64,000 nt of DNA. It comes from Vitrella brassicaformis CCMP3155 (taxonomy: Eukaryota > Protista > Chromerida). The notes beneath the pieces are model-generated. The model had not been told where the DNA came from. It did no database searches and was given only the letters and a program-made list of their open reading frames with translations. The DNA is taken from assembly GCA_001179505.1 (NCBI GenBank), contig CDMY01000542.1, positions 62,001 to 126,000 of the forward strand, written 5' to 3'. Position numbers and translations under genes: made by a program. This document shows, one piece after another, positions 1 to 64,000 of this stretch (positions within the stretch are counted from its first letter, which is position 1; the number at the start of each line of letters is the position of its first letter).

Positions 1-3000
1 TCTTGTTCCTTGATGAGCACGAGCAGCCGTAACTCCTGCCACCTGCTCTTGGTGTGTGCCCCGCTGATGAGGTTGCGCTTCTCGGCCTCACCCTCGATCT
101 TCACCGCATACGGCACACCGCCCTCTGCATCACACAGCGAGCCACACACACACACAAACACACAGCACAGGCCTTCCTCTGGGTGGGTGAGCGCCTGCCT
201 GCCTGCCTGCGTGGGTACCTCCGGCCGTCTCGGTGTAGAATCCGACAAAGTCTAGGGGGTTCTTGTCCTTGCTGCCGTGGTGGATCTTGGACACTGGACA
301 ACACACAGAGGAGCCATCCATGGTGGTGGTGGTGTTTGCCCATGGACAAGTGTACGTACTGTCCACAACGATGTCAGAGGGACACACGCCCTGACAAAAG
401 GAGGGAGGGATGGAGAGAGGGAAGAAAGCCAGATGGCTGGCTGGCTGATGATCGAGGCGCTGGTTGTGTAGCTCACCCACCGCTCCTTTGGCAATGAGCT
501 CGTTGAGCTCGTCCACCCCCAAGTTCTCGCACAGCTGTATGTCTTCCTTTTTGTCGAATACGTACTCGGCTGCACCAGTAAAAAACGATGCCGATCTATC
601 TGCTTGGTGGCTCCCTCACTTACCGACAAATCGGTATATGTTGCGGCAATCGATGCGCCTGAAGAGCTCCTTGGCCCTGCTTGACCGAAACCAACCGTCA
701 GAAGTGCGCGTGTGTGTGTGTGCAGGGCAGGTGTTCAGCGGACCTCTGTATGCCCGGGTCGCAGAAGCTGTCCTGCCGCTGGCGGATGATCTGCGGACGG
801 ACATTGACGGCGCATACGGTCAGACAGCCTATATAGCGATGGCTGGGCTGTGGCGTGCTGTGTCTGTGTCCCGTGCGTGTCTGGTGTGTGTGCGTGAGTG
901 CGTACGTCATCGATATTGTCAGTCAGGTGAAGATAGCCCTCGCAGTCTTTCTCCTGCATCGGCATCAATCACATGACATCACTCACATCCGTCTATGCTT
1001 TTTTTGTGTGTGTGTGCTTGTGTGTCTGTGTGTGTCGCCCACCTCGATGATCCTTCTGAGGCCGAGGGCCTTGGACGCCTGAAAAAGGGCGTCAGTCTTC
1101 TGCACACACACACACACACACACATGGATGGGTGCATTGATGCGTGTATGTCTGTCTGTCTGTCTCTGTGTGTGTGGTTCGGCCACCCACCCACCATGGC
1201 CTCGAAGGCAAGGGTCTTCCTGTGCGTGTAGAGAATCTTGAACAGACGCTGACACACGCAGAACGAGAAAACAATGCCGTCCGTGTGGGGAAGAGAGCAG
1301 GTCGTCTGTCTGTCTGTCTGTCTGTGTGCGTACAAATCGTGTCTGGACGAGCTCGGCCACTGCCGGCACCTCCTTGCTGTTGTAGCAGATCTCGCCGTCA
1401 GGCATCACCGTGGCGAAACGCAGCAGACGGCCGGGGTTGTACCTTCACAGAGAGAGAGAGAGAGAGAGAACGAGTCACTGATGGACAGGGCGGCGTGATT
1501 CTTTTGCTGCTCTCACTCTCACTTTGGCAGGGAGTTGGGCGATGTGCTGGCGTCTCGTTGGAGGTAGTCCATCCTATAGACATGCAACACACCACACCAC
1601 ACCATACGCACGTACACACGTCCACGATCCGTTTGTGTGGGTGTGAGCTGAGCTGAGATGCCGTTCTCGAGCTGAGCGAGATGCCGTTCTCACTTGTCCG
1701 TGTCGAGGCCGTTCCTCTTGTTGTTGACGATGTCATACGCCGCCCGCTCGAGTGCAAAGATGGGGTGGTCGCCCACCACACGATGCTGGGTGGGGTCGAT
1801 ACTGAAGAAACCCACGGAGGCAGAGAAGGAAAGAGATCGCGGTGCGGTGGGTGCGTGAGAGTGTCTTTCGTCTGTGTCCCACTGACTGACCCTTCGATCA
1901 TCTCCTTGACAGTCGTGCGGCCATTGAGTGCATCAATCACCTCACCCGCCGTCGTGTTGTTGTCGATGAGGTACTCGAACAGCTTGAGCGACATGTCCTC
2001 GTGGCACCACTCCTTCAGCCCCAGGTGCCGATGCACAAAGGCGTGCTCGAACCTGCTAAATGGATGGATGGATGGAATGATGGATGGATCAGTGGTGTTG
2101 TCTGTTGTTCACGTACGTGTGCGAGTAGGGGCCATGGCCGAGGTCGTGACACACCCCTGCGATCTGCAGAAGCCGCACCAACCGCTGCACCTCCACATCA
2201 GTCACACTCACACCCGACTTCCTACACACACACACACACACAGGGAGAGAGATGAAGTGGCCACTCCTGATGTTTTCTTGTCCGCCCCACATGACTAGGT
2301 TCTCGAAGGCGATCTTGGACAGATACGCGACGCCCAGTGAGTGTTCGAATCGTGTGTGCACGGCCCCCGGATAGACCAAATGGCAGGCGCCGAGCTGCTT
2401 GAGGCGCCTCAGCCGCTGCACCTGCGGCGTGTCGATGAAACTGAACAACTCACGGTCGAAGGACATCGAATCGCTGCATGAAGGATACACACACACACAC
2501 ACACACACACATATCCATTCACACGCTTTCCCTCTCTCTTTCGCATCTGGTCGGCTCACTAGATGCGATCCGACACAATTCGGAACGTCTTGTCGCTCTG
2601 CCTGGGCGGTATGCTGCCCAGCAGGTCCGAGAAGCGACAGCGGTCCACCGGGTGGACGATGGCCGAGAGGCAGTCGTCCCTATCCTGCCGCGACTGCGTC
2701 CGCAGCATGGCCTGCAGCTGCCGCGCGTCATCCAGAGTAAAGATGCCCTCACGACGATCGGGGAGGGACACCTGCATGCACCCACATAGCCATCACACAT
2801 AAAGAGATGAGTGCATTCACATCTCTCTCTGCTTGGTTGCTTGCCTTCTGCAGCTGCTCTTCCAGGTGCAGCAGTCCATGCCGGCCGAGCCAATCAGCCA
2901 GGTCGCCCCTTTTCTGATCACGCGCCGCGTCCGTGGTAAGCAGCTTCTTCAGCAGCTGCGTATCGCCTTCGTCGATCTTGCAGAAGTTCTTGCAGAGGCT

Positions 3001-3363
3001 CTCCAGCTGTGAGGGCGTCTCCGCCAGGCGGACCAGCGTGTGTAGCTCGTGAACGCCGTTGTTCCTGAGCTGCTCCTCCAGGTGCTGCAGGTTCGACAGT
3101 CCTTGGCCGTGGGTGTGGAGGAAGTCATGGAGGGTCTGGGGCGCCCACTTCGGCCTCTTTGCTTTGTTGTCAGGGGTCTTGTAGCCCTCGGCTGCTGCTT
3201 CCGCTTCTTCCGCATCCCTCTTTCTGTTGGCCTCTCCTGTGGTGCTGCTGTCCATCAACTCAGCTTTTTTGAGATCTGGTGCAGAGGGCTTCAACACACG
3301 GCCGTTGGGATCTTGAGAAGCCCTCTTTGCGCACCCGCAGCATCTGGAACATCTGCAGCCCAT
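1..3363 (-). CDS. SAMHD1-like HD-domain dNTP triphosphohydrolase, copy A, with two N-terminal SAM-like modules; multi-exon, 3' end runs off the window
   Basis: Exons encode [58 protein letters not shown] and [11 protein letters not shown]|MDYLQRD (HD-family motifs). Start is either MGCRCSRCC (3363) or MDSSTT (3255). Confidence 0.85.
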
Positions 3364-3541
3364 TTCGATCATACGTCGATCATGGCCTCGCCGCCATTTT
3401 GCTTTCACCAGGACCTTTTGCACCCTTCGGTTGACCAACAGCATCGCCCCAATAAACAATGCACAAGAGTACTGTCATCTGCAATGTCAGATCTACCAAA
3501 CATCCCTCTCCCTGCCTCCCTGCCTGGCTGGCAGCATACAT

Positions 3542-4773
3542 CTACATGGGTTCAGGCTGTCTGTACACGAACTCCTTCACATAGCCCTCCCCACCACAGT
3601 TGGCCGAACACGTGTACACCGCCAGTATACCCCACTCCAGCTTATCCAGCTTCAGCAGGTGGATCAGCTCAGGCTGCACCTGGAACTCAAACACACGGGG
3701 CGACCCGCACGTGTCGCAGTCGGGCGGGCCGTCCTCCAGCTGCTGGGCCGAGGCGAACCACAGAGGGGCGCCCTCGTATGCGTAACGGAGAACGTGGCCG
3801 GGGTTGGTGCGGACCCGCTTGAGGAAGGTTTGGAAGGTGTCGTCGTTTCTGCATGAGGGCGGGGCGAACTCCTCGAAGAACTGCTGCTCGGACTCGTCGA
3901 GGGTCGCATCTGGCACACACGCACACATATGCACATACACATACGCAGGTGGACACGTACACTATTGTCTGTGATGATCCCACCCCATGCTTGGTGCTCA
4001 CCAGGGTTGTCCTTGGCGACTTCGTCGTATCGCCGTTTGAGCTCCATCTCGTGGGAGTAGTCTCCCTGATCGAGCGAGCGAACAATCAACACAGAAAACG
4101 GCCTCTCCATCCTTCATCAATCAAATGACCCAACCCCTAACGTGGTGATCTGCTCATGTCATCCCCTCACCTGTTTATCAGCATCCTCCTCGCCCTCTTC
4201 GTCCACCTCCAGCTCATACTCTTCGAACACGCCCACCAGCATGCCATCCTCAGACACACGACGGCACCGACGATGCCCGCGGGGTATCAACGCCGCCTTA
4301 TCATCACCCCTCCGGCCCTCCTTCGCAGCTGGCGATGTGTCAGGCGAAGAACCGGCTTCACCGTCCCCCTTCGGCAGCCCGCATACGGGACACAGCAGGC
4401 TTTTGAACTCATCCTCCTCCTCATCACCGACACCCGACACGTTGTCGGTGTCCGGCGGCTCGAATGGGTAGAATGCGTTGTCCCGCGGCAGCTGGTTGCG
4501 CATCGCCACGAACTGGTTGCCGCACGGCTGACAGCCGAAGAGGAAGATGGTCCGGTGGAAGCAGCTTGACGCATCGAGGCTGGCGTAGACTTGCAGGATG
4601 AAGGTCATGGGTGTGCGGCATCTCGGGCACTGGAGGTCGCTGAGTGGTGGGAGGTGTTGCGGGTTGAGCCATGCAGGCTGGCCACCCACTTTGGATGGGA
4701 AGAAGCGGCGGTGCAGGAGGGCGGGGTTAGATGGCTTCTCCGGGTAGCCGAGAAGTATCTGATCCGCGTTCAT
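3542..4773 (-). CDS. PDCD2: PDCD2/Tsr4-family protein (uS5 chaperone), multi-exon
   Basis: SKVGGQPAWL..CPRC..PMTFILQVYA..FHRTIFLFGC at the N-terminus; PLW..CDTCGSPRVFEFQVQPEL..EWGILAVYTCSANC..YVKEFVYRQ at the C-terminus. Confidence 0.85.
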
Positions 4774-4940
4774 CACGCCGAGAGAGATGACAATATCGTT
4801 GTTGATCAAGAAGGACGCGTTGTTTGCTTCACCACTGAGAGTAGCAGCACCCTAGGCGCCTTCTCGTGCGAGCTGCAAACCATCGCTATCAAGCTCGCAA
4901 ACGTCGTCTGCGTTCTGTCGTTCCCTGCCTTGTTTCCGTC

Positions 4941-5144
4941 ATGTCAGGGCGTGGGCGCGGCAGTCGGGGTCGCGGGAAGCCACGCGGCCGAGGGAGAGGG
5001 CGAGGCGGTTCATCTGCGGAAGACATCATGGCACGCAACCGGGAGATGGACTGGGACGAAAGTGAGGAAAGCAGATGCAATCACTGAGGACAAGACACAC
5101 GATGCATCATCCAGCCTTTGGTTTGGCTGTGGTTGTGGTTGTGG

Positions 5145-5175
<31 letters not shown>

Positions 5176-6108
5176 CCAGTTCGCGAGCAGCGTGAGGAGG
5201 TGAAGGCCAAGAAGGCCAAGGAGCTGCTGGGCGAAGGCGACGAGGAGGAGGAAGACGACCTCGAATTCGACCAAGAGGCAGAAGAGGAGGAACAGGTGGG
5301 AGATGCACACACCCGCCGACAGGCAGGCAGACACATGCCTGCACATGCCTGCCTGCATGTGTGTGTGTCTGGTTGTTGTTGTGTCCACACAGGAGGAGGT
5401 CAAGGAGAAAGAAAAGAAGGTACGCATTATATGCCATGGCCCTCGCTCATCAATGCACTCATCACTGGTCGTCCTACCGTCTTGGCTTTGGTCCCCAGAA
5501 CGCCGTAGGCGAGCTGATTGACGTCGAGAACCCCAACCGTTCGAAGCGCATTGAGGAAAAGGCCGGTGTGGAGCTGACGAGAAAACAGAAGGAGGAGCTC
5601 GAGAAACAGAAAAAGAAGGCCGCATATGAGGTGACCACACAGACACACACACACACACACACACCAGCACCAGCACCAGAGTCACGTGCAGATCGACCTA
5701 TATGGACACACCTCTTGTCGCGTGTTTGTCATTTTGCGTTCAGAAAGCCCACCGTGAGGGCAAGACCGTCGAGGCGCAGGCAGACCTCGCCAGGTGAGCC
5801 AGAGCAGAAGAGCAGCAAATGTGGGTGCCATCAGTGAGGACTCCACTGTGTGTGTGTGTGTGTGTGTGTATGTGACAAAGGCTGGAGGAGGTGAAGCGTC
5901 GCCGCGAGGAGGCCAAGAAGAAGAGGGAGGACGATGCCAAACAAAAGGAAGACACCAAGTCAGTCTCACGCACACATACACGATGGATAGATGGATGGAT
6001 GGATGGAACCAGTTTCTGCCTTACGCAGCAAGCCATGCATGTGTGTGGGCTGATGGGTGTTTCAGGATGAACACGCGGATGGCGCAGCTGAACCTCGGCA
6101 AGCGGTAG
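4941..6108 (+). CDS. PDAP1: PDAP1 / 28 kDa heat- and acid-stable phosphoprotein-like, multi-exon
   Basis: RG-rich start, LIDVENPNR, ELTRKQKEELEKQKKKAAYE|KAHREGKTVEAQADLAR|LEEVKRRREEA, ending RMAQLNLGKR*. Confidence 0.8.
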
Positions 6109-6487
6109 ACCCGGCCCCCCACCCCCCCACTGCAGATGCGGCCGTCCATCCGTGGCAGCTCCGTGATGGCTGTGCGTTGTGGGCCAATCGACTGACCGTT
6201 TTCCTTTGTTTCGTTCGTGGCCGTGATGCGATCAATTTTCGTGTCTTGTCTGTCTGTGTTGATGCGTTGTCGTTCCCCTTGACGGCCCCCCCTATGTGTG
6301 TTTTTGGAGAACGTGACCTTGCCCTCTGACTATGTGACATCTTTGTTCCGTGTTCAATCTACCCACACTATCCATCTGTCCGTCCAAGGGTCTCACCGTC
6401 CATCCATCCATCCATCAGGCAGGACACACGGAAAAAACGCTCACAGCATAGCACACAAAGCCAACCATCCATCCAACCATCCATGAG

Positions 6488-7312
6488 TCAAGAGTCCACA
6501 TCCATCTTGCCCTTCCTGTTCTTGCGTTTCTGCCGCATCTTCTCCCGCATCTTTTGGTGCTTGTCCTGCTTGCCGCCCTCCTTCCTCACACGATCCTTCT
6601 CAACCCCCTCCATCTCCACCCCCTCCATCCTCCCTTGCCCCTCTCCCCTCCTCTGCAGCTTCGCCTGCCTCCTGGCGGCCCTCTCTCTCTCCCTCTTCTC
6701 CTCCTCCTGCTTTTGCCGCTTGAGGGTGTTCTTGATGTGCTGCTCGAGGGCGCCGTAGGGGTCGGCCTGGAAGGGCGGGAAGCTCCGCACCCGCTCGTAG
6801 TGCCGTATCTCCTGCTCAACCATGGCCTGCCAGTCCTTCTGCCGCGCCCCTTTCCTCCGGCTTCGCTTCTTGCTGTCCTCTGGCGCCTCCTCAGCGCGCC
6901 TCTCTATCTCCGCCAGGTCGGCCTCGAGGTCGCCCATGGTCCCCAGAGGGCCGCCGTCAGCGGCGCCGAACTCATGCTCAGTCTCCTTCTGCTGGCGAAT
7001 GAACTCGGCAAAGTCGAACTTCTGCAGCCACTTCTCCTTTTTCTTCTGACGCTTGCGTTGACCGCGGCTGAGTCTGGGTGCGGGAGCTGTCCGCTCAACG
7101 ACATCTCCTACTATCGGTGGTCCGTTCAGCTCTGTTGGAGCCGCCGCCGCCGCCGCAGCGGCAGCAGCAGAAGGTTGGCTCGAGGCGGCAAGGTAGCGTC
7201 CACGAGGCGGCGTGAGGTTCTCCTCCTCGTCTTCATCTCCTTGTGGATGATGCGATGAAGGCCGAGGTGCCAGGTCGTGGAACCGGGTGCGCTTTTTCTT
7301 CACCTTCGGCAT
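6488..7312 (-). CDS. SLX9: SLX9/FAM207A-like 40S ribosome biogenesis protein, single exon
   Basis: Basic MPKVKKKR start, RGQRKRQKKKEKWLQK, and family motif EIRHYERVRSFPPFQADPYGALEQHIKNTL. Confidence 0.7.
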   Translation of the reverse strand: MPKVKKKRTRFHDLAPRPSSHHPQGDEDEEENLTPPRGRYLAASSQPSAAAAAAAAAAPTELNGPPIVGDVVERTAPAPRLSRGQRKRQKKKEKWLQKFDFAEFIRQQKETEHEFGAADGGPLGTMGDLEADLAEIERRAEEAPEDSKKRSRRKGARQKDWQAMVEQEIRHYERVRSFPPFQADPYGALEQHIKNTLKRQKQEEEKRERERAARRQAKLQRRGEGQGRMEGVEMEGVEKDRVRKEGGKQDKHQKMREKMRQKRKNRKGKMDVDS

Positions 7313-7556
7313 GTGATATATGCTCTGGGACGAGTTCAAGAATATCTGCCTCGCCGTCTTAGCTCGCCCTCGCCCCCCTCCCGCCCCCGTCTTTTTTCCC
7401 TTCGCACACACTTGCCGACACACAGACGCCTTTATTGTATCGCACCGCATCGCAGAACGGCAAGACCGACGAGCAGCCTGTCTGCACTGATTTTACTCAC
7501 TTCCTACTGCCTTCATCATTGGTGCGTTTGCAGGTGCCGTCCAGTGCAGCAGAGGG

Positions 7557-9546
7557 ATGAGGGAGGGCAAGGAAGAGGCCAGCGTCCGCTGCTGTGAGCT
7601 GCAGAAGGCGCTGGATGCCGAGAGGGAGCGGTGCCGCATACTCACCATGACCCTGGTACTTACGTTGGCAAGGGGAGAAGGTCCACCAAGAGTGGGTGGG
7701 CGGAATGGATGGTGTGTTTGCGTGTCCATCAGAGGGAGAAGGAACTGAAGCACATGAACGAGTTCAGCATGCTCACACACCAAAACATGGTCAGTCAGCT
7801 CGCCGACGGCCTGCCCGCCAATCAATCAGTAGACTCATGGCTCTCTGTCTGCTGCAGATCTTCCGCATGAAGCTCAAACTGGCCAACATCAGCGCCTTCG
7901 AGGCCCAGCCAGAAGCCGACACGCACATCTGCCCCCCACACCTCTCAGAGAAGATCCCAGCGGCCCTCAACGCACCTTCAGCACGCACACGCCTCATATC
8001 CATGGCCACTAGCGACACCGACGCTCAAGGAGGAGCGGACACAGACGAGGAGGGCAGCCCCATCCACGCGTGGCTGCGAGAATACGATGAGTGGGACCGG
8101 CGAGGCAAGAGCATGCCTGTGTGGCTGGCCGAGGAGGCCGACAGGGTGTGCTCAGACATGAAGCACTGGGCTGTTGAGTATGTCCTGGGGTGCCTTGATG
8201 GTCAGGGGCCGGGGGTGGCCAGTGAGGTGGGAAGGCAGGGGAAGGAGGCCGGGGATGCTGGAGTCAAGAACGCCGGCAGCAGCAGCAGCGGCAGCTACAG
8301 TGGCAGCAGTGGCAGCAGCAGCAACAGTATACAGGACATCAAAGAGGTCGCAGCCAAGGAAAAGGAACACCGCCTCAGCCAAATCAGGTCCAACAGACAC
8401 GAAGATACGTACACCAACACAGCCTCTGTCGGCAACACGGGTGTATGTGTGTGTTGTTGCAGGCAATTGGATGACACCATCGAGGAGCTCAAGCGCGGCA
8501 AGGACCACCTTTTGCAGCAGCTGCACGTGACCACCGACAGGATCGACAGATCCGCGCCGGCATCCCGCCCGCCCTTCACAAAAAACAGCAAAAACAACGG
8601 CAACAAGCGATCGCACTCACAGACAGATGAGGAGAGAGAAGAAAGCGGCCTAGGCGGATCCACTTCCAAGATCGAGCTCAACGCGACTACGAAGATGCCC
8701 ATGCGGCTGCCGTCCTATGCTGCCCACGACCTCTGCCGCCCGGTGTCTCCGATGATGCGTCCTTACGGCTTGTCGGCTGTGCGCATCCACCCGCCTCCTG
8801 CCGCCGGCCCGGCCAGCCACCGATCTGTCACACCCGCCCCCTCACATCCCTCCATGCATCAGCTCATGATAGGGCACCACCACCACCGCCACCCAACGCC
8901 ACAAATGGGTCTGGGATCGCCGCCCGTCAGCATGCATCACGCCACTCTCAACAAGAGCATCAACAGCATCGCGTGGAACACCGCCGGCAGCAGCAACAGC
9001 GGCAAGGCCCCGCAGCACATGAGCCACAGCATGCAGCTGGGCCCCACGCCGTCGTGCAGCAGGCTGCGGGCCATCAGCCCCACACCAGCACCAGTGCACC
9101 CACCAGCAGGCATCACCAGCCACCCCAACATACTGCTGACCGATTTCTACCCGTGGGTGACGGCGAAACACCCCTTCCCACAGATGGACATGATCCAGCC
9201 GCCATCGCACGAGCCGCAAACACAGCCACAGCCGCCTCCACCCCAGCAGCCGCCTCCTGCTGCTGTTGTCGTCGTTGGTGCTGCTAAGGTGAAGAGGGAG
9301 TCGACTCGGCCGTCGGCGGGCAGCGGGGCGAGCAAGAAGGCTCCAGCGGCCAAGAGGGAGGCGGGGGGGACGGCCCCCTCATCTGTGAACACATCCATCA
9401 AGTCAGGGGGGGCAACACGAGACGAGACACACACAAACGACACGCTGCTGTGGTGCATGTGTGTGTGTGTGTGTGTGTGTAGGTCCAGTAAGATTCGCAT
9501 GGGGACCAAGGCGCAGCTCCAGCGGCCGTGGAAACAGAATTTCTGA
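7557..9546 (+). CDS. Hypothetical protein: N-terminal coiled coil followed by Pro/Ser/His-rich disordered region
   Basis: Long ORF 7696-9546 with coding-like composition, plus short upstream coiled-coil exons (ELQKALDAERERCR; EKELKHMNEF) bounded by GT-AG introns. Start uncertain. Confidence 0.55.
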
Positions 9547-9909
9547 TGGATCGATGGCTGCGTGAGAATGGGTATCGGCTGATTGACGGCTCTCGGTCTA
9601 GAGGCGCTGTGCTTTGCCGAGTCGCTTTGTGTAGACAACAAACGTACACATACGCCGCATAGACCAATGAGTGTTGGGTTACGCATACGAGGGATCGTCT
9701 CTATAATCTAGCTGACGTACACACACTCACACTAGCTACACAATTATGGGGCGACGTACACCCACCCAACATTAACCACAGGAGCTACCTAGCAAATGAC
9801 CTAGCAACTCGACTCGGCCCGCAACGCCACGCCACTCACACCCGCGCCCCTCCTAGCTGCTTCCCAGTGTGTGTCTTGTCCATCACTGTCTCTCTATGGC
9901 ACAGTGAGC

Positions 9910-12900
9910 TCACACAGTGGGCCTGTTCTGCTGTGGCCGCGAGGGAGAGGAGGGGAGGCTTCTCTCTGTGAACTGGCCCTCGTGCTGAAGACATACGCCA
10001 CACACACACACCAATGTGCATGGCTTCGCTGGTGCGTTTGTGTGTCGGCTCACGACTGGGTGAGGGCATCCGAACTTTTCATTCAAGATCTGGGTGAATG
10101 CCCCTTGCACCTTCAAGAACTGACACTCAAACAGCACAGCACAGCACGCCAGATATAAGAATCAACATCACTACAGTCCTGCTCGCTTCTTTGTACTTTG
10201 GTTGGGTGTGGGTCTTTCAGCAAAACGACAATGCGGATCTCCTGCCAGCATCGGGGGTGACATCCTGACACCCACACACACTCACACATGGTACACATGC
10301 TACCGACCAACCATCCCCCATATGATGTGTCACAAGTCAGCCTGTCCGTGAGTGGGTACCTACCGCTGTGCAAGACGGGCGAGCTGGGTGAGTCGGCCTG
10401 GATTTTCTTCGGCCCTTTCTCTCCGTGCTTGTAGAAACCCACGTTGTGCAGGGGGTTCCTCTCGCCAGTGCCGTGGTGCAGCTCGCGAACTGTTGTGACA
10501 TGCACACATACACGCACACACCACACACACACACACCATGTGTGCATGGTGGTAGAGCGATTGGACGACGTGTTTCGCTGCCCACCGTCGACGATAATGT
10601 CGTCCTTTGAGACTTGAGCCCCCTGCGATCCGTCGAGGTGGGTGTGCTGGCGGGAGTTGGCGATGCGAGATATATTGTCCTCGTTCATGTGCTTCTCAAC
10701 CTCATCTATCGGCTTGTCGATGAAGTGCTCACCTTGCACATCAACACACAGCACAGGTGAGTGAGTTGCAGGCATATGCTGGCTGGCTGTGTGTCAGCGG
10801 GTGATTACCAACGACGCGATAGATGTCTCGCTGCTCCAGGCGGAGGAACAGGCTCTTGGCCCTGATTTAGAAAGCAGCAAGGATGGATGGCCTTCTCTGT
10901 GTCCGTGGTCCGACTGACTCTTGCAGGCCCGGGTCGTTCGTATCGTCGCTGCCACGAATCATCTGCAGGTACGCGCGCCCGCACATGCAAACAAGTACAT
11001 CGCCATGCTTTTCTGGCTCATGGTGTGTCCTCCTGTTGATGCACACGTACATCTTCAAGTGAGTCGGTGAGGTACAGGTAGCCCTCGCAGTTGCCGTCCT
11101 CGATGATCTCCCTGACGGTCATGCGCTTCCTCTCCCCCCCGCCCTTGGGCGTCACGATGAAGGAGATCGAGTCCTTGGCCGCGTTGATGGCGCCACAAAC
11201 CTGAAGGCATGAATAGATTTGATGTGTGGAGATGTGTGTACATCTATTGTGTGAGTTTCTGACCATGTGTTCCTGCGCGATGACCTTGCTGTGGGTGTAC
11301 ACCTGCGAAGGCAGGCAGGCAAGCAGTCAGCCAGGCAGGCAGAGGGCAGACACGAAGTCGCCGTTGCTGAGCCAGCCACCTCACTTGGTCACTGACCTTC
11401 TTGAACAGCGAGTATCTTGTCTGGTACAGCTCCACGACAGACTGCACCTCTTTGCTGGGATAGCATATCTCCCCATCTATCACCATCGCCTTGCTCAACA
11501 GACGATCCGGATTGTAGCTGGCACATACACGTACAGACAGAGCACACCACACATGGCTGAATGAATGGACACGTCCGCCTGTCTGGCTGCCTCACTCACC
11601 GTGGGAGCGTCCTTGGCGAGATGCTCGCATCGCGCTGCAGGTAGTCCATCCTGCATCCCATACAGCACAGACGTCTCGAAAGAGACAGTCATTCTGTGTG
11701 TCGGCGATGAGAGGTCTACCGCTCATCGCCGACACACAGCCCCTACCTGTCTGTATCGAGGCCGTTGCGTTTGTTGGCGACGATGTCGTACGCTGCCCGC
11801 TCCAGCGCATCGATTGGGGCGCCACTCTTCACAAACGGCCGATCCTCTGGACGGGATCTGCACATCCACAGACATATCAGGCCCTGTATGCTGTGTTGCT
11901 TGCTGGCTCGACTCACCCTTGAATGAAGTCCTTGACCACCTGGCGGCCGTCGAGCGCATCGATCACCTCGGCAGCCTGATGATATCGACCTATGTGAGTG
12001 TGCCTCTCTTCTTCACGTCGCCGACTTACAAGCCACCTTTGGGTTGGTCGCGATCATGTCATCGAAGAGGGCAAGCGACATGTCCTCGTGACACCAATTC
12101 TCAACTGCACACATACACACACACAGCACCCAGAATGATGGGCGCCCTGTCTATACGTGTGTGTGTATGCTGCTCACGTCCAGGGAGCTTCCTCACAAGA
12201 CCAAACTCGAACGTGTGACTCATCGGGCCATGGCCGAGGTCGTGACACAGGCCAGCAATCTGCAGCAGACGGCTCAGACGTACCACACGCGGATCGCTCA
12301 ATGAAACTCCCGCTTTGCTGACAACGAAATACCACACAGGTGGATGGATAAACGACTGTTGCTTGCCTACACGGCGAGCAGCTCAAAGGCCTTCTTGGAC
12401 AGATACGCAACGCCCAGTGAGTGTTCGAATCGTGTGTGCACGGCCCCCGGGTAGACCAAATGGCATGCGCCGAGCTGCTTGAGGCGCCTCAGCCGCTGCA
12501 CCTGCGGCGTGTCGATGAAACTAAACAACTCACGGTCGAAGGACAATGAATCACTGAAGGAATCGACAAGCAGACCAAGCAAGGAGCGAACAAATGAGCG
12601 AATGAGTGAATGAGTGATTGCCTTCATTCATTCACTGTGACTGTGTGACTCACTAGATTCGGTCGCTGACGGTCCTGACTGTCTTGTCGGTGAGCTTTGG
12701 CGGCACCGAGTCGAGCAGATCCACCAGCTTGCAGAGGTCCACGGGGCTCTCCACCCAGTTGGCCAGGTGGTCCTCCTTCTCCCGCCGTGTCTTGGTGCTG
12801 AGCATGCTGCACAGCCGCTGCACGTCGTCAAGCGTCATCCGCTTTTTGTCCGGCATCTCAACCTCCTCTGTCTCGCCACTCTTGCGCAACGCCTGCATTC

Positions 12901-13294
12901 ACCCACGTCAATCAATGAAAATGAAAAACACAGGGCGACAGGAGTTTTCGTTCACTGCTTCCGTCGTTCGGACCGCTTCCAGGTTCCTTTTGATGTGAAT
13001 GAGCCCGTGATGACGCAGCCACCTGGCCAGGTCGGAGTCGCCCGCCGCGCCGCCCTCCGTGTGGCTCTTGATGGCGGCAAAGAGCGCCTCCTTGTCGGCT
13101 TGCGCCACCTGGCATCGCTGACACAGCCGATCCAGCTGGTTGGATGCTTCAGACAGGCGGATGAGCGTCCCTAATTCGCCAAGCCCAGCCTTGGCAAAGG
13201 GCTCCTGGAGATGCTGCAGGTTGGCTGAGGAAAGGAGGTCACCCAGGGTGTAGGTGGGCTGCTCCGCTTTGAGTCTCTTGGGTGGCCGCTCCAT
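9910..13294 (-). CDS. SAMHD1-like HD-domain dNTP triphosphohydrolase, copy B, multi-exon
   Basis: Same motifs as copy A: [34 protein letters not shown]|MDYLQRD. Starts MERPPKRLK. Confidence 0.85.
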
Positions 13295-13499
13295 TGCTTG
13301 CATGCTTAGGTACAAGAACCAGAAGAGTGGCCACACAAACATTCACCGCGCAAAACAGTTCTTTTCCTTCCTCGCAACTGCGGGCTTTGAAGCGATCCTC
13401 ACAAGGAGCAAAAGGAGCTGGTGCATTCGAGAGGAGGCTCTTCTGCGAGGGCCCTGCTGTTCCTTGGAGTCAATCTGTTGATTGTGACGACAGAAAATC

Positions 13500-15589
13500 A
13501 TGGCAGAATCGAAAGTAAGAGAGATGGCTCACGGCACTTCGTTTGACAATGGCACACCGGCAGAGCAGGCAGCCGACACTGTACTGCGTGACGACACTCG
13601 CAACACGGCAGAGCAGGAACAGGCAGCAGACGCAGACGTAGACGCAGAGGGAGAGGGCGAGGCAGAGAGCCTAGATCAGAGGGTAGTGACGGTTGACCCA
13701 GAGAGACCCGCCAAAGCACAAGTCAACAACTGGACTTTAGAGAGCTCTGCTGTGCTCAAGCCAGGAAGCACATGGGTGAGAGAGATAGTCTACGGGGGGC
13801 ACTCATCCATGCATCCACCGCATGAATGGATCTGTGGGCATGTGCGTTTCTGCGTGTGTGTGTGGTGTGTGCAGCTGAAGCGCTTGGTGGACAGCCCCTC
13901 CACGCCGCTGTCGGTGTTGGGGTTCATTGTGGCGGTCCTGTGCGGTATGGTATTCGGCATGTCACTCGAGAAAGGAAAGGTCAGACAGACACAGAGATGA
14001 CGGCCGCGGTGGGGCCGTGTTTGCATGTGCATGCGTGTTTTGTTTGTCTTGGCGCGTGTGCAGGTCTTCCTTCCCACGGTTATTTTCAGCCAAATGGTAC
14101 GTTCATAGCTGCCGAAGAGGTAATGGATGGCGCCCATCTGGCCTCTCTCTTGTCTACCTGTTTTGCAGCTGTTCCGCCAGTTCGTAATGCTCAAGATGTT
14201 CCTGTGTGCGGCCACATCCAGTTTAATCACACTGGCAAGAGAGCACACTCCCACAGACACAGAGAAAACAGGCCCGCCACCCGCATGAAGACCTGCCTGA
14301 ATCTGTGTGCACCTCTCTGTCTGTCCATCATCAGGCGTTCATGTCCGGTGTGATGCCTGAGCGTTTCGAGAGCACCCGGAGGTACCTGATCGACAACGAC
14401 AAGGGCTTCATCTCCGCCACCGTCGGCGCGCTCATCCTGGGTGTCGGCATGACCCTCGCAGGCAGCTGCCCTGGCAACGTCATTGTCCAGGTGAGATGGA
14501 GCAACACGCACCCACGCAACACAATACAACACACAACATGTTCTGCTGTCTCTGCGCGCAGCTCGGTGCCGGCGTGACGAATGCGTGGATCATAGTGGTT
14601 GGCGGGCTGACGGCGTCTGTCGTGTGGGGCATCTTGGACAAACCCCTAGTGAAGCCCATGGAGGGCCGCTGCAAGCCCCCCTTCAGGCGCGAAACAGTCG
14701 ACTCGTACTTCTACAAGCCCTACTGGATATGCGCCATGGGCCTGGCTGCCATGTGCGCCGCGGTGGTGGCGGTGTGCGAGTACTATGTGCCGTGGAAGGA
14801 CGATTTGCCCCCTGGTGTCAGGCTCGACAAGCACTCCAACACGCCCCTACACCCGCTGTGAGTGAAACAGCTGATCTTGTGCATCTGTCATGTGTTGCAT
14901 GTGTGCTCTTGTGTTGTGCTGTGTTGATTTGGTCTCTAGGGCTCGCGCGTGGCCGCCTGAGGTGGCTGGTGTGCTGGTAGGCGTGCTCCAGTGGCCGGTG
15001 CGGTACTTCTTCAGCGACGGGCTGGGCTCGGCCACGTCATACTGCACCATCACGGCAGTGCCACTCAAGGCCATCTTCGGCGTCGGCAAACTCTCAGAGA
15101 GATACACGGACTGTGCTGACCAGTGAGACTCACAGACGGGGGGGACACACGAGAATAGGAGAGAGACGGACACCCGGCCGTATCTTCGTCTGTGTGTACG
15201 TGTCGGTGTGGGGCAGGTCGAATTGGTGGCAGGTAGTGTACCTGTGGATCGGCGCCACGCTGGGTGCGTTCCTGTCGTCCTACTACAGCGGTGTCTTCAA
15301 CCTGCAGGACGGCTTCCACCCCGCCATGTGCTTCTTCGGCGGCTTCTGCATGCTCTTAGGCTCACGCATTGCCGGCGGATGCACCAGCGGCCACGGCATT
15401 AGCGGCATGGCTGAGCTCAGCCTCACCTCACTCGTCGCCGTGCCCATGATGTTTGCTGGTCAGTGAAATGGAAGACACAAAAGCACACATGGATCTCGTG
15501 TGTGTGGGGGCTGTGGGGTGTTGTGTTTGGTTGCAGGTGCGATTGCGACTGCCTTCATTCTCGAGGGCGCCAACGCCGCACCGGTTTAA
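13500..15589 (+). CDS. YeeE/YedE (TsuA-like) sulfur/thiosulfate transport membrane protein, multi-exon
   Basis: Hydrophobic exons with VFGMSLEKG, GALILGVGMTLAGSCPG and FGGFCMLLGSRIAGGCTSGHGISG (Cys-containing YeeE motifs). Confidence 0.8.
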
Positions 15590-17520
15590 ACAACGGGCAT
15601 GTGACGACAAGAGTACGTATTTACCTACCGGGCGCTAAGGGCACGGATCATCCATTGGTCCGTCTATCTGTCTACTCCTCCATCCATCCACCCACGCGTG
15701 TATACATGGGTCCTTTTATACCGATCGCTCGTCTTCTTGCCTATCCGCCTGCCTGTCGGCTGCGTGGATGATATCAGCGCATCACTCTCCTGTGTATATT
15801 TTTTGTCCATGTGCGGGTGGGGCCACGGGCGACGCGGATGGTTGTACAGTCTACCTGTGTGTGGGGGATCGGATGAGTGGGTGGGTGGTGAGGCCACCCA
15901 TATGGATGAATGAATGGATGGATGGATGTGTGCATGATGCATAGGGGAAAGGAAACCTTGCAGTGGGTCAACAAAGGTTTGGAAAAGTGCGGTGGCGACG
16001 TGGGAATGACACGCCGTCATTGTGGATGATGTCCGGACGTCCCTGCCGTGACTCGTGCAGGGAAGGTCGTCCACCAGCCCCTCTGTCGGCTTTGCATTCC
16101 CATTGCCCCACTGCACGAGACGCGTCACATCGATGCATATCGTATCTATGTATCTGTCTTGCGTGTGGGTTGCTGTTGAGTGTGTAGTCGGTGTGCAGTG
16201 AGTGTGCAGCGAGCGTGTAGGACAGGATCGTACACCACACTGCATGGTGTGGATGCTCGTGTGTGCGCGCAGATGAGGACACGCCAGATTTTTCGTGCAT
16301 TATTGCTCTCAACGCAACGAACGAAATGGGCAGCTGCCATCTGTCCATCAATCAATCCAACATAGACATGAACGCGTCACATCACTGCGGCACACAATTT
16401 CTCTCTTCCTTGGTCGCGTGTCGCGTCATCCTCAAGCTGACACACACGCACACACACACACACACGGCACGTGCTGTGTCTCCCTTTCTGGCACTCACGG
16501 AGTGTTGCCGATGTTAAATTGGTGTGCAACAGATGAACGCACGGTATTGCTGCCGTCAGTCAGATGAGAGCCCTTCCTCACGCTGCACTCACTCGGCTGT
16601 GCACTGTGAGCCAGCAGCTTGCCTTCAGGGGAGACATGATACCTGCTTACAGCCTTGCTCCAGCAAGCGTGTCCGGCAGACATATGCCTGTCTCTGCGCT
16701 GCATATTATGTGTACAATTCTAGCTCTCAAGGCAGAGCCACAACATCATCCAGACTCCCAGCACTGTTGCCATCCCGCCCCACCACGAGCCCCTCGCGCA
16801 CATTGCTTTGTTAACACTCGGGTTGGGCTTGGGGCAGGGATGCGCCTGTCAACTGAGTTCCGTTGACGCGTGTGCTGGCTTGATTGGCTTGATTTGTTGC
16901 TGGCCTGTTCGTGTGTGTGGTATGGATTGCTCTCGTCTGCTCTGCCTGGCTGGCTGGCTGGCTGAGTGCGGTTGTAAGACCAGAGCCGTCTGCGAATGAG
17001 GCACATCAAGTGGATGAAAGCGACAGACAGACAGACAGACAGACAGACAGAGACGGAATGGAGACGAGTGGACGTGTCGACCAACGAGCACAGCACTGCA
17101 CTTGTACCACTTCATTTATCAACACGACGGGTTTGTGTGAGTTGTGTCTTCATCTTGAAAGATTCGCACGACCATCCATGCACTGCAAAAATGGTTGAGA
17201 AAATGAGAGCAGGGCAGTGCATACAAGAGGCCGGCAGTCCTGATGCACACCCCATGCCAAAGGCAGAAGGAAAATGAGACATGGAAAGATGGAAAGACAG
17301 AAAAAGAGAAACCCCGAGCGAGCAGTGGGTAAGTCTATGCGCGAGAACGCCTTAAAGCTCTCTCAGTCGCTTAAACCTCTCCGCATCATCCCGATTCCCT
17401 AACATGCACCGCCCCAAATACACCAACTGCAGCAAAGGCATATCAAAGCACATCACCGGCGCCCACACCACATATGTCTGTCTCTTTTGCATATCCATGC
17501 TTCGAGCCTCCATACCGTGG

Positions 17521-20500
17521 CTACAACATCACCCACATGAGTGCCACCACTGCCATCCCGCCCCACCATGACTTGCTCGTATGCTTCGCCGCGTTGGCAG
17601 TAGGCTGCTCGTGAGCTTGGACTGTGATGGTGATCTTGGTCTTCTTGTCGTCCACCCCCTCCAGTATGGCCTTCATAGTGGCATTGCTCTCCCACACCGC
17701 CGGCCCCTCTGTGTCCTTCGTTCCTCTCCCCCTGCCAGGCAGGATGCAGGCATCCGTGTGGCGGACGTAGTTGCCCTGGTGAATCTGGATGTACTCGAAG
17801 CCCTCCACATTGATCAGCTCGATGCGCGGCAACTTTGTTCCATTCTCTCCCCCATCACGCCGCACAAAGCCATCGTAGGTGCCGGTTGGAATCTTCCCCT
17901 TCTTTTGGTCCTCGAGCTCGAGCGTGTGGCCGGAGGCGGTGTTGACGCCCGAGCATTGAAAAGTCCCCATGCGAGCAGAGATGCCGTTGTGCGTTGTGGG
18001 TGATTCATCCCGCGTGACGACACAAGAGAGGGTAGGAAGGCAGCTGCAGGCGACGAACCGGACCTCATATTTAGTGAGGGGCTCCTCTGGGGTGAAATAT
18101 TCCACCTTGTCTCCCACGCGCATCGACAGAGCTATATCACGAATCCCATTGTCCTCGGGAATCTCAGACACGAGTCCCTCCCTTCGCTCTATCATATCTT
18201 CGGCACCTGCAGGTAGCGACGGCGATGAGATGAACCCTGGAGATAGACAAGACAGATACCAACCAACGACACATGGATGGAAGGAGACAGATAGGCTGCA
18301 GTTGCTGATGTCTCTTTCACTCACTCACATTCTTCGAAGGTCACAGTATCAGTGACTTTCGGTGATGGCCCGGGCAACCCCTTTGGCTTCCCACGATCCG
18401 AGTACCATAGGTAGTCCTGCGGCACGATACGATAGCATATGTCACCCTTTTCAGGTACTGTGATAGGAATGCTCTCAGGACAGGGAGTCTGCTCGCCATA
18501 TTGGACTGTGACGGTGATTTTGGTGGTCTTGTCGTCGACCCCTGTCAGTATGGCCTTCATGGTGGCTTCGCTATCCTTCACCATCGGCCCCTCTGTGTCA
18601 TGCATGTCTCTTCGTGTGCCAGGGAGAATGCAGGCATCCGTGTTGCGGACGTAGTTGCCTTTGTGAATCTGGATATTCGTGAAGTTCAGCACATCCACCA
18701 GCTCGATGCGAGGGCCCAGGTTGCTGGATCCCGGATCATGCCTCACATAGCCATCATAAGTGCCGGTTGGAATCTTCCCCTTCTTTTGATCTTCGAGCTC
18801 GAGCGTGTGGCCGGATGCGCTGTTGACGCCCGAGCATTGAAAGGTCCCCATGCGAGCCGTGATGCCGTTGTGCGTTGTGGGTGATGCGTCTCGCGTGATG
18901 ACGCAAGAGAGGGTAGGAAGGCAGCTGCAGTCCACAAACCGCACAACATGACGTGTCCAGTTTAAGCCGGCGTCTTCGTCAGCGATGCACTCCAACATGT
19001 CTCCTACGCGCATCGACAGAAGTCCCTCGCGCATCTCATACGGCCACCCTCTCGTAAAGTCATACATACGCATAACTTCAGAGGTTGGAATTCTGTCTGA
19101 CCCTGAGAAGCCTGGATGCATTTTGCCATCAATCCCTGCAGGTAGACAGAAGAGACAGAAGAGACAGAAGAGACAGAAGAGACATGGACAGAGCAGACAT
19201 GGCATCCAACAATATATGTGACAATGCCTTTCTCTTTACTCACAATGTTCGAATGTCACAGTGTCATTGAGTGCGGGTGTTGGCCCGGGTAGCTTGATTG
19301 CTCCACGGCTAGGATCCCAGTACCATAAGTAGTTCTGCCGGACGACGCGACAACACACATCTTCATACTCCCCGATAAGACATCCAACTTGGACTGTGAT
19401 GGTGATGTTGGTGCTCTCATGTACACCATCTAGTATGGCCTCCATAGCGTCTTCACTGTGGGTCATCATTGGCCCCTCTGTCTCGTCCATTCCTGCCCAC
19501 TCCCCAGGAAGGATGCCACCATTTGTGTCGCGGATGTAGTTGCCTTTGTGAATCTGGATGTGCTCGAAGCCCGGGACATCTCTTAGCTCGATGCGAGGAC
19601 CAAGATTCTTTTTTCCGAGATCACGCCGCACAAAGCCATCGTAAGTGCCGTTAGGAATCTTTCCTTTCTTTTGGTCTTCGAGCTCGAGCGTGTGGCCGGA
19701 GGCGTAGTTGACGCCCGAGCATTGAAAGGTCCCTAAGCGAGAGGTGATGCCGTTGTGCGTTGTCGTGAATGGATCGCGGGTGATGACACAAGAGAGCGGC
19801 CCAGTAGTTTCAATTTTGATGGTGATCTTGGTTGGTGTGATGATAGGGGGGGCCACGCGATGAAAGACAGAGCTGTCGTTGAAATGATTCAGCCGCTCTA
19901 GTATGGCCTTGAGAGCGTCTTCACTCTTGGTCACCATCGGCCCATATTCGTCATTCATTGCTCTTCCCATACCAATGAGAATAATTGAGTGTTGGACGAT
20001 GCTCCCATGGCAAATAGAGATGCGGTCCCTCAGACAGACTTTCCATTGAGCCCACCAGTCGGACTGGCCCGCATGACATCCATCCGCCACCAGATCGATA
20101 CGAGATGTCGGCGCTAAGCCATACCCAAAGTTATCTTCATTCCCAGCGAGCATGCGGAACCCATCATAAATACCGAAAGGTATATGCCCATGAACTCCGG
20201 GAGGTATATACCCGTCTTCGAGCGTGTGGCCGGAAGCGCTGTTGACGCCCGAGCATTGAAATGTTCCCATGCGAGCCGAGATGCCATTGTGCGTCGTCAG
20301 GAATGGGTCGCGGGTGATGACGCAAGAGAGGGAGGTAGGATTGATAGCCACCAATCGATCTTCCCATGGCCCACCGCCGCCATCCCAGACACCCTGAAAA
20401 AACCTCTTGCACTCTTCGAAGTCTCCCACACGCATCGACAGGAACACGTCAATCTCCCCCCCATGATAACGCCAATAATGATATAGGCGACCACCCCACA

Positions 20501-20986
20501 TTGCCACAAAACTTAGGTCCTCAACCTCTGGCCTTTCATCTGGACGCCCTGATGAATGATGGAAGCAAAGGATGAAAGGCCGTTACCGATAGGCTGCTCT
20601 TTTACTTACAGTGTTCAATCGTGACCGTATCGTTGATTTTAGGTGTGGGGCCGTTGCCCCGCCGCACGATGCGACAACACCATACATACTGTCCGATAGG
20701 CTTCAGCTCGTGGTGGGGGTAGAAGCCCTCAGGACAGTGAGTGTTGGACGTCACGTGGGCAGCTGCACCCGCCTCTGATGGACAAAAATGAATAATTGGT
20801 ACAATGTGAGTTGGTTTGCGTGCCTTCGTGTGACGGTGCTGTTGTCGCGCGTCTCATTCAAACCAGCCGTGAGGCGGGGAAAGTGGCCTGCACCTGAAGC
20901 AGTGACATCCACACACACAATGACGGTGTGAGGGCATCGTGCATAGTACCCGTGCACGTCAACACGATGACCACAAGGAATCGCAT
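17521..20986 (-). CDS. Predicted secreted or surface protein, about 1019 aa: signal peptide, 3 degenerate FKBP-like modules, 4 DUF5675-like domains, hydrophobic C-tail
   Basis: Hand-built model with exons 20986-20950, 20893-20864, 20774-20610, 20548-19244, 19135-18329, 18236-17521 (3060 nt, frame-consistent, all GT-AG). Repeated motifs GTFQCSG..GHTLE..IPxGTY..IQIHxGN...TDACILPG and GPxP...DTVTxExW...LSMRVGD. The first two exons are less certain. Confidence 0.75.
17900..20300. repeat. Four diverged tandem copies of the DUF5675-like coding unit
   Basis: TTGACGCCCGAGCATTGAAA begins at 17942, 18823, 19708 and 20242 (spacings 881, 885, 534 bp), each preceded by GAGCGTGTGGCCGGA. Confidence 0.9.
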
Positions 20987-21367
20987 CTTGACCCGCGACG
21001 TCTGAGGGCGATCTTGCAAGCTCTGCCCCCAGATGCCCCCAGCAAGCTGTGTCTCCTCGGTATTGCGTGCGGCAGGGGAAGCTTCCGATCGATGTGCGCA
21101 TGACGGAGGACTGCGCTATGCTCTTGTTTAGGCAGACAATCGCATATGTAAGTAAGTCGGGAGCTGGAGACACATTCAGGCACGCCAGATACTTCGTTGA
21201 TTATTGCCCTTACGATACCAGACATCAATAGCCACGATCCGTCCATCAATCCATCCATCCATCCATGATACGTACCCACATCTAACACGCCACGCCAGTC
21301 ACGCCACACACAAAACGGAGACAGTCAGCAAGCTACATCTCATGGACCGCTCCTCTTTGCAGCTCTA

Positions 21368-23434
21368 CTAGCTTTCCCAGCCCCTTTCCCAGCCTCTCAG
21401 CAGCATCTGCACACTTGTCTTCGCCCAGATTGGCGAAGGCGACTCGAATATGACCAGGCGACCCACACGCCGACCCCGGAATGACCACCACACCATACTC
21501 CCGCACCAGCCACCGAACCACACACTCGTCAGACGCCCATTGGCCACCCTCACCGCCCTCTCCTCCCTCTCCGTCGGTGTCTGTCAGCTGTGACGCCGGT
21601 ATGTGCTGAGGCAGCCTGCAGAAGAAGTATATCGCGCCATCCCCGCCCTTGACGTTGCTCTCTCCTAGGAGGGATGTGAGGGCGGTCTTGACGGCTGCTC
21701 GGTTGCGCCTGACGCTGCCGAGTCGCGTGTCGTCGGCCACCCATGCTGAGCCGGCCTCCAGGCAGCCGAGGGCTACACGTTGGGAGAGGCCCGGCGGGCA
21801 GATGACGAGTGTGTCTTGAACCTGACACAGACAGATGGTTGGTGTGGTGGTGGTGGCTGGTGCGTGTCCGTGTGAGGGGCTGGCGTCTTGCTTGCTGACC
21901 TTGAAGAGGCCGCTCCTGAGGGCTTCGTTGGCCATGGGAAAACAAAGGTACCTGCATACGCACACACACACCACACAGAGATAGAGGGGGGTGAAGCGGG
22001 ATACATACATCAAGAGGGACGCACGCAGGGACATGGACATACACACACAGCTGCCTAGCCTGATCTAGCCGCCTTCAGCACCCTCTCGAGAGCAGCCGTG
22101 CTCTATGCAGCCACTCTGATGCCATCGGCCCCCACCTCTGTTCTGTCAAGGCGGGGATGCCCTCACGACGGACACAATGGAGTGCCCGCCATTCTTTCTC
22201 TCATCACCAGGGGAGCATCAGCACTTCAATCAGATTTATGTGCGCCCCTCCCTCTCTCCCTCTCCCGCCCTCACCCGATGCGCCAGCCCATCATGCCGTA
22301 TGCCTTCGAGAACGAGAAGATATTAACCACGTGATCGCCCTCCACACACATGTGCCGCCTCGAGCCATTATCGCCATCACAGTCACCATCACTGTCGGTC
22401 CACAAGAAGTGCTCGTATGTGTTGTCGACAATGAGCCAGATGCCGCGCTCGCGACACAGAGATGACAGCTCTTCAAGCTCAGCCCTGGTCAACAGAATGC
22501 CTACACACATGGACACACACAGGCACACAGCTTATCTGCAAGGGCGATAAAAAAAGGCGGAGGGGTGTGTACGATTACGTACCTGTCGGGTTGCCAGGAT
22601 TCACGACACTGACCGCACGGACGTTGCTGCTGCTCGACTCAAGCAGACGCCTGAATGAACACAGGACCACCACACCCATGAAATGCATCATCCGTTTCTC
22701 TCTCTCCCTTTCCCACTCTTACCTGAGTGCAGCCATATCGGGCCTCAGCTCATCAGTTGTGTCACACAGGCACGGCACCAGGTTGGTCATCTGACACGCC
22801 ATATAGTGGTTGAAATAGAACGGCCGAAACAGCACGACACCATCACCAGGGTCAAAGAGAGCCAAACACAGATTCACAAAGGCCTGGTTCGCTCCCACAG
22901 TGATGAACACATCGTTATCTGCCGCTGTCAGGCCGTTCTCCCTCGCGATTTTCTCCACCAGCTTTGACCTCAGCTCGGCACTGCCCTCGTCAGGGCCGTA
23001 TCTGTGAACCTCGGACGCGCTCTTGGTGAGCTGGCTGATGGCATTCTCGATGGCTGTTTGTGGCGGTGTCCAATGCACGACTCCCTGGCTGAGAGATAGC
23101 ACATCACGGTCAGCGAACTCCCTCAGCATCTTCTGTATGGCGAATCAATCAAACACAAACGCACAGGAAGACGGAGAGTGTGAGATTGTCCCATCCATGC
23201 ATCTGCTGTGATCTGTGTCTGACCTGCATGTGTACGATGCATGGCGCGTCTGTCAGTGTGATGCGGCGCGAGATGGGAGGAGGCATCCGCAAGGCCGACG
23301 GTCCTTTCAGGAGCACTCCCCAAGATCTCGGGAGCCTCGACGAGATCTCGGGTTTTCGTGATCTTGGGCTTCTCAGCAACCGGCGACAACCGTCCAGGGA
23401 GCCACGGAACCACGGGCTGCGATTTTTTTCGCAT
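21368..23434 (-). CDS. Class I/II PLP aminotransferase, ISS1/VAS1-like, multi-exon
   Basis: SLSQGVVHWTPP, RYGPDEGSAELR, ITVGANQAF, VVNPGNPTG, LIVDNTYEHF, FSFSKAYGMMGWRIG, VIPGSACGSPGHIRVAFAN. Start codon uncertain. Confidence 0.85.
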
Positions 23435-23835
23435 TCTCAACGGATCCCTGTGAAACGGATTTTATACGACGTACAACTCTCGGTCATCGTTCCCGCGCGT
23501 TGCTGGCCACGCAGGCTCATCCCCGACGACCACGAGCACTCCCCCATCTGTCCTGCGCCTGTATCTAGCTGCCCTGACCTTTTTTCCGTCCGATTGACGT
23601 GTGTGTGTTGCATGTGGTGACTGAGGAGTCTGCCCTTCGTGTGATCTATCGCAGGAGCTTACCTCCTCTGTTGGCGTTTTTTCCACTGCCTGCGCTGTGT
23701 TGTGCTTGCTGTTGTGTCTGCTTGTGAGTGAGTGAGTGATCATCGCTACTGTTGAGTGAGTGAGAGAGGGAGTGACTGTCTTTCTCCATATCGTACCTAC
23801 TGTCTGTCTGTCTGTCCGGTCGGCAGCCGGCTGCT

Positions 23836-25453
23836 ATGAGGAGTCACCATCATGTTTTCTTTCGTCGTGGAGCATTTATCGCCGCCTTTGTTCTCCTGGC
23901 TGGCATCTTCGATCAGCACCACCCGGCCTCCGCCCAGGCCTTCCCCTTTCCCAACTTCAGCCTCCCGAAGCTGCCGTGGGACTCAGCGCCAAGCCCGTCA
24001 TCCCCCACCCCCAAATCAGCATCGCATCGAGATGACGACGCTCTTGTCCACCATCCCCTGTGCGACTGGCTGAAGCAGCAGAAGCAGGCCATCCAGGACG
24101 CGGCTGACCACTTCATCGACGCCACTTCGTCAACGTCAACGACATCGCATGAGGTGCCCATCCCCCTCTACGAGCAGAAGAATGCCGGCGAGACCGAGCG
24201 GTACGTCATCGAGGGTGGCGCCTACAACAACCGGCAGCAGCGGGAGAGCGCCGGGCTCTTCGGGCTCGGCCTGCTGCCAACTTATGAGGACAGCTCCCAG
24301 CCCAAGATCGAGTGGACGTCGCTCGTCAAGAGCATGCTGGTGCGGCGAGCGTCGGACGACGAGCTCAACCACCTGAGCAACAGCAAGCCTTTCCAGCTGG
24401 TGGGGCTGCAGGTCTCACTGCCGCGCAAGATCGACAAAAAGGTGGAGGAGTTGCTGGCAGAGATGGAGGGCGAGCTCGGCGGGGAGGGCGGCGCTGCGGC
24501 AAGCGAGGCGGAGAGGGAGACGATGGCTGAGGAGCAGGTGGATTTGGTGGTCAGGGCCGTGCTGCGCGAGGAGCTGCAGCTGTCCGCACAGGACGCCATG
24601 CAGAAGGCATACGCAAAGTAAGCGACCCGACACACTCATCCACACGCACGGACCCACTGACGCCATCTCTGTTCTTCTGTTTCAGGGGCCACGTGACGAC
24701 ACACAAGGAGAGGAAGCAGCACATGACCAAGATCCACGAGGAGCGCGACGCCCTCATCAAGTCGATCATGCAGCCCATCCGTGAGAAGGTGGAGGCCATG
24801 GGTGGGCAGGGCCGGGAGATCTTCTCGATCAGCCCCACCATGCGCATCACCTTGCCCTTGGGTCGAGTGCGTGAGCTGGTGTCGATGGACGAGGTTGAGC
24901 TGGTGTACAAGGAGGAGGAGTTTGAGAAGGAGGTGTGCGACGGCAGCGACCTGCGCAAGATACACCAGTTCGACAACTTCCTGGACGACGGATACACTGG
25001 AGAGGGTACCGTCACCCCTCGCCCACTCCCCCCCCACCCCCCCCCTAGACACACAGAGACGACCCCCTACTCTCTGTCCATGTGGTTGGTGTCTGCAGGT
25101 CCGAAGGGCAGCAGTCCCGACATTCCCATCGGTGTGTTTGAGATCGCAACCATCAACCCCCACCACCCCGGATGGCTCGACTGTGGCGACGGCATCGAGG
25201 AGGAGGGCACACACGGAGAGGCCTGCATCAACGGCAAGTTCGGCAGGTTCATCAAGACCTTCTCATGCATCCAGGAGAGCGGGTGCAACGAGACGTCGAC
25301 ACTCAACAGGCCCTATGACGAGCACGCCATGGGTGTGGCCTCCGTTCTCTTTGGGGACGTCACTGGCGGACAGGACCCTGGTATCCAAGACAAAATCGCG
25401 CAGGTACGTGAATCGAGAGAGGGACACACACACACACACACACACACGGGGAG

Positions 25454-25484
<31 letters not shown>

Positions 25485-26989
25485 GAGATTGTTCATGTCC
25501 GTCTGTCTGTCTGTGTATAGGTTGCCCGCTCTGGTGGCGCCACGGAGGCGTCAGCTTTCTTCTTTGAGCTTGGCCCCTCCACCCTCGCCCTGCAGCGCGC
25601 CCTGGACGCCATCCTGCTCTACGAGAAGACCATGAGCACCGACGGCCCCTTCATCGTCAACTACTCGGCAGGCATCATCGAGGGCGAGTCCGACTGCAGC
25701 GGCACCGACGGCGTCTCACGCATGGCCAACGACTTCTTCCGCGCGGGCAGGGTGTTCGTCAAGAGTGCGGGGAATCAGGGAGGGGGCGGGGGCAAGAGGT
25801 GCACCGTCACACGGCCAGGGAGTGCCCATGGGATCCTCACTATTGGGTCGCTTGGCGACACTCCCGACCTCATGGACGATGAGAGATGCGAGGCAGAACA
25901 TATCAGGTACAGACACACAGAGGGCAGCTCAGCCATTCATCTCTCCTCTCTCTGTTTCTCACGTCGACAGCTCGTTCAGCTCGCGCGGCGGCGACGGCGA
26001 TCGCAGCATCGTAGACCTAGTGGCGCAGGGCTGCTGGTCCTCCATGTATGACACCGATGCAGGCTACACCAACAAGGCGTGCGGCACCTCCTTCGCCGCA
26101 CCAGTGGTGGCCGCCGCAGCAGCCGTCTTCGCCGACTGGTACCTCAACTCGCCCATCGGCAGCCTCATCGAGGACCCGGGCGTGCTGATGGCGGCCATGC
26201 TCATGATGGGCGACAGGGGCTCCAGCTCGGGCAGCAAGAGACTGGAGAAGGGCTTCGATCCACTGTGGGGCGCGGGGGCGCTCCGGCTGCGGAGGTTCGA
26301 TGACGCTGGGCTGGACGATCCTTGGAGGTAGGCACATCACATGGCGGCATTTGGTGTGGGGATTGGGTTGGTTGATGTGTGTGTGGGGTGGTGTGGTGTG
26401 TGTAGGTGGGCTCTCGGGTGGACGTGCATCGACGACGGCGAGATCCTCGAGCTGCAGGTCAACGAGGGCAAGAAGATCGACAAGGACGTCGACAGCTTCA
26501 CCGGGGTCATCTTCTGGTAACCACTAAGCCCCTCCCCTCTCACCCCCCCTCCCCCTCATACACACACAGCATCACTGTATCTGCCACATCCATCAGGTTT
26601 GACGAGAATGCGGAGCAAGGTCTGGCCTACGCCGACCTCGATCTGATCCTGAAGACGGCGGACGGCGACGAGATCATGGTGACGTCTGCCTCTCAGTTCG
26701 ACAACAAGGAGCGGGTGTGGTCGGACAAGGTGGGCGGCAAGTCGATCAAGCTGGAGGTGACGGGCTACGGCATCCCCACCACACGCGCCGACCCTATATG
26801 TGGAGACGCATCGCAGAAAGTCTACTATGGGTGAAGACAGACTCACACAGACACACAGAGGGGGGGCCATACGGCCATATGCGGGTGTGTGTGGCGTGTT
26901 GGGTGTGGTGGTTCAGGTGGTATTTCGAGGACCATGACAGGGATGACAGCAACGGCCCCACACTCGCCCAGGCGTCGGTGAACGTCTGA
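23836..26989 (+). CDS. Secreted S8 subtilisin-like peptidase with pro-domain and C-terminal beta domain, multi-exon
   Basis: Signal-like GAFIAAFVLLAG; EHAMGVASVLFG (His), VKSAGNQG (oxyanion Asn), CGTSFAAPVVA (Ser); C-terminal DLDLIL motif. Confidence 0.85.
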
Positions 26990-27760
26990 GCGATGCGATC
27001 CATCGTCCATTCCATCCATCCATCCGTCCATCCATCCATCCACACACAGACGCTGTTTTCCTGTTGCCTTATTGCTGATTGGATTTAACCGTTCCTCTTA
27101 ACTGAAGGGGATGTGTGGGAGGGAGCCAGCCAGGGAGGGAGGGAGGGAGGGAAGGAGGGAGGGGCTGATAGAGATAGGCATACATCAGGGGGGAATGAAT
27201 GACTGAGTAAATCGCACAGTTGTGCACTCACTCTGCCACACTCACTCACTCACTCACTCAGAGTCACATGCCGGGTTTTGGAGGTCTGCCGGCAATCGAT
27301 TGATGATGCCTCTGATGTACATACACCTTCCTGCCTACCTACCTACCTGCCTGTCTGTCTTCTGTCTGCCTGTCTGCCTGTCTGCCTGTCTGCCTGCCTG
27401 CCTGTCTCCCCTGCTAGGCTTGGCTTGCATACCTGTCTGTGTGTGTGTCCATGCCATGTATGTACAAGTGCCCCCCACCCCTCCTCGGTGCCTTTTTGCC
27501 CTATGCATGTCTGTCTGCATGCTGTCCGTCCACACATCCAACCATCCCTCCGTCAATGTGTGTGGGTCGGGTGTGTGGCCGCAGACAGACAGACATACAT
27601 ACCGGGAGCAGCTATGTGGGACGTACTGCCATGCCAATGAATGCCCTTGATTCATTGATCGATGATACATGGATGGTTGATTGATAGCAAGCAAGCCAGT
27701 GCAGCTAGCCAGCCGAATACTAGTCACTTCTTTTTCACCGCTCCTTTGTTCCCATGCGCA

Positions 27761-27797
27761 CGAGTCGAGTCGAGTCGAGTCGAGTCGAGTCGAGTCG
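27761..27797. repeat. (GAGTC)n pentanucleotide microsatellite
   Basis: About 7 consecutive GAGTC units. Confidence 0.9.
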
Positions 27798-28176
27798 ATG
27801 TGTGTGTATGTCTGTATGTGAGTGTGTGTGTGTGTGTTTGTTTGCAGTCACTTGACTGACGCAGATGGGACGCGCTGTGCCTCCCCGAACTGGGCGAGGT
27901 CCTGTGGATGGGGGTGGGAGTGGTTTATATACATGGAAATAAATGCATGGCTGCATGTCTGTGGAAAAGACAGCATCTCTGTCTTCGTGTGTGTGCGTGT
28001 GTGTGTGTGTGTGTGTCCGGCGCAATGCCGGGCGCCTTCTTTAGTAATCAGATTGGACACTTCGTGTACATAAATAAATCATGTCTCTCTCTCTCTCCTT
28101 CTCTCTCTCCGTCTGGCGCATCCATACACACCACCCACAGCTCAACACAAGCTTCTCCCTCCGTCCCCAACTTCAC

Positions 28177-29918
28177 TCACTGCTGCACAGGCAGGTGGCA
28201 GCCACACCTGCCCCCAAAGCGACACCCCTCCCCCACCGGCCGCCCAGCCGGCCGCACACGCATCGCCCTCGCCATGGCCTCCCTCTCTCTCTCCCTCTGA
28301 ATGTCCCTCTCTCTCTCAGCAATGAGCGCGTCAATGGCGCATTCTCTCCTCTGTGGCGGGGGCAGGTGCAGCACACGGGATCCAGGTGAGCTGGCAGGTG
28401 CCTGTGGGGCTGAAGGTGGGGGTGGGGGCGTGTCCACACGGGCGATACCCTCCACACGCACCGTTGTTGTTGCTGCTGCTGCTGCTGCTGGCGCGGGCGT
28501 GAGGAGGAACCTGCCATGGCCGTCTGGTGTGAGGCGCAGCTCTATGTGGTGGGGGAGGAGATATGGATGCTGGGGCGGGGGAGGGAGCTGATCGATGGCG
28601 TCGCTATGTGTGGTGGTGGACTGTGTGGCGCACAGTGAGGGCACGGCGGTGGTCTGCGTGGACCAAGTAGGTGGTGCTGGTGGCGGCACTTCCCTGATTA
28701 TCTTGTTCAGCTTGTCGGCCGTAGTTGTGTCCCACAAGGGTGTGACAGGGGGGCTGGTGAGGCCGCTCATGTGATATGCAAAAACCTTTTGTCCAGCTGG
28801 CGGCTCCTTGCCTTTGCACTGCACAGCCGCGTGGCTCTTGCCCATCATTGAACGCGGGAATCCCCCGTCAGACGAGGAATCGCCGCTGTTGCTGCTGCCG
28901 TCCTTATCCCAGGAGTCAGACGTGTCTCGTGGCCGTCTATCAGCAACAGCCGAGTGCCGTCCTCTCCTTCTCCTCCTTGATGGAAGGTTCATGTAGATGA
29001 TCTGGGGGGAGGGGGAGGGAGACGAAGAGGGGGAGGGGAAGGCATCAGCAACGGCGTGGTGGCCCGGCGACTGCTGGCGGAGCAGCTCGTCGATGTGGGC
29101 ATCCTGCGTGTGGGGATACGGACACACAGAGACACACAGAGGAAGGGAAGTTTTTGTGTCCCGCTCTGTCTGTGTTGGTTCCTGCATTTCTGCCCACCCC
29201 ACCTTTGCAGCCACAACGTGAGTGAGCTCCTTGACCATCCTCTGCAGAGCAGCCACCCTCTCACCATCCCGTGGGGACTGCTCCCGCACGCCCCGACTGT
29301 CCTCATCCGCCGTGTAACACACCTGCATCCACCCATCCATCCATCCACCCACCCACCCGTCCCTGCACAAGTATCGTTGCTGCTGCATGTATTCCCATAC
29401 CTTCTTTGCCCCTCCGCCCCCCTGCACGTGGACAGGCACTGCAGGCACACAGGGAGACGCCAAGATCTTGGACTGAATCGTGGTCATGGCCCTCCGGAGA
29501 GCCGCCACATCCTCACTCTGAGTCTGTGTCTGTGGTCGGTCGTCTCCGCGTGCAGGAGCACCGTCACCCTGGCAGCTTCCGGTGTCCTCCCTCCTACATT
29601 CACACAGACCCAGAAGTGACCACTTGGAAGGTGAGACAGAAAGGGCCCGGTCTGTGGGTCTTACGGTGGTGTAGAGAGGGAGGGTACTCCGTCGAGTCTT
29701 GACTGCAGACGGCTGAGAACGTCCTGCAGGCTGTCCAGCGTCTGCTGCTTCAGGGTCTCTATCTTCTGCATGTCAGCCTGGAACACACTCGCCTCGTCAT
29801 CCTCCATCCGGCCGCCACTCTCCTTCTGCAAAGGTACTTCCAGCTGTGAGAGGCTCCTCGACAGCTTCCCCACTAGCCCTTCCAATGTCCTCCACTTGCC
29901 GCCGTCCAATCGGCTCAT
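28177..29918 (-). CDS. Hypothetical coiled-coil and low-complexity protein
   Basis: ORF 29661-29918 (MSRLDGGKWRTLEGLVGKL..coiled coil) plus ORF 28177-29508 interrupted by microsatellite introns. 3' end uncertain. Confidence 0.45.
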
Positions 29919-30072
29919 CTGCCTTTCTCTTGGGGGCTGCGGGGGGGCTCAGCGCGCTTCAAGACAAACGAACTTCTGGTCTTTCCCGTGCCGTGTGTGA
30001 AGCAGAAGGCGTCCCCTTGTCATCTTGACGGTCTGGAAATGAAGCAAGGATGGGCGTATAGAACCGCTCGCG

Positions 30073-30087
30073 CATCTGCGAGCTTAG
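30073..30087. promoter_or_regulatory. CATCTGCGAGCTTAG motif in the divergent region upstream of GPT
   Basis: Identical to the 15-mer at 62841 and 62860. Confidence 0.5.
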
Positions 30088-30212
30088 ACGTGAGATCCTC
30101 AAGCCAAGGAGCTTTCCTCTGGCAGCATCCATTTTCCCTGCAACCGCCCCATCCCATCTACCCCATTCATCTTTACCTTCGTCAGTCGCCGCCCTCACAC
30201 AATCGGTCAGAA

Positions 30213-33072
<2,860 letters not shown>

Positions 33073-33639
33073 GTGAGTGAATGGATGCCTACAAGTGTGT
33101 GTGTCTGCACTAGGCTGGTCTGAGTGAGTGGATTGCATGGCTGCAGCCATATATACGCACAAGCCAGCACTGGCAGGCCCCTTTTTCGGCTTTGGCTGGC
33201 TGCATATCATGTTGGTTTCTCAGCTGACGGGTGAAAGCTGAGGGATGATTTGTATGTGTATCTGTCTATCTGTGTATGTATATGTTTATGATGGCTCTGC
33301 CACGCCACGTTCGGTCGCTGAGAGGACAATCGAGAGGGTCTACCTAGGTGCAGCGTCTGTGTCATTTTCCGGCTCTCTCTCTGTGCCTGTGTCCACCTAT
33401 CAATGCACATACGCAGTGAAGTCAGAGGCAGAGAAGGACGGCTAGGCCCTCGTGTGTGTGTGTGTGTGTGAATGGGATGGGCGCATTTTTCCCGCTTTTT
33501 TCGGATCGATCGATCCATCCACCCCTTGCCGTCTGCCTGTGTGTGAGGACCGCCCCTTTTTTACCTGTCTCTCTCTCTGATCAGCAATGAAGAGGATTTG
33601 TGTCATTGACTCGTTCTGGCATGAACAGGTCTGCATGAA

Positions 33640-36600
33640 TGAATGACTCAGCCGAACAGCGTCCGTCTCATGCGATGCAGAACTCATCGAGCGTCTCGCC
33701 TGACATGTCCGAACAATTCACCTGCACACCACACCACACCAGACAAACAAAGATGAGTCCACACCCTCCCTCCCTCCATCCCTGCGCGTCCATCCGTACG
33801 CACCACGTCAAGTGTGAGGTTGTCTGTGTGGCTCCACATGGCGTCCATCTGTTCCTTCCACTCGTGTATGGCCTGGACCTCCGCTTCGGTCAGCGAGGGC
33901 TCAGACAAACTCACCAGAGACACGCTGCTCTGACTGGTGAGAACCGACTTCGTGGAGCTCTCAACATCCTGCAGACAGACAGACAGACAGACAGGTGGCC
34001 GGTGGTGCTGATAGTCATGTGCTCACCGGTTCGTCGAAGCTTGTGGTGAATGTGTCCACACGGCAAATGAAGTTGGCGACAAACAACACGCTGGCCGAGT
34101 GCTGACACACGCGAACAACAACAACACACACAACCATGCCGCCGATCGTGTGAGAACTACCTTTGTGGGGTCGAGTGCTTGCAGGAATGTGGCCACATTG
34201 GCGAGAAAGGCATGCAGCGACGAAGAACACACGACGTGGCGGATGAGCAGCGCTGCGTGCACGTCGATGCAGAGATGGATGTGCGTCAGGTTGGGGTAGG
34301 CCGTCAACACACCGGGAGACAGCACGGCGTCCAACCGGCTCAGCTACAATTCAACACATACATACATACATCCGCGGATCCCATCCACACATGGCATGGC
34401 ACTGTGTGTCCCTCCCTCCCGTGTCTCTGCCTCTTTTCTCACCTTGATGTGCAGCATGCTGAGTGTGGTGCCGCCCCTGGCATTGAAAAACGACCAAAAC
34501 TCACACGACGGGTTGAGGACCTCACCCACAGACTCCAGCGTCTCGCAGCTCCGCAACGCCACAGCCTGAATGCAATGGAATGCAGTCACGCAAGGCACAT
34601 CCAACCATCCGTCCCCACACGACCTCTCACAATAAATATACATTCCCACCTGGTCTCTGCCAAAGCTGATGGGCGTCACCAATCCGTCGATTTGTGGATT
34701 TGTGTCATGTGAAGTCTGCGATGCGCTGCCTCCGCTGTTGCTGCCGGGCGAGCTCACGTGGCGGATGTCACGGGGCTCCGGTGTGTGCAGCATCGGGACC
34801 GGAGGCGGCAGCGGGTCTCGGTCAACACCCATGGCTGTGTCGGTGAGTGGTGATGGCGGGGGTGAGATCATGGTGATTGATGGGATGTATTCGAGGCCGA
34901 CCAGACTGGCGCTGGCCAGCGAGGGGACGGTCGACAGCTGCTGCATCACCACACACACATTGGTAGGGGTCGGCCGACGACGCGTGGCCTACATGGCAGA
35001 CAGACGGACAGACAGACAGACACGCAGTCACACATCCAATGTCATCCATCCGTCGTGGTGTCCATGTTGGCGGTGGCTCACGTGTGGCTGCATGATCTTG
35101 ATGTGGCATGTGTGCATTTGCTTGAGGCTGGACAGGCTGCCGATGTCCTGCAGTTCCCTCGGACACGACGAGAAGACCACCTTCAGCACCCGCAGCCCAG
35201 CCACACACTGCCGAACACAGCGCAGAAAATGGCACCTGCGTTGGACTCCCCACCCACCCTCAATTGCTCACCCTGAGCGAACTGACGCTGGCCGATGAGC
35301 TGTCGTTGGCTGAGCAGCCGACCTCCATGTGCAACACTGCACCACCACCAATATTGAAATGAAATGCAGAGTCATTGCAGACAGGCAGACAAGCTGTCCT
35401 CTCTGGTGCTGTGCTCATGGTGCCGTGCCAGTGAGGTTGGGAGCGTGTGCCAGCAGCCCCAGCGACTCGAACGGCAAGAGAGACACCGACAGCCGTGTGA
35501 GCCCTGAAAGCCGGTTCAGGCCCGACGTCATGTTGGACTGGTTGGACTGCAGCACACGATGGTGTGCCGACACCAGCAGCGCCCTGCCGTGCGCTGGAGC
35601 GATGAGCGCCCGGCCGCACGTGTGCAGCGCAGGGAGGCCATTGGCGACGTCGGTGAGGGATGTGAGGAAGGGTGGCAGGAGATAGCCCTCTGACGACTGA
35701 TGGGACTGCCCGGACTGGAGAATGTTGCCGCAGCCCACCAGTGCCAGCTCCTGAAGGCCGTCGTTGTGCTTGCTGATCATCGTCACACCGAGCTGCAACA
35801 TGAAGACACAGTGACAACACAGAGGGGGGGCTTNNNNNNNNNNNNNNNNNNNNNNNNNNNNNNNNNNNNNNNNNNNNNNNNNNNNNNNNNNNNNNNNNNN
35901 NNNNNNNNNNNNNNNNNNNNNNNNNNNNNNNNNNNNNNNNNNNNNNNNNNNNNNNNNNNNNNNNNNNNNNNNNNNNNNNNNNNNNNNNNNNNNNNNNNNN
36001 NNNNNNNNNNNNNNNNNNNNNNNNNNNNNNNNNNNNNNNNNNNNNNNNNNNNNNNNNNNNNNNNNNNNNNNNNNNNNNNNNNNNNNNNNNNNNNNNNNNN
36101 NNNNNNNNNNNNNNNNNNNNNNNNNNNNNNNNNGGGGGGAAATAGGCATTTGTGACCTCTGTGATGTTTGGGCATTCGATGAATGACAGCCGCATGAGAG
36201 AGGGGCGGCAGGCAATCAGGGCCGTCAGATCCTCATCGTCGCTGCAGAAAACCACACGTGGACATTTGTGTGCAGGGAACGGAACGGCGGATTTTTCTTT
36301 CTTCCTTGCCCACATGTCAGAGTGTGTGAGTGTCAGTTCTTCAAGATTCGATGCCAGCACATAGCTGACAGGGATGTATAACTCGCCTGTGAGAGAGAGG
36401 TTCCTGCCGCACATCACAGCGGCCTTCAACCTGACACACACAAGAGACAATTGAAGAGCCCATTGACCATCCGCAGATCCTTGGCTGATCACCGACCAGT
36501 CGGGCCACTTGTGTCTCAGCTTATGCACGGTCGTGTCCTTGGCACTTCTCACATCTCGCGTATCAATCTCCACGACAGCGTTGCTCTCGCTCTGCCAGAA

Positions 36601-36862
36601 AGTTTCTTGTTCCAGCGCCTCCCTCGACGTCTTGTCGGCTGCCGACAGCGCCGCCAGTTTCTGAGGGACACAAACCAACGCAGCCAGGGCAGAGGGAAGG
36701 AACGCAGTGAGAGGCGTCAAGAGGTTTTTGTACGTCGAAGGAAAGTGCGGGAAGCAGGGCGGAGCGGGTGACGTCAGAGGGCAGCGAGCAGGCGGGGCTG
36801 TCATCTGTGCAGTCCATGGGGCGGTGGTCAATGGACGACGCAGCCAAACAAACACGCTTCAT
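33640..36862 (-). CDS. Hypothetical leucine-rich-repeat (RNI/F-box-LRR-like) protein, interrupted by the assembly gap
   Basis: LRR-like segments LEELTLTHSD, LMRLSFIECPNITE, LQELALVGCGNI, LSGLTRLSVS, LSSLKQMHTC in several exons. Boundaries approximate. Confidence 0.5.
35834..36133. other. Assembly gap (300 N)
   Basis: Run of N flanked by G-rich tracts; the round length suggests a scaffolding placeholder. Confidence 0.99.
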
Positions 36863-36974
36863 GCCGCCCGGGCCAAACAAACGCGCTTCGCCGCCGCGCC
36901 TTTTGAAGATCGCCGAGGCGCCACGCGTAAATCGACACAACAAACCTGGCCACGGCGAGAGATCTGTGGAAACC

Positions 36975-38446
36975 ATGGATGACACTGACTATGCAGCCGC
37001 TGCCGAGTTGTTGCAGCGGCTCGATGCACTGCAGGTGAGCGAAGAACACACAACTGCATGGACACTCACCGTATTTTCCCGGCGCTTTCTTTGTCAGGAG
37101 GAGCACTCTTCGCTCACGGAGCAGCTGCTATCCCTGAGAGCCGACAACGAAGGTCTGGTTTCTTTCTGGCATTCACATGAAGGCATCTATTTGTCGCCGA
37201 TATCTTGGCTGTGTGCCTGTCTGCAGGTCTGACGCAACAGCTGAAGGAGTGTGAGAGTGCGGAGGGGAGGCTGCAGCATCTCATCCACCAGCACCAGGTC
37301 ACCAGCCTCAAGAAGGAGCAACAGACGTCTGCACTCACCATAGAGGAAAGTCAGTACTGACTGACCAAGCACCTCATTGCACGATTCATCCTCACCGCTG
37401 TGTGTGTGTGTTTCTGTGTTAACTGCCACCCGTCGATTCGATGACATCGACCAGTGCGTCAGCGGGGCGAGAGTGAGCGGCTGCAGAAAGAGATGCGGCT
37501 CCTCGACGACCAGACACAGGCAGTCATCACCGAGGAGAGCCAATACAGGTACGTATCTGCACGCCGACAAAGGGCGAGGGAGGTGGGCCAGCCATTTGAT
37601 GGCTTATGGTCACATGGTGTATTCTGTGTCTGTCTGGTGTGTTGCATTGCACGTGTGTCAGGTTGAGTGTTCTGCAGCAGTTGGGTGCGTTGCGTGAGAT
37701 GATTGACGGCAAGTGGGCCGACAGGCTCCGCGAGGCACAGACGCTGAGGGACACGAAGGCCAACCTGCAGACACAACTCACACAACTACAAATCGCACGG
37801 TCAGCACTGTGGGCAAATCGATAGACAGGAGAGAGAAAACACACTCACTGAGTGTGTTTGCGTGTGTCTGTCAGAGAGGACAAGCAGCGTAACATGGATG
37901 AGGCGCAGCAGCGGGCGGCCGCCATCCTCAACCGCACCGAATCACTCAAGACACAACTGCAGAACATCAAACAGGAACACCATGGTGAGAATCAGAGAAC
38001 GGGGACACCAGTGGGGCGCTGGCAACACGCCATTCATTATCTCTCTCTCCGTGTCTGCCTGTGTCTTTGGTGGCAGCGATGAAGAATCAGACCAATGCAC
38101 TCAAACGTCAGGTTGACTACCACAAGAACCGTAAGCGACAGAGACCAACAGAGATAAGGTATATTTGTTTGGCTGCATGAGTGCGTCTGGTGTGTGTCAG
38201 GCCGTGCTCAGGTGCAAAGCAAATATCGCGACGAGCTGGCGCAGAAGAAGGCCGAGCATCAACACATCAGCGAGAAGCAGCAGCACTACGAGCAGAGGCT
38301 CGACGCCGTCTCGCTCGAACACGCCGCAGTGCAAGAGAGAGCCAGACGTCTCGGTGGGTGGGCAGGGATGTATGCACTGCACGTGTGTGTGGGTGTACGT
38401 GTACGTTTGTGTGTCAGGTATTCCCGTCCCGCGTCCCCAAGAGTGA
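36975..38446 (+). CDS. Hypothetical all-coiled-coil protein, multi-exon
   Basis: Successive exons with heptad-like E/Q/K/L content (LTEQLLSLRADNEG; ESERLQKEMRLLDDQ; KANLQTQLTQLQ; YEQRLDAVSLEH) separated by GT-AG introns. Confidence 0.6.
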
Positions 38447-38784
38447 GTACGAATCGTGTCGAGGAAGGGGGTTGATGGCCATGCAGCAAGCCACACGCAT
38501 GGTCCATCTGGCTATCCACCACATCGCATCAGCACACTCACTAACAGACTCTTCATGTACACATCATGATGTGATTGATGTACACATACTCGTCAACATA
38601 CGTCAGTGTCAGACTGAGCGAGTGAGTGAGTGAAGGTCCGGTCCGCCTAGCTGTACAAATGCCCGCCAGCCTCCCTGCGCAGCCGGACTGCCTACTATTC
38701 ACAATGAATAAGCACTATCAAAAATTCTCGTCTACGTCACGAACCATCAGACCGCACCCACAGGCACTCACCAGCCATAATATA

Positions 38785-40656
38785 TCATATCCAGCCTCTC
38801 AGGTTGCGGTCAACCACCGCCTCCAGCACCTGCATGCCCAACTCGCTGTCATTCAAAGCGGGGATGTACCGCAGCTCGCCCTCGCCGCCCGTTAGGTGGG
38901 CGAACAGCTCTTTGTACTCTCGACCCACCTCGTCCACCGTCTCCAGGCAGTCTGACGAGGGAGGGGAGAAGGTACACAAATGACGGTGTGAAGGATGGAT
39001 GGGTAGGTGAAGGGCATACACACCCACCTGATGAGAAGCCTGGGCATATGGCGTCGACCTTCCTCACGCCAGCCTTTGACAGCTCAGCCAGTTTCTGAGG
39101 GACACAAACCAAACCAACGCAGGGAGGCAGAGGGCAGAGGGAAGGAATGCAGTGACAGGCGTGAAGAGGTGGGTCTTTGTGTGTGTTGTGGTACGTACGT
39201 CATCGAAGTAAGGCTGCAGCCACTCAGCAGGGCCAAAGCGGGACTGGAACACCATCTCCAGCTGGCCATCCTGACATCATCGATGCACCAAGAAGGTGAG
39301 CTCGCTCGTGTGTGCGTGTACCAATACTGGTTTACCTTGATGCCCAGCTCCTCTCGGATCAGCCGTGTGGTCTTCTTGCAGAAGCACTCGTACGGATCAC
39401 CCACTGTGGTCAGCCGGTCTTTGGGTATGCCGTGGTAGGACACTAACAACCTGTTGGCCACATACCATACACACAGAGGGATGGCATGGCATGGTGGATG
39501 AGGGGAGTGATCCAATGACTGACATTTGTGTGTATGTGTGTCTGTATGTGTGTGTGTGTGTGTGTGTGTCATCTCACCTTTCGCCCTTGCCGTGTTTCTT
39601 CCAGAACTGCCTCACAGACTCCGCGATTGCCTTGACGTACACAGGCTCCTCCACATAGCCATTCACGATCCGAACATCAGGGTGATACCTACCGTAGCCA
39701 CACACACACACGCATACACACCACAGCTGCACCATGTCATGTCATGTGTGGCGTCAACAAAGCACCTCCAGAGCATCATCTCCTCAAACAGCTTGTCGAA
39801 TATGCTGGCCGTCGTGGCTTCAGCTGGCTGAGGGTATAGAGGAATCACCAGCAGCCGCCTGCAGCCGCCCTGCTGCAGCCGTCGCAACGCCTGGTGGATG
39901 GAGAGGGGCCCGCTGCCGCCATAGCGCATCGCAACGTCCACTTGAAACTTCGACTCAGGATGCCTGTTGTGTTGGACCAACAGAGCAGCAGGGAGGGATA
40001 TACATACAGACCATCTCTCTCTTGCCTGCCTCCAATCTCTCTCTGTCTGTCCCCGGGTGGCTGACCGTTTCTGCAGGGACGTTTGGAGTTTTTCTGCCTT
40101 GCTGACGGCAGTTGCCACGAGAGGTGATCCTTTCTCCGTCCAGACTTTCTGGTACTTGAGTGCCGAGGCCTTGCTCCGGAACGGCAGGATGAACAAATAG
40201 AGGATGGGCAGCCACAGGATCCTTGGGAGGTCCACCACACGCGTGTCCGACAGAAACTCTGTATACACCAACCACAACCACACACACAAGCAGCACATGA
40301 GAGAAAGAATGGTCCATTTGCTTTGCTCATGGGATGGCGTATATGCCCTTACGGTATGTACCTCTGAGATATCGAAACAGAGCCGCGTAGGTTGGCGAGT
40401 CGGGAGAGCCAAGGTTCACCAATAACACGCCGATGATGGGTGAATCGGCCGTCTGGTGGAACACATTCGCCCTGAGATCTTCTTCGGATGCGGCGGGATC
40501 TGTCATCTGCCGCTTCTTCTGCCGGGCAATGAAACCTCCTCGAAGCTCCAGCAGGCCTCTCCGGCTGGTCATCAGCCTGTTGTGACTGCTTGTCGTCGCA
40601 AAGCACTCAAGCCAACACGCGGCGAGAAGCGGCGCCAGCATGAATCGCCACATCAT
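38785..40656 (-). CDS. hemH: Ferrochelatase (proteobacterial-type HemH) with N-terminal targeting extension, multi-exon
   Basis: GVLLVNLGSPDSP, EFLSDTRVVDLPRILW, AMRYG, PLYPQ..ATTAS, SYHGIP, FQSRFGPAEWLQPY, PGFSSDCLETVDE, YIPALNDS. Confidence 0.93.
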
Positions 40657-40929
40657 CTCGGGCCCGCTTCTTTGTGCATCTGCTTCCTGCTTCTTTGTCT
40701 GCAGCGGTTTGGGGAGCACTTCTTTGTCAGATGCGAGCTTTGAGGGATTTTTTAGTTGGAAGGTGCACCCACTATTCGAGCGGCGTTGAGGAACGGCGCG
40801 GCACGCTAAGCGACAATCAAAACAAAGAGGCCTGGCAGTCTGTCTGTCTGTTCTGGGCCTGCCTCCCTCCTGCCCTCCCTTCTTTCTCCCCTATTTACTT
40901 GTGTGGTCTGTCTGCCGGCAACACAGATA

Positions 40930-43900
40930 ATGGGGCGGCAGGCGCCTCCCAGGATGGTGACCACAGCAGCAGTGAATCTCGCCCTCGTGGGCGCCCTCGC
41001 CGTCCTCACAGCAGCAGGTACGCAAGCCATACACAGCACGGCCACAAGTGGCAGCGTCGTGGAGGAAACAAACCCAACGGCCGGCCCGGCTTTGTCTCTC
41101 TGGGTGTGTGGTGTCCTGCAGGAGCGTTGCCCAGGAACGTGGTGACGTCTGTGTCGTCTCCTGGTTCTGACTGGTGGCAGCGGCTCAAGGACGGCCCTGT
41201 GGACTTCAGCCGGCCTTTGGGCTTCACGCGTTTGGAGGTGCCGGTTCGCTCTTTGGACGGGCTCAAGGGGGGCTGGCCGGGCTGTGTGGTGTCCGACTGG
41301 CTGGAGGAGTCGGGCGTCTACTGCAAGCAGAGGATGGACGACTTCTTCCCCATGACCTACAGAGCCACCATCGTCGCCGTTGCGGAGGGCGCAAAATTCT
41401 CAGGTGAGGGAGAGGGCACACACACACACACACACACACACGGACACAGAGATGGACGGGAGAGTGTGGGAAGAGGAGGCGACACGCTTGTGTGGTCGTG
41501 TGGTGGTGTTTGGTGTGTGCAGGTTGGGCCAACTACGAGACAGCCGAGCAGATCGCTGCGGCCCAGGATGTCGCCGGCAGCACATACCCCGAGGAGTTCC
41601 TCATCGTTGACGAGGTGGTCGAGCTCGCCGCACCAGGGGAGAAGAAGCCAAACTACGACCACGTAAGCAACCAACCGCCTCTCACCACCCCTAACGGCCA
41701 CGGCCAGACACACCCTCTCCTCCCGCATCGCTTTTGCTCTTGTGTGTTCAGGGGTTCTGGCTGATCCCAATTAACCCGACTGGCAAGGAGGGCACCCCCA
41801 CACTGTTCCCGTCCTACTGGCCCGACAACTGGATGACGCCCCACAACTTCGAGAAGGGAAATTTTTACATGCGCTTTGAGGTCCTCGACCAGCCCAGCGA
41901 GTCGCCCGTGGCCTTCCAGCTCTGCATCTGGCAGGGCGGCCTCTGCACCGACTGCGCCGAGGCTTGCAGCCCCGCAGCACCGAACAGCCTCATCTACGAC
42001 AGCGGCAGCGACCAGGACGGTAAGCTGACATGGGGTACCCGCCAGCAACTCGTCTGTGTGCTGCATGTGCTCCTCGGTGTGTTCAGATGGTGAGGTGGCC
42101 GTGACTGAGAGCGAGAAGTTCGAGGTCCGCCCCATGGCTGACGGGAAGAAAGAGGAGGTCGACCTCGAGGGCCCACCACCCCCGGCACACGCACACCAGA
42201 ACGGCCAGGAGGGCAAGCAGCAGCAGCAGCAGCACCAGCCGCCCAAGGCACAGGAACAGAAGCAGCAGCAGAATGGCCAGCCCCCCAAGAAGCAAGACGG
42301 ACAGCCACCCAAGGCCCAGAAGCAGCAGCAGCAGAAGGGTCAGGGTCAGGGTCACGGAGAGGGTCAGGGTCAGCAGCAGCCACCCAAGGCCAAGGAGCAG
42401 GCCCAGCAGAAAACGTCACAGCAGCCGGCGGCAACAGCCCAGGCAGTGGCCATGGCGAAGGCAAAGGAGAATGGCGAGGCCCCCAAGGCTCAAAAGCAGC
42501 AGGAGCAGAAGCCCCCCAAGGCTCAGAAGCAGCAAGACTGGCAGCAGGATGGTCAGCAGGACTGGCAGCAGGATGGCCAGCAGCAGGGTCAGCAGGACTG
42601 GCAGCAGCCCGCCCCCGCCCCCGCCGCGCCAGCACCTGGACCGGAGCAGCAGCCCCAGCAGGACGGCCAGCAGCAGGACTGGCAGCAACAGGACTGGCAG
42701 CAGCCCCCCCAGCAGTGGCCACAGCAAGACGGACAGCCAGAGGATGGTGCTGGTGCCCCGCCTCCCCTCTCCGAGGTGGCGGGCATCGTCCAGCAGGCGC
42801 CCAACTCTCACATCGTCACTGGGGTGTCCGTGCCGTCCAAGGAGTTCTGGAACAAGCCCGGCAAGGCGTTCGACTGGGCGGCCGCACCCAAGTCGGTCTT
42901 CCGCTTCGAGACCAAGACCTTCGCCTTCGACTCACTTGACGGCCTGACCAAGGGGGAGGGGTGCATCGTGAGCAACATCGACGAGGGCGACATCTTCTGC
43001 CCTGAGGAGGTGCTGGACGACTTCCTGCCGATCACATACAGGGCGAGCATTGTGGCTGTGGCGCGGGATGAGGAGTTCTCTGGGTGGGTCAACTACATGG
43101 ACAACAAGACGCTCGCTGCGGCGCGGAACAAGACGGGCAACAGCGGTGAGTTCCTGCTGCTCGACGAGACAGTGGAGGTGCCCAAGGGAAAGACCGACAA
43201 GGACTACATGAAGGTGCAGCACGGTAAGTGACACCAGAGAGAGAGAGAGAGAGAGGGAGGGATAGAATGTGCGTCTATCGGTCGCCTTTCGTCTCCGTGT
43301 GTGATCAGGTTTCTGGTTCCACCACATCGGTGAGGCGGAGGGCGGCGACGGCACCCCCAAGTACTGGCCTTCCAACTGGACAGCCCCGTACGACTACTTC
43401 AACGGCCGGTTCCACATGCGGTTTGAGGTCCTGGACATGCCGTCCAAGAAGCCCGTGGCCTTCCAGACCTGCCTGGCCGAGTGCGGTGACCTCGACTGCC
43501 CACAGGTCTGCACCGTCGCCCACCACGCCGTGGCCAACATCGACCGATGTACGTCTGACAGACTGACAGACTGACTGACAGACAGAGAGACAGACAGACA
43601 GAGGGGAGACGTCATGCCTATGGTCTCTGTTGTTGTGTGTGTGTGTGGTCAGATGCAACGGAGCCTGAAGTTGACACGCCATACGTGGTGAGACACGCTA
43701 TCAATATGACCACTCAAACGCTCTCAATGCACCACCCCACCCACCATCCTCTCTGTCCTGTCCTGCCTTGTCCGCTCTCTCTCTCTCAGGAGGCCCTCAA
43801 CAAGATGACGGATGCCGAGAAGGCCGACGAGCGGTTCCCCAAGAACGCCGTGGTGCTCCCCATCAAACTCGCCGACTTCGACGCACCATTCACCCTCTAC

Positions 43901-46571
43901 CCGGAGGCCATCGACCGGTTCCTCATCCGGCTGCGCCTCGCCGACCCCGAGGACGATTCATTCGGCTGCGCCATGGCCGCGGCGAGCAGGGGCGGCATCA
44001 GTGCATGCAGCAACGCCACGCTCTTCAACGAGACCTTCCCCTTGTATGTGCGGGCCACGGCGGTCGCCATCGCCGAGGGTGAGGAGTTCTCTGGCTGGAA
44101 CAAGTACTACGGCAAGGACAACATGCGCCAGAAGCAGAGCGCTGAGGCGGGCGACAAAGCCACCGAGTTCCTGCTGTTCGACGAGAAGGCCGAGATCATC
44201 GAGGACGGCATGAATCTCGACCAGGGCGCCTTCTTCATCGACACCAAGGCCTTCCCCACGCCCCAATTCTGGCCGAAGGACTGGAAGGCCTACAGGGACG
44301 GGCAGATCCTGCTCAAGGTCGAGCTCATGGCCGAGCCGGAGAACAAGATCCCAATGGCCTTTGAGATGTGCATCGAGCAGGAGGGCAAGAAAGCCTGCGC
44401 ACCGTACGGCGAGACCATCATCAACTACGGCGAATGGACCAGCCGTGAGCACCGAGCCTCCCCCCTCTCACACGCACAGATAGAAACCCAGAGAGAGCGT
44501 TCTTTGTGTTGTGTGTTTGTTCAGGCACCAAGAAGGTCGTGCCCCCAGCGGCTCCCGCGTCTCTGCTGTCGGTGCTGCGTGAGGAGGGCAACGCATTGGG
44601 TGCGAGCAAGATCACCGAGCTGATCCACGAGGCAGGGCTGGACGGCATGCTGGCGTCGCTGGGCCACAAGGTAACCTTCTTCGCCCCGTCGGACGAGGCT
44701 CTCGCGAAGCTCGACGAGACGACCATCCAGATGATCGCCAAACAGCCCGACGCACTCAAGAGGGTAGGTTGTGCAGACAAACACACACACTCATAAATCA
44801 CACACATCCATCCATCCATCTGTGGCTGTCCTTCCCCAACACAGTTCCTGTTTTACCACATCGTGCCGGGCACCCTTGACCTGAGCAAGGCCCTGACAGC
44901 CCTGGGCGACTCCTCGGTGCTGGAGCAGCCCTCCCTCAGTGTGGGCACACTGGTGTTCGACAAGTCGCCGGATGGCTTCCATGTCAGCCCTGTGGTCACC
45001 TCCAGGGAAGGCACCTCGGGCAAGGTCGACCGAGTCCTGGGCAAGGCGGCTGCTGTGGAGGGTGAGCCCCTAAAAGCCGAGAACGGTCTGGTCTACGTTA
45101 TCGACACACCCATGCTGCCGCCGGAGCAGACGGCCGAGCGTGAGCAGAGACACATGGCAGGGCGTGGCGTGGGTGGAGGACAGGACGGGATGTGTGTGTG
45201 TGTGTGTGTAGGTGAGTGTTCGTTCGGCGCTGACGACTCTTTTGCGGTGTTCGACTGCTTCACTGAGGGCCTGGCGTCTGAGGAGGAGTGTACGGCCAGA
45301 GGGTGCTGCTTCGACGCCGAGAAGGAAGTCAAGTGCTTCGCCGCCAAGGGATCAGGTGCGTACCTACTCGCCTATACCACACCACACCACACCACACAGT
45401 CAAGTACCCAATGCCTGTCTGTGTGGTTGTGGTATTGTGTCCATGCCATCCATGTGTGCAGCCATCCCCCAGAAGCTGGCGTCGTCGCTCACGCCCCTGT
45501 CTGCCGCCATCCTGGAGCAGCCCCGTGTGGCGGCCTTCTCGGCATTCGAGCTCGCAGAGCTCGAGACCACACCAGCAGCTGAGGAGGAGGTGAGCGCCGT
45601 CGCACAGCAGACAGACAGACAGACACACAGACAGACATGTACCCTCTCTGCGTGTGTGGGTGGTGTCGCCCATCCAGACTACTGCTGCGCCGGAGGCGAC
45701 AGACGCGACGAGCGCGCCGCCTCTCGAGGACGATGACCTGCTGATTGAGGATGAGGTCGTCTTCCAGATCAGAATGCTCGACTACAACTATGACGACATC
45801 ATGAAGGCAAGTCTCAACTCTAAACAACTTTCAACCCACTTGCTTCAGCGATGCTTTTGGTTGGTTTGTTTCTGTGTGTCTCTTTCGTGTGTGTGCAGGG
45901 TGGCTTCCCAGCTGTCCGTGCGATGACCAACCTGGTGCAGAAGGCTGTGGGCGGCGCCATGGGCGTCGCGCCAGAGGCGATTGAGATCATCAAACTGGCA
46001 AGGGGGTCCGTCATCGCTATATTCAGGTACCCTACCCTCACACACCACCCATCACTCTCCCCCCTCCCCCCCTCACCACCGCACCGTTTCCCTCCCTCTC
46101 CCTCTCAGGATCAATGACGAGGCCATCACGTCTCGATACGGCGAGATGGATTCGTTCGTGTCGGCCTACACCGACCAGGTCAAGCGCAGCAGCAGCACCC
46201 TCCACAGGCTCCTCAACATCGACGACAGCTTCCCCCCCACCATCGCCCTGTCAGAGGTGGAGACCACCGATCCAGAGGTTGAGGAGCCCTCTGCGGCCGG
46301 TGGCGGCGCCCAGCCGCCCCCTAACAAGGTCCGCGGCGCCGAGGAGGTGCAGATCCCTGAAAGCAAGGAGGATGCATCTACCACTGGCGCATTGCCGGCG
46401 TGGTTCTGGGTGGTGATTGTGCTGGCCTTGGTGCTGGCCGTGGGTGTGGCGGTTGGGGCGTGGCTGCTGCTGAGGCGGCGGAAGGGCGGCAAGGAGGAGC
46501 CTGCCCCGGAGCTGCCCACCGCCCAGAGGATCACCGTCACTACCACACAGGCCGATGCGACGGACTTGTGA
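40930..46571 (+). CDS. Large type I membrane adhesin-like protein: signal peptide, 3 copies of an unrecognised ~200-aa domain, Q-rich linker, fasciclin, trefoil, SEA-like region, TM, short tail
   Basis: Signal VNLALVGALAVLTAA; FAS1 motif VTFFAPSDEALAKL..YHIVPG..AENGLVYVID (~44560-45120); trefoil DC..LASEEECTARGCCFD..VKCF (~45230-45355); TM WFWVVIVLALVLAVGVAVGAWLLL then RRRK. Confidence 0.8.
42200..42740 (+). repeat. Coding low-complexity Gln/Pro repeats (QPPKAQ, QQDWQQDG)
   Basis: Visible in ORF 42056-43231. Confidence 0.85.
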
Positions 46572-46599
46572 GTGAGTGAGTGGGGGTCCATCGATCCAT

Positions 46600-48700
46600 C
46601 TATCCATGGATCCATGGATGAGTGAATGCATGCAATGCTGGTTTGCTTTTGATGGGGCGGGGCGAGGGAGGGTGGGATGCTATGCTGGCTAGCTGCGATT
46701 TTCTCGATTGTACACAGGAAGTTCATATCATGCCCTTAATTGTCCACCCCCCACCCACCATTTGTTCTGCCTGCCTGCCTGCATTTTTCCTCTTAAGACA
46801 AGCTAAGCTAGGCCCACACCACACCACACTACACTACACCACACGTGGCCCTCTCTCTCTCTCTGGCTCTTTCTCCTGCCTGCTTCCGTGCATGCCTGTT
46901 TCTTTTGCTGACTGGCTGGCTGGCCGGTTACCGGGCGAAGCTGCAGCCCGGTGGGTGAGTCGGGGTGGGGGGGTTGAGTGAGCGTAACAAGTACCTTAAA
47001 GGGACACACGGGATTGGGGACCGACCGACCATACACACACATCGCACTCCTATCGCATCGCGTCGCACACTGACTGGCTGGTGTTATAAGAGCCACCCAC
47101 GCTATCTGGTGAAGACCTTTCTCGCTCTTAATCATCTCCCACATGGATGCACACATAGCTACTCCGGTAGACCGACCGACAGGCTCATTTGTCATTTGCA
47201 TAACAATGCCGCGATGCCATCCATCGACCGGGGGGAGGGAAGGGGAGGGGAGGGTGCCTGTTAAGACACAGGAGGGCCGGGGGAGATGGGGCTGGCTGGT
47301 GCTGTTGTGTTGTGAATGTCAATTCAACGGCGGGCCGGCGGGGCGGGGCGGGGAATGGGGCATCGCAATCCATGGGTGGGTGGTATGGACGGATCGCACG
47401 TGTGCATGTCTCTGTGTCTGTCTGCATGTGTGTGTGTGAGTGATGTGTGTACATGTGGTTTGTGTGTCAATGAATGCATTATTTAGGTACGTACCACCGG
47501 GTGTGTTGTGAATAGCTGGGTGGGGCTGTGTGTACAGGGTAGGGTGTCTATAGGGCAGAGCCTGCCGACGGGCGCGGCGCACATGGACGGACGGACGGAC
47601 GGACGGACGGACAGCATACAGACAGATAGACATACAGACATACAGACACAAGACGTTCTGCAGCAAGGGAGGTAGGTAGACAGACAGAGAGGTAGAGAGG
47701 AGGGCGAGAGGAGAGAGACGCAGCCAGCCAGCCAGCCAGCTGTGTGGTTGCTCGTTCCTATTATTTATTTATTTTATCGTATTTTGTGATAGATTGAGTG
47801 GGCACATCACATGCACACACCCCAACACACACAGTCGGTCAGGTACACAGCACAGCACAGCGCAGCGAAGCCAGGCAGGGCCAGACAAGGGTGGATGGCT
47901 GGATGGATGGATGGATGCATGCCACGAGGTATTTATGTGTGTGTGCTCGCGACTAGGAGGAGAGGGACGGAAGAAAGTGTTTCATTTTCATTCTCCTTCA
48001 GCACATGAGTGTACTGTATGTACGTCACGCACGCACGCAGCAAGCATCACGAGAAGCCCACCCAGCCCATGTGTAGCGGATGAATCGCTCGGTCGGTTGA
48101 CACAATTTGTTTCCCTAGGTCTGTCTGTCTGTCTGGTCTGTCTGTCTCTAGCTGCTGGTTTGCTTTCTTTGATGCATACACATGACCTGTCTCCCTGTCT
48201 CCCTGTCTCCCTGCCTGTCTGCCTCGCTGCACCTTGATCTGTTGAACAACAGAGTCCCTCCCCTTTGTCTTTTCTGCTTTCCACACCATATCAGATCGTA
48301 CGTCTTATTATTATATGCACACATTCATACATACCGTATGCGATGCGTGGGCGGTTCGGTTGGGTTGGGTGTCGGCTGGCTCATGTACAGTACTTACTAC
48401 TGCAGCAGTCATTTCTCTCGAGACCCTTTCTGTGCCTGCCGAGTCGCCCCGCCCCGTACTGGTGACTGGATGCATGTCTGTCTGTCTGTCTTGTCTGTCT
48501 GTCTGGCCTGATCTCTCTTTCTTTCTCTCTCTCCCTCCCTCTCCCCCTCTCGATTGAGTGTCTCGCCTGGTGCCGTGTTATGGATGGATGGATGGATGGA
48601 TGGATGAATCGATAATGTAATGATCCCAATCAATCAAGAGGACAGCCTAATGACTGACTGACTGAATGAATGAATGGATGAATGACTGACTGACACGCAT
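46600..48700. repeat. Microsatellite-rich non-coding interval ((GGAC)n, (GACA)n, (GGAT)n, (GCCA)n, (TGAC)n)
   Basis: Visible tandem repeats; the ORFs here translate to repeat-derived peptides. Probably long 3' UTRs or intergenic DNA. Confidence 0.7.
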
Positions 48701-48804
48701 GAGGACGACCACCAATCATCCCACCTCATGCCATCATGTCACGATGTCCTCACTCATTGTCTTCACTCCCTGTCCTATCGCCCATCCATCCTTCCGTATC
48801 CTTT

Positions 48805-49330
48805 CTATCTCCTCACTCCCTGCAGCCCCTGCACCTGCACCTGCATCTGCAGGGGGCTTCGCGGCATCCCCACCCCTCCCACACCCACGCCGCCACGCCC
48901 ATGACCCGGTGTGCGCTCCATTGGCACCATCGTAGGCAGACCATACGGACTCGCCGGAGGACCGCCCCCGGGCAAGGTCGCCATCACATAAGGCGACGGC
49001 GGCACGTGCAAAGCCATTGGGGTGCGGTAGTGATGGGGCTCTGTAAGAAGCATCGTGCGCCTGATTGGTATGGGCAGGGACAGCTCGGGCATTGGGTGGG
49101 AGCCGGGCGAGAGGGTGCGGCCCTCAAGAAATACCTCACGGTTCCTCTGACACAACCAAACAAGACGCCCCAAGCACACACACACCCATCAACGATGCGC
49201 ATTCCCCTCTAGAACTGTCCTCTACCTGAATGGGGGAGGGAAGTGGCGGCGGACTCATTGCCTTCGGGGCCTCGTCTCTGTTGCGGCCAGCGAGGCAGCA
49301 GGCCCCACACAAACGCTCAAAGATGCTCAT
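48805..49330 (-). CDS. Small hypothetical Pro-rich protein with Cys-rich N-terminus (MSIFERLCGACC)
   Basis: Two short ORFs joined by a probable GT-rich intron, divergent from PP1. Weak support. Confidence 0.3.
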
Positions 49331-49558
49331 CGCGAGAAAACTCCCAGCGCGAGCTAGAAATGGGGGAGGGTGGGGGCCCGTCTCTCGAAGAACCACTCGG
49401 ACACGACACCCAGCGAGAGGACGGACAGCGCAAGCCCCCCGGTGTTTTGTGCGGTGAAAAGGCCTCCGTCTCGCTTTGTTGAGCCCCTCGACGCTTTCCG
49501 AACAACGGCCCCTCATCTGTTCTCGCCGCCTGGTCCGCTGTGAAGCCCCGTTGTCACC

Positions 49559-50788
49559 ATGGCAGCCATCGACATCGACGTGGACTCAGTCATGTGAGAC
49601 ACACACGTGTGCAGGCAGGGTGGGGAGTGAGTGGACCCCTCTGGACGGCTGTTTCTATGATGTGTTGATATATCAGTGACAAGTTGCTGGAGGTGCGTGG
49701 CGCGAGGCCAGGGAAGCCCGTCCAGCTGACAGGTGCGCACCGCACACACACCACAGACGGCTGTGGGTAAGTGAGGTGAGGAGCTGCTGGCTGACCGACG
49801 CTTTGCTTTGTGCTCGTGTCTTCATGTCGGGTGATTGATTGCCCCATCAATATATCAGAGGCTGAGGTTCGTGGGCTGTGCATGAAGGCTCGCGAGGTGT
49901 TTCTGTTCCAGCCGGCGTTGCTGGAGTTGGAGGCGCCTATCAAGATCTGTGGGGACATCCATGGTCAGTACTACGACCTGCTGCGGCTGTTCGAGTACGG
50001 TGGCTTCCCCCCGGAGGCCAACTACCTCTTCCTCGGAGACTACGTCGACCGTGGCAAACAGTCGCTGGAAACCATATGCCTCCTGCTCTCCTACAAGATC
50101 AAATTCCCAGAGGTCCGCACGCGACGCCTCGCCAAACAAAACAAGGGGCGTCACGTCAGAGGGATGTCTGTCTGTCTGTCTGTGTTCTGTGTGTTTGTGT
50201 CTGTCTCTGTCTCGGTAGAATTTCTTCTTGTTGCGGGGCAACCACGAGTGCGCGTCGATCAACCGGATCTACGGCTTCTACGACGAGTGCAAGCGGCGCT
50301 ACAACGTCAAGCTGTGGAAGACCTTCACGGACTGCTTCAACTGCATGCCCGTGGCAGCTGTCATCGACGAGAAGATCTTCTGCATGCACGGCGGCCTCTC
50401 CCCCGAGCTCAACAACATGGAGCAGATCCGCCGGATCGTCCGCCCCACCGACATACCCGACTCAGGGCTGCTGTGCGATCTGCTGTGGGCCGATCCCGAG
50501 AAGGAGATCAACGGATGGCAGGAGAACGACCGGGGCGTCTCGTACACCTTCGGTGCGGACGTGGTGCAGAACTTCCTGAGAAAACACGACATGGACCTGG
50601 TGTGCCGGGCACACCAGGTGGTCGAGGACGGCTACGAGTTCGCGGCCAAGCGGCAGCTGGTGACCCTGTTCTCCGCTCCCAACTACTGCGGCGAGTTCGA
50701 CAACGCAGGCGCAATGATGAGCGTCGACGAGACACTCATGTGCTCGTTCCAGATACTCAAACCAGTTGACAAAAAGAAGTTCAGGTAG
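49559..50788 (+). CDS. PP1: Ser/Thr protein phosphatase PP1 catalytic subunit, 4 exons
   Basis: [69 protein letters not shown]. Confidence 0.97.
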
Positions 50789-51608
50789 TGGGTGGGTTGG
50801 TGAGTGGTTGACCGGGGGGCGGGGGGCGGGGAGGGGGGACGTGCGGGGGGCCGGGGTGTGTGTATGTGTATATGTGTGGGCGAACGTGCGAGTGGATGGA
50901 TGCAGGAAGGGAAGGGGGAGTGAGTGAGTAAAGTTCGTGCATTCTTCAGTGAGTGGTGGAGGCCAAAATGGCTGGCTGGCTGTCTCTCTCTCTCTCTCTC
51001 TCTTGTCTGGGCTGAGCTGGCAGGGTGGTCGGGTCGTCTGTCTGTTGGTTGACATTGATTACATTGCTTTGCTTTCGGCAGGCAGGCAGGCAGCCTACCT
51101 GCCCGCCTGCCTCTTTTCGGTCCCTCGTCTGGTCTGTACCACTCACTCACTATTATCATTTTTGCCCGCCGTCCCGCCCCATCCCTCATCCTCATCCATC
51201 CATCCATCTCGCTGGCCAGCCAGCTGCATGGGCGGCAGGTGGTGGGTCTGGTCGGGTGGATGCGTACGTGTGTGTGTGGTGTGGTGGGTAGGCACTGAGG
51301 ACACTCCCTCTCTCTCTCGCTCGGAAATAGAAGGAATGAATCAATGGGTGGGTGGATGGACGGACGGTAACGATCGGCTGCGACGGGTGTCTCCCTTGTA
51401 TGGGCTGGTTTGTGGTGCATGTGGACACAGCTTGATCGAGCGTTGCGTTGGTGCTTCAATTCAATCAGTGGTTACTTACTTTAGCACAGCACAGCCATCG
51501 GTTGAGCCCGTCTGCCCCCAATCCCGCCCCTCCTGCCCTTCAATGTATCCACACCACACCCAGACACACACGTGCATACAAGCATGGCCATCCCGGCCGC
51601 CTTTCCTT

Positions 51609-54092
51609 TCACCAGTCCATTGCGTTGAGGTTGACGCTATGCAGCTGGCCCTCGTCACACAACTGATGGAAGGCCACGCCGTTGTCTGAGTTGTAGATGC
51701 CGCCACCGCCCAGCATCACACCGTGCACATGGACGCCCTGCCGCTCACGGGCAACATTCAGACGATCCACCATCCTGACACATACACACACACACACACA
51801 CGTTGTAGTTGATCGATCTGCCTATCTTGTTTCTTCTTCTCTGTGTGTGTTGTGTGGGGTGGTGTACGTGTCGTTGAGTGCGAAGACGCCGTCCGAGACG
51901 AGCACAATGTCAGCATTCCTGAACGGCTCCTCCTGCTCGATCAAATCTGAGGGAGGAAGGAGGGGAGGGGAGGAACGATCCACACGACACGACACGACAA
52001 CCACTCACTCACTCAACACCACACGCCCCTCCCACCACCCACCGCCCACTCACCCATGGCCATGTCCATCGGCTGCCTCAGATCCGTCCCGCCACCGAAC
52101 CGCCCGCACAGCAGATCGAACAGCGCCCTCAGACCAGCCACACGCCCCTGGTGGCTCTCCATCCCGCCGACGCCTGTCCGTGTGCCCTGCGGCATCACCA
52201 GCACCCGCCGCGGCACGTCGACAGCACCCGAGAAGGCGAGAAGGGCCAACGGCCGACACTCTTGCATCGCCCGTGAGGCGAGCAGGAAAGTGATGGTCTT
52301 GGCCGCCAGCTCAGGTTGGCCGATCATCGAAGCAGATGTGTCCAGACAGAGGACGAAGGCACCGCCGCCCTCTGGCACGACGGCCTCCATGGCGGCGCGG
52401 TCTCTGAGCTCCATGGCGACTCTCCCCTCCATCTGATATGACAGCACCTTCCCCTCGGCGACCTTTGCCAGCGCCAGGTGTCTCATCCTCTCGTCATCAG
52501 GCCGCAGCAGCAGTGCCAGCTCGGACGGCATCGACCGCAGCAGATCGTTGGACAGGCAGATGCAACTTGATGGGGCCAGACACACCCGGCAGCTCCACCA
52601 TCACCCGAGGAGGCCGCAACTGCACACCTCTTGGCGTCAGGGCGTCATCCGTGCGGTCCTTGCCGATGTCATCCACGATCTGCCGCAGCTTGTCGGACCG
52701 CTCGAGCCGGTCTCGCAGCCGACGTGGGATGGTGAAGTCGTGGAGGTGCCATGCCGACTTGAGGTCCAGGCCTGGTGTGAAGTCTTTGATGGCCTGCGAT
52801 TGGCCCGCCCGCTGAGACAGCTGTGAGAAGGCTGACTCGACGGCCTCAGCCGCGCTGTCCATCTCATCGTCTGCAGTGGTGGCTGTCCATTCGCCGCTGC
52901 CAAATAGGCCGCCAGTAGAAGCCATCTGCGACTCGTCGTCTTCGCCTGCATCAGCAAGCTGCCGCTTATCCTTTTGCCGAGTGTCCACAGGGTCGCGAAG
53001 TTCACTCGGGTGGTCTCCCTCACGGTGTTGCTGTCGGGGCGATGTCTTTATTGCGCTGGCCTCCCCAATCACGTCATCAGCAGCGGCCGACAGGCGCTCA
53101 CGCGGCAGAGATGGATCGATGTCATCAAAGAGAGCCTCTATCATCGACTCGTCGGTATCGACTCCCTCGCTGCCGTCATCAGCCACCCGTTTCTCGCGCT
53201 GCCTGTCGTTGTCGCGATTGTCCTGGGCGGCCTCTTGGTCGGGGTCGGTGGTGCTGTCGTCATCCCTGCTGCTGCTGCTGCTGGCTGTGGCGGTTTCATC
53301 CTCCTCCCTCTCTGGTTGCTCCATGTGTTTGGCGATGCACTTGTCGAGGGCCCGCAGGAGGACTGACGTGGTCTCTGCTGCCACCTCAGGATGATCCCTG
53401 CACACACACACACACACACACACAAGGTGTTGCACATTCATGGCAGCAGTGTGTCTGTGGTCAGTCAGTCAGTCAGTCAGTCATGTAAGTACTTGGACAG
53501 CTCAATGAGGTTCGAGTCGCCAATCTTGCGCTGAGAAACCAGCAAGCCACACGGGGAGGGAATTGATCGGTGACATTGCGGGTGTCATTAATGTCATCTG
53601 CATTGGTGTGTGCACAGGAAGTACCTTGAGTGTTTCTCTCAGCCCGGTCATCCTCTTCTCGAATGCCCCACCCCACCTCCCCCCCGTCACACGCACCCCC
53701 CCAGGCCACCCCACCCGCCACACCATCTGTTCATCCCCGCTCAGCAACGCCGCATACCACTCGTACGCACCGCTCACGTTGCCCTTGAGCATCGCGCGCC
53801 GCCTCCCCGCTGAGCCGCCATGTTGTGGTGCACGAGACGCCCGCCTCCTCTCCTGCAGGGCCGAGAGATGAACCAACGTGGCGATATCTTCGGGCTTTGA
53901 GAAGGCCAGTTGGTGCGATGAGTTGCTTGGCTGGTCCTCGGCAGGGCTGTAGGACGGCCTGCTGGCTTGCTGCGTCTTGTCCGATACCGCCACCGCCGCC
54001 TCCCATGGCCTCTCCCACTCAGTCAAGTGCCGCACCCATCGAGGAAGGTGTTGTGATGAGGGCCTCCGCGAGGCCGGCAAAGCAGCAAGCAT
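51609..54092 (-). CDS. ViaA/YieM-like VWA-domain protein, multi-exon, with a frame discontinuity near 52570
   Basis: LERSDKLRQIVDDIGK, SNDLLRSMPSELALL, EGKVLSYQMEG, FVLCLDTSASMIG (MIDAS DxSxS), RFGGGTDL, ADIVLVSDG. Start uncertain. Confidence 0.75.
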
Positions 54093-54309
54093 CAACAGGC
54101 TGGGCAGATGCAGCGGTGTACGTCACCATCGAAGGGCTTTGCTTGCCTTTTGAAAGGGGTCGATCATTCTGCGCCGCTTCCTTCCCCTTTTTTTGGCTGC
54201 CAGTGGCGGATGCATCGCGGAGGTTTTCCATAGCTAGGTGAGGAGCAGGAAGGACAGCAAGAGGAGATCTCGGACCCTGATGAACCATCGACCCTCTTGT
54301 GTGTAGGAG

Positions 54310-55694
54310 ATGGCGGGCTCATCTGGCGGTGGTGGTGGTGGTGTGCGCCATGACCGGATGTTCCTGTCGCTCAACAAGAGCCTTGCCAACACAGCCAACA
54401 TCGACATCGACCCCACCGCCACCGTCACGTCTGCCGGCGCCATGGCTGCCACGGCAGATCCCCACCCCGACTGGCAACTGGGCGCTGACCTGCCTTTGAT
54501 GGATGAGTGGTCTATGTGGGAGCAGCTGCAGACGGCGGGGCAGCAGCCCGGCAGCAGGGGAGACAATTACGATAACCAGACGAACAAGTTCGCCACCTTC
54601 AGGACAGTTCAGGTGCGATGGACGGCATGACGGGGGGATGGGGTTGGTGGTGGGGGGGTGTTGCATTGCTGCTGCTGCTGCTGCTGTTGTGTGTGTGTGT
54701 GTGTGCAGCATTTCTGGCGTCTGATGGAGCATCTCCCCCAGCCGAGCCACCTGGTGGAAGGCAAAAAGTGAGGGAGTAATTGAGGAACACAACACGGTCA
54801 AGAAGGGGAGGAGCGGACACTCGGCGCATGTGGGCGTGTGGTGGTCCATGCAGAATGGTTCGCGAGAGGGCGGACGGCGTTCACACGGTCGACGCCATCA
54901 TGCTCTTCAAGTGCGTATGCCCCAGCAACCACACACACACACACACATACAGTCGGCTGCAAGCGGAACACACACACAGATGGCTATGTATGTCTTCATG
55001 TACCTTTCCCATCCATCTGTGTGTGCCTTCAGGAGTCCTATTCGGCCCAAGTGGGAGGATCCGAAGAACGCGGACGGCGGTCATTTCCAGTTCCAGATTC
55101 GCCCGAGGGAGTGTGAGCCAGCACAGATCGACGAGTACTGGAATAACCTGGTGCTGGGGGTGGTGGGGGCCACCATCGAGCCACACGACATCATCACGGG
55201 CCTTCGAATGGTCGGTCGGCTGGCGCACTACCAGCCAACACACAGGACACAGACGCACACACACACACGCACACACACACGCGGCGTGCAATCCCTTATG
55301 CTTGCCTGTGCACAGGTGGACAAGTTGCAGGCGAGCCGCACCCCAGCTGCGGCCACGATACGGCTGGAGGTGTGGTTCACTCAGTGCGACGCAGGTCAGT
55401 CAGCCTGACATCTGACTGTAAGTACATGACATAACACGCACGCGGTGACACCACCACATCTATCCACTCTCACTCTCACTGGCATATGTGTGTGTGCGTG
55501 TCGATGTTTCAGAGCGCCGTGACACGCTGCGTCGCAACGTCGAGCGCTGCATCGCCACCGGACTGGTCAGTCACACGACAGCCATCCACTCACTACACGC
55601 CCACACACACGTGTGTGTGTGTGTTCAGGACAACACGATGTACCAGCCCCCCCGCAGCGAGCACAAGGTGCACAGCAAACAGGTCAAACACTGA
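54310..55694 (+). CDS. eIF4E-family cap-binding protein, multi-exon
   Basis: LPLMDEWSMWEQ, FRTVQ|HFW, LFK|SPIRPKWEDPKNADGG, YWNNLVLGVVG, ITGLR, IRLEVW. Confidence 0.88.
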
Positions 55695-56706
55695 ACCATC
55701 CAAGATACCACCAAGCAAAGCAAAGGAGGGGGCCGCGCGTAGAGAACCGTTGGCTGAGTGCACTCGAGGCGAGGCAGGTTGATAGGTACCGATCCGTACT
55801 GTGTGGGTAGTGGGCAGCTTGCGTTTCTCGGTCTGTTGGATCCACTGGCCCTCTCTCTGCGTGTTGTAAGGGAGTGGAGCGTCCCTCTGTTGGGGGCATG
55901 CCCCACTCCCTGACAGCTGCCTGCAGAGAGGAGGAGTGGATGAAGCGACACGAGAAGCAGACAGGAGCCGGTATGTCCAGCTAAAACAGCAGCAGCAGCA
56001 GCAGCAGATATTGAAAGACTGAGTGCGTGAATGTCCTTGTGTTTGTACAGCGCCGACATGTTTGTATGTATGTGTGTGTGTGGGGGGGGTATATCTCTGT
56101 GGGTGAGACTGAGGAGTGAGTGTGCATAGCTGGCTGGCGTCAGGACGGCTGAATACCAATGGGCCAAGACACATTCACCTTTTCATTGTCACACCCGTCC
56201 GGCCGGTTGCCACGGAAGGTGTCTGCATCGCTCGCCGTCCAGGCCAGAAAGAAGCGCAGGTCTGACGCGACCTTCACTCCTAGCATGTGACGCCGGCCAC
56301 AAAGACCTCCTTCCGCTGCACTCAGGACCACAATCGATTGACCCCCTCCCTCCTGTCTGTTCTTCCGCGTGTGTTGGCTGTCTGCTTCATGCGACACGCG
56401 CCCTGGTGTGGTGGTGCACACGACCGAAGGGCCGGCCGTGGACACGCCCACACCAGGACCTGACGGATGAAGCAGCACAGCAAACACCGCCGCAAAACGA
56501 GGTAACGTGGCAAGATGGGCAGTAAAGGCTGGCTGCTGGCGAGTATGTATGTATATGTACTGTACACCCACTCCATCCATCCATCCATCCATCCTTCACA
56601 GCCGCCAAAACGAGCACACCCTCACTGTCCACACAACCGATCGATGGAGGGACAGCTGGTCCCTCCCTCCCTCCCTGTCTCCCTGCGGCTGGCCTGGTCT
56701 ATCTCT

Positions 56707-58008
56707 CTATCTCCATTTGTCTTTGTAGGACTCGTCGATGCCCATGGGCAGCTTCCTGGCGTGGGGGTCGACGTCCCTCCCCGTCCGCTGCTCCTTCTTG
56801 TGGCCCACTGCCTTGACGCCCTCTACCTTGACGCGCTTGTCCTTGACGTCAGTCTGAATGACACCACACACACACAGAGAGAGAGAGAGGTGGGTGGACA
56901 TCATCTGTGTGTGTCTGTCTGTGTGATTTGTTTGTGTGTGTGTTGACGTGATGTGTCGGTCACGTCATTGACCTGGAATTGCCTCCACGAGTCGACCCGC
57001 TGGTCCCTCATTTCCTCCCACTTGCGCTTCTCCTTGCGCTTCTCTTCCTCCTCCTTCTCCAACTCATCCTCTTGCTGAATGACACACACAAAAGGCAGAC
57101 AGACACACAGAGAGAGAGAGGGAAAGGCATCAGCTCACGTGTTCCTCTGCAGCCGGCCCACCCGCTCCACGCACCTGTTTCTCCCGCATCTCGTTGGCCT
57201 TGCGTGTCTTCTCTGCGTACGCCCTCCGCGCCTCGAAGGTCTTGAGCTTCTTCTCGCACAGAGCCGCCAGCTCCTCGTCAAATGTCGACTCTTCCAGGGG
57301 AGGATCACCAGCTGCCGTCAATACCAAACACACAGCCCATCTCTCTGTGTGCCGCTCGTGTGTCCGTGTGTTGGGTGTACCTACCGGCTTTCCGTCTTTT
57401 GTTTTCCTTAGCGCGTACTTTCTCGAGTTCTCTCCTTGCATCGTCAATGACGCCCTTGTACTTGGCCCTGTTCTCGGGCATCTGCAGCTCCTCATAGGCC
57501 TTGGACACAACTACGCACACACACACACACACACACACACATGGTGAGAGGATGGCCTCTCTCCCCCTCTCCCTCCAGTCACCTTGGAAGGCATCGTGTG
57601 CCCTTTCATGCTTGCACTTGTCCGGGTGGATGATCAGAGACAACTGCGGTGGACACACCACACGCAGGCAGTCACAGCAGAGAACACAATCCGCCGGTGT
57701 GCGTCCATGCGCCGTGTTTGTGCGCATGTATGTATGTGGTTGTCTGCCTGTCTGTCTGTCTGCCGCACCTTCCTGTATGCCTTCTTGAGGTCCTCTTCTG
57801 TGGCGTCGGGTGTCAGCTTGAATATCTCGAACGAGTTGGTGAATATCTTGGCCGTCAGCCGGATCACCTCCTTCTGTGGCGACTCGTACGAGGGCGCCTT
57901 GGCCGCCGCCGACGCGTCGGGCTTCTTCTTGTCGCCCTCCTTGGGCAAAGACTCTATCTCGCTCAGAAACGCAGCCATGATGTCGTCGTTGATGTCGGTG
58001 TCCCCCAT
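56707..58008 (-). CDS. DNAJC8: J-domain protein DNAJC8/Spf31-like, multi-exon
   Basis: AFLSEI, LKKAYRK|LSLIIHPDK, AHDAFQ, WEEMRDQRVDSWRQFQ. Confidence 0.85.
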
Positions 58009-58053
58009 GGTGCCTGCCGCAGCGTCGGAAAGGCGACTCTCCTTCGTTCCTTG

Positions 58054-58063
58054 GCGAGCTTAG
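58054..58063. promoter_or_regulatory. GCGAGCTTAG core motif between DNAJC8 and Ctr
   Basis: Exact 10-mer core of the recurrent motif, in a 163-bp divergent intergenic region. Confidence 0.45.
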
Positions 58064-58171
58064 CGATCGGCAGCTTTGATGCTGAGAAAGGGATCTTGAG
58101 AAAGGTTTGAGGCAGCGGCGGTCAGCGAGCACAGGACGCTGACGGTGTTGGGTGTGACAAGGGGTGTGAAG

Positions 58172-59060
58172 ATGAGTGCATCGTCATTCATCTTTGTTTG
58201 GCTCGTTGGAGCCGTTGCCTTCGCCACCGTCGTTCACCGAGCGGCTGGTCAGCACAACCACAACCACAACGGCATGAATGGCATGAATGGAATGAACGAC
58301 ACCAATGGCGGGCATGGCATGGACCACAGCTCACATGCTGGCGGACACCCCATGTTCTTTCGAACGGGAGGTTAGCAAATGGGATGCCTGGACGAGCGAT
58401 GGAAGGATCCTATCCTGCCTTCTTGACTTGATGTGTGTGTGTGTGTGTCTGTGTGTGTCTGTTCTGTGGTGGTGCAGTTGAGAACGTCATTCTGTTCGAG
58501 GAGTGGAAGACCGAAAACGGAGGCCAATACGCCGGCGCGTAAGGCAGGCAGCACAAACAACAATCATGCCGCCCACGCCCATCCATGCCATGCGGCTGTG
58601 GATGTGATGTGATGTGTGCAGCATCTTTGCGGTCTTCTTCTGTGCCATCTTTGCCGTGTTTGTGCGGCTGTACCGTGGGCAAATGGAGAACTCGTGGGAG
58701 AGCAACAAGGAGGCCTTCCCGGCGCACACGGCCGCCCGACTGGCGATGCGCTTCAGCCTGGCGTTCCTCTCCTTCACACTCGACTACGGCCTCATGCTGG
58801 TCAGTCAGTACAGCCAACCAGATCTATTTGTCGTCGTGCTCTTCTCACCATCTCTCTCTCTCTCTCTGTGTGTGTGTGCGTGCGTGTGTGTGTGTGTGTG
58901 TGTCTTTGTTTGTCAGATTGCGATGATCTTTGACGTGGGTTTGTTCTTTGCCGTCGTGTCGGGCCTGGCCGTGGGGGTGATACTCTTCACGGACCTCATG
59001 AAGGTGCCCGCATCCAAGTCCTTCAGCACCACAAAGAACGAGGGGTGCTGCGATGTGTGA
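58172..59060 (+). CDS. Ctr/SLC31 copper transporter with signal peptide and His/Met-rich N-terminus, 4 exons
   Basis: HNHNHNGMNGMNGM..HGMDHSSH, PMFF, ILFEEWKT, YGLML|IAMIF (MxxxM), GxxxG, C-terminal GCCDV. Confidence 0.88.
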
Positions 59061-59917
59061 TGTGAATAGCAGCCAGGGAGAGAGGAGAGTGGGGGAGATA
59101 AATGTGTTTGGTTTGCGTCTTTTAGTCAGCAATCAATGCATTTATTTGTTTTTGTGGCCGTCTGTCCAGTCCAGACGGCTTCGCCGATCTCAGCCAAGCT
59201 GCGTGCCTAGCTCTCTGTGTGTCCATGTCATGTCCGTCATGCAGCCTCTCATGTGTGTTGCAGCGGGAAGATGTCTTCCCCGTCGGTGGTGCAGACAACG
59301 AGCGCAGGTCTGCCGCGACTTGCACTTCTTGCCTGTGCCAGGTCCGAGGCAGACATCTTCCCCCGGCACACGGGGCTCGTTCAATCTTTCCTGTCAGCTC
59401 CGTTTCATGTCTTTTGTCTCTCTGCCTATCTGTCCGGCCGGCGTCACCGATCAGCCGGCCGGCCTTCGTTTTGATGTGTGTCGACACGTGTGTGTGTGTG
59501 TATGTGTGTCTTTGTGTGAATGGATGGATGGATACATTGGGGGCGAATGATTTCCTGCGGGGCGATTTTCGTGCGTGTGCGGTGTGTGACCTCTTTAGCC
59601 GTGCCATGCCATCCCGCGTGTGTGACTTTGCTGAGGTGGATGGGGAATGGGTTATTTAAGGTGTGTATGAAGACACTCCACTTAGTCAATACGCATCAAC
59701 CACCACACAGACAGCCAAGGGTGTTGTGTCCCGATGGATGGATGGAAAAACTTCATTCATTCAGCCAATCTGGCTGGCTGGCTGCACGAAAGCTGCACAC
59801 ACCACATGCATATGCACCCTCCGACACACACGACAGGCCATCAGTCACTTCCTCTTTGCTAAGGCCAATGCAACCGCCGCCACGAGAGCTGCAGCGGCCA
59901 CAGCAGACACCGTCACG

Positions 59918-62799
59918 CTAAACACACAGACACACATGAAGAGAGGCGGGGTGTGTGGGCTCCCTGTGGGACCCTGCCGTCGGTTTGGTCACATACCAGT
60001 TGTCTGCGATGAGCTCGCCCAGCCTATCGGCAATCTTTAGAGGCAGCCACCGATTCTTCTGTGCACCACACACGCACACACAGAGCGTGCGACACGTCCT
60101 TCCCTCCCTCCCTCCCTCCCTCTCTCCCCCCCGCACATACGTACGTCGAATTTGGCCGACAGGAATCTCGCGACCCTCCTGGAACTTGCCGGCATCGGCT
60201 GGCATACACACATACACACACACAGCTTTCTGGTAGGTCGACAGACCATGTTTGTCCTTGGCTCCTCTCTCTCTGTGTGTATTGTGTCTTGTGTACCACA
60301 GATCTCTGCGGCAGCGACTTGAGTTTGCTGAGCTCCTCAGGCATGCTGGCGTCGACTATGAGCTTATTGATGGCGCGCGACACGCCGTCGGGGAACTTGC
60401 CGAAGTGGGCGGTGGCCAGACACACCAGTGGGTGGCGCTTGCCTGCACGCGGCACAAACACATTTCTGTCTGTCCGTCTGTCTGTCTGTATGGTTGTGTG
60501 GATGGGTCTTTAGCGTTAGTTTTGTACCATCTTGTGGGTGCTCTGTCCTGAACTGGTCGGCACAGGCGATGCCCACAGCTGCACACAGATGGCACCGCAC
60601 GGCACACAGCTCAGGAGAGGTGTGGACGGATGGGATGGTCTGTGTGACCGACAAGACAGCTGACCTGTGTGCGGGTCGACGATGACTCCGTGTTGTTTGT
60701 ATGTGGCCTTCATGGCCGCCTGCGTCTCCTCCTCATTCGCACAGTAGGCGTGAAACGCTGAATGAGGTGAGGAACGCACGATGAAGCAGAATCCGCCCAG
60801 GGCTGACGTGTGGGAGTCCTGATCGGCTGGTGGGTGGCTCACCTCCCCGGGTCTTTGAGAGTTCCTGCTCGCCCACTCTGAACTCACCGGTCCTTTTCAG
60901 CGATACTGACACACACACAAACGCATAAAGCCATTTCCTTGCGCATTCATTTCATTTGTGTGCCTTTCTTTGTGTGTCGCTGACTGACTGAATCGCTCCT
61001 TGACCGCCTCTGCGTCCTTGCCGAAGGCATCGTACAGGAACCTGATTGATGATTGGAAGCACATCAGGCAGGCTGGCTGCAGGCAGCGGGATGCGGTGCG
61101 TCCGTGTTGGTCTCTCTCTTCCACCTTTCGAAGTTGGATGACACCTGGATGTCCATGGAGGGGGACAGAGTCGGCTGCACCTGCGTCTGGTACACACACA
61201 GAAAGAGGCTGGGCGACTTGACTTACACGTGTGTGTGTGTGTGTGTGCGACAGACTGACCAGTGAGTAGCTGCCGCTGTTGTGGAACCGTGTCAAGATGT
61301 CGTTCGAGTTGCTCGCTGAACCCCGGGACATCCAGAAAGAGAAGAGAGTGACATGTGAATGTGTCCCCTCGCTCACCGATGATGAGGTTCCCGATGGGCG
61401 CACCCATCTGCTTGGCATAGTAGCCAGCCTTGTATGGTATGGTGACACAGAACAACACGCCAACACGCACAACTGCCTGCGTGGCGTCGTTTGCGCTTTG
61501 TTGTTCTGTGCGGGTGTATGTACCAGTATGTTGCCAAAATTGCCCGTCGGGACGCAGAAGTCGACCTTCGTTGACTTGGTCTGCACACAACACACACACA
61601 CCCCGACAGCCATGATTAAACCATGTATGATCATGCTGAGAGGTGCTAGTCCTGCCGTTGTGTCTTGCTATGGACTTTACCATGTCAAGGACTCTGAACG
61701 CCGAGTACCAGTAGTAGACCATCTGTGCCAAGATGCGCGCCCAGTTGATGCTGTTCACCGCACCTGACACACAGTTTAGTACAGTCACCAATACATGACA
61801 TGACATGCGCCATGAATGCAGCCAGCCAACGATCCACACAGCCGTCCGCCCACACTGCACTGCCAGGCAGGCCACGCACCGAGTTTGAGCCTTTGTTTGA
61901 GTGGCGACCCGAAGAGCGTCTTGACGATGTTTTGGCAGTCGTCGAAGTTGCCGTCAATCTCGATGCAGTAGACGTTGTCATCCGGGACGGTGGTCATCTG
62001 CAGCCGCTGGATCTCGCTCGTGCGGCCCTTGGGGTACAGTATCACACAGTCGGCATTCGAACGGCCGCGGAAACCTGCCGGTGATGGAGTGCATTCCAAA
62101 CCGACGGCGATGAACAATCATGGCTGGGGGCTCATCGTTTGCCACTCACCAGCGATGGCGGCGCTGCCCGTATCGCCTGATGTGGCGCCGAGGATGACCG
62201 TATGCCGGTTCTGTTTGCTCAAGATGTAGTCGAATAAAGTGCCTGGATGTGCACACGAACCAGCACGCACACACAGACAGGGTGGAGGTCCACTCACTCC
62301 TTGCTGCCTCAGCCTACCGAGCAGCTGCAGTGCGACGTCCTTGAACGCATAAGTGGGGCCGTGGAACAGTTCGAGGAGGTAGTAGTCGCCGAGCTTGACG
62401 GTGGGCGCTATCTCGGGGTGTCTGAATGACCTGTAGCTCGTCTGGATGATGTCACGCAGATCCCTGTCGTCGATCTCGCTGCTCTGGATGTACAGGCGAA
62501 GCACCTCATAGCACAGCTCCTGGTATGGAAGGCTCCTGTGTGTGGTGCCACACATTCACATCACACACACACACAGAAGAGCCGAGCACAAACAGAGAGA
62601 GATAGAGGGTCAATGCAAAGGCGTGTGGTCAAGTCGTCCGTTCTTTGTGATCTCCTGACCTCCATTTATTGACCGTCGTTGCCGGCACGTTCGGGATCTT
62701 TTCGGGCAGCAGAAGCCCTCCGTCGTCGGCCAGCCCTGACAGCACTGCCTCAGTGAAAGTGAGGCCACTCACGCCTCCTCGTGTGCTGCGATACTTCAT
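59918..62799 (-). CDS. thrC: Threonine synthase (fungal/bacterial ThrC type), multi-exon
   Basis: MKYRSTRGG..GLADDGGL, ELFHGPTYAFKDVALQ, GATSGDTGSAA, QRLQMTT, GNFDDCQNIVK, VNSINWARILAQMVYY, VPTGNFGNIL, DPHT, LATAHFGKFP. 3' end approximate. Confidence 0.93.
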
Positions 62800-62840
62800 C
62801 AATGAATCACGCTGTTACAAAAAGTACCGCAGTCGCTTCG

Positions 62841-62874
62841 CATCTGCGAGCTTAGGTACCATCTGCGAGCTTAG
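62841..62874. promoter_or_regulatory. Tandem CATCTGCGAGCTTAG motif in the thrC/mS34 bidirectional promoter
   Basis: Exact 15-mer at 62841-62855 and 62860-62874. Confidence 0.55.
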
Positions 62875-62940
62875 CCTGGCTCGGGAGCAGCAAAAGAAGC
62901 GCACGACCTTTGAAGGCGCAAGGAGAGTGCAGCGGCTGTG

Positions 62941-63935
62941 ATGCACAAGATGCTCAGCGCAAAAGGAAGCCCATCGATTGGTCGTCCCTGTCGTCCCCTC
63001 GCGCAGCTGCCCTCGTCGCCGTCATGTGTCGGGCTTCCCCCGCCCTATCTGAATGTCAGCGTGCGCCATCTGCAGCTGATCAAGAAGGTCAATTGGCGGC
63101 GCAGTGGCGGCCAGAAGGAGATCATCAATCTCAAGGGCCCGCCGCCCATCGGCCGGCTGCCGTTCCGCAAGACCAACCACCCCAAGATCCTCTGCCCCTA
63201 CTTCCCACAGTACCACTCGCCCTACTCCATCAACCACAAAAAGTACCCCCACTACCCCGAGCAGACCCACCGACAGCGATACCCTAAGTATGAAGAGCTG
63301 ACCAGCGTCAAGTTCTTCGCCCAGTGGTGTGACCAGAGCTGGCGGGACAGGAACTTCTTCGAGACGGCCCACCGGCTGCCCTTCAGGGGTGTGGGGTATA
63401 TGTTCTGGCGGCAGGGCGGCAACAGCCCCTGGGGCGAGGGGCGGTACTTTAACCTGAAGTCCATCTTCTACAAGGTGTGTGAGATGAAACGGTCCAGCAA
63501 TCGAGGCGTCTGCCACGCGCGTGTGCATGTGTTGTTGTGTGCGATCAGTACCGCCCATTCTACGGCCAGGCAGTGGGCGACTCATACTACAACCGTATGG
63601 CAGACACTGCAGTGCACACCCCAGACGAGCCGGACGAACGGACAGACAATCGATCGGTTCCTTCTGTGTGTGTGTGCCGGTGTGTGTTTGGGTATGCATC
63701 CTGCCTGCATCAATCAGACCGCTTGGCTCGTGAGAACATGGCTCCCATGGCGTTCATCCAGGGCCGGTGGATGTGCGAGCCCCCCTCATTCGCCAAGGAC
63801 TTCCCATGGCAGTACCGTCCCCCTTTCCCGCCATCATACGCCGATGAGATGACAATGAAGGGCACTGACAAGACAGCTGCGACCGCCACTGAGACTCAGG
63901 CGGAGGCTGAGGGGGGCGAGGCGGCTGCTGAGTGA
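62941..63935 (+). CDS. Probable mitochondrial ribosomal protein mS34-like, 3 exons
   Basis: Basic, acid-poor N-terminal presequence; FFETAHRLPFRGVGYMFWR..YFNL..|YGQAVGDSYY resembles the recalled mS34 core (L..LP.FGVG...R...YW....G.AWG). Confidence 0.45.
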
Positions 63936-64000
63936 TAGATCCGTCTGAGCTCTGTGTGTGTGGATGAATGAATGGATGGATAGATGGGTGGGTGTGACTG

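What the first reader, a model, noticed from the sequence alone, without database searches (positions are those of the whole stretch)
17521..20986. Three 'separate' ORFs are one spliced gene alternating FKBP-like modules with phage/bacterial DUF5675-like His/Cys domains
Seen: ORFs 17521-18324, 18321-19205 and 19236-20507, plus an unlisted exon at 20610-20774, each end or begin at perfect splice sites. Introns 20549-20609, 19136-19243 and 18237-18328 are all phase 1 and each splits a Trp codon (T|GG) at the same spot: DTVTIEH|W, DTVTFEH|W, DTVTFEE|W. The architecture is SP - FKBPlike - DUF - DUF - FKBPlike - DUF - FKBPlike - DUF - hydrophobic tail, so the intron was duplicated along with the module. 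Knowledge: GxGPxP..DTVT and EGLLSMRVGD resemble the two most conserved FKBP-fold segments; GTF..TLE..IPxGTY..IxIHxGN..TxGCILxG is the DUF5675 pattern typical of phages and bacteria. Inference: a horizontally acquired prokaryotic enzyme domain was fused to a chaperone-fold spacer and amplified into a eukaryotic surface protein. I know of no described protein with this architecture.
Basis: partly seen in the sequence, partly recalled or inferred. Interest (0 to 1): 0.9.

Follow-up and report, generated by a model that had tools for sequence, protein, structure and literature searches.

The report
Alga gene: phage-type wall-enzyme domains, FKBP spacers
A spliced, expressed gene of the coral-associated alga Vitrella brassicaformis strings four copies of a phage/bacterial DUF5675 domain (probably a cell-wall peptidase) between three degenerate FKBP-fold spacers, an architecture found nowhere else and most likely a domesticated bacterial-type weapon or tool at the cell surface.

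Summary
The three ORFs plus upstream exons form one minus-strand gene of Vitrella brassicaformis. It is already in GenBank as one unnamed 1,028-aa protein (CEM21648.1). Transcript contigs from two runs carry the three phase-1 splice joints, each inside a Trp codon; two DNA runs do not.

Pfam finds DUF5675 in three of four copies. Two copies keep the His/Cys pair and two have lost it.

The spacer fails the Pfam FKBP model but is a divergent FKBP fold:
- An exhaustive profile search found, besides the gene family itself, only two Vitrella FKBP-repeat proteins.
- hhalign against those repeats gives 97%.
- An AlphaFold model (pLDDT 74) matches almost only FKBP-fold proteins (Z 7–8).
- Most residues lining the isomerase pocket look replaced.

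All six Vitrella DUF5675 copies form one clade, about 35–42% identical to phage and uncultured prokaryotic proteins. The spacer was found in no organism other than Vitrella.

My reading: a transferred peptidoglycan-peptidase-like domain was fused to a host FKBP-like module, then multiplied by duplication of an exon-plus-intron unit. The anatomy is shown. The gene transfer is likely. Surface location and activity on bacterial cell walls are inferred.

The scan noted three other DUF5675 loci in this genome, on other DNA.

The parts
20950..20986 (-). Exon 1: start codon and hydrophobic N-terminus (MRFLVVIVLTCT), a putative signal peptide
   Evidence: In frame and ends in phase 1 at a GT donor. 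Same as the public model P0002. Most hydrophobic stretch of the protein together with the C-terminus. No RNA cover.
20835..20893 (-). Mini-exon present in the public model only (AGHFPRLTAGLNETRDNST)
   Evidence: Mapping of P0002 on the window. Not covered by RNA contigs. The frame stays open with or without it.
20610..20774 (-). Exon 2: N-terminal half of FKBP-like module 1, ending ...DTVTIEH + T of the Trp codon
   Evidence: The public model starts it at 20772.
20549..20609 (-). Intron, phase 1, inside the Trp codon of FKBP-like module 1
   Evidence: GT..AG. Joint seen in a contig of run X7 only, short side 23 letters.
19244..20548 (-). Exon 3: C-half of FKBP-like 1, DUF5675 copy 1 (19806-20339, degenerate), DUF5675 copy 2 (19392-19805, catalytic Cys replaced by Gly), N-half of FKBP-like 2
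   Evidence: Pfam PF18925 at 64.3 bits for copy 2. Alignment A3. Motif table.
19136..19243 (-). Intron, phase 1, inside the Trp codon of FKBP-like module 2; contains a CT-rich 9-mer microsatellite
   Evidence: Joint in contigs of X1 and X7, absent from DNA runs X2 and X3. Sequence.
18329..19135 (-). Exon 4: C-half of FKBP-like 2, DUF5675 copy 3 (18498-18914; His679 and Cys690 of P0002 intact), N-half of FKBP-like 3
   Evidence: Pfam PF18925 at 56.2 bits. Motif IQIHKGN...DACILPG.
18237..18328 (-). Intron, phase 1, inside the Trp codon of FKBP-like module 3
   Evidence: Joint in contigs of X1 (163 letters on the short side) and X7 (132). 77% identical to the matching intron of the paralogue on L001 (z 6.5).
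17521..18236 (-). Exon 5: C-half of FKBP-like 3 (18037-18234), DUF5675 copy 4 (17617-18036; His943 and Cys954 intact), hydrophobic C-terminal tail (17524-17616), stop codon
   Evidence: Pfam PF18925 at 59.9 bits. Hydropathy maximum at residues 1017-1028.
17097..17520 (-). 3' untranslated region
   Evidence: Transcript contigs of X1 and X7 both end at 17097-17099.
18037..18497 (-). FKBP-like module 3 (P0002 735-857), intron included; this is the copy that was modelled
   Evidence: AlphaFold2 pLDDT 74.2, pTM 0.66. FKBP-fold matches. hhalign 97.1% to Vitrella FKBP repeats.
16737..16790 (-). Orphan second copy of the tail-coding segment (reads ...SWWGGMATVLGVWMMLWLCLES*), outside the transcript seen
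   Evidence: blastn 78% over 55 nt, E 4e-7, to the end of exon 5. Probably a relic of duplication; not checked for expression.

Best explanation
SHOWN. This is one expressed, spliced nuclear gene of Vitrella brassicaformis, public protein CEM21648.1 (1,028 aa). Its product has a hydrophobic N-terminus and four DUF5675 domains of the phage/bacterial kind. The first two domains are adjacent; a roughly 120-residue module comes before the first and sits between copies 2-3 and 3-4. A short hydrophobic C-terminus ends the protein. The module is a divergent FKBP fold. Its nearest relatives are Vitrella's own multi-repeat FKBP proteins. DUF5675 copies 3 and 4 keep the family's invariant His (IQIHxGN) and Cys (GCILxG). 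Copy 2 has Gly at the Cys position, and copy 1 has lost both residues. Every FKBP-like module is split at the same Trp codon by a phase-1 intron.

INFERRED (origin). A DUF5675 gene entered the Vitrella lineage once from a phage or bacterium. It was joined to a host FKBP-like module. The unit [second half of FKBP module - DUF5675 - first half of FKBP module], which is one phase-1/phase-1 exon with its intron, was then duplicated in tandem. A gene duplication made the two-copy paralogue on another scaffold.

INFERRED (function). DUF5675 is reported to have an L,D-transpeptidase-like (MEROPS C82-like) fold and occurs in phage lysin-type architectures. The protein would enter the secretory pathway and stay at the cell surface by its C-terminal hydrophobic signal (GPI-type or tail anchor). 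The two intact domains would then cut or remodel peptide stems of bacterial peptidoglycan, for defence against or digestion of associated bacteria. The decayed copies and the non-catalytic FKBP-like modules would serve as spacers or binding parts.

My odds: anatomy over 0.9; single horizontal origin about 0.75; action on peptidoglycan at the surface about 0.45.
For: Gene and splicing:
- Open frame across GT..AG phase-1 introns.
- Spliced contigs in X1 and X7, but collinear DNA contigs at even depth in X2 and X3.
- Identical public model on a 350-kb scaffold.

DUF5675:
- Pfam PF18925 at 56-64 bits against a cut-off of 26.7; 171 bits for the whole protein.
- PHROG 1501, E 2e-13.
- 36-42% identity over the whole domain to Vibrio phage proteins.
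- His, Gly and Asn are invariant and Cys is nearly invariant in a 58-row alignment.
- Motif state of each copy.

Enzyme type:
- A preprint classes DUF5675 as 'C82-like' by structure, in a phage lysin screen.
- Structure neighbours of the best Atlas hit include DUF5675 fused to PG_binding_1, holin and Amidase_2.
- With DUF5675 left out, the nearest families by language-model features are Tlde1_dom, YkuD and YkuD_2 (a lead only).
- Tlde1a is an L,D-carboxypeptidase/transpeptidase toxin acting on peptidoglycan.

FKBP-like module:
- The exhaustive profile search returned, apart from one short, probably chance match to a fish protein, only the gene itself, its paralogue and two Vitrella FKBP-repeat proteins, at E 2e-7 and 3e-5.
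- One of these passes Pfam FKBP_C at 39 bits.
- hhalign probability 97.1%, E 5e-11.
- A profile of those repeats hits FKBPs in the PDB.
- The model has pLDDT 74 and matches almost only FKBP-fold chains in four searches.

Single origin and duplication:
- The six Vitrella copies form one clade with 100/100 support.
- Introns share position and phase. The intron of module 3 is 77% identical to the paralogue's intron; introns within the gene are 54-64% identical.
- An orphan copy of the tail segment lies downstream.

Secretory features:
- The two strongest hydropathy peaks are the two ends of the protein. There are 28 Cys and 11 N-x-S/T sites.
Against: - No activity has been measured for any DUF5675 protein that I could find. 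The C82-like fold comes from a preprint, not from a test here.
- By sequence, the DUF5675 profile finds nothing in the PDB. hhalign against E. coli LdtA/B/C/E is not significant; only 9 columns around the Cys align.
- The signal-peptide exon and the two 5' introns lack RNA support. No signal-peptide or GPI predictor was available.
- In the sampled tree the Vitrella clade sits on a long stem (1.8 changes per site) beside all sampled prokaryotic and phage rows. No donor is identified. That sample was biased towards Vibrio-phage-like proteins.
- I did not search eukaryotes exhaustively for DUF5675.
- The FKBP model leans on an alignment that holds FKBP-like rows, so it is not fully independent. 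TM-scores are 0.40-0.45 and Z is at most 8.1.
Confidence: 0.55

Rival explanations
1. The anatomy is the same, but the intact DUF5675 domains act on an algal substrate. For example, they might process or cross-link proteins of Vitrella's own thick cell or sporangium wall, and not bacterial peptidoglycan.
For: The Vitrella clade is very divergent from the phage and bacterial members: a long stem of 1.81 and an 8-residue insert after the FQC motif. The family has expanded within the genome. Both fit a new role. No peptidoglycan-binding domain is present.
Against: The invariant residues of the prokaryotic family are kept in copies 3 and 4. The known contexts of the domain are phage and bacterial cell-wall modules. 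No algal substrate with L,D or D-amino-acid bonds is known to me (own knowledge).
Confidence: 0.2
2. The protein is mainly a non-enzymatic binder. In this reading it is a surface receptor or adhesin that recognises bacterial cell-wall fragments through DUF5675 domains, as pseudo-enzyme pattern-recognition proteins do.
For: Two of four copies here, and the first copy of the paralogue, have lost the His or the Cys yet stay in frame and conserved elsewhere. The repeated, spaced arrangement resembles multivalent binders.
Against: The last two copies, and the paralogue's last copy, keep His and Cys in the family motif. That points to selection for catalysis.
Confidence: 0.15
3. DUF5675 was not transferred into Vitrella. 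Either it is an old eukaryotic or alveolate family that was inherited vertically, or the transfer went from eukaryote to phage.
For: The Vitrella clade is not nested inside any sampled prokaryotic group. Eukaryotes were not searched exhaustively for DUF5675.
Against: 4,053 proteins matched the profile. Among the 120 listed, every record with an organism name is a Vibrio phage and none carries a eukaryotic source; the rest are unnamed ENA, JGI or Logan records. The preprint reports phages and more than 500 bacterial genera. No Vitrella-type copy was found in JGI metagenome contigs. The spacer and the combined architecture were found only in Vitrella among 1.8 billion representative proteins.
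Confidence: 0.07
4. It is an artefact: either bacterial or phage contamination of the assembly, or three independent genes wrongly joined.
For: None found. Only the 5' end is unsupported by RNA.
Against: The spliceosomal introns are removed in transcript contigs of two runs. DNA depth equals that of the flanks. A 350-kb scaffold carries neighbouring eukaryotic genes. The paralogue has a homologous intron.
Confidence: 0.02

Closest known systems
Phage and bacterial DUF5675 proteins (Pfam PF18925; e.g. the 132-aa hypothetical proteins of Vibrio phages 1.187.O, helene 12B3 and K406)
   Same: Same domain from end to end, at 36-42% identity. The TLE, IPxGTY, IQIHxGN and GCILxG motifs are shared.
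   Different: The phage and bacterial proteins are single-domain, intron-free proteins of about 130 aa, or are fused to PG_binding_1, holin or amidase domains. Here there are four copies in a spliced eukaryotic gene. They carry an 8-residue insert and a Cys-containing N-terminal extension. Two copies are catalytically decayed, and FKBP-like modules lie between them.
L,D-transpeptidase fold enzymes (YkuD/Ldt, MEROPS C82) and the type VI effector Tlde1a
   Same: A His...Cys pair with a G-C-I/V motif. Action on peptidoglycan stem peptides is the working model. DUF5675 was called 'C82-like' from structure comparison. Tlde1/YkuD are the nearest other families by language-model features.
   Different: No significant sequence similarity was found here. 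The fold of the Vitrella domain was not modelled. Kinship therefore rests on a preprint and on a motif.
FKBP-type peptidyl-prolyl isomerase domains (Pfam PF00254; e.g. Legionella Mip, FkpA, chloroplast-lumen FKBP16/17)
   Same: The same fold in the predicted model: Z 7-8 over 90-100 residues, and nearly all top matches are FKBP-fold proteins. The GPxP..DTVT and LSMRVGD segments align with the FKBP segments GxxP..xTVxVxY and xxMxVGE.
   Different: The module does not reach the Pfam model at all. By alignment, most pocket residues look replaced, for example the positions of FKBP12 Tyr26 and Trp59; I read these by eye. It has a Cys-containing N-terminal extension and a loop insert. It is probably not an isomerase.
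Vitrella multi-repeat FKBP-like proteins CEM05778.1 and CEM32327.1
   Same: These are the nearest relatives of the spacer anywhere (E 2e-7 and 3e-5 among 1.8 billion proteins; hhalign 97%), and they are in the same genome. The Trp that the intron splits is invariant in them too.
   Different: They contain only FKBP-like repeats, one per exon, with introns between the repeats and none at the Trp codon. They have no DUF5675.
Domesticated bacterial cell-wall enzymes in eukaryotes (e.g. tick Dae2, derived from type VI amidase effectors)
   Same: A prokaryotic cell-wall-directed enzyme family sits in a eukaryotic nuclear genome, with introns and expression. Antibacterial defence is the presumed use (concept: bioRxiv 10.1101/2020.04.10.036376, listed).
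   Different: The enzyme family is different and itself uncharacterised. The host is a unicellular alga. The domain is multiplied and fused to a host fold. No activity data exist.

Membership tests
DUF5675 (Pfam PF18925) | Score above the Pfam gathering threshold (26.7 bits) | tested here: met
   59.9, 56.2 and 64.3 bits for copies 4, 3 and 2; 171 bits for the whole protein. Copy 1 is recognised only by alignment to the other copies.
DUF5675 (Pfam PF18925) | Family-invariant His (HxGN) and Cys (GCIL) | tested here: met
   Met in copies 3 and 4 (His679/Cys690 and His943/Cys954 of P0002). Not met in copy 2 (Gly for Cys) or copy 1 (both lost).
L,D-transpeptidase superfamily (YkuD, MEROPS C82) | Detectable homology to YkuD-type catalytic domains | tested here: inconclusive
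   DUF5675 profiles find nothing in the PDB. hhalign against E. coli LdtA/B/C/E gives probability 0.2%, with only the 9 columns around the catalytic Cys aligned. Support comes from a preprint's structure comparison and a language-model lead.
L,D-transpeptidase superfamily (YkuD, MEROPS C82) | YkuD-type fold with His and Cys side by side; activity on peptidoglycan stem peptides | not tested
The enzymology cannot be tested with these tools.
FKBP-type PPIase (Pfam PF00254 FKBP_C) | Score above the Pfam gathering threshold (21.1 bits) | tested here: not met
   No FKBP_C hit for the module even at E up to 10 or in the whole protein.
FKBP-type PPIase (Pfam PF00254 FKBP_C) | FKBP fold (a half-barrel beta-sheet around a short helix) | tested here: met
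   Model pLDDT 74.2. Foldseek on the PDB: nearly all of the top 50 are FKBPs, with probability up to 1.0, E 5e-3 and TM 0.40-0.45. AlphaFold DB Swiss-Prot: nearly all of the top 30 are FKBP-type proteins. VIA-align Z up to 8.1. A Foldseek-independent search of 48,161 chains gave almost only FKBP-fold proteins at the top. The scores are moderate, and the alignment used for the model contained FKBP-like rows.
FKBP-type PPIase (Pfam PF00254 FKBP_C) | Homology to proteins that do pass FKBP_C | tested here: met
   The module profile hits CEM05778.1 and CEM32327.1 (E 2e-7 and 3e-5). The latter passes FKBP_C at 39 bits. hhalign gives 97.1%. A profile of their repeats hits FKBPs in the PDB.
FKBP-type PPIase (Pfam PF00254 FKBP_C) | Conserved aromatic pocket residues needed for isomerase activity and FK506 binding | tested here: inconclusive
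   From the alignments, read by eye, the positions of FKBP12 Tyr26 and Trp59 hold Glu and Ile/Gly, and the FDSS segment is absent. No residue-level structural superposition was available.
Secreted / GPI-type anchored surface protein | Cleavable N-terminal signal peptide and C-terminal hydrophobic anchor signal | tested here: inconclusive
   The two highest hydropathy windows are residues 1-15 and 1017-1028. There are 28 Cys and 11 sequons. No dedicated predictor was available, and exon 1 has no RNA support.
Horizontally acquired prokaryotic gene domesticated in a eukaryote | Integrated in the nuclear genome, with spliceosomal introns, and transcribed | tested here: met
   Spliced transcript contigs, even DNA depth and eukaryotic neighbours.
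Horizontally acquired prokaryotic gene domesticated in a eukaryote | Family otherwise prokaryotic or viral, with the eukaryotic clade nested among donors | tested here: inconclusive
   Of the hits listed, the named ones are all phage and none has a eukaryotic source. The Vitrella copies are monophyletic. However, the clade sits beside all sampled rows and is not nested among them. The sample (every second of 120 top hits) was biased, and eukaryotes were not searched exhaustively.

The most novel reading that the evidence does not exclude
Vitrella has built its own modular 'lysin' from one transferred domain. The two intact DUF5675 heads would cut bacterial peptidoglycan at the algal surface. 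The two catalytically dead copies would have become cell-wall-binding modules. Host-derived, non-catalytic FKBP-fold domains would act as rigid spacers or as clamps that bind the substrate peptide. The whole would have been assembled by duplicating a symmetric exon. If so, it is a eukaryotic reinvention of endolysin architecture in a free-living relative of apicomplexan parasites.
Probability: 0.3. Interest if true: 0.75.

Novelty: new variant of a known kind. Interest (0 to 1): 0.6.

Why it matters
Few cases are known in which a eukaryote has taken a bacterial or phage cell-wall enzyme and turned it into its own tool. Those that have been studied, such as tick Dae2, proved to be real immune effectors. 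This gene would add a new enzyme family, one whose function is still untested even in phages. It would also add a new host group, the chromerid algae, which live with corals and are the closest photosynthetic relatives of apicomplexan parasites.

The gene is also a clean worked example of gene construction. A foreign domain is welded to a host fold, and a symmetric phase-1 exon is then copied with its intron. Catalytic residues have decayed in the first two copies, so the steps are still readable. It gives a direct handle for testing what DUF5675 does. It is not a solution to a long-standing problem, and the gene model itself is already public.

Tried and rejected
2. A combined alignment of spacer plus DUF5675 for one structure job (A6) put the FKBP-like repeats under the DUF5675 part. 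I dropped it and modelled the spacer alone.
3. The word-index protein search with one exon found only the paralogue. With one DUF5675 domain it found nothing. It worked only with the mixed Vitrella and phage alignment.
4. Pattern scans for relatives gave one Flavobacteriaceae MAG locus, one viral contig and nothing in JGI metagenomes for either the Vitrella-type DUF5675 or the spacer.
5. Sequence routes from DUF5675 to solved structures or to E. coli L,D-transpeptidases gave nothing significant. NCBIfam has no model for it.
6. The weak PDB hits of P0001 to enterotoxin B chains and potassium channels (E 0.06-1.7) are treated as chance. So is the fish uromodulin-like protein P0003 from the profile search, a short Cys-rich stretch.
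7. I asked whether the spacer's intron was inherited from the FKBP-repeat genes. It was not: their introns lie between repeats and appear to be phase 2 (phase read by eye).
8. I tried to work out the 5' exons of the paralogue by eye. No consistent splice model emerged without RNA, so this is left open.
9. A 'loose end' and odd joint in the DNA runs near 17551-17568 turned out to be the short repeat of the tail-coding segment at about 16770. It is not a rearrangement.


Full report
**1. What is in the sequence**

The window has about 57% G+C, microsatellites and intron-rich ORF fragments, so it is eukaryotic. On the minus strand, joining exons 20986-20950, 20774-20610, 20548-19244, 19135-18329 and 18236-17521 gives one open frame of 1,009 codons. 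Every intron is GT..AG and phase 1.

A protein search identified the organism as Vitrella brassicaformis CCMP3155. An exhaustive search returned the gene's own public product, CEM21648.1 / A0A0G4G0P8. It is 1,028 aa, 'unnamed protein product' at NCBI and 'DUF5675 domain-containing protein' in UniRef, on a 350-kb scaffold. Mapped back, it equals my model plus a 59-nt mini-exon (20893-20835) and an acceptor two bases further on, giving five introns.

The 'three separate ORFs' come only from reading a eukaryotic gene with a bacterial ORF finder.

**2. Transcript evidence**

I laid four public runs on 16800-21600.
- X1 and X7 hold spliced contigs with joints 18236|18329 and 19135|19244, with short sides of 163/132 and 51/52 letters.
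- X7 also holds 20548|20610, with a short side of only 23 letters.
- X2 and X3 behave as genomic DNA. They show no joints and even depth (about 24-26 and 12-13) across the gene and its flanks.
- Both transcript sets end at 17097-17099, which gives a 3' UTR of about 420 nt.
- Nothing covers 20664-20985, so exon 1, the mini-exon and the first two introns remain predictions.

These data exclude contamination and exclude separate genes for exons 2-5.

**3. The DUF5675 domains**

Pfam PF18925 scores 59.9, 56.2 and 64.3 bits (cut-off 26.7) in exons 5, 4 and 3. The whole protein scores 171 bits. A fourth, degenerate copy at the start of exon 3 is seen only through alignment to the others.

Translated searches of phage genomes gave 43 records, mostly Vibrio phages, at about 40% identity and E about 1e-9. 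A profile search found 4,053 proteins, mostly about 130 aa; among the 120 listed, the named ones are all phage proteins and the rest are unnamed, with none from a eukaryotic source.

In a 58-row alignment, His, Gly and Asn of IQIHxGN are invariant and the Cys of GCILxG is nearly so. The state of each copy is as follows.

| Copy | His/Cys motif |
|---|---|
| 4 | Intact (IQIHQGN...DACILPG) |
| 3 | Intact (IQIHKGN...DACILPG) |
| 2 | Gly in place of the Cys |
| 1 | Both residues lost, and carries insertions |

**4. What kind of enzyme DUF5675 is**

I could not show this directly. DUF5675 profiles find no solved structure by sequence. hhalign against E. coli LdtA/B/C/E is not significant, although its only local alignment is the nine columns around the catalytic Cys.

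The indirect evidence is this.
- A 2026 preprint on phage lysins classes DUF5675 as 'C82-like', meaning L,D-transpeptidase-like, from structure comparison. It notes that the domain is widespread in phages and more than 500 bacterial genera and that its function is unknown.
- In the ESM Atlas, structure neighbours of the best hit include DUF5675 fused to PG_binding_1, to a holin and to Amidase_2.
- With DUF5675 excluded, the nearest families by language-model features are Tlde1_dom, YkuD and YkuD_2 (score 0.8, a lead only).
- Tlde1a is a type VI effector with an altered L,D-transpeptidase fold. It cuts and exchanges the terminal D-Ala of peptidoglycan tetrapeptide stems.

A Cys/His enzyme acting on peptidoglycan stem peptides is therefore the best working model. 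It remains an inference.

**5. The spacer module**

Pfam gives no FKBP hit, even at E up to 10. The spliced module is contiguous in a paralogous protein (P0001). I built a profile from that copy and the exon halves of the window and scored it against 1.84 billion representative proteins.

Only five proteins reached E ≤ 0.001:
- the gene itself;
- its paralogue;
- a fish uromodulin-like protein, matched over a short Cys-rich stretch and judged chance;
- two Vitrella proteins, CEM05778.1 (E 2e-7) and CEM32327.1 (E 3e-5).

The two Vitrella proteins are arrays of FKBP-like repeats. One passes Pfam FKBP_C (39 bits) and the other falls just short (17.7 bits). UniRef names both peptidylprolyl isomerase.

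Further tests:
- Profile-profile comparison of the four spacer copies with eight of those repeats gives 97.1% probability, E 4.8e-11, over 84 columns.
- The repeat profile hits 45 PDB sequences, almost all FKBPs.
- The spacer profile alone has one PDB hit, also a peptidylprolyl isomerase, in the right register but at E 0.32.

An AlphaFold2 model of P0002 735-860, built with a 12-row alignment, reached pLDDT 74.2 and pTM 0.66. Its matches were:
- Foldseek against the PDB: FKBPs in nearly all of the top 50, with probability up to 1.0, E from 5e-3 and TM 0.40-0.45.
- AlphaFold DB Swiss-Prot: nearly all of the top 30 are FKBP-type proteins, among them chloroplast-lumen FKBP16/17.
- VIA-align: Z up to 8.1 over 90-100 residues.
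- A Foldseek-independent pass over 48,161 chains: again almost only FKBP-fold proteins at the top, namely FKBPs, Mip, FkpA, trigger factor, SlyD and GreA C-terminal domains.

The scores are moderate, and the alignment used for folding contained FKBP-like rows, so the model is not fully independent. Even so, the sequence chain and the uniform fold matches agree. Reading the alignments by eye, the positions of FKBP12 Tyr26 and Trp59 and the FDSS segment are not kept. I therefore expect a structural, non-isomerase module.

**6. How the gene was built**

The six Vitrella DUF5675 copies (four here, two in the paralogue on CDMY01000469) form one clade with 100/100 support, on a long stem of 1.81. 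Rows used were the six copies plus every second one of the 120 listed hits.

Within the clade, copy 1 pairs with the paralogue's first copy and copy 3 pairs with the paralogue's last copy. A two-domain gene therefore existed before the gene duplication and before further internal duplications.

The repeated unit is an exon bounded by phase-1 introns: second half of the spacer, a DUF5675, first half of the next spacer. The intron of spacer 3 is 77% identical to the paralogue's intron (z 6.5). Introns within the gene keep 54-64% identity (z 2.5-3.6, partly from splice-site and pyrimidine-tract composition).

In the FKBP-repeat genes the introns lie between repeats, so the Trp-codon intron is specific to this gene family. 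About 740 nt downstream of the stop lies an orphan copy of the tail-coding segment, another trace of duplication.

No Vitrella-type copy of either domain was found in JGI metagenome contigs.

**7. Likely function**

The two strongest hydropathy peaks are the first 15 and the last 12 residues. The protein has 28 Cys and 11 N-x-S/T sites. This is the usual picture of a secretory protein with a GPI-type or tail anchor, but no dedicated predictor was available and exon 1 lacks RNA support.

My best reading is a surface-held array. Two active L,D-peptidase-like heads would work on peptidoglycan of bacteria that touch the alga. The two decayed copies and the FKBP-like modules would act as binding or spacing parts.

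The rivals are an endogenous wall substrate, a purely binding role and vertical ancestry. All are listed with odds in the rivals section. An artefact is excluded for exons 2-5.

**8. Comparison with what is known, and novelty**

The parts are known families: DUF5675 and the FKBP fold. The general phenomenon is also known, namely a prokaryotic cell-wall enzyme domesticated by a eukaryote, as in tick Dae2.

What is new is the enzyme family in a eukaryote, the fusion to a host FKBP-like fold, the exon-unit amplification and the decay of the catalytic residues in copies 1 and 2. Only three papers in the library mention DUF5675 and none concerns a eukaryote. No paper links Vitrella to such a gene. 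I rate it a new variant of a known kind.

**9. Earlier notes of this scan**

The scan had flagged the same stretch for the catalytic decay. It had also flagged three other DUF5675 loci in this genome, one of them intron-free and 399 nt long. I confirmed the decay. One of the other loci may be the paralogue I fetched (L001). I did not test the intron-free copy.

Noticed in passing
window 16737-16790 (minus strand): An orphan copy of the hydrophobic tail-coding segment lies about 740 nt past the stop codon and beyond the observed transcript end. It is 78% identical over 55 nt and reads ...SWWGGMATVLGVWMMLWLCLES*. It is either a relic of duplication or an unused alternative last exon.
   Followed up: partly
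L001 9158-11238 (scaffold CDMY01000469): The public model of the paralogue (P0001, 423 aa) starts inside a DUF5675 domain, so it is truncated at the N-terminus. Upstream lie a first-half spacer (9379-9522), a second half followed by the rest of the first DUF5675 (from about 9693), and an SP-like ORF at 9158. I could not derive a consistent 5' splice model without RNA.
   Followed up: partly
L008 2001-4252 and L009 2001-4913, 5114-6843: Vitrella has secretory or plastid-leader-like proteins made of 4-6 degenerate FKBP repeats, one repeat per exon. Their N-termini have a signal-peptide-like stretch followed at once by Phe, as in plastid-targeted proteins of red-lineage algae (my own knowledge; not tested). 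A third such gene lies next door on L009.
   Followed up: partly
window 19146-19185 (inside the intron 19136-19243): A CT-rich 9-mer microsatellite (TCTCTTCTG repeated four times) sits in the intron. Logan DNA contigs break there and at 18817-18875. DNA word depth doubles in the bins 18732-18892 and 19054-19214; around 18732-18892 this may be because DUF5675 copy 3 is 86% identical in DNA to the paralogue's last copy.
   Followed up: no
window 21333-22046 (minus strand): The last exon of an upstream gene lies here (the ORF reads aminotransferase-like to my eye; not checked). Its transcript contig ends at about 21108, only about 120 nt from the start codon of the DUF5675 gene, so the promoter region is very short.
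   Followed up: no
same genome, other scaffolds (scan notes s1-201658, s1-218509, s1-233304): The scan lists further DUF5675 loci in Vitrella, including an intron-free 399-nt gene of phage-like size. That one could be the founding transferred copy or a contaminant.
   Followed up: no
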